In this document: piece by piece, positions 1-30,315 of the stretch
Position numbering within the stretch: the first letter of the stretch is position 1
How the letters are laid out: each line of letters opens with the position of its first letter
Assembly (NCBI GenBank): GCA_964383725.1
Contig: CAYLIN010000001.1
Location: 1-30,315, forward strand
DNA length: 30,315 nucleotides
Source of the DNA: an uncultured Azospirillaceae bacterium
Lineage (GTDB): Bacteria > Pseudomonadota > Alphaproteobacteria > RF32 > CAG-239
Reading direction: 5' to 3'
Notes under the pieces: model-generated
What the model saw: only the letters and a program-made list of their open reading frames with translations
Database searches by the model: none
Told to the model about the DNA's origin: nothing
Made by a program: the position numbers and the translations under genes

Positions 1-756
1 TTCACGTACACCCAAAGAGCCCAAACGCTTGGAGAGTTTGCCTTCTTTTCCGGTCAATAACGGCAAGTGTGCAAATGTCGGGATTTTGCCGCCGACAGCT
101 TCAAACATTTGGATTTGTGCGGCGGTATTGGTGACGTGATCTTCACCACGGATAATGTGCGTAATGCCAAAATCAGCATCATCAATAACTGACGGCAGGT
201 GATACAAATAAGACCCATCTTCACGGATAATCACCGGGTCAGCCAAATTGGCTGCGTCATAATGACAATGACCGCGAACTAAGTCATCCCAATCGATGCT
301 GCCGGAAACGAGCTTGAAACGATAGTGCGGTTTGCGTCCTTCCGCTTCATAAGCGGCAATTTGTTCCGGCGTTAACTTCAAAGCACCGCGGTCATAAATC
401 GGCGGCAGACCTTTGGCCATCAATTTTTTACGCATGACTTCCAATTCTTCAGCCGTTTCATAGCAGGCATAAACACGTCCTTCTGCTTTCAAGCGAGCAA
501 CGACCTCATCATAACGGGCCATTCTTGCAGATTGACGGGCTTCTTCATCCCACTTAAAACCAAGCCAAACCAGAATATCACGCAAGGCATCTTCATATTC
601 TTTTTTGGAGCGCAACACGTCCGTATCATCAATACGGAGCATAAACTTTCCACCCAATTTTTTGGCCAAAAGCCAGTTAAAAACTGCAGTTCTTGTATTA
701 CCAATATGCATATAGCCTGTCGGGCTCGGGGCAAATCTTACTTTAAAATCACTCAT
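1..756 (-). CDS. gltX: Glutamate--tRNA ligase, N-terminal 252 codons; runs off the window edge and is missing from the ORF track
   Basis: Manual minus-strand translation from ATG at 756: [29 protein letters not shown]...LRIDDTD...[11 protein letters not shown]...[14 protein letters not shown]. Contains the class I HIGH-type (HIGN) and KMSKS-type (KLSKR) motifs. Confidence 0.96.
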
Positions 757-852
757 TTTCTTGTTCCAGATATAATAAAAACTATCGGAAATATTATCTT
801 TATTGTTCTCTGATTTCAAGCCCTTTTTCGGCAAAAGGCTCAGTTTACAGAC

Positions 853-1503
853 TTATCCCCTGATTTTGGTAAGTATCGTTTTTTCTGCGGCTTTTGCTAA
901 ATCTTCCAAATCTTCGATAAACCATTCAATTTCACCATCATTTCTTTCAATCATTTCGGCAAAACGCGTGCGATATGCTAAAATCAAGCTACTTTCTTCA
1001 AGTTTGATATCAACCAATTTAATTGCCCCATCAACCTGATGAAGACGAAAACGGACATTGACTGATTGCGCTGCTTTATCTGAGGATAAACTAAAATTGA
1101 CCTGAGCCGTGATTTCCGTAAAATCTTTTTCTTTGGTAACATTTGTTACTTGATAAGACAAATTATTGGCAAACTCCAACGGCAAGGTTTTATACATTGC
1201 CAGCGCATAGCGATTAAACACTTGTTGGAACTGTTTTTTCTGAGCATTAGACATTGTGCGCCAGTAACGCCCGATAACAAAGCGAGAAATATAGTCCATG
1301 TCAACATATTGAAGAAATAACCCATCCAGCGTTTTATAACGCTCATTCATATCCGGATTGCGAAATGTCAACAACAATTGCTCACCTTTTTCTTCTGCCC
1401 ATTTTTTAGCTACCCCCTCATCAAGGGCAGCCGCTAAGCAATTCCATGATAATAAAATTGTGGCGCAAAAGCTGATAAGTTGCAAAAAACAGTTACGTTT
1501 CAT
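853..1503 (-). CDS. mlaC: MlaC/Ttg2D-family periplasmic phospholipid-binding protein
   Basis: Signal peptide, plus family-like segments YVDMDYISRFVIGRYWRTMSNAQKKQFQQVF and KLVDIKLEESSLILAYRTRF. Confidence 0.85.
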   Translation of the reverse strand: MKRNCFLQLISFCATILLSWNCLAAALDEGVAKKWAEEKGEQLLLTFRNPDMNERYKTLDGLFLQYVDMDYISRFVIGRYWRTMSNAQKKQFQQVFNRYALAMYKTLPLEFANNLSYQVTNVTKEKDFTEITAQVNFSLSSDKAAQSVNVRFRLHQVDGAIKLVDIKLEESSLILAYRTRFAEMIERNDGEIEWFIEDLEDLAKAAEKTILTKIRG

Positions 1504-1558
1504 AAAATTTTACCTTATAGTTATTGTAGTTTAAGTGTAACATCAATTGGTTAATAAA

Positions 1559-2584
1559 ATGAAACTGTTCCGACTATTTTTTGGTATTTTTGCTTCCTCT
1601 CTGCTGTTTTCGGCTCAAGTTAAAGCCGCTGATGCCGGATTGCGCGTTATCAATACCAGAGGCTTTGTCCGCTGCGGAACAGATTTAAGCACATCAACCT
1701 ACGCCACAAAAGCAAAAGACAAAAGCTGGCACGGGATTGATGCTGATTTATGTCGCGTTTTTGCAACGGCTGTTTTTGGGGATAGCAGTAAATTTGAGCT
1801 GGTTAATGTACCTGCTCCCCAAATTTCTCAGGCTCTCGCCAATCATTCTATAGACATCATGCTGGGTAATAACGCCCTTTCCGCCGGAGCGGAAATTAAA
1901 AGTCAGGCAAACGCCGTTGATGTTCTTTATTATGATAAACAAACTTTTTTAGCTCACCCGATTAAAGATGCCGAATCGATGAGAGCTTATCAAGGACAAA
2001 ATGTTTGCGTCGTTAAAAATTCAGCCGATATGGCTAATGTTAGCGAATATAGCCGTAAGTATAACCTCGGTCTTAAAATAACACCATATAACAGTTTGGA
2101 TGAAGCTAAAACATCTTTCTTTCTTAAACGTTGCCAGCTATTCAGTGCTAATGATATCTATTTGCAAGGTTTGGCGGCAACAATTGTCAGCGCCAATAAT
2201 ACCTATGAGATTTTGCCAGAAGTTATTGCCTATCGCCCTGTCTATGCTTATTCCGCCAAAGAAAATCCTACATTAAGAATCATCTCAAAATGGATTTATA
2301 ATGCGTTGATTTTAGCAGAGGAAATCGGAATTTCTTCTAAAAATATTGATGCTTATATCGGGGTGACAGATGCTACAACACGTAATCTTCTCGGTATAGA
2401 CCCTCAATTATGGGAAGCATATGGCTTATATCCGCAATGGGTTAAACAAGCTATAAAAGAATTGGGTAATTTTGGTGAAATGTACGAACGCAATCTCGGT
2501 GCGGCGTCAAAATATAATATTCCTCGTGAAAAGAATAACCTGATTGGAAATGGCGGCTTGATGATTGCTAAGCCGTTTTTCTAA
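1559..2584 (+). CDS. aapJ: Amino-acid ABC transporter substrate-binding protein, AapJ/BztA family
   Basis: Signal peptide from ATG 1559 (the track uses TTG 1547). GFVRCG, GIDADLCRVFATAVFGD and the C-terminal GNFGEMYERNLG...GGLMIAKPF match the AapJ pattern. Confidence 0.8.
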   Translation: MKLFRLFFGIFASSLLFSAQVKAADAGLRVINTRGFVRCGTDLSTSTYATKAKDKSWHGIDADLCRVFATAVFGDSSKFELVNVPAPQISQALANHSIDIMLGNNALSAGAEIKSQANAVDVLYYDKQTFLAHPIKDAESMRAYQGQNVCVVKNSADMANVSEYSRKYNLGLKITPYNSLDEAKTSFFLKRCQLFSANDIYLQGLAATIVSANNTYEILPEVIAYRPVYAYSAKENPTLRIISKWIYNALILAEEIGISSKNIDAYIGVTDATTRNLLGIDPQLWEAYGLYPQWVKQAIKELGNFGEMYERNLGAASKYNIPREKNNLIGNGGLMIAKPFF

Positions 2585-3272
2585 GTTTTTCCTGTTGTTT
2601 AATAAATGAAACCGCTGCTTTTAAGGCCGGTTCTGAAATCGTGTGAGAACCACCATCGATAATCTTTTTCTTCACCTTACATCCAAGTTTCTTTATGTGT
2701 TGTGCACTGTAGTTTTGCGCATCAAACCGAACATATCCATCATCATTTCCATGAATTAATAACGTATCCGGAGTGCTTTGGGCATTTTCACAAACCATTC
2801 TCTGGCCAGCAAGTATCCCGCTAAAACTGATTACACCACGTAGCTTTTGCGGCAACATCAATCCCGTATACAACGCCACCATCGCGCCTTGAGAAAATCC
2901 GCACAAATAGACATCATCATATGTTAAGTCATACTCGCACAAAGTTTGTTCTATATATGGAACAACTTCGTCATAAGCTTGTTGCAATCCCAATGTCATT
3001 CGATCATAAATAGCTGCACATTCGTCTATTGTCGGAACCAGACGACGTCTGTCATCAGGATCAAAACGATGCATGGAATACCATTGTCGTTTTCCTTCAT
3101 GGATTTCGCATATTTGTGAGGCCTGAGGAATGTGAAGTGCATAGTCATCAAGATGTTCCAGAAGATATGAGATTTTATTATCAACTGAAGAAGCACAGTT
3201 GACGTAACCGTGCAAAAACACAATCAGTTTCTTCGGCAGTCCTTTGATATGAACAATTTCTTCCGTAATCAT
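2568..3272 (-). CDS. Phospholipase/carboxylesterase (alpha/beta hydrolase)
   Basis: LHG oxyanion motif, GFSQG nucleophile elbow, HGNDD (Asp) and GGSH (His). ATG 3272 is preferred over the track's 3341 start, which lies beside a terminator. Confidence 0.88.
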   Translation of the reverse strand: MITEEIVHIKGLPKKLIVFLHGYVNCASSVDNKISYLLEHLDDYALHIPQASQICEIHEGKRQWYSMHRFDPDDRRRLVPTIDECAAIYDRMTLGLQQAYDEVVPYIEQTLCEYDLTYDDVYLCGFSQGAMVALYTGLMLPQKLRGVISFSGILAGQRMVCENAQSTPDTLLIHGNDDGYVRFDAQNYSAQHIKKLGCKVKKKIIDGGSHTISEPALKAAVSFIKQQEKLRKTA

Positions 3273-3340
3273 CAAGAGCTCTCTTTCCTTAGCTCTTTTG
3301 TAATACACAAAAGAATTGAAAAAATCGTAAACAAAACACA

Positions 3341-3373
3341 ATAAAAAACCCTTGGTTGGGGATCCAAGGGTTT
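3341..3373 (-). terminator. Intrinsic terminator of the upstream lipoprotein gene
   Basis: 10-bp stem AAACCCTTGG/CCAAGGGTTT (3346-3355 and 3364-3373), followed on the minus strand by a U-tract. Confidence 0.8.
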
Positions 3374-3395
3374 GTTTATTATAAATCAGCTGAGA

Positions 3396-3872
3396 TTATA
3401 AGCAATCGTTGCAGCCTTCTCTCTTATAACCATTATATGGTTCTTTTTCATAGCTGACTTCTTCATAAGTCTTTGGCTCGTAAACGGTTGTATAACGGAT
3501 CTTTTTGTAAACAACCTCTACGGGTTCACGTTTTTCTCTAACAACCGGTTTGCCACACGGGGAGGAGTTGGAGTATGTTGTGCGGCTGCTAGAGCAAGAT
3601 GAGCCGTTAAACAATTGCTTTTCACGAACTTCACGAGTTCCTGTTGAATAGCGGTTCGGCTCATAACGACGGTATGAAGACGGAGCGTAGCTTGTGTCAT
3701 AGACATAGTGGTAGCAAGTGCCGTTTTCATAAAAATCACAATTTTGACCACGTTGTTGAACATAATTGGTTGTACGACGTGTTTCATAAATAACTTCATC
3801 TTCATCAGAACCATTCATGCATGCACACGCAGACAAAAACAGTGCCAAGGACAATACTAAAACCTTTTTCAT
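3396..3872 (-). CDS. Hypothetical Cys/Tyr-rich lipoprotein, 158 aa
   Basis: GGAG RBS before ATG 3872; MKKVLVLSLALFLSAC lipobox; followed by a terminator. Confidence 0.8.
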   Translation of the reverse strand: MKKVLVLSLALFLSACACMNGSDEDEVIYETRRTTNYVQQRGQNCDFYENGTCYHYVYDTSYAPSSYRRYEPNRYSTGTREVREKQLFNGSSCSSSRTTYSNSSPCGKPVVREKREPVEVVYKKIRYTTVYEPKTYEEVSYEKEPYNGYKREGCNDCL

Positions 3873-4010
3873 TAGATACTCCATCTTAAAGTTGATTTGC
3901 TCGACGATTTTTCGCAAATTTACGTCATTTTTGTTTAATATACATATCTTTTATAAAAAATCAAGTACTTTCTTAATATTTTTTTAACTTTTTACAAAAA
4001 AGCCAAAAAT

Positions 4011-5282
4011 CTAGCGATATTTTTTCAGCACATAAAGCTCTGAACCATATGGAAGCAAAGCCTTTGCTATTCCTTGACAACAAAAAGGTCGTGTTTTTTT
4101 TGACATATTTACAGCCACCATTATCTCTTGTTTTTTCCAGCGCCGAGAAAAAACAAGAACATCTCGTGAAATCTGCAAAATACGAAAATCACCATAGATT
4201 AAAGCCGGATAACGGCGGCGACATTCAGCCAATCTGCGAATATGTTTTGTCAAAAAATTATCATCTTGCAAAAACAGACAATTACGAACCTGCTCATCAC
4301 CCTTTGAACGCTCACCAATCACGCCCCATTCACTACCGTAATAAACAGACGGAATGCCGGGAATGGTAAATAGTAATGTATATAACGGAAATAACTTTTG
4401 TTTCTCCCGTACAACAGATGCAATTCGCGAAACATCATGATTGTCCAAAAAATTATAAAGCATCTGTCCGCAATAAACACCATTTTGTTTATGAAATTGG
4501 CGATTTAAGGCAGAGGCTATCTCCGCCATATTTCCTTGATTGGCTCCGGAATGTAATGCCTGATACGCCTCATAATTTGTTACGGAATGGCACATTTGCG
4601 GCATGAGCAAGCGCGCATAATCCCCATAAACAAATTCTGCCATCAACCAAAAATCAGATTTTTCGTTCCGGCAATGCGATGATAACTCACGAATAAATTG
4701 TCTGCTTAAACAATTGGCAGCATCTAAACGCAGCCCATCAATAAAAAATTCTCGTATCCAATACGACACAACAGAAAACAAATATTCTCGAACAGGGGCG
4801 TGAGCTAAATTAAGTTTGACAATATCATCACATCCGGCCCATCCCTCATAGCAGAAACCATCGCCATAATGATTATCTTTTGAGAAATCTAAACAAAACC
4901 AATCACAATAAACGGATTTTTTCTTCTTTTGCAAAACATCTCTAAAAGCAAAAAAGTGGCGACCGACATGATTGAATACGGCATCAAAGACCAATCGCAT
5001 CCCACGTTTATGGATTTCTTGTGATAAACGCTTTAACTCCTCATTTGTTCCAATACGGCGATCAACATAAAAATAATCTGCCGTATCGTAGCCATGAGCC
5101 GAAGATTCAAAAAGAGGACCTATATATAAAGCGTTTACACCAAGTTTTTGAATATGCGGCAACCAATCTTGTATTTTTTTCAATCGGCTCTGAACCGGCT
5201 GCGTAAAATCATTTGTTTTTTCAGCCCCACAAAAACCCAACGGATAAATGTGATAAAAAAAACTTTTATCTGCCCAGCGCAT
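4011..5282 (-). CDS. GH13 alpha-amylase family enzyme, cyclomaltodextrinase/neopullulanase-like, cytoplasmic
   Basis: FYHIYPLGFCGA start, HGYDTADY, DAVFNH, DGLRLDAA (nucleophile Asp), LMAE (Glu) and FLDNHD (Asp). ATG 5282 avoids overlap with the upstream gene. No signal peptide. Confidence 0.9.
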   Translation of the reverse strand: MRWADKSFFYHIYPLGFCGAEKTNDFTQPVQSRLKKIQDWLPHIQKLGVNALYIGPLFESSAHGYDTADYFYVDRRIGTNEELKRLSQEIHKRGMRLVFDAVFNHVGRHFFAFRDVLQKKKKSVYCDWFCLDFSKDNHYGDGFCYEGWAGCDDIVKLNLAHAPVREYLFSVVSYWIREFFIDGLRLDAANCLSRQFIRELSSHCRNEKSDFWLMAEFVYGDYARLLMPQMCHSVTNYEAYQALHSGANQGNMAEIASALNRQFHKQNGVYCGQMLYNFLDNHDVSRIASVVREKQKLFPLYTLLFTIPGIPSVYYGSEWGVIGERSKGDEQVRNCLFLQDDNFLTKHIRRLAECRRRYPALIYGDFRILQISRDVLVFSRRWKKQEIMVAVNMSKKTRPFCCQGIAKALLPYGSELYVLKKYR

Positions 5283-5301
5283 TACTGAATTTTGAATTAT
5301 T

Positions 5302-5802
5302 TTATTTTCCGGATATATCTTTGACAATGCCGGTTCCCTCCGGAAGTGGCGATGGATAATGAACCGGACCGCGTTTTTTCAGCTTGGGCTTTTTCTTACT
5401 ATATCCACCTTTTACGCATAGCAACTTATCACTTTCATTTTTTTCACACTTTACAGGAAAAGATGAATCCTTGAACATTAAATCACCATCTTTATCCCGA
5501 ACATACACATGGGTATTACACCCCAGTTTTCCGCAATTAAAACTGGAGTTTAACACAAAGACGTAACCATCATTCGGATAAAATGAAACATAGAAATCCT
5601 TATACTGAACCAAATCCGGCAACTCATCACTAGCGGGACCAAATTCATCTTCAAAAATTCGAGCAACTTCAGCTTCAGAAATATGTATTTCATCCAGATT
5701 AGGACTTGAGGCATTATAGTATAAGTAATATTGGGCATGCTGTGCGTGAGCTGCTGCACCGCCCAATAACAATCCAATCAATAAAGTTACTATTCTTACC
5801 AT
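5302..5802 (-). CDS. Hypothetical exported protein with four Cys
   Basis: Signal peptide MVRIVTLLIGLLLGGAAAHA, CGKLGC motif, AAGGTG RBS; co-oriented between ABC-F and GH13. Confidence 0.72.
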   Translation of the reverse strand: MVRIVTLLIGLLLGGAAAHAQHAQYYLYYNASSPNLDEIHISEAEVARIFEDEFGPASDELPDLVQYKDFYVSFYPNDGYVFVLNSSFNCGKLGCNTHVYVRDKDGDLMFKDSSFPVKCEKNESDKLLCVKGGYSKKKPKLKKRGPVHYPSPLPEGTGIVKDISGK

Positions 5803-5876
5803 CGTTTCACCTTTCTGATTTTACATTATTTTTATATTAGGCGACTTCTTTTTAAATGTTAATTATTTTTTATCGG

Positions 5877-7727
5877 TTATTCTGCGGTTAAATTTTCCAG
5901 CAAAGAACAAGCTTCCAACCACTGAAGCTCATTATCTTCAATTGCGGCTTCAAGACTTTTAAAATTCTTCTGCAGTTCAACAAGCTCATCCAATGAAAGT
6001 TGTTGCTCAAAACGGCTTTCCATATCATTCTTTTGTTTTTGTAAAACTTGAAGTTCTTTTTCTAAACGTGCAATTTTCGTTTTTAAGGCATTTATTTCTG
6101 TTCGTCTTGCCAGTTGTTGTTCTCGCTGCTCTTTTCCCGATTTTTTTTCTTTTGTTTCCTGAGAATTGCTTCTTTCAGCCAATAACATATTTTTATAGTC
6201 TTCAATATCCCCATCAAATGAACGTATTTGTCTGTTCTTTACCAGCCATAAAGTATCTGCAACCATTTCAATCAAATGAAAATCATGGGTTATCAGGATA
6301 ACGGCTCCGTTATAACGGTTAAGCGCATCCATCAGAGCATCACGCCCGTCAATATCAAGGTGATTTGTCGGCTCATCTAAAATCAGAAGCTGTGGCGCAT
6401 GCCGTGTCATGGCTGCAAACAGCAAACGAGCCTTTTCGCCACCTGACAACCGAGAAATTTGCGTAATTGATTTTTCTTGTGTCAAACCAAACTGAGCTAA
6501 ATGCGCACGGACAACGCTTTCCGACGCTTCAGGCATTAGCTGTCCCATGTATTCTGCCGCGGTTAACTCGATTGGCAATTCTTCTGTCTGATGCTGAGCA
6601 AAATAGCCGATTTTTAACTTTGAAGATGCTTTTAATTTGCCATTCATTAACGATAAACGACCGGATAACAACTTGGCAAACGTCGATTTTCCGTTTCCGT
6701 TCGCTCCGAGCAAAGCTATTCTATCATTTTCAACAATTGATAAATTGAGCTTTTGCAAAACAACTTTATCTCCGTATCCAGCCACGGCCTCTTCCAAAAC
6801 CAACATCGGTGAAGGCAACGGTTGAATTTCAGGAAAGTTAAAATAACTGACATAATCCTGTTCAGCCATTGATATAATTGGCATTTTTTCCAGAATTTTA
6901 AGACGACTTTGCGCTTGTTTCGCCTTAGATGCCTTATAACGAAAACGATCTATGTATGATTGCAAATGCCTACGTTTAGCAGCTTGCTTTTCTGCGGTTT
7001 TATTTTGTAATTCTCGCTGTAAAGAACGATTTTGCTCAAAAGAATCATAATTTCCGCCATAAGTCACTAATCGTCCATGATCAAAATGCAGAATATGATT
7101 ACATATATTATTAAGTATATATCGATCGTGACTAATGAGAAGTAATGTGCCTTGATATTTGCGTAAATGCCCTTCCAGCCAAAGAGAAGCTTCTAAATCC
7201 AAGTGATTGGTCGGTTCATCCAAAAACAAAATATCCGACGGTTGATACAGAGCGGCAGCCAAAGCCAAACGCATACGCCACCCTCCTGAAAATTCTCTGA
7301 TTTTTCTTGTCAAATCCTGTTCAGAAAAACCTAATCCGTTTAAAATAGCTGCTGCTCTTGCTTTTGCAGAAGATGCGCCGATAATCAGCAAGCGTTCATG
7401 TATTTCCGCAGCTTCTTCCACGGAGGTATTCTCCAAACGAGATAAAAGTTCTGTTCGTTCCTTATCTTGCGCTAAAACATATTCCAAAATCTGTTGCTCA
7501 AGATTTTCAAACTCTTGAGCAACATAGCTGATACGACTTGATGTCGGCAATTTAACATCTCCCAGCTCTGTTTCCTGCTCTCCGCGCAAAACCCGAAACA
7601 ATGTTGTTTTACCGCAGCCGTTGGCTCCGACCAAGCCGACTTTCCAGCCATCAGAAATATGAGCGGAAGCTTTTTCAAGCAAAACCTTAGAACCGATCCG
7701 CAATGTTATGTCATTTATATCTATCAT
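5877..7727 (-). CDS. ABC-F family ribosome-associated ATPase (YheS-like)
   Basis: Two nucleotide-binding domains: GANGCGKTT / FSGGWRMR / LDEPTNHLD and GANGNGKST / LSGGEKAR / LDEPTNHLD. No TM segments; C-terminal coiled coil. Confidence 0.95.
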   Translation of the reverse strand: MIDINDITLRIGSKVLLEKASAHISDGWKVGLVGANGCGKTTLFRVLRGEQETELGDVKLPTSSRISYVAQEFENLEQQILEYVLAQDKERTELLSRLENTSVEEAAEIHERLLIIGASSAKARAAAILNGLGFSEQDLTRKIREFSGGWRMRLALAAALYQPSDILFLDEPTNHLDLEASLWLEGHLRKYQGTLLLISHDRYILNNICNHILHFDHGRLVTYGGNYDSFEQNRSLQRELQNKTAEKQAAKRRHLQSYIDRFRYKASKAKQAQSRLKILEKMPIISMAEQDYVSYFNFPEIQPLPSPMLVLEEAVAGYGDKVVLQKLNLSIVENDRIALLGANGNGKSTFAKLLSGRLSLMNGKLKASSKLKIGYFAQHQTEELPIELTAAEYMGQLMPEASESVVRAHLAQFGLTQEKSITQISRLSGGEKARLLFAAMTRHAPQLLILDEPTNHLDIDGRDALMDALNRYNGAVILITHDFHLIEMVADTLWLVKNRQIRSFDGDIEDYKNMLLAERSNSQETKEKKSGKEQREQQLARRTEINALKTKIARLEKELQVLQKQKNDMESRFEQQLSLDELVELQKNFKSLEAAIEDNELQWLEACSLLENLTAE

Positions 7728-7733
7728 GGTTTG

Positions 7734-7762
7734 TTTATGCCATACGCCTCAAAAACTGTCAA
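7734..7762 (-). promoter_or_regulatory. Possible sigma70 promoter of the ABC-F gene
   Basis: TTGACA (7762-7757), 17 nt, then CATAAA (7739-7734), a weak -10. Confidence 0.35.
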
Positions 7763-7827
7763 ATTTTTAATCAAATTTTTAAAGTTTAATCATATACTTA
7801 TTCATTATTCAGTTAAGGAACGACACA

Positions 7828-9243
7828 ATGAAACTCAATCAGATTACAGAATGCAATTTAGATATTGAAATAACCGGACTTTCCGCAGACTCAAGAGAGA
7901 TAAAACCAGGATATTTATTCGGTTCATTAAATGATGACAAATTCATCTCTGCGGCGGTGGCTCAAGGTGCCGCTGCGGTTATTGTTCGCTCTGACTTTAA
8001 TGAAGCGCTTTCTGTTCCGGTTATTCGGACAAATAATCCTCACCTGACTTTTGCTCAAGCTGCTGCAAAATTTTATGGCAATCAACCATCTCACATTGCC
8101 GCCATTACCGGTACAAACGGCAAAACCTCCATTGCTGATTTTATCCGACAGATTTTAACAATGATGGGAGAAAAAGCCGCCAGTATGGGCACACTCGGTT
8201 TCATCAAGGGAAACGAACCACCCGTCCCCTCGCCTAATACAACACCGAATGCCGTTACAGTTCAACGGGAGCTAAAATCTTTGGCTGATGAGGGTTACAA
8301 TTATTTAGCAATTGAAGCCTCAAGCCATGGTCTGCATCAATATCGTATCGGTGGTGTACAGGTTAATGTTGCCGGTTTTACTAACCTGACGCAAGACCAT
8401 ATGGATTATCATAAAACTTTTGAAAATTATCTGGCAGCAAAAATGATTTTGTTTACACATAATCTGATTGACGGGGGCACTGCTGTTCTTAATGCGGATA
8501 TTGAAGTTTTTTCCAAACTTGAAAAGTGCTGTTTGGAGCATGGTAAAAAGGTAATAACTTACGGACGCCTTGGTAAAGAATTGCGTCTTATCAAAAACAC
8601 ACCTTTACCGCACGGACAACGCCTTGAAATTGAATATTTTGGAAAACTAATGGAAATCGATATTCCTCTGGCCGGTGAATTTCAGGCAATGAATGTTTTG
8701 TGTGCGTTGGGAATGCTCGCCGAATTAACAGAAAAGCCTTTTGAAGTCATTAAATATGTTGATAAAATTCATGGTGCCAAAGGTCGTTTGGAACTGGTCG
8801 GAACATTTAATAATGCAGCCATATATATTGATTATGCTCATACACCGGATGCCTTGGAAAATGTGATTAAAGCTTTACGCCCACACACAAATAAACGTTT
8901 GGTTGTCGTTTTTGGTTGCGGCGGTGACAGAGATGCGACTAAACGTCCAATTATGGGGAAAATCGCCAATGATTTGGCTGATGTCATTTTTGTAACGGAT
9001 GATAATCCACGCACTGAAAATGCTGACAATATTCGGCAACAGATTATGACGGCTTGTCCTAAAGGAAAAAATATTGCTAACCGTGCCGAAGCCATAAAAA
9101 AAGCCATTTATGACCTGCAAAGCGGTGATGTTTTGATTGTTGCCGGAAAAGGACATGAAACCGGACAATATATCAACGGAAAGGTTTATCCGTTTAGCGA
9201 TCATGAAGAAGTATTAAAAAATATACATACCAAATTATCATAA
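7828..9243 (+). CDS. murE: UDP-N-acetylmuramoyl-L-alanyl-D-glutamate--2,6-diaminopimelate ligase
   Basis: ITGTNGKTS P-loop, NTTPNAV, IEASSHGL, DYAHTPDAL, FGCGGDRD, DNPR (meso-DAP specificity motif), AGKGHE. Confidence 0.97.
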   Translation: MKLNQITECNLDIEITGLSADSREIKPGYLFGSLNDDKFISAAVAQGAAAVIVRSDFNEALSVPVIRTNNPHLTFAQAAAKFYGNQPSHIAAITGTNGKTSIADFIRQILTMMGEKAASMGTLGFIKGNEPPVPSPNTTPNAVTVQRELKSLADEGYNYLAIEASSHGLHQYRIGGVQVNVAGFTNLTQDHMDYHKTFENYLAAKMILFTHNLIDGGTAVLNADIEVFSKLEKCCLEHGKKVITYGRLGKELRLIKNTPLPHGQRLEIEYFGKLMEIDIPLAGEFQAMNVLCALGMLAELTEKPFEVIKYVDKIHGAKGRLELVGTFNNAAIYIDYAHTPDALENVIKALRPHTNKRLVVVFGCGGDRDATKRPIMGKIANDLADVIFVTDDNPRTENADNIRQQIMTACPKGKNIANRAEAIKKAIYDLQSGDVLIVAGKGHETGQYINGKVYPFSDHEEVLKNIHTKLS

Positions 9244-9260
9244 AAATCTTTTTTTAACTA

Positions 9261-9307
9261 TTGCTTATTATACTTTACTCCGTTATACATACGCGAAGGT
9301 ATATATA
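9261..9307 (+). promoter_or_regulatory. Putative promoter with overlapping AcrR-type operator
   Basis: TTGCTT-17-TATACA (9261-9289) overlaps the inverted repeat TATACATAC-gcgaag-GTATATATA (9284-9307, 8/9 match). Confidence 0.6.
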
Positions 9308-9318
9308 AAGGAAAGAAC

Positions 9319-9951
9319 ATGCCACGCAGAACCAAAGAAGAAGCCGAGCAAACCAAAGAAGCCGTTTTACAGTCGGCTTTGGATTTGTTTTATGAAAAAG
9401 GATATTCGCGAACAACTTTTGATGAGATCGCCAAACGTATTGGTCTCACAAAAGGTGCCGCTTATTGGCATTTTCGTAATAAAGCTGATTTGTTAGCAGA
9501 ATTAATGAATATCAAATTTAAACAAAAACAAAATTTGGCTAAAATTCAGTCTGAAAAGATTTTAACCGTTGAAGCTCTCAGAAATTCGGTTATTGCAGAT
9601 GCGCAGATTGTTCAAAATGATCCTGATTATTGCAAGTTTTTGTTCTTTATCCTTTATCAGATGGAATGGTCAGAAGCAATTATTCAAAAAATATCAGGGC
9701 AAATTCGTGAAATTAGGGATTTTCCGTTCTTTCAGTTAAAAGAAATATTGACTTTGTTACAAAAAAATGGAGAAATAGCCTCTAATGTTGATATTGATGA
9801 AACCGTTATCATTCTTTTATGTTTGTGGCGCGGTGTTTTAAATGTATATATCAGTAAAACTTATCCGATGGATTTGGTTCGGACTTTAACCAAAAGTTTT
9901 GACCTCATTATGGACGGTATTAAAGTGGAGAAAAAAGAAAAATGCAAGTAG
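9319..9951 (+). CDS. acrR: TetR/AcrR-family transcriptional repressor
   Basis: MPRRTKEEAEQTKEAVLQSALDLFYEKGYSRTTFDEIAKRIGLTKGAAYWHFRNK is an AcrR/TtgR-type HTH; first gene of the efflux operon. Confidence 0.9.
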   Translation: MPRRTKEEAEQTKEAVLQSALDLFYEKGYSRTTFDEIAKRIGLTKGAAYWHFRNKADLLAELMNIKFKQKQNLAKIQSEKILTVEALRNSVIADAQIVQNDPDYCKFLFFILYQMEWSEAIIQKISGQIREIRDFPFFQLKEILTLLQKNGEIASNVDIDETVIILLCLWRGVLNVYISKTYPMDLVRTLTKSFDLIMDGIKVEKKEKCK

Positions 9952-11111
9952 GGACAATTCATAAACGGACTATTATCAAGCAAATCGTCATTTTGGGCGC
10001 TTGTGTTGCTTTCGGCTGGTTTTTGAAAGCCCGCCTCACCCCGCAAATGGGTATGATGGGCGGTATGGGTGGCGGCACACCTTATGTGCTGACACAACAG
10101 CTTTCTACACGCAACATTTCTCCTAAACAAAGCTATATCGGACATGTTGAAGCAATCAAAAGTGTTAATTTAAAGCCGCAAGTGACCGGTTATGTTGAAA
10201 AAGTTTTGTTCCAAGAAGGTTCTTTGGTCAATGAAGGTGATATTTTGTTTGTGATTGAGCAAAAACGCTATATCGCCACGGTTGAATTGCGCCAAGCAGA
10301 ACTTGCCAGCGCTAAAGCCAATTTGGTTCGCACGGAAAGAGATTATCGTCGTCAAGCGTCTTTGAGCAAGCAAAACTATGCTTCTAAAGCTACTCTTGAC
10401 GCCGCAGAAAGCGCTTATTTACAAGCTAAAGCTGCTGTTGCCCAAGCCGAAGCCAGTTTAGAATTGGCAAAAATTGATTTGGATTATACCGAAATTAAAG
10501 CCCCGATTACCGGCTATATCGGAAAAGCAATGGTGACGGAAGGAAATTACGTTAACTCCACAACGCAAGATCTTGCCCGTATTGTTCAAACTGATCCTAT
10601 TCGCGTAGCTTTCTCTGTTTCTGATAAAGATATGCTGAGCTTGCGCCGCCTGTATAAAAACGGCAGCGAATCGTCTCCGATTAAAACTGAATTGGTTTTG
10701 GCTGACGGAACAGTTTTGGTTAATCACCTGAAATCACGTTTTACAGATAATGAAATCAACACTAACACAGCAACAATCGCCGTTTATGCCGAATACAGCA
10801 ATGATCATAATTTGCTTATTCCGGGTAACTATGTCGATATTCGCGTTGGAGAAAAGGAAGATAAAGTTGCTCTTTTAATCCCTCAAGCCGCTATTGCTCA
10901 AGACGAACACGGTAATTATGCTTATATTGTTAATGAAGATGGTATTGCCGAACAGAAACGTCTTGTTTTAGGTGACGTTATCGGTACAGAACAAGTTGTT
11001 GAATCCGGTTTGGAAGCTACTGACAAGGTTATTATTCAAGGGTTACAAAAAGTAACCAATGGACAAAAAGTCAATGCTTCCGAAGTTTTACCGGATGCTA
11101 AGGAGGAATAA
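9942..11111 (+). CDS. RND efflux periplasmic adaptor (MFP, AcrA-like)
   Basis: N-terminal TM anchor, LKPQVTGYVEKVLFQEGSLV lipoyl half, alpha-hairpin, IKAPITGYIG, and QGLQKV at the C-terminus; overlaps the TetR stop. Confidence 0.93.
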   Translation: MQVGTIHKRTIIKQIVILGACVAFGWFLKARLTPQMGMMGGMGGGTPYVLTQQLSTRNISPKQSYIGHVEAIKSVNLKPQVTGYVEKVLFQEGSLVNEGDILFVIEQKRYIATVELRQAELASAKANLVRTERDYRRQASLSKQNYASKATLDAAESAYLQAKAAVAQAEASLELAKIDLDYTEIKAPITGYIGKAMVTEGNYVNSTTQDLARIVQTDPIRVAFSVSDKDMLSLRRLYKNGSESSPIKTELVLADGTVLVNHLKSRFTDNEINTNTATIAVYAEYSNDHNLLIPGNYVDIRVGEKEDKVALLIPQAAIAQDEHGNYAYIVNEDGIAEQKRLVLGDVIGTEQVVESGLEATDKVIIQGLQKVTNGQKVNASEVLPDAKEE

Positions 11112-11114
11112 TTA

Positions 11115-14100
11115 ATGTTTTCACGCATTTTTATTGAACGCCCGCGCTTTGCGATGGTGATTTCCATCGTGTTGACTTTGGCGGGTATTATTTCTGTTTT
11201 TTCTTTGCCGATTTCTCTATATCCGGAAATTACGCCGCCGGAAATTGTGGTTTCAGCAGCTTATCCCGGCGCTAGTGCCGAAGTGGTTGCTAAAACTATC
11301 GGTATTCCGCTGGAAGCTGAAATCAATGGTGTGGAAGACATGTTGTATATGAGTTCTTCCTCTGAAGATTCCAGATATACTTTGACTGTTACGTTTAAGG
11401 TTGGTGTTGATCGCGACATGGCACAAGTTAAAGTCCAAAACCGTATTCAACAAGCTCAATCCAAGTTACCAACCGATGTTACCAGACAAGGTTTGACTGT
11501 TAAAAGCCGTTCTTCAAACATCTTAGGCTTCATCAGTATTATTTCTCCCAACAAAACCTATTCACAGCTGCAATTATCAGACTACGTACAAAACAACATC
11601 AAAGATGCCCTTGGTCGTGTTAGTGGTGTGGGTGAAGTGAATGTTTACTCATCAGCTATGAGTATGCGTGTTTGGTTAAATGCTGATAAAATTACAGCTT
11701 TGAATATTCCTGTATCAGAAATTAAGGCTGCTATTGAAGGACAAAACTATCAACCGTCTTTAGGCAGTATCGGCGCTATGCCGGGTGACGGCACACAGCA
11801 AATGGTTTATACTTTGCAAACACAAGGTCGTATTAACGAGGTTGAAGACTTTAAAAACATCATTATTCGTACAGCTGAACAAGGCGGATTGCTTTACTTG
11901 AAAGACATTGCTGAAGTTAATATCGGCGAGGAAAGTTATCGTGCCACATCAAGCTTTAACTCAGCTCCGAACGTTGCTATTGCCATTAACCAATTGGCCG
12001 GCGCTAATGCGTTAGATGCCATGGATGGTGTCAAAAAAGAGATGGAGCGTTTGGCTCAGCGTTTTCCGGAAGATATTACTTATATTATCGGTTATGACTC
12101 AACCGAATATATTGAAGCTTCTATTGAAGAAGTTGTTTTCACCTTGGTTTTGACATTCTTGCTGGTTATTCTGGTTTGCTACATGTTCCTACAAGATTGG
12201 CGCTCAACTTTGGTGCCTACGCTGACCATTCCGGTTTCAATTTTTGCTACTTTTGCTGTCATGCTCGCCATGGGGTATAGCTTAAACATGTTGACTTTGT
12301 TCGGTTTGGTTTTGGCTATCGGTTTGGTGGTGGATGACGCTATTGTGGTTGTGGAACGTGTTTTGTTCTTGATGGAATCTGAAAACCTAAGCCCGAAAGA
12401 GGCTACTATCAAAGCAATGGAACAAGTTTCAAGCGCGATTATTGCGACAACCTTGGTATTGCTGGCTATTTTTGTACCGGTCGGTTTCTTGGGCGGTATT
12501 ACCGGAAAGATTTATCAGCAATTTGCGATTGCAATTTCAACATCCGTTGCCTTTTCATCATTGAATGCACTGACGTTGTCTCCGGCATTGTGCGCTACTT
12601 TGTTGCGCCCTGTCACGCCGGCTACATCAGGGCCATTGTTCTGGTTCAATAATATTATTGGCAAATCTCGTGATAAATATGCTTCCATCGTCGGTTTTAT
12701 CGGTCGCAAAGTTAGTGTGATTTTCTTGATTATGGTTCTGTTGTTTGCCGGTGTCGGAGCTTTCTTGAATATTAGCCAAACGTCATTTATCCCGTCAGAA
12801 GATCAAGGGGTTATCTTCATGAACATTCAGTTGCCGGAAGGTGCAAGCCGTGTCCGCACACAGGAATTTGTGAATAAGATTTATCCTCTGATTAAAGAAG
12901 AACCCGGTGTCAATAATGTGATGAGCGTTATCGGCGTTAGTATGATTGGCGGAAGCGGTGAAAATACAGCAATGAACATTATCACTTTGCACCCCTGGAA
13001 CAAGCGCGAAGGAGCTGAGTTATACTCAACTAATATTTTAAACCGAATCCGAGCTAAAGTTGTTGGTATGCCTGAAGCAGAAGTCCAATTATTTGAACCC
13101 CCTGCTATTATGGGCTTGGGTATGAGTGGCGGTATGGATTATCGTTTGCAAGCCCTGAATAGTGATGATCCGCAACAGTTGGAAAGAACATTGCGTAACT
13201 TGTTGGGACAAATCAACGCAGATCCGAATGTGATGTATGCCTACACAACATATACAGCACAAACACCAAACTATTATATTACTATCGACAGAGATAAAGC
13301 CGAAGCGATGAAAGTTTCCATCGGCAGCATTTACAGCGTGTTGCAGAATTATCTCGGCTCCAGCTATGTTAACGATGTTAACTTCGGAACACAGGTTAAT
13401 AAGGTTATGATTCAGGCTGATTGGAAATATCGTAAAGATTTGGACAGCGTAAAGAATCTGCATGTTCAAAACCAAAAAGGTGAGATGGTTCCGCTTGATC
13501 CGATGATTTCACTGAAAAAGGTATTAGCTCCGCGTGTTGTCAGCCGTTATAACCAATATCCGAGTGCGTCGATTACGGCGGTTCAAAGTCCGGCATCAAG
13601 TACCGGTCAAGCCATGGGGGCTTTGGAAGAAATTTCAAACAGACTTCCCACAAGTTTTGGTTATGATTGGTCCGGTATGAGCTATCAGGAAAAATCAAGC
13701 AGCGGTCAAATCGGCTATTTGATTATGCTGGCGATGACTTTTGCTTACTTGTTCTTAGTGGCGCAATACGAAAGCTGGTCAACCCCCCTACCCGTGTTGA
13801 CTTCAGTTTCTGTAGCTATGCTCGGAGCTTTGTTCGGTTTGTTCATTACCGGATTGCCGCTTAGTATTTATGCGCAATTAGGTTTGATTTTGTTGGTCGG
13901 TTTAGCTGCTAAAAACGCAATTTTGGTGGTTGAATTCTCTAAAGAAGAACAAGAACGCGGGGCTTCCATCATTAAAGCGGCTGTTGTCGGGACTAAAGAA
14001 CGTTTCCGTGCGGTGCTGATGACGGCCTTCACTTTCATCTTGGGTGTGCTGCCGATGATTGTTGCCACAGGCGCCGGTGCCTCAAGCCGAATCGCTATCG

Positions 14101-14210
14101 GCGTACCGGTGTTTTACGGCATGTTGCTTGGAACGGTGTGCGGTTTGATTGTTATTCCGCTGTTATATATCTTGTTCCAGACACTTCGAGAAAAGACTAA
14201 GAAACAATAA
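11115..14210 (+). CDS. HAE1-family RND efflux permease (AcrB/MexF/BepE-like)
   Basis: 1031 aa; [28 protein letters not shown] (proton-relay DD), AAKNAIL (Lys), RFRAVLMT. Confidence 0.96.
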
Positions 14211-14214
14211 AAGA

Positions 14215-14247
14215 ATAAAATCCTCCGATTTCGGGGGATTTTATTTT
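14215..14247 (+). terminator. Intrinsic terminator of the efflux operon
   Basis: ATAAAATCCTCCGA-TT-TCGGGGGATTTTATTTT hairpin immediately after the stop codon. Confidence 0.8.
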
Positions 14248-14347
14248 GTCAAAATTTATCACAGTACATGAATTAGCAATTGCAAATGCCTGATAAAGTG
14301 TTTATTATAATAGAAAATGCATTTTTTTAATACTTACAGGTTTATAG

Positions 14348-17300
14348 ATGTCTAAACTGAAGCGTAATTTATTCCTTCTGGTCGTGGCTTTGTTGACGGC
14401 AAAAGTTGTTTATGCCGCAGTTGTTCCTATTGTCGACACACCAGCCAGCAGTTCTTATGGTCAAAAATATCTGATGACGCCGCTATCGTCATCATCGAGC
14501 TCAGGAGAAACGACTCCTCGTACGTCGACCTATTCCGGTGTGACTTGCGGCACCATAACGGCAACTACAGAGAATGGCTGTAAAACAACGCTGGGAATCG
14601 ATGATGCGGTAGCAACTCCGTGCGATGGCGGAAAATATACCTGTTCTTGCCCCTCAACATATAATAAATCTTGCACCTCATCCAGTGAAATGGGGGTTGG
14701 GGTTGCTTGCGGCGGCAAATATAAATCCTGTCAAACCATTGGCTCTATTACGTGTAATGAGATTGTTGCAATGCGTACGGGATTACCTCTGGAACAAGTA
14801 GATGTTGAGAAAGATTTTAAATTTGGTTTTGAAACAACGAATTCCTCTAATTGCCAAACATCATCTCCTTTTAATTATACTTTATATAGATGTAAGCTCA
14901 ATGCTTCTGATACTACAGAAGTAAACTTTTGTATGTATCCGATTTGTCAGGAGTTAATTAACAATCCTAATCATCCTTTACGTATTCATGACAAATATCA
15001 TCCTAATGATCCGACGCCTAACGCAGATATGTTACTGCAATATCCGGAAGGCGATCCATTTTCTAGAATTTATTGTTATGATACAACTTCACAGAACTAC
15101 TCCCGTGCTTATTACTGCAATGAAGAATATACAGAAACCCCTGTAGGTGAGTGCGCCTCCAACGAACGGCATGAGATTTGTGAGGTTGAAAAAACACGTA
15201 AGTATGGTGAGTGTACTGATAGTCCATCTACCCTTTGTAGCATTGAGGATACCTCCTTTATTTTAAAAAGAAGACTAAGGAAAGAAGATTTTTATAGTGG
15301 GGGGGTAGACGATTGTCACTTCTCAGCGGAGTTTATGGATGGCTTCAAAAACGGAACATGTGTTTTATTGAATGAAAACGGCAGAATTTTACCATCTGGT
15401 TATTCGCAAACTGATCATTGTCAATGCAATTCTGGTGAGAAAGATGTGCCCCCAGTGTATCCATATACACAAGCGTGTGAAGGTTATCGCATAGAAAGCG
15501 GTTCTCCGTTAGTCGGTTCCGCTGTTGTTCCGGTGGTCAGCAAACTTAATCTGCCAATATCTAATAACAAAGATGTTTTGGATTTTTGTCTGTGGGATGC
15601 TCAATCATCTGTACCATATTACGATGAAAAAGAACCCGATGAGCACGGAACTCTAATTTCGGTGAGCGCCGCATACAATGCCAACACATATACCACCACA
15701 TTTGCGGCAGAAAAGTTAAGATACAAATCTTGTCTTCCTAAGTGTCCGGATAATTTTCAGATTACTTTAGCTTCTGAAGTCGATAAAAGCACGTTTACCT
15801 GCCCGAACGGTTTACCTCCTAACTCTTGTGCGGTTGAAATTTCCGCGACAGATTCCGCGATAACCGGATATGTCAAAATGCTTCACGAAAAATTCAGTAT
15901 GAATATTCCGACTTTTTATGAGGAAGCCCTTTATTGCGGTTGCCCGTTGGATTGGAAAACATCTTGTCCTGCAGGGGAAGCTCTTGCAGGTTCGAAGTGC
16001 AGTTCCGGCGGTACGGACTATTATTCTCATTGCGTTAAAACGTGTGATAATACCTCCCCCAAGCAGTCAACGCCTGTTAAAGAAAGCGGAACAGAAACAA
16101 AATGTTCAACTGTCGAAGGGGGAGAGTTTGTACAAACACACATTCCCAACACAGGTAAATGTTCAGCTAACGGAGATTTTAGCCAAACAGTCAGCTGTGG
16201 TTCCGATAATGCTCAATGTTGTTTAAGTGCAACAGAATGCTACACAGACTTCTTTAAGGTTTCAGAATCTGCCTCGTCTTGTATTCCGATGAATGTGGCA
16301 GATACTTTCCCGTCTTTATGTATTGATCCTTCTGTAGCACTGCAAAAATCTCCTATTGTATCGGTACAATGTTCTTGTCCGGATAACTATAAGTCTTGTT
16401 CGGATGCCTCATCTTCCGGCATCGGAGCTCGTTGTCCTTTTGAAGGCAGTGATAAATATGCAGAATGCAGTGTTGGCTGTCCGACAGACAAAACGGAATA
16501 TTTGGTTACCAATATAGAGGATTGTAAAATTGGTTCAGAAAACGGAAAAATAAGTGAATGTTATACAGATGTTTCCGATCTTTCGACAAAGAAATATATA
16601 TGTAAGTGTCCGGATTCATTTAATCCCAGAGACGGGCATATGTGGAATTTTAACATATTAGGTCACTGTATCAGATTGACAATGGAATCGGAATATCTCT
16701 ATTCTGATAATAATAAACTGGCTGATTTAACCAGATGTAAAAACAACACAAAATGCACACAATGTTTGAAAGAGTTTGTTGGATATGGAACATCTTGTGA
16801 TTTTGATGCCCGTAATGCTTCCGGCACAATTGAGCAAAGTTTGATAAAACATCAGAGTATCATCATTTCTTGTAAATTCCTTGAAGAAAACTTTGATAAT
16901 AAGTTACATATCGTCGATAATTTTAACGACTGTGCAGCCTTAGGTTTGGGAACACCGACTGAGGATAATTATCGTTGTCATGATCCGGTTCAGAACAAAA
17001 GACGTTCTATTTGTCGTTGTCCGGGAGAGTTTAGAACAAAATCAGAATTTTGCAACTCCTCACAAGCCAGACCGGCCGGTATCAGTGAAGCTGATTGTTT
17101 AAGAGATTATAATCCAATCGGAGAAGTTTGCGCCTTGGATACATCTCCTCGTTATTGGACGGGATACCAAGATGTTTTAACAAATGTAAAAGCTGATGTT
17201 CCTCGGTTTAAAACATTTGTTAACAGCTGTCCGGATTCAACCATCCGTCCGGCATATGATTCCAAAGAAAAATGTATGGTTGGCGATGATCCTACAGCTG

Positions 17301-20300
17301 ATTTTAATAAAGATTATGAACACCGAGCTCACCAATGCAGCGTCGAATCAGAAGACGGAAGCGGAGAAAGATTTTATTGTGACTGCCCCTCTTCTTTCAT
17401 CACAGAATGTAAAAATCCGAATGAAATTCTCGGCGGCTTGTCTTGCGAATATGACAGCTTGGATTATAATGACAGAAAATATCAAAAATGTCTGCCGCAA
17501 TGTGAAGAAACGGCTGAAACACCGGTTGTTATATCTCCGGAAGACTGCCCGACTGTTGATGGTGAAGCCGCAGATACATCATATAAATGCTTTAACAAAA
17601 AAGGCGACCCGATTGAACGTACGGCTTGTCGTTGTCCCAAAAACGGCTGGCAAACATTGGAAGAGTATTGCGGTAATGACGGCGTAACCTATAAAGAGCG
17701 AAAATATACTAAAGAAGAATGCTTGAAATCATTTATCGGTGTTGGAACTGTATGTACGTTTGATGGTTATGGTGTTCGAAAATATCAAAGATTTGAAATT
17801 ACTTGCCCGACTGATCGTCCGCTTTTCTACACGTCAGACGAATGTAGTCAGGCAACAATCCCCGGAACTGTCGACTATACTTGTTATGAAAAAGATAACT
17901 TGCAACAACAACGCGTTGTTTGTAAATGTCCGTCCTCGTGGGTTGATGTTGAGGGCAAAAAAGTCAGTGCCGGCTCTCAGATTTGCTCGACGACAGAAGA
18001 GGCCAGCGGAACAACCTGTAACTTTGACAGTTTAACATCTCTCAAATATGAAAAATGTTATCCTAAATGCCAATCTGTTCCTACAAACGGACAAAATCTC
18101 ACTTATATGGATGAAGAAGAGCCGACTATTCTTGATTGTACAGAAAAACTTGGTGATGGTGCAACTTTTGGAGTAGACAGCAATGGAAGCAAGTGCAGTA
18201 AAAATCATGAACTGTATACACCTTGCTATTGCGGACCTGATTTCATCAATACATGTCAAAATGACAATCAACGTCCGGCAGAAAATTCTTTAGCTTGTAC
18301 TATCGGTGGCACAACCTATTATAAAACTTGTGAAAATAATGCTTGTCGTGAACCGAGTTCATCTATTGCCATAATAGAAATGGCCAGTGGAAATACAAAT
18401 GCAGATGCCGCTTGCAAAAGTCGTTTCGGAAGCGGGGCAACAGGTCGAAACTGCGGAATTTCTCAAGCAGAGTGTTCGTGTGATCCGCGTACTTTTGTTG
18501 AAACCTGTGATTATCCTCTGGATAAGCCGGATAAAAGTAAGGTTGAATGGTGTCGTTTAGGCGAAGGTTCAACTCAGATGGAAAACGGAACAGATCACTT
18601 CAAACTTGGAGAATGTAAGGTCAGAACTTTATTGGCTAAATGTGGGAAACATATTTTATTGGACAGCGGTCGACAAGACTCGACACCGATTATTTATGTG
18701 ACAGAAACAGAGAGCCAATGTAAAACGCGCTTTGGAAGCGGTGCAAAAGCTCAATTATGCGAATATGAGGATAATACAGACAAACGTGCATTTAACTGCT
18801 ATTTCAGTCTTTCTGATTTTCCGATAACAGAAGATACATGTCCGGTTCGCCATGTATTGAGCAGTGAATATATTACTTATAACAACACAAAATATTATAA
18901 GAGTTGTGATTGTCATTCCGCTTATAAACACCACAAATACAATTGTTCAGGAATGTTAAGCGGCGGTGCATGTACTCAAAAACTTACCAAAGAAATGATT
19001 GATGCTGATGTTACATTGAAAGAAGCCGGTATTTCTGTCGGCACAGAATTGTCACAATATCCGTATTGTCAATGCACTTCCGACTATAGTCAGGTTTGTG
19101 ATGGGGAACGTTATATTGGGGTCGGTAAACCTTGTAACGGTAAGTACACGGCTTGTGAATGTAAAAAAGATGAATTGCCGGAAAATTGGGCTGACAACTA
19201 TTATGGCTGCCCGGGTGGTAAAAAACCAACCGGCGTTACCAAGCCTAACGGATGTGGCGGAAAATATTATCAATGTTCGGTCACGGAATGTACATGGCAA
19301 CATACAGAAAAATGTTTATCTCCGTTGATTGGTGTAGATCCTTGTCAGGATAATCAAGGCAATATCGGCGGATATAAAAGCTGTCGTTGTCCGGATGGAT
19401 ATAAAAAATGTTCTGACGGCATTGTCGGAAAAGGTGAACCTTGCATTTTGAACGGTGATTACTATTACACCTCATGTGAAGAAACAACAACGTGCAACCA
19501 TGGCGAAAGCAAAACATGTCAGGAAGAGTTTTTAGTTGGCGTCAACCCATGTACGCGCAACAATGTTACCTATTTTGAATATTGTAAATGTTCCGCCGGT
19601 TTTGACAAACTTTGCGATGATGGCGAAGTCGGGGTTGGCTTGGCATGCAAACTCAATGGTAAGGAATATTACCAATCCTGCAGCAAGCCGTCTTCTACCT
19701 GTACTTCTGAGCACACGGAAACTTGCGATACATTCCAAGAAAAATATGATCCCTGTGTCAGCAGTGACAATAAGTTGTTGTATAAATGTAAATGCCCCTC
19801 AAATTGGAGCACCTGTCGTGATACAGGAAGTGCCGATGGAGCTGACAGATGTACAGCTACGGATGGAACCATTTATTATAACCAATGTGCTGTTAGCGGA
19901 CAATGCTCGCCTCTACAAGAAAAGACTTATTCCGTTTGTACATCCTCACAAAAAGGAAGTGGCGGAAGCTGTGTTTCAACGGAAAGCAATATTACCAAAT
20001 ATGCTGTCTGTGAAGAAACCTCCTCTTGTCGTTTGAACGGTTATAAATACACCTGTTTAGGATTTGATCAGGAAGCTTTAGGGACAGATTCTTGCGTGGA
20101 TGAAAATGGAAACAGACTTTATAAAGAATGTAAATGTCCGGCTAAATGGATTACTTGTCCCGGTAAAAACAATAAAAAAGGACGTTCTTGTACCGGATTA
20201 AGTGAATCCGGCGCTTCTATGGAGCCTGTTTATGAAAGTTGTACCTGTGACGCAACATTATATAAGTATACTTGCCAAATTGAAGAGTTTGGCTCAAACC

Positions 20301-22141
20301 TGAATACAGGTGTTTTGCCAGCGGTCACAAAATCATGCACTCCGGCAACTTATGACAGCTCGGTCGAAGGAAATCGTAAAGAAGGTGAAACTTTATATCA
20401 ATCTTGTGCCTGCAAAGAGTCATTTACTCATACATGCTCTGGTAATGGTCATATTGTAGAAAATGCTCAGCCTTATTGTCAAAAAGTGCCAAATGGCAGC
20501 AAGTTGTATGAATATTGCGCTTGTTCTGATGATTTCATTACCCAATGCAAGGCTGACACATCCAATCCGGGATTGACAGCACCACGCTCAGAAATCAAAA
20601 TATGTACACCATTAAATCCGTCTGCTGCCGGATATGAGGGCATTACGGGGTCTTTGTATTCATCTTGTGAATGCGGTCAAGCTTATCGCTTTGAATGTGA
20701 AAAGAATAATGCTTATGGTGATGACAAAGACAAATGTGAAGATCCGGTGACGCATAAGACATATTATAGCGCCTGCAACTGTGATCAAACATTATATCCG
20801 GAGAAGTGCGACGGCAACGGTGTTATACCGATAGATGCCGAAGATAAGTGCGTCAAACAATATAATGAAGGAACGGCCTCACGGAGTACCACCTATTACA
20901 GTGGCTGTAAATGTGAAGATAAATACAAATACAGCTGTACAGATCCATCAGACGGACAAGGGATTTATTATACGCCGGAAACATATGCATTGAACACGAT
21001 TAGTGCGAACAATATCTGCTCTTATAAATATATGGGTGAAACCTTTAAGCAATATACTCACTGTCCGTGTCCGAGTTCATACACAGACTGTGCCGCAGAC
21101 GGAAAGGTAGCTGCAGAAAACAGTAAGCTCTGCATGGAAGTTTCTGCGGACGGAACAGTTACGGAAAAATACAGCGCTTGCAGCTGTGATGTATCCGCCG
21201 AAGCAGAAAAATTGCGTAACTGGGGTTATGTTGCCTCATCCGCTTCAAGCGTTACGGATCCGATTTTTGCTCAAGAGGTTGAAGAAATGTGTGGGCATAA
21301 ACAAAACTTTATTGCCAAACGAGGTATCTGTACCCCTTTATACTTCAAGTGTGGTATTAACGATACAAGCTATAGATACACAGAAGCTTCATGCGCCGCT
21401 GAAACTTGGGGAACCAGTGCAAACAAATGGACAACAAAACCGCAGGAACTAACCGGCAGCCAGTGTAAAAACTTTGAAACAGAAGCCTTAAGAGGGATGA
21501 CGGTCGGCAACAGTGCACAAGATGATATGACAAATGAAAAATCTTATTATCAACAAAGCACTGTCGGCAACTTATGCACACAATGCGACTGCGCTGATAT
21601 TTATAAATATACGGAAAGTTTGTGTGATGAAATCAGTAGAGATTCATCTAAAGGCGGCTCTGAATTTAATAATAAATGTTTTATTATTGGTACGGCTCAA
21701 CCTTTGAAATACATGACGAATTGTGATGATCTGAAATATTTACAACAACCAAGTAACGAGGATATAACCTACTGGAATAATCCATTTTCAGCCTCAACAA
21801 AAATTTTGACGGTGCAAGGTAACTCTTGTGTCAACAGAAACCAAGAGACAAAATGGGAATATTGCGACTGCAATGCAGATTCTTTGCGTTATATCAGGAC
21901 ACACATGGACAAAGATGAAGGTGACATGAAATATTATTTTTGTTTTGAGCCGGATTTAAACAAATCAACGCCTACAGATATTGCATTATATGACGCTGTT
22001 TGTACGCTAGATGGTCATTTGGGGAAAGCTAGGTTTCCAGGTGAAACATGTACGGAAGGCGCCCAAAACTGTCACCATTGCACTTACTCATCTGCAGGTG
22101 GCGGCTTTTTCTATAGCCGAGCATTTACCAAAAGATACTAA
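14348..22141 (+). CDS. Giant (2597 aa) exported cysteine-rich repeat protein, function unknown
   Basis: Uninterrupted 7.8-kb ORF; Sec signal MSKLKRNLFLLVVALLTAKVVYA; Ser/Thr linker; about 30 recurring CxC..C..C..YxxC modules. Confidence 0.93.
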   Translation: MSKLKRNLFLLVVALLTAKVVYAAVVPIVDTPASSSYGQKYLMTPLSSSSSSGETTPRTSTYSGVTCGTITATTENGCKTTLGIDDAVATPCDGGKYTCSCPSTYNKSCTSSSEMGVGVACGGKYKSCQTIGSITCNEIVAMRTGLPLEQVDVEKDFKFGFETTNSSNCQTSSPFNYTLYRCKLNASDTTEVNFCMYPICQELINNPNHPLRIHDKYHPNDPTPNADMLLQYPEGDPFSRIYCYDTTSQNYSRAYYCNEEYTETPVGECASNERHEICEVEKTRKYGECTDSPSTLCSIEDTSFILKRRLRKEDFYSGGVDDCHFSAEFMDGFKNGTCVLLNENGRILPSGYSQTDHCQCNSGEKDVPPVYPYTQACEGYRIESGSPLVGSAVVPVVSKLNLPISNNKDVLDFCLWDAQSSVPYYDEKEPDEHGTLISVSAAYNANTYTTTFAAEKLRYKSCLPKCPDNFQITLASEVDKSTFTCPNGLPPNSCAVEISATDSAITGYVKMLHEKFSMNIPTFYEEALYCGCPLDWKTSCPAGEALAGSKCSSGGTDYYSHCVKTCDNTSPKQSTPVKESGTETKCSTVEGGEFVQTHIPNTGKCSANGDFSQTVSCGSDNAQCCLSATECYTDFFKVSESASSCIPMNVADTFPSLCIDPSVALQKSPIVSVQCSCPDNYKSCSDASSSGIGARCPFEGSDKYAECSVGCPTDKTEYLVTNIEDCKIGSENGKISECYTDVSDLSTKKYICKCPDSFNPRDGHMWNFNILGHCIRLTMESEYLYSDNNKLADLTRCKNNTKCTQCLKEFVGYGTSCDFDARNASGTIEQSLIKHQSIIISCKFLEENFDNKLHIVDNFNDCAALGLGTPTEDNYRCHDPVQNKRRSICRCPGEFRTKSEFCNSSQARPAGISEADCLRDYNPIGEVCALDTSPRYWTGYQDVLTNVKADVPRFKTFVNSCPDSTIRPAYDSKEKCMVGDDPTADFNKDYEHRAHQCSVESEDGSGERFYCDCPSSFITECKNPNEILGGLSCEYDSLDYNDRKYQKCLPQCEETAETPVVISPEDCPTVDGEAADTSYKCFNKKGDPIERTACRCPKNGWQTLEEYCGNDGVTYKERKYTKEECLKSFIGVGTVCTFDGYGVRKYQRFEITCPTDRPLFYTSDECSQATIPGTVDYTCYEKDNLQQQRVVCKCPSSWVDVEGKKVSAGSQICSTTEEASGTTCNFDSLTSLKYEKCYPKCQSVPTNGQNLTYMDEEEPTILDCTEKLGDGATFGVDSNGSKCSKNHELYTPCYCGPDFINTCQNDNQRPAENSLACTIGGTTYYKTCENNACREPSSSIAIIEMASGNTNADAACKSRFGSGATGRNCGISQAECSCDPRTFVETCDYPLDKPDKSKVEWCRLGEGSTQMENGTDHFKLGECKVRTLLAKCGKHILLDSGRQDSTPIIYVTETESQCKTRFGSGAKAQLCEYEDNTDKRAFNCYFSLSDFPITEDTCPVRHVLSSEYITYNNTKYYKSCDCHSAYKHHKYNCSGMLSGGACTQKLTKEMIDADVTLKEAGISVGTELSQYPYCQCTSDYSQVCDGERYIGVGKPCNGKYTACECKKDELPENWADNYYGCPGGKKPTGVTKPNGCGGKYYQCSVTECTWQHTEKCLSPLIGVDPCQDNQGNIGGYKSCRCPDGYKKCSDGIVGKGEPCILNGDYYYTSCEETTTCNHGESKTCQEEFLVGVNPCTRNNVTYFEYCKCSAGFDKLCDDGEVGVGLACKLNGKEYYQSCSKPSSTCTSEHTETCDTFQEKYDPCVSSDNKLLYKCKCPSNWSTCRDTGSADGADRCTATDGTIYYNQCAVSGQCSPLQEKTYSVCTSSQKGSGGSCVSTESNITKYAVCEETSSCRLNGYKYTCLGFDQEALGTDSCVDENGNRLYKECKCPAKWITCPGKNNKKGRSCTGLSESGASMEPVYESCTCDATLYKYTCQIEEFGSNLNTGVLPAVTKSCTPATYDSSVEGNRKEGETLYQSCACKESFTHTCSGNGHIVENAQPYCQKVPNGSKLYEYCACSDDFITQCKADTSNPGLTAPRSEIKICTPLNPSAAGYEGITGSLYSSCECGQAYRFECEKNNAYGDDKDKCEDPVTHKTYYSACNCDQTLYPEKCDGNGVIPIDAEDKCVKQYNEGTASRSTTYYSGCKCEDKYKYSCTDPSDGQGIYYTPETYALNTISANNICSYKYMGETFKQYTHCPCPSSYTDCAADGKVAAENSKLCMEVSADGTVTEKYSACSCDVSAEAEKLRNWGYVASSASSVTDPIFAQEVEEMCGHKQNFIAKRGICTPLYFKCGINDTSYRYTEASCAAETWGTSANKWTTKPQELTGSQCKNFETEALRGMTVGNSAQDDMTNEKSYYQQSTVGNLCTQCDCADIYKYTESLCDEISRDSSKGGSEFNNKCFIIGTAQPLKYMTNCDDLKYLQQPSNEDITYWNNPFSASTKILTVQGNSCVNRNQETKWEYCDCNADSLRYIRTHMDKDEGDMKYYFCFEPDLNKSTPTDIALYDAVCTLDGHLGKARFPGETCTEGAQNCHHCTYSSAGGGFFYSRAFTKRY
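19067..21187 (+). repeat. Tandem array of about 18 degenerate Cys modules (roughly 30-55 aa each) within the giant protein
   Basis: Examples: CQCTSDYSQVCDGERYIGVGKPCNGKYTAC; CRCPDGYKKCSDGIVGKGEPCILNGDYYYTSC; CKCSAGFDKLCDDGEVGVGLACKLNGKEYYQSC; CPCPSSYTDCAADGKVAAENSKLCMEVSADGTVTEKYSAC. Confidence 0.85.
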
Positions 22142-22146
22142 AAGCA

Positions 22147-22170
22147 ACCGCCGGTAAACACACCGGCGGT
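22147..22170. terminator. GC-rich hairpin directly after the giant gene stop; possible terminator or 3' stabiliser
   Basis: ACCGCCGGT-aaacac-ACCGGCGGT, a perfect 9-bp stem with only a weak U-tract. Confidence 0.6.
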
Positions 22171-22411
22171 ATGTTAGCGTCATTTTACCGAAGGAAATGC
22201 ATGAAAGGTGTCATGACATCATCATGACACCTTTCTCATTCTTTTCTGATTTTATCAGCGATGATACATTCTCAAATGTAACTATGCCATTAAAATGCAG
22301 ATTGAATGTGTGTGCACTCATAATGGCAAGTTACCATCATCGTGAACAATTAAAATTTAGCTATAGATTTTTATCTTTCCAGAGAGCCTAGCCGAATTAT
22401 CATATCTGCAT

Positions 22412-22444
22412 AAAAAAACAACCGTTCCCTTATGGGAACGGCTG
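22412..22444 (-). terminator. Intrinsic terminator of the beta-barrel gene
   Basis: Minus strand CAGCCGTTCCC-ataa-GGGAACGGTTG followed by U7, 10 nt after the stop. Confidence 0.85.
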
Positions 22445-22454
22445 CCTTTTTGAC

Positions 22455-23117
22455 CTAGAAAGTTAAAATACTAACCCTGAAGGTCAGCGAAAAGGTGAGA
22501 GCCACCTTCTCTGTTTGGAGTTTCCATCCCCCGATTTGGGAGTTGAAATCTACTCCGTCGATGTCAATGCCACCATCGGGAACAAGGCGATTTGCCTCAA
22601 AGGGGCGATATACGCACCCTACACCACCGATGAGCGAACATCTATTGGACATTCGCCACTCCAACTTGAAGTTGGCGAAGCCCTGAGGAAGAACCTTTGC
22701 ATCAAGAAAATCTTGATGCAAATTAATCTTCTCATCTTCAGAGGCCGCATTGTAGCGATAGCCCCTATATTGTTTGCCCACACCCACTCCGAGTTCGAGG
22801 GTGGGCTGCACACGCCACGTCAGCGGACAGAGTTTTCTGCCAACGCCGACACCGGCAATCAGCCCTTTTCGAGCATATCCGCCTTCCACAAAGAATGACC
22901 ATCCTTTGTGATAGCGAGAAACGCGGAGTTGGCTGCCCCAGTCAAGTTTGCCGGCCCCTGTGATGGGATCTTTATCCAGCGTTACTTGGGGGGTGACGTC
23001 GATCAGCAGGCAATTGTTGCCAGTGCCTACATTATATACGACGTTCTTATTTTGAGCGGTTGCTGCGATAGTAGTGAACACCATCATGATAATAGCAGCA
23101 AAAAAGTTTTTGGTCAT
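22455..23117 (-). CDS. Probable small outer-membrane beta-barrel protein, Bacteroidota-style
   Basis: Signal peptide ending ATA-Q; alternating amphipathic strands (WSFFVEGGY, LELGVGVG, ANFKLEW, ALTFSLTFRV); C-terminal Phe. Confidence 0.75.
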   Translation of the reverse strand: MTKNFFAAIIMMVFTTIAATAQNKNVVYNVGTGNNCLLIDVTPQVTLDKDPITGAGKLDWGSQLRVSRYHKGWSFFVEGGYARKGLIAGVGVGRKLCPLTWRVQPTLELGVGVGKQYRGYRYNAASEDEKINLHQDFLDAKVLPQGFANFKLEWRMSNRCSLIGGVGCVYRPFEANRLVPDGGIDIDGVDFNSQIGGWKLQTEKVALTFSLTFRVSILTF

Positions 23118-23256
23118 TGTAGTTAACGGGGGGTTAGAAAGCCTAATGGCGGTGCGAACACGTTCGCGATGCCATTAGCTTTGAGTTTCGAAAAAAAAGA
23201 GAAATTATAATCCGGCTTTTGAAAGCGCGCCGGATAAGGGCACTAAAGGACTTTGC

Positions 23257-25410
23257 TTAAAACCACATTCCGCCCCAGAAGCCATTAGCGCTCTTGGTAA
23301 TCTGACCACGGAAAGGTTCCGGGAGATTGTTAACAGAAATAGTGTGGATACCGAAGCTCTTGTTCTGACCTTTGATGGTTACATAGCAAAAGCCGTTCTT
23401 ATAGCTGTCGTCCTTTTTGGAGAAATCACCACCCAGGTAGGCAACCTCGCTGTTATCAGCTGTGCTGTTGTTAACACTGATGTAACGGTTGGGGTTGTTC
23501 TGAAGGAAGTTGTCGAGTTCCTGAGTCGAGACATATGCCTGACGGAAAGGAACTTCGGCGTTTCCATCCTGGAAAACTGCAATCATTTTCTGATTGTGGT
23601 CGTTGATATTCCGGAAAACGAGACCGTGGAAAGTGTTGTACTCGCCGGTCTTTTCGCTCCAAGAATAAGTTGTGGCGAAATGCTGAGCGTAAGCCTCGTC
23701 CACTTCCCATCCGGGGATGGTGTGTTCGGGCTTTTTAACCTTTACAACAAATTCCTGAGTTGCACTTGCGCGCATGTCTTCTGCGGTTGCAGTATAGACA
23801 ACAGAATAGTGGAAAAGGTCATAAACAGTATTCTCTTCTACGGTGCCGGCTACGGGAGCAGCGCCGTTGAGAGTGGTTTCAGGATCAGCAATTTCATACT
23901 TCTTGCCTGCGTATTCAACATAAAGGTTGCGGTTCATAGAAACCACAACATTGTTCTTTACAGTGCTGTTATAAGTATGAACAAAGGTGGCAGACATTTT
24001 GTCACCCTTGAGGTTATTGCCTTGGTAGTTGCCGCTCTTTACCCAGCTGCCAGCCTCATGGTTGGTACGCGTGAGCTGGTTGTTCTCTGCCTCCAGAGTG
24101 ATGAGGTTTTCAGCGCGAACGCTGAATTCCCTGTTACCACTGAAGGTCAGAAGCACTTTATCAGCGTCGATAGAGTGTTCTTCGATCAGCTTACCGTTGA
24201 TTGCACCGTTTTTCTCGGTGTAGTCAAGATAAATACGAACGACTGCGTCTTTCTCCTTTTCTACACGACCCTGGAAGGCCTGAGTAGCAGAGGCAACAAC
24301 AACATCCCATGACATGGCATAGGTGATGGTGGTGTTGATGTAGTTGAAATCAGCATCTTCTGATGCAGCCTCTTCTCTGTTTACTTCGGCAAATACCGGA
24401 GTGGGAACAGAATAAGTCTGGCTAATGCCATGATATTCAACAACAACCTCTTTCGGATAGGTTGCGGTCAGAGTTACCTCACCCTGTTCATAGCGGAAGA
24501 TGTTAGCATTCTGATTGGCAACGCCTACGCTATTGAGAGTGTTGTAGCTGATGAGATTACCAGCTTTCAGAGAAGCCTCGAAAGGCTTTCTGATTTCTTC
24601 GCGGTTGTTGAGCTCGGGGTGCAAGGTGTGACCCTCTACACCGTCGAATACAACTTCGTTACCCTCCTGATGAAGGTTTTCTATAGCATAGAAAACTTCA
24701 TCTTTCTCTGAAGTGGTGAACACAACAGAGAAATCATAGATAACATCGTCACCCTCGCTCATAGAAGCGGTGAAATGTGCGGGTACGTTGTAGGTGTTGT
24801 CGGAACCTGCAACTTTTTCAGCATCGCCGAAGCTGATGCTGATATTGCGCACGTAGTTGGAGCAGAGGCTGCCGTTGAACACGGTACCTTCAGCATTCCA
24901 ACCTTCCACCTGCTGATCAACAGTAAAGATCCATTGCTGGGTCTTGTTGGCATAGCTGATGAACGAGGGCTCAACGCTCTTCGAACTGTTCACCAACACC
25001 TCGCGGTTTGCAATGCTGACTTTGTTTCCGTCAACATTGAAGGTTTTGCCGGCGATCTCGGAAACAGCGTCTCCGGAAAGGGCACCGGTAAGACCAGTGA
25101 GAGTGAAGCTGTGCTCCACATTGAAAGACTTAATCTCGTTCTTCTCGGTGTCATCACTGTAAATCAGCGAAAACTCCTTGTTGAACGAATAAGCCTTAGT
25201 GATGGTGGTAACACTATTCACACTGGAAGCGTTGGTTTCAAGGGAGCTGTTCAGCTCACACTCATAACCGAGAACGTCTTCCAAAGAGCTCTCCACGGGA
25301 GTGGAGGGATCAAATGCTACTTCTCCTTTAGTGTAGAGGTAAGGTTCGTCATTGCATGAGCTCATTACGAAAGCCGCGATGATAGCGGCAAAGATTTTGT
25401 TTGTTTTCAT
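23257..25410 (-). CDS. Bacteroidota-style lipoprotein, 717 aa, with internal beta-rich repeats; function unknown
   Basis: ATG 25410: MKTNKIFAAIIAAFVMSSC-NDE lipobox, A-rich leader without SD, strongly biased codon usage. Confidence 0.85.
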   Translation of the reverse strand: MKTNKIFAAIIAAFVMSSCNDEPYLYTKGEVAFDPSTPVESSLEDVLGYECELNSSLETNASSVNSVTTITKAYSFNKEFSLIYSDDTEKNEIKSFNVEHSFTLTGLTGALSGDAVSEIAGKTFNVDGNKVSIANREVLVNSSKSVEPSFISYANKTQQWIFTVDQQVEGWNAEGTVFNGSLCSNYVRNISISFGDAEKVAGSDNTYNVPAHFTASMSEGDDVIYDFSVVFTTSEKDEVFYAIENLHQEGNEVVFDGVEGHTLHPELNNREEIRKPFEASLKAGNLISYNTLNSVGVANQNANIFRYEQGEVTLTATYPKEVVVEYHGISQTYSVPTPVFAEVNREEAASEDADFNYINTTITYAMSWDVVVASATQAFQGRVEKEKDAVVRIYLDYTEKNGAINGKLIEEHSIDADKVLLTFSGNREFSVRAENLITLEAENNQLTRTNHEAGSWVKSGNYQGNNLKGDKMSATFVHTYNSTVKNNVVVSMNRNLYVEYAGKKYEIADPETTLNGAAPVAGTVEENTVYDLFHYSVVYTATAEDMRASATQEFVVKVKKPEHTIPGWEVDEAYAQHFATTYSWSEKTGEYNTFHGLVFRNINDHNQKMIAVFQDGNAEVPFRQAYVSTQELDNFLQNNPNRYISVNNSTADNSEVAYLGGDFSKKDDSYKNGFCYVTIKGQNKSFGIHTISVNNLPEPFRGQITKSANGFWGGMWF

Positions 25411-25685
25411 TGCTTTATTGTTTTTTTTATTATTATTACAAATGAATATTCCACTCTTCAATACTGTTTTTTCAACAATAATTGTTTCTCATTTTTTCGA
25501 TAGATTCTCTCTAACACCTCAACGTTATGAGCAATGTCCAAGAAAACTTCAGTGAAAATAATTGGAATAAGAATGGAATAAAAAAAGATTTTACACTTAT
25601 AAATTTACCACAGTCTAACCAAAAATACAATAGTTATTTGTAAAACGAATCGAAAGAAATGCCAGAAATAAGATGATATGTTTTT

Positions 25686-26342
25686 TTAGTGATATGTGCG
25701 GATCAAGCCACTTAATACACCCTGAATTTTAACTCGGGATGCGGCTAAACGTCGAGGCTCATAAGCTGCGTTTTTGGGAACCAAAACAACCTCTGCCCCG
25801 TCTTTTCGTATCTGTTTTAAAGTGGCTTCGCAGTTATCAACCAATGCAACAACAATATCCCCATTATTGGCCGTGTCTGCTTTACGGATAATAACCGTAT
25901 CTCCGTCAAGAACCCCGATATCCACCATGGAATCCCCTTCAATGGTCAAGGCGTAAAACTGTCCGCGGCTGACCATCTCATACGGAACGGCAAACTTGTC
26001 ATTTTCATTGGCGATTGCCTCAATCGGTGTACCGGCCGCAATCTTGCCGTAAAGAGGAATCTCAACCATTGCCGTCTTTAGCGCTTCTTCCCGCTTACGC
26101 TCCTCCTCAATAATCGAACTGGGCTTGAGTTTGGGAAGGCGCAAAACCTCAAGCGCACGCGCTTTATGCGGCATTTTTTTCAAAAAATTACGCTCAACCA
26201 AGGCCTCAATCAACGCATGAATACCCGACTTAGACTTCAAGTTAACAGCCTCTTTCATCTCATCAAAAGACGGAGAACAACCGGTTTCTTTAATAACCTT
26301 ATTGATAAAAAGCAAAAGTTTATATTGTTTTTCCGTCAGCAT
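25686..26342 (-). CDS. lexA: SOS repressor LexA
   Basis: MLTEKQYKLLLFI...SPSFDEM...SKSGIH winged HTH, IAAGTP Ala-Gly cleavage site, GDSM (Ser) and ATLK (Lys). Confidence 0.97.
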   Translation of the reverse strand: MLTEKQYKLLLFINKVIKETGCSPSFDEMKEAVNLKSKSGIHALIEALVERNFLKKMPHKARALEVLRLPKLKPSSIIEEERKREEALKTAMVEIPLYGKIAAGTPIEAIANENDKFAVPYEMVSRGQFYALTIEGDSMVDIGVLDGDTVIIRKADTANNGDIVVALVDNCEATLKQIRKDGAEVVLVPKNAAYEPRRLAASRVKIQGVLSGLIRTYH

Positions 26343-26387
26343 GATTGTTTCCTTAGTAATAATTAAGGTTATATTAGCGTATATTTT

Positions 26388-26420
26388 GTTCTAGTTTAGT
26401 TCTTTTTTATTAAATGTCAA
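26388..26420 (-). promoter_or_regulatory. lexA promoter with alphaproteobacterial SOS box
   Basis: GTTC-tagttta-GTTC (26388-26402) overlaps -10 TAAACT (26398-26393); -35 TTGACA at 26420-26415. Confidence 0.85.
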
Positions 26421-26498
26421 CACTTTCATTTTCCAACCTCTCATCTCCGGTTTCATATCCACATTTTTTCAAAATTTTTGCTTATTTTAAATAAATTA

Positions 26499-26526
26499 TT
26501 GAAAAATTTTTCGATAGCTTTATAGT
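26499..26526 (+). promoter_or_regulatory. Putative sigma70 promoter of lysS
   Basis: TTGAAA-16-TATAGT, about 50 nt before the ATG. Confidence 0.5.
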
Positions 26527-26577
26527 GATTGGCAATTGTGTTTAATTTGTGCAAATTTAATCAATATAGGACATATT

Positions 26578-28050
26578 ATGGCTACTGAAACTAATATTCA
26601 TCGCGAATCCCGTCTTGCAAAACTCAACGCCTTACAAGAACTCGGATACAATCCCTACCCTTATCGTTTTCAACCGACGCATTTTGCTGCTGAATTACAA
26701 GAAAAATACAAAGATTTAGAGGCCGGTACTGACACTGAAGACAGAGTAACCATCGCCGGTCGCGCCATGGCTGTTCGCAACAGCGGTATGTTTATCGATG
26801 TGAAAGACAACAGCGGTAAAATTCAGGCTTTTTGCCATAAGAATCATCTTAGTGAACAAGATTTGGAAATTTTGAAAAATTTGGATGTCGGTGATTTGGT
26901 CGGTATTTCAGGTTATGTCAGACGGACACCGCGTGGTGAGCTTTCCGTTGCGGCCGAAAAATTTGATATTATTTCAAAGGCTTTACAACCTTTGCCTGAA
27001 AAATTTCATGGTTTGACAGACGTTGAAGCTCGTTATCGTCAACGCTATGTCGATTTTATCATGAACGATGACAGCCGCGATATTTTCAAAAAACGCTGCC
27101 AAATTACATCTGCTATTCGTCGCTGGTTTGAAGAACATCAATTTATGGAAGTGGAAACTCCTATGCTCCATTCTATCATGGGGGGGGCAAACGCAAAACC
27201 GTTTATTACACATCATAACACTTTAGACATGGATTTGTATTTGCGTATCGCTCCGGAATTGTTCCTTAAACGCTTGGTGGTCGGTGGCTTTGACCGTGTT
27301 TTCGAAATCGGACGTAACTTCCGTAACGAAGGCATTGATAAAAGTCACAATCCGGAATTTACCGGTTTGGAAGCTTATCAAGCTTATGCTGATTATAATG
27401 ACATGGCTGATTTGTTCGCCGATATGATTCCCTATGTGGCTGAAAAAGTTTTGGGAACTAAAGTTGTTACATTCAACGGGCAAGAAATTGACCTGTCTAA
27501 AGGTTTCGCTCGCAAGTCCATTGTCGATTTAGTCAAAGAATATGCCGGCATTGACCTGCTGCAAGCTCAGACTGTTGAAGAAGCCCGTGCTATGGCAAAA
27601 TCTGTCGGTGTTGATGTTGATGACTGTACTTCTTGGGGTAAGGTTGTTCAGGAAGTGTTTGATGAAAAAGTTGAAGCTCATTTGATTCAGCCGATTTTAG
27701 TCATGGACATGCCGCGCGATATTTCACCGCTGGCTAAAACACACCGTGATAATCCGCGCTTAGTTGAACATTTTGATGCTTATATCGCCGGTATGGAAAT
27801 CGGTTGTGCTTATTCTGAGTTGTCTAATCCATTGGAACAACGTGAACGTTTCGAATCTCAGGTTGCTGCTCGTGAAGCCGGCGATGATGAAGCGCAAATG
27901 CTTGATGAAGACTATGTTACTGCTTTGGAAAATGCTTTGCCTCCGACAGGTGGCATGGGCATGGGTATTGATCGTTTGGCTATTTTACTGACCAATGCCG
28001 AAACCATTCGCGATGTTATCGCTTTCCCCACTTTGCGTAAAAAAGATTAG
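26578..28050 (+). CDS. lysS: Lysine--tRNA ligase, class II
   Basis: AGGA RBS and ATG 26578; OB-fold N-terminus, [27 protein letters not shown], motif 2 [11 protein letters not shown] and motif 3 GMGMGIDRL. Confidence 0.97.
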
Positions 28051-28065
28051 CCAGTTCTTATTATC

Positions 28066-29364
28066 GTGACTAAGGTGCAAGACATATACAAAAACAGATA
28101 CTTTCAGCATTTCTTAAAGCTGGGTGTTTGTTTTTGTTGTATGGGGATTGGCGCTTATTTTGTTTATCTCGGTTGGCAAGGACATCTCAAGCAACAAAAG
28201 ATAAATTTTGAAGATGTTGAAAATCTGGATGCTTCGCTGCAAATGCAACAAGTTTCGCAAAACTCTGACAACTTGACGTGGGAGGAATTTTGCCTAAATA
28301 ACCCTATTGATATTTGCGCCAACAATAAACGCCCTGATGACTTTTTATATGATGAAAGCGATGTGTCAATCGTTGAAGCAGAAGAAGCTGATATTGAAAA
28401 ACTACAGCAAATTGTCAATGACAAAAGTGACAATATTACTGAAAAACAGCCTCAAGAACAGCCTTTAGAAACAAAAGTTTTCGAGGTTTTAACCATTGCA
28501 GATGAGCTCAATCAAGAGGCTTTGGATATTCTTTATGAAGAGCCTTTATCCGAAAATGTTATCGGAGAAGATGAGCCGAATTTGCAAACATCTGAAGAGC
28601 CAACAGAACCGGATACGGAATTTACGCATATTTACAATAAAGATGTTAAGGCTTTTCATATTATACCTGTTCGTAAACCATTGTATTTTGGGAAACTTCC
28701 GGTTATTGCCGTGGTTATTGATGATATGGGCATTAGTCAGATACGAACAGCAGATATTATCAGTTTGCATGCACCTTTAACAGCTTCATTCCTGACATAC
28801 GGCAAAAATTTGGATGAACAGGTCAATCGTTCTCGTGAAGCCGGACATGAGATTATGATTCATACCCCTATGGAAGCCCTAAATCCAGTCGACACAGCTC
28901 CCGATGTTCTTACAACAAAAATGACGCCGGAAGAAATTCAAACTAATCTGAAAGTTATGCTGGATAAATTTCGCGATGTGAAAGGTATCAACAACCATAT
29001 GGGCAGTAAATTAACTGAAGATAAGACCAGAATGCTCGCCGTTATGGAAGTTTTAAAGGAACGGGGATTATTTTTCCTCGATTCAAAAACTTCGGCTAAA
29101 TCAAGAGCTGAGGAAGCTGCTGCTGAAAGTGGCATTTCCTATGCTCATCGCCATGTTTTCATTGATAATAACAACAACAAAGAATATATTTTAGGACAAT
29201 TGGCAAGAGCAGAAAACGTCGCTCGCAAAAATGGCTATGCCATTGCTATCGGACACCCTAAAACACAGACCTATGCTGCCCTCAAAGAATGGATTGATAC
29301 CCTTCCCGATAAAAAATTAAAGCTCACCCATTTAAGTGACATTATAAAAGTTTTGAATCCATAA
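28066..29364 (+). CDS. Divergent polysaccharide deacetylase family protein (YibQ-like) with N-terminal TM and acidic linker
   Basis: IAVVIDDMG, HEIMIHTPME, GINNHMGSKLT, FFLDSKT, RHVFID, IAIGHP. Confidence 0.9.
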   Translation: MTKVQDIYKNRYFQHFLKLGVCFCCMGIGAYFVYLGWQGHLKQQKINFEDVENLDASLQMQQVSQNSDNLTWEEFCLNNPIDICANNKRPDDFLYDESDVSIVEAEEADIEKLQQIVNDKSDNITEKQPQEQPLETKVFEVLTIADELNQEALDILYEEPLSENVIGEDEPNLQTSEEPTEPDTEFTHIYNKDVKAFHIIPVRKPLYFGKLPVIAVVIDDMGISQIRTADIISLHAPLTASFLTYGKNLDEQVNRSREAGHEIMIHTPMEALNPVDTAPDVLTTKMTPEEIQTNLKVMLDKFRDVKGINNHMGSKLTEDKTRMLAVMEVLKERGLFFLDSKTSAKSRAEEAAAESGISYAHRHVFIDNNNNKEYILGQLARAENVARKNGYAIAIGHPKTQTYAALKEWIDTLPDKKLKLTHLSDIIKVLNP

Positions 29365-29436
29365 AATTGAAAATATAATAAAAAATCATAGATACCATTT
29401 GAAAAATATTATCATAATTTATTTTTCGAATAAGGG

Positions 29437-29465
29437 TTGATGTGAGGCGAAATTTATGCTATAAT
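29437..29465 (+). promoter_or_regulatory. Near-consensus sigma70 promoter with extended -10
   Basis: TTGATG-17-TATAAT, with TG at the extended -10 position (TGcTATAAT). Confidence 0.75.
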
Positions 29466-29497
29466 GATTTTACTTTAACCAATTATGTTTAATTTTT

Positions 29498-29881
29498 ATG
29501 AAAAATGTGTTTTGGGGATTCATAACATGGCTTATTGAATCCGTGATTTTTGTTCTCCTTTGCTGGGGGATGGGTGCTCTTTTAGAGTTAATTATCTTTG
29601 GCGTAGTTAGCGTTGAAGGAAGTTTGATTGACGGAATGCTTTTGGGTTCGGTCATGGGAATAATCTTTGGCCTAATTACGATGGGAACGGATACTGATTG
29701 TGCTGAACACCTGATGTTCTTTAGCATTGGATGGTTATTAACAATCCCCGGAATAATGTTCGGGATTAGGATGTACACCGAAAGAGGATATATCCCTCTT
29801 CCTTTCTTACTCATCTATGGTGGAACAGTCGTATTGATCTTTATAGGCTCGATCTACGTCTTGATGAAAGAAGATATCTAG
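29498..29881 (+). CDS. Hypothetical integral membrane protein, about 4 TM, 127 aa
   Basis: Four hydrophobic stretches; lies between a strong promoter and a terminator. Confidence 0.7.
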   Translation: MKNVFWGFITWLIESVIFVLLCWGMGALLELIIFGVVSVEGSLIDGMLLGSVMGIIFGLITMGTDTDCAEHLMFFSIGWLLTIPGIMFGIRMYTERGYIPLPFLLIYGGTVVLIFIGSIYVLMKEDI

Positions 29882-29894
29882 AAACACGTCGACA

Positions 29895-29935
29895 ATGAGG
29901 ATAGAAGAATTTTTCTTCTATCCTCATGTTGTTTT
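29895..29935 (+). terminator. Terminator with perfect 15-bp stem
   Basis: ATGAGGATAGAAGAA-ttt-TTCTTCTATCCTCAT followed by GTTGTTTT. Confidence 0.75.
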
Positions 29936-30012
29936 AAACTCGGAGATCTTATATAAGCATTTTGATATTTTCATTCATTTGGAAAAAAAATTATAAATTA
30001 CGTTTTTTTTAC

Positions 30013-30041
30013 TTGACGTAAATAAAAAATACATTTATATA
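30013..30041 (+). promoter_or_regulatory. Putative tRNA promoter
   Basis: TTGACG-17-TATATA with an AT-rich upstream tract, 19 nt before the tRNA. Confidence 0.55.
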
Positions 30042-30060
30042 TGCTTTTGTCTTAAGCGAT

Positions 30061-30135
30061 GGTCCCATCGTCTAATGGTTAGGACACCACCCTTTCACGG
30101 TGGTAATATGGGTTCGAATCCCGTTGGGATCACCA
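30061..30135 (+). tRNA. tRNA-Glu(TTC), CCA encoded
   Basis: Acceptor stem GGTCCCA/TGGGATC; anticodon arm CCACC-ctTTCac-GGTGG; short variable loop; GGTTCGAATCC T-arm; 3' ACCA. Confidence 0.97.
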
Positions 30136-30139
30136 ATAC

Positions 30140-30176
30140 AAACGGTAGGTATAAAAACCTGCCGTTTTTTTATTTT
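30140..30176 (+). terminator. Intrinsic terminator after tRNA-Glu
   Basis: AAACGGTAGGT-ataaaa-ACCTGCCGTTT followed by a U-tract. Confidence 0.85.
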
Positions 30177-30315
30177 CCAAGCTTTTCGAGCTGGTTCGAA
30201 ACTTCTCTTAGCTTTGCGAGGGAGGAACGACCAAAGAAAAGGTTAGTTGTTCGCGCAAGTAGGAAGATGAAATCTTCCGTAGCGGCGCAATGTTCAGTTT
30301 TTAAATTTCTTGTTT

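Follow-up and report, generated by a model that had tools for sequence, protein, structure and literature searches.

Positions 14,348 to 22,141 on the forward strand of the DNA stretch analysed here (30,315 nucleotides, hereafter the window) hold a real gene for an exported protein of an uncultured gut alphaproteobacterium, and the giant cysteine-module proteins to which its product belongs are an undescribed family. Judged from cysteine spacing, the protein carries about 50 units of four cysteines each, and the searches described below support the view that this module belongs to no named domain family or solved structure. The most likely overall explanation, and in our view a probable one, is a surface fibre or adhesin-like stalk made of tandem disulfide-stapled units.

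The gene and its exported product

The initial annotation had read an exported protein of 2,597 residues with a Sec signal, and both readings hold: the forward-strand frame is free of internal stops over 14,348–22,141, and its start encodes a basic n-region, a hydrophobic core, and the cleavage site V-Y-A|A. This arrangement is common to all full-length orthologues, and the signal peptide is the sole hydrophobic segment of the protein. Cysteines make up 8.0% of the residues, i.e., one in 12.5; the annotated richness is thus real, while the estimate of about one in ten was too high. The first cysteine is residue 67, and only three CxxC motifs occur in the 2,597 residues. Tandem Repeats Finder (TRF) detected no DNA tandem repeats, and identity between modules amounts to only 32%; an assembly artefact can therefore be dismissed. 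The features of the locus are as follows.

14,221–14,237, forward: terminator-like hairpin and T-run after the RND pump gene (consensus scan and sequence)
14,280–14,308, forward: promoter-like site TTGCAA-17-TATTAT upstream of the giant gene (consensus match only)
14,348–22,141, forward: giant open reading frame, 2,597 aa with 208 Cys; mature protein ~283 kDa, pI ~4.9
14,348–14,416, forward: Sec-type signal peptide, residues 1–23, cleavage after V-Y-A (read from sequence)
14,417–14,440, forward: conserved mature N-terminal motif A-V-V-P-I-V-D-T
14,441–14,545, forward: Ser/Thr-rich, Cys-free linker, residues 32–66 (read from sequence)
14,546–17,347, forward: hypervariable N-terminal arm, residues 67–1000, with irregular Cys segments
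17,348–19,066, forward: moderately conserved eight-Cys double units, residues 1001–1573 (identity 36–58%)
19,067–20,518, forward: conserved core, residues 1574–2057 (65% mean column identity, alignment A1)
19,073–21,181, forward: unbroken run of 22 four-Cys units, residues 1576–2278 (Cys positions and spacing, HMM matches)
19,154–19,390, forward: family signature hot spot, residues ~1603–1681, and the next unit
21,182–22,141, forward: hypervariable C-terminal region, residues 2279–2597, and stop codon
22,147–22,235, no strand assigned: two terminator-like hairpins after the stop, 22,147–22,170 and 22,203–22,235 (consensus scan)

The gene accounts for ~0.5% of a 1.5 Mb genome and encodes the lineage's largest protein. 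It is single-copy, and no paralogues were found in its own genome, so the paralog family envisaged earlier is not supported. The motif that opens the mature protein takes the family form [AK]-[VI]-[VT]-[PSN]-I-x-[DE]-[TY] in nearly all giants, and the short module proteins carry AK-I-T-P-I-x-x-Y. A role as a genome-wide sorting signal was rejected, as the giant protein is the only open reading frame with the motif in the genome.

Genomic context

The giant gene has a constant position after an RND efflux operon (TetR-MFP-RND). Its neighbours in the window are lexA and lysS; in some relatives it adjoins flgI, flgJ, and flgK, a flagellar neighbourhood that is not conserved. The terminator-like hairpin between pump and giant gene suggests separate transcription, i.e., that the two are not co-transcribed. 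Functional coupling to the operon was rejected: the conserved adjacency is matched by conserved synteny over a wider region, the interval between pump and giant gene contains terminator- and promoter-like sites, and the operon is retained where the giant gene is missing. We therefore treat the adjacency as synteny only. A downstream lipoprotein and small barrel were likewise rejected as export partners, since neither the closest relative nor the surroundings of other orthologues contain this cassette.

Order-level sampling covered 28 genus genomes, and the giant gene went undetected in 13 of them (9 of 24 in an initial draw). The gene is accessory, being cleanly present or absent at a single locus.

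The four-cysteine module

The unit spans ~30–50 residues and follows the consensus C-x-C-P-x2-[YFW]-x3-C-x5-G-V-G-x2-C-x-G-K-Y-x2-C, with linkers of 1 residue (CxC) or 3–6 residues joining one unit to the next. About 30 copies of a larger module had been proposed; the order of magnitude was right, while the true unit is half the described size. An HMM seeded from the short relatives finds 25 modules in the giant protein. The repeat itself, as first described, stands up well against 2,000 composition-preserving shuffles of the protein: the exact cysteine pattern occurs 16 times versus 0.4 ± 0.7 (maximum 4) in the shuffles, CxC 28 times versus 16.6 ± 3.8, and Y-x-x-C 43 times versus 12.1 ± 3.2.

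AlphaFold gave two confident models, one of the conserved core (pLDDT 81.4, all-beta hairpins) and one of a short fragment (pLDDT 83.8), and both were taken into the structure comparisons. All five models of the short fragment scored 80.7–83.8; in their all-beta hairpins, C3 and C4 lie on the paired strands.

Cysteine pairing

Of 30 orthologues, 28 have an even number of cysteines in the mature protein, with totals running from 178 to 246 (binomial p 8.7e-7, uncorrected for relatedness; as the orthologues are kin, the statistic overstates independence). Many of these counts, such as 182, 194, 198, 202, 214, and 218, are not multiples of four, which favours pairs over Cys4 metal sites. In three orthologues C1681 (C1) and C1699 (C3) are both lost while C2 and C4 are kept, and in four orthologues C1108 and C1125 are co-lost. 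The one clean C1+C3 co-loss and the even parity support a pairing of C1 with C3 and C2 with C4. A tabulation of paired losses over HMM-aligned modules is confined to modules retaining every cysteine, the only ones that the HMM recovers. Cysteine columns stay nearly invariant at ~40% overall identity in the orthologue alignment; together with even parity and paired loss, this lends indirect support to the disulfide-stapled beads on a string that the initial annotation had pictured.

Conservation along the protein

Conservation is concentrated in the middle of the chain. The N-terminal arm shares 11–21% identity with 31 orthologues (gaps 18–50%) and holds isolated canonical modules at residues 99, 530, and 675. 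The C-terminal region shares 8–19% (gaps 28–66%) and remains Cys-module-like. In the double units between residues 1001 and 1573, cysteine columns are invariant (23 of 23) at most positions. The highest values are found around the family signature, L-P-x-N-W-x-D-x-Y-x-G-C-P-x-G-x2-P-T-G-V-x-K-x2-G-C-G-x-K-x-Y-Q-C followed by the next unit, where identity reaches 77% over residues 1601–1700; it is retained in divergent giants of 1,692–1,998 aa. We regard this aromatic-rich central signature as the leading candidate for binding or docking.

Novelty and distribution of the family

That the module belongs to no named family is supported by Pfam, NCBIfam, PDB sequence, and structure comparisons alike. 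Scanning the whole protein against Pfam and NCBIfam at E ≤ 1 returned nothing but one chance Pfam row (FSIP2, E 0.12, 10.7 bits versus a cut-off of 27), with no Pfam family at E ≤ 0.1. Single-sequence and profile searches of PDB sequences gave no match, three independent structure comparisons of the two confident models matched no known fold, and Atlas feature searches of both protein ends had no usable match. We found no paper on the giant Cys-module family in the literature; one preprint deals with fungal Cys-rich repeats, which, going by its abstract and a text search, have no relation to the giant protein. The family can be defined by a signal peptide, the motif [AK]-[VI]-[VT]-x-I-x-[DE]-[TY], module arrays, and a central L-P-x-N-W...P-T-G...G-C-G-x-K signature; the giant protein has all of these, as do ~30 orthologues.

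Searched exhaustively with HMMER, 1.84 billion representatives yielded 49 clusters, the few of them with a named source being hypothetical proteins of Alphaproteobacteria MAGs, and a word-index search gave 22 orthologue matches. All giants measure 1,560–3,014 aa with 7.5–9.5% Cys. The expected lineage restriction is borne out by this distribution, which supports confinement of the giant family to one family of uncultured gut Alphaproteobacteria with small genomes (~1.5 Mb). Short relatives bear tidy arrays of the same module, and no conserved neighbours of these short proteins were found. Two of them also match Lcl_C/DUF1566 (PF07603), namely P0045 with 44.6 bits (above the 34.9-bit cut-off) and P0043 with 31.0 bits (below it).

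Export and oxidative folding

Pfam and NCBIfam scans and a hydrophobicity analysis of the giant protein found no anchor or lipobox, no adhesive or TPS domain, no autotransporter barrel, and no RTX repeat. No means of crossing the outer membrane was found either. Of 26 genus genomes, 25 have a secretin-based system. As for oxidative folding, exported DsbA-like proteins occur in all 26 of these genomes and a DsbD-like protein is encoded in the window's own genome, whereas neither DsbB nor VKOR was found in any of the 26 (23 of them >90% complete). The dsb expansion for which the initial annotation suggested looking was not found.

Proposed architecture and alternative explanations

In the model that we favour, Sec would export a ~283 kDa protein made almost wholly of the ~50 four-Cys units. 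Each unit would form a beta-hairpin with C3 on the first strand (x-G-V-G-x2-C3) and C4 on the second (G-K-Y-x2-C4), and an N-terminal arm bearing C1 and C2 (C1-P-x2-Y-x3-C2) would be stapled across this hairpin by C1–C3 and C2–C4 disulfides. With such short linkers between units, the chain should form a long, stiff, and protease-resistant rod. Two hypervariable arms would flank the conserved aromatic-rich centre, which may bind or dock. The short relatives P0043 and P0045, which fuse the same module with the adhesin-type Lcl_C domain, provide the link to surface proteins. Hypervariable arms around a conserved centre and the accessory status of the gene fit an exposed protein, and the DsbA-like, DsbD-like, and secretin components would suit oxidative folding and export; against the model stand the missing anchor, adhesive domain, and outer-membrane passage, and the missing DsbB and VKOR in a reducing habitat. 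The gene, its composition, the module, its conservation and distribution, and the lack of known relatives are shown directly, while the disulfide pairing (from indirect evidence), the rod shape, the surface location, and the adhesive role, with any host attachment, are inferred. In a bolder version, which we put forward only tentatively, the module would be a novel hairpin fold stapled by disulfides, and the fibres made from it could be longer than 100 nm (a length by analogy). Their makers would be strictly gut-associated Alphaproteobacteria with small genomes and with DsbA but lacking DsbB and VKOR, implying an undescribed drive for the formation of ~104 disulfides per molecule in an anoxic habitat, and the centre would be a new ligand or partner site between fast-evolving arms.

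The same protein could instead work inside the envelope, as a Sec-exported, DsbA-folded scaffold kept between the membranes, e.g., near the flagellar basal body or cell wall. Such a scaffold agrees with a protein in which a Sec signal is the only export feature recognised, without an anchor or a means of crossing the outer membrane, and with a gene that lies beside flgI, flgJ, and flgK in some relatives. Structural housekeeping scaffolds, however, are usually not accessory, and the gene was undetected in 13 of 28 genus genomes; its flagellar neighbourhood gives way to lexA and lysS in this window, its arms are hypervariable, as in exposed proteins, and its short relatives are fused to an adhesin-type domain. 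Hence, we regard a periplasmic scaffold as unlikely. Quite improbable is an envelope coat cross-linked between molecules, like the chlamydial cysteine-rich outer-membrane complex, which the initial annotation had also raised. Its appeal lies in the very high cysteine content and in the several other Cys-rich exported proteins encoded in the same genome, but the even parity and the paired gain and loss of cysteines within modules leave no obvious free cysteine for cross-links, as the cysteines are apparently consumed in intramolecular pairs, and no OmcB-family match was found in Pfam.

Cysteines that bind Zn or Fe would turn the protein into a metal-stabilised or metal-storing array for an anoxic habitat without DsbB. 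Four cysteines per unit, a reducing gut, and a genus lacking DsbB and VKOR would all suit this idea; on the other hand, the protein is exported in a genus where DsbA-like proteins are universal, orthologue counts are often not multiples of four, C1 and C3 are lost as a pair with C2 and C4 kept, and the spacing (with only three CxxC) is unlike known Zn-ribbon or knuckle motifs, making a metal array very improbable. We give the least credence to a polymorphic toxin or contact-dependent effector, i.e., a conserved delivery stalk with a variable C-terminal toxin domain. The ~300 C-terminal residues are indeed hypervariable, but they are still Cys-module-like, the N-terminal arm is equally variable, no immunity-like small open reading frame follows the giant gene here or in relatives, and Pfam and NCBIfam detected no toxin, pre-toxin, Rhs, CdiA, or TPS domain.

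Comparison with known systems

Fibrillar adhesins consist of a long stalk of tandem domains with an adhesive domain and an anchor (Monzon, Lafita and Bateman 2021, PMC8286594). The giant protein is similarly very long, exported, built of tandem small domains, and variable between species, and its short relatives pair the same repeat with adhesin-type Lcl_C. It differs in that its repeat is a 30–50-residue two-disulfide hairpin instead of an Ig-like or beta-sandwich domain and that its most conserved part is central rather than terminal. None of the catalogued stalk families (PMC8286594) occurs in it, its tandem repeats being an uncatalogued module. Pfam, NCBIfam, and Atlas searches of both ends revealed no recognisable adhesive domain (Lcl_C being found only in the short relatives), and no cell-surface anchor was found, be it a second hydrophobic segment, a lipobox Cys, or a Pfam anchor family. 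The Legionella collagen-like adhesin Lcl is related only through the Lcl_C matches of the two short module proteins; the giant protein is without this domain, and the Lcl stalk is collagen-like and not made of Cys modules. RTX adhesins secreted by type I systems differ from the giant protein with its Sec signal, and two-partner secretion differs in its gene neighbours, here the RND efflux operon and lexA/lysS or, in relatives, flagellar genes; the Pfam scan revealed no autotransporter C-terminal barrel, TPS domain, or RTX repeats.

Similar in design are the TNFR cysteine-rich domains, EGF-like domains, laminin-type EGF arrays, and furin-like repeats, small all-beta hairpins with 1-3/2-4 disulfides and short linkers that form elongated rods, as proposed here. 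The top Foldseek rows (DR5, TNFR1, CD40, Pfs25, and Argos) were insignificant, there was no TNFR cysteine-rich domain match in sequence or fold, and the AFDB look-alikes were EGF arrays with TM ≤ 0.1. The EGF six-Cys and laminin-type EGF eight-Cys models gave no Pfam match at E ≤ 1, the unit having four cysteines and its own consensus. Among bacterial proteins, the Myxococcales Cys-rich repeat (as in TraA) and chlamydial OmcB, the examples given by the initial annotation, are also exported with many structural cysteines, but differ in cysteine spacing and lineage; no NCBIfam family, including the Myxococcales-type repeat model, matched at E ≤ 1. Moreover, OmcB relies on intermolecular cross-links, whereas the cysteines of the giant protein are apparently paired internally (even parity in 28/30). 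Giardia variant-specific surface proteins (VSPs) and the Entamoeba Gal/GalNAc lectin heavy chain (among the weak Foldseek rows) resemble it in their gut habitat, in a surface design that is rich in cysteine and resists proteases, and in their strong sequence variability. VSPs are built on CXXC motifs, unlike the giant protein with its three CxxC and no Pfam VSP match. The giant protein may resemble these gut-protist coats in role.

Significance

Long rods of disulfide-laddered modules typify the extracellular proteins of eukaryotes and are, to our knowledge, rare in bacteria; the bacterial lineage studied here makes its largest protein out of such a unit, apparently as an independent development. 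If confirmed, the module would add a new small domain family, probably with a new fold, to the bacterial stalk domains, and it could serve as a compact protease-resistant scaffold for engineering. It also poses a sharp question, namely how 104 disulfides form when there is no DsbB or VKOR to reoxidise DsbA. Finally, it would offer a handle on how widespread uncultured gut Alphaproteobacteria meet their surroundings.

Sequence and composition of the giant protein

The giant gene reads as a single open frame without internal stops and encodes 2,597 residues. Its N-terminus is a signal peptide, running from basic residues through a hydrophobic core to V-Y-A/A. No second hydrophobic segment of membrane-helix grade is present in any 19-residue window, and since the first cysteine is only residue 67, there is no lipobox. 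Cysteines number 208 (8.0%). The exact cysteine pattern proposed in the initial annotation holds up well, with 16 matches against 0.4 +/- 0.7 (maximum 4) in 2,000 composition-preserving shuffles of the protein; CxC (28 observed, 16.6 expected) and Y-x-x-C (43 observed, 12.1 expected) are likewise more frequent than in the shuffles. Spacing, however, defines a smaller unit than the one first described, so that the repeat stands and its boundaries do not. Cutting at every CxC gives pieces with 4, 8, or 12 cysteines, and the unit is a four-cysteine one, C1-x(6-8)-C2-x(10-26)-C3-x(10-22)-C4, joined to its neighbors by linkers of one residue (yielding CxC) or three to six residues.

Across residues 1576-2278, 22 such units follow one another in a register that is never broken, and by cysteine count the whole protein holds about 50. 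The consensus, taken from very tidy copies in short relatives, is C-x-C-P-x2-[YFW]-x3-C-x5-G-V-G-x2-C-x-G-K-Y-x2-C-x-C. An HMM seeded with short proteins only scores up to 37 bits on modules of the giant protein and, after iteration, finds 25 of them. As TRF detects no DNA tandem repeat in the gene and the modules are just 32% identical to each other (20% without cysteines), the array is old and not an assembly artefact.

Proposed disulfide pairing and predicted fold

The cysteine columns are mostly invariant in 23 of 23 orthologues despite roughly 40% overall identity. Counted after removal of the signal peptide, cysteines are even in number in 28 of 30 orthologues (range 178 to 246; binomial p 8.7e-7, a generous value given that orthologues are related), and of the two exceptions, one is a sequence labeled "partial". 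The counts are often not divisible by four, which fits pairs rather than Cys4 metal sites, and we give very little credence to a metal-binding array. As to which cysteines pair, C1681 and C1699 of a canonical unit are jointly lost in three orthologues that retain C1688 and C1710, which points to C1-C3 and hence, by elimination, to C2-C4. C1108 and C1125, from an irregular unit, are jointly lost in four orthologues. DSSP assignments mapped onto the sequence place C3 on the first strand of each predicted hairpin and C4 where the second strand ends, with C1 and C2 on the arm preceding the hairpin. From these sequence patterns we infer a C1-C3/C2-C4 topology.

AlphaFold2 predicts all-beta hairpins both for residues 1574-2057 (pLDDT 81.4, pTM 0.68) and for residues 1672-1816 (pLDDT 83.8, five models spanning 80.7-83.8). 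Good matches in the AlphaFold DB are unnamed proteins only (A0A316SZU5, probability 1.0, 21-22% identity), the other rows being EGF-type arrays with TM <= 0.1. That the module belongs to no named family, as originally stated, is borne out by sequence searches: Pfam returned a single chance row (10.7 bits), NCBIfam nothing at E <= 1, and the PDB no match to either the protein or a 32-sequence profile. In design the protein resembles eukaryotic disulfide-ladder rods, but tests for membership of their families were negative. Similarly, it may work like a fibrillar adhesin but falls outside the domain-based definition of that family (PMC8286594).

Sequence conservation by region

Identity to 31 orthologues varies strongly by residue range.

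Identity of the giant protein to 31 orthologues
Residues 1-100: 38%, includes the signal peptide and the N-terminal motif
Residues 100-1000: 11-21%, many gaps
Residues 1000-1500: 36-46%
Residues 1500-2000: 51-77%, peak of 77% at 1601-1700
Residues 2100-2200: 26%, beginning of the fall toward the C terminus
Last 100 residues: 8%

The peak is an aromatic-rich, non-canonical unit pair, L-P-x-N-W-x-D-x-Y-x-G-C-P-x-G-x2-P-T-G-V-x-K-x2-G-C-G-x-K-x-Y-Q-C, whose signature is retained even in divergent giants. Directly after the signal peptide, all giants and several short proteins carry [AK]-[VI]-[VT]-x-I-x-[DE]-[TY], and a linker rich in Ser, Thr, and Gly comes next. No other ORF of the genome has this motif.

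Relatives and distribution

A word-indexed search of 5.8 billion proteins gave 22 homologues, all of 1,841-2,678 aa, with 36-47% identity and no Pfam domain. Exhaustive HMMER with a profile of the core (residues 1574-2057) matched just 49 clusters among 1.84 billion representatives at E <= 1e-3, namely about 20 full-length giants, a few divergent ones of 1,064-1,998 aa, and short proteins of 365-934 aa. The few members with a named source are labeled "hypothetical protein, Alphaproteobacteria bacterium", all from MAGs.

Of 24 other genomes sampled in the genus, 12 have a full-length orthologue and three more have module proteins; none of 16 genomes from other families of the class has either. 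In an order-wide sample of 121 genomes from 19 genera, 15 of 28 own-genus genomes and a single genome from a second genus carry the central signature; five more genera gave weak, module-only matches in small proteins. The genome studied here, a 1.39 Mb MAG that is 73% complete, has one copy. A related contig has a pair of giant paralogues of 2,542 and 2,112 aa (L003:1998-9626 (-) and L003:10001-16339 (+)), head to head and adjoining the same RND operon, which indicates duplication at the locus.

Genomic locus

The locus comprises the following features.

9319-14210 (+): TetR-MFP-RND efflux operon
14348-22141 (+): giant gene
22455-25461 (-): cassette encoding a lipoprotein and a small barrel-like protein, GC 0.45-0.48 versus about 0.40 around

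The upstream arrangement recurs, with the orientation kept, in five other genomes, the RND protein being 73-95% conserved across the genus. The operon always adjoins the giant-gene locus and persists unaltered where the giant gene is absent. In those genomes, flagellar genes directly abut the pump gene, which marks the giant gene as an accessory element inserted at one constant position. The stretch between the pump gene and the giant gene contains a terminator-like hairpin as well as a promoter-like site, and hairpins lie 3' of the giant gene's stop codon; the giant gene probably stands alone as its own transcription unit.

The cassette lipoprotein (734 aa) has a Bacteroidota-style lipobox, ...M-S-S-C followed by N-D-E, and its companion (220 aa) a terminal F; neither matches Pfam. 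In the closest relative the cassette is missing and lexA sits right at the end of the giant gene, which suggests insertion, transfer, or chimeric assembly. We rejected the cassette as a giant-gene partner and regard it as unrelated.

G005, a genus member without the giant gene, encodes at a contig end, a few kb from the locus, a fragment of >461 aa with 12.8% cysteine and weak module matches (L021:7392-8774 (-)). It may represent another Cys-rich family in the neighborhood.

Proposed function

We consider it rather probable that the giant protein is a surface or extracellular fibre, which would be stiff, protease-resistant, and exposed. Consistent with this are a repeat that would be extended and stapled by disulfides, the variability of the arms, the gene's accessory nature, the short relatives that pair the same module with an Lcl_C adhesin-type domain, and the several further Cys-rich exported proteins encoded in the genome. 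The same protein acting as a scaffold within the periplasm is an unlikely reading, and its serving as a cross-linked coat or a toxin carrier strikes us as very improbable. For a folded rod, a possible export route is the cluster of the genome's sole secretin.

C13:6429-14838 (locus L016): type IVb-pilus/T2SS-like cluster with TcpQ-like, secretin, two unknown, T2SSE ATPase, T2SSF, and PilS-like pilin genes

It lies directly downstream of a gene for a Cys-rich LRR protein. Candidacy is weakened by the presence of a secretin (one each in 25 of 26 genus genomes) also where the giant gene is missing.

Cys-rich secretome and oxidative folding

Other exported ORFs of the genome contain 5-11% cysteine and do not match the module HMM.

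C5:5394-8021 (-), Cys-rich exported ORF
C3:2-1918 (-), Cys-rich exported ORF
C3:15839-17746 (-), Cys-rich exported ORF
C79:3776-6322 (-), Cys-rich exported ORF
C13:229-2484 (+), Cys-rich exported ORF
C4:4470-6248 (+), Cys-rich exported ORF

Their common N-terminal motif, ..N-P-T-P-I-E-L....Y-Q-L-A-K-V-T-W-L-P-D-Y, differs from that of the giant protein. One has C-x2-C-x2-G-x-Y repeats resembling the ephrin-receptor/GCC2_GCC3 type, and another is half leucine-rich repeat. The genome as a whole seems to be characterized by a Cys-rich secretome.

The proposed check for a dsb expansion was negative. DsbA-like proteins occur in all 26 genus genomes, mostly in two copies, and the genome studied here has a DsbD-like protein. 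As for the reoxidation of DsbA, neither DsbB (PF02600) nor VKOR (PF07884) turned up in any of the 26, of which 23 exceed 90% completeness, even though very Cys-rich proteins are exported in this lineage.
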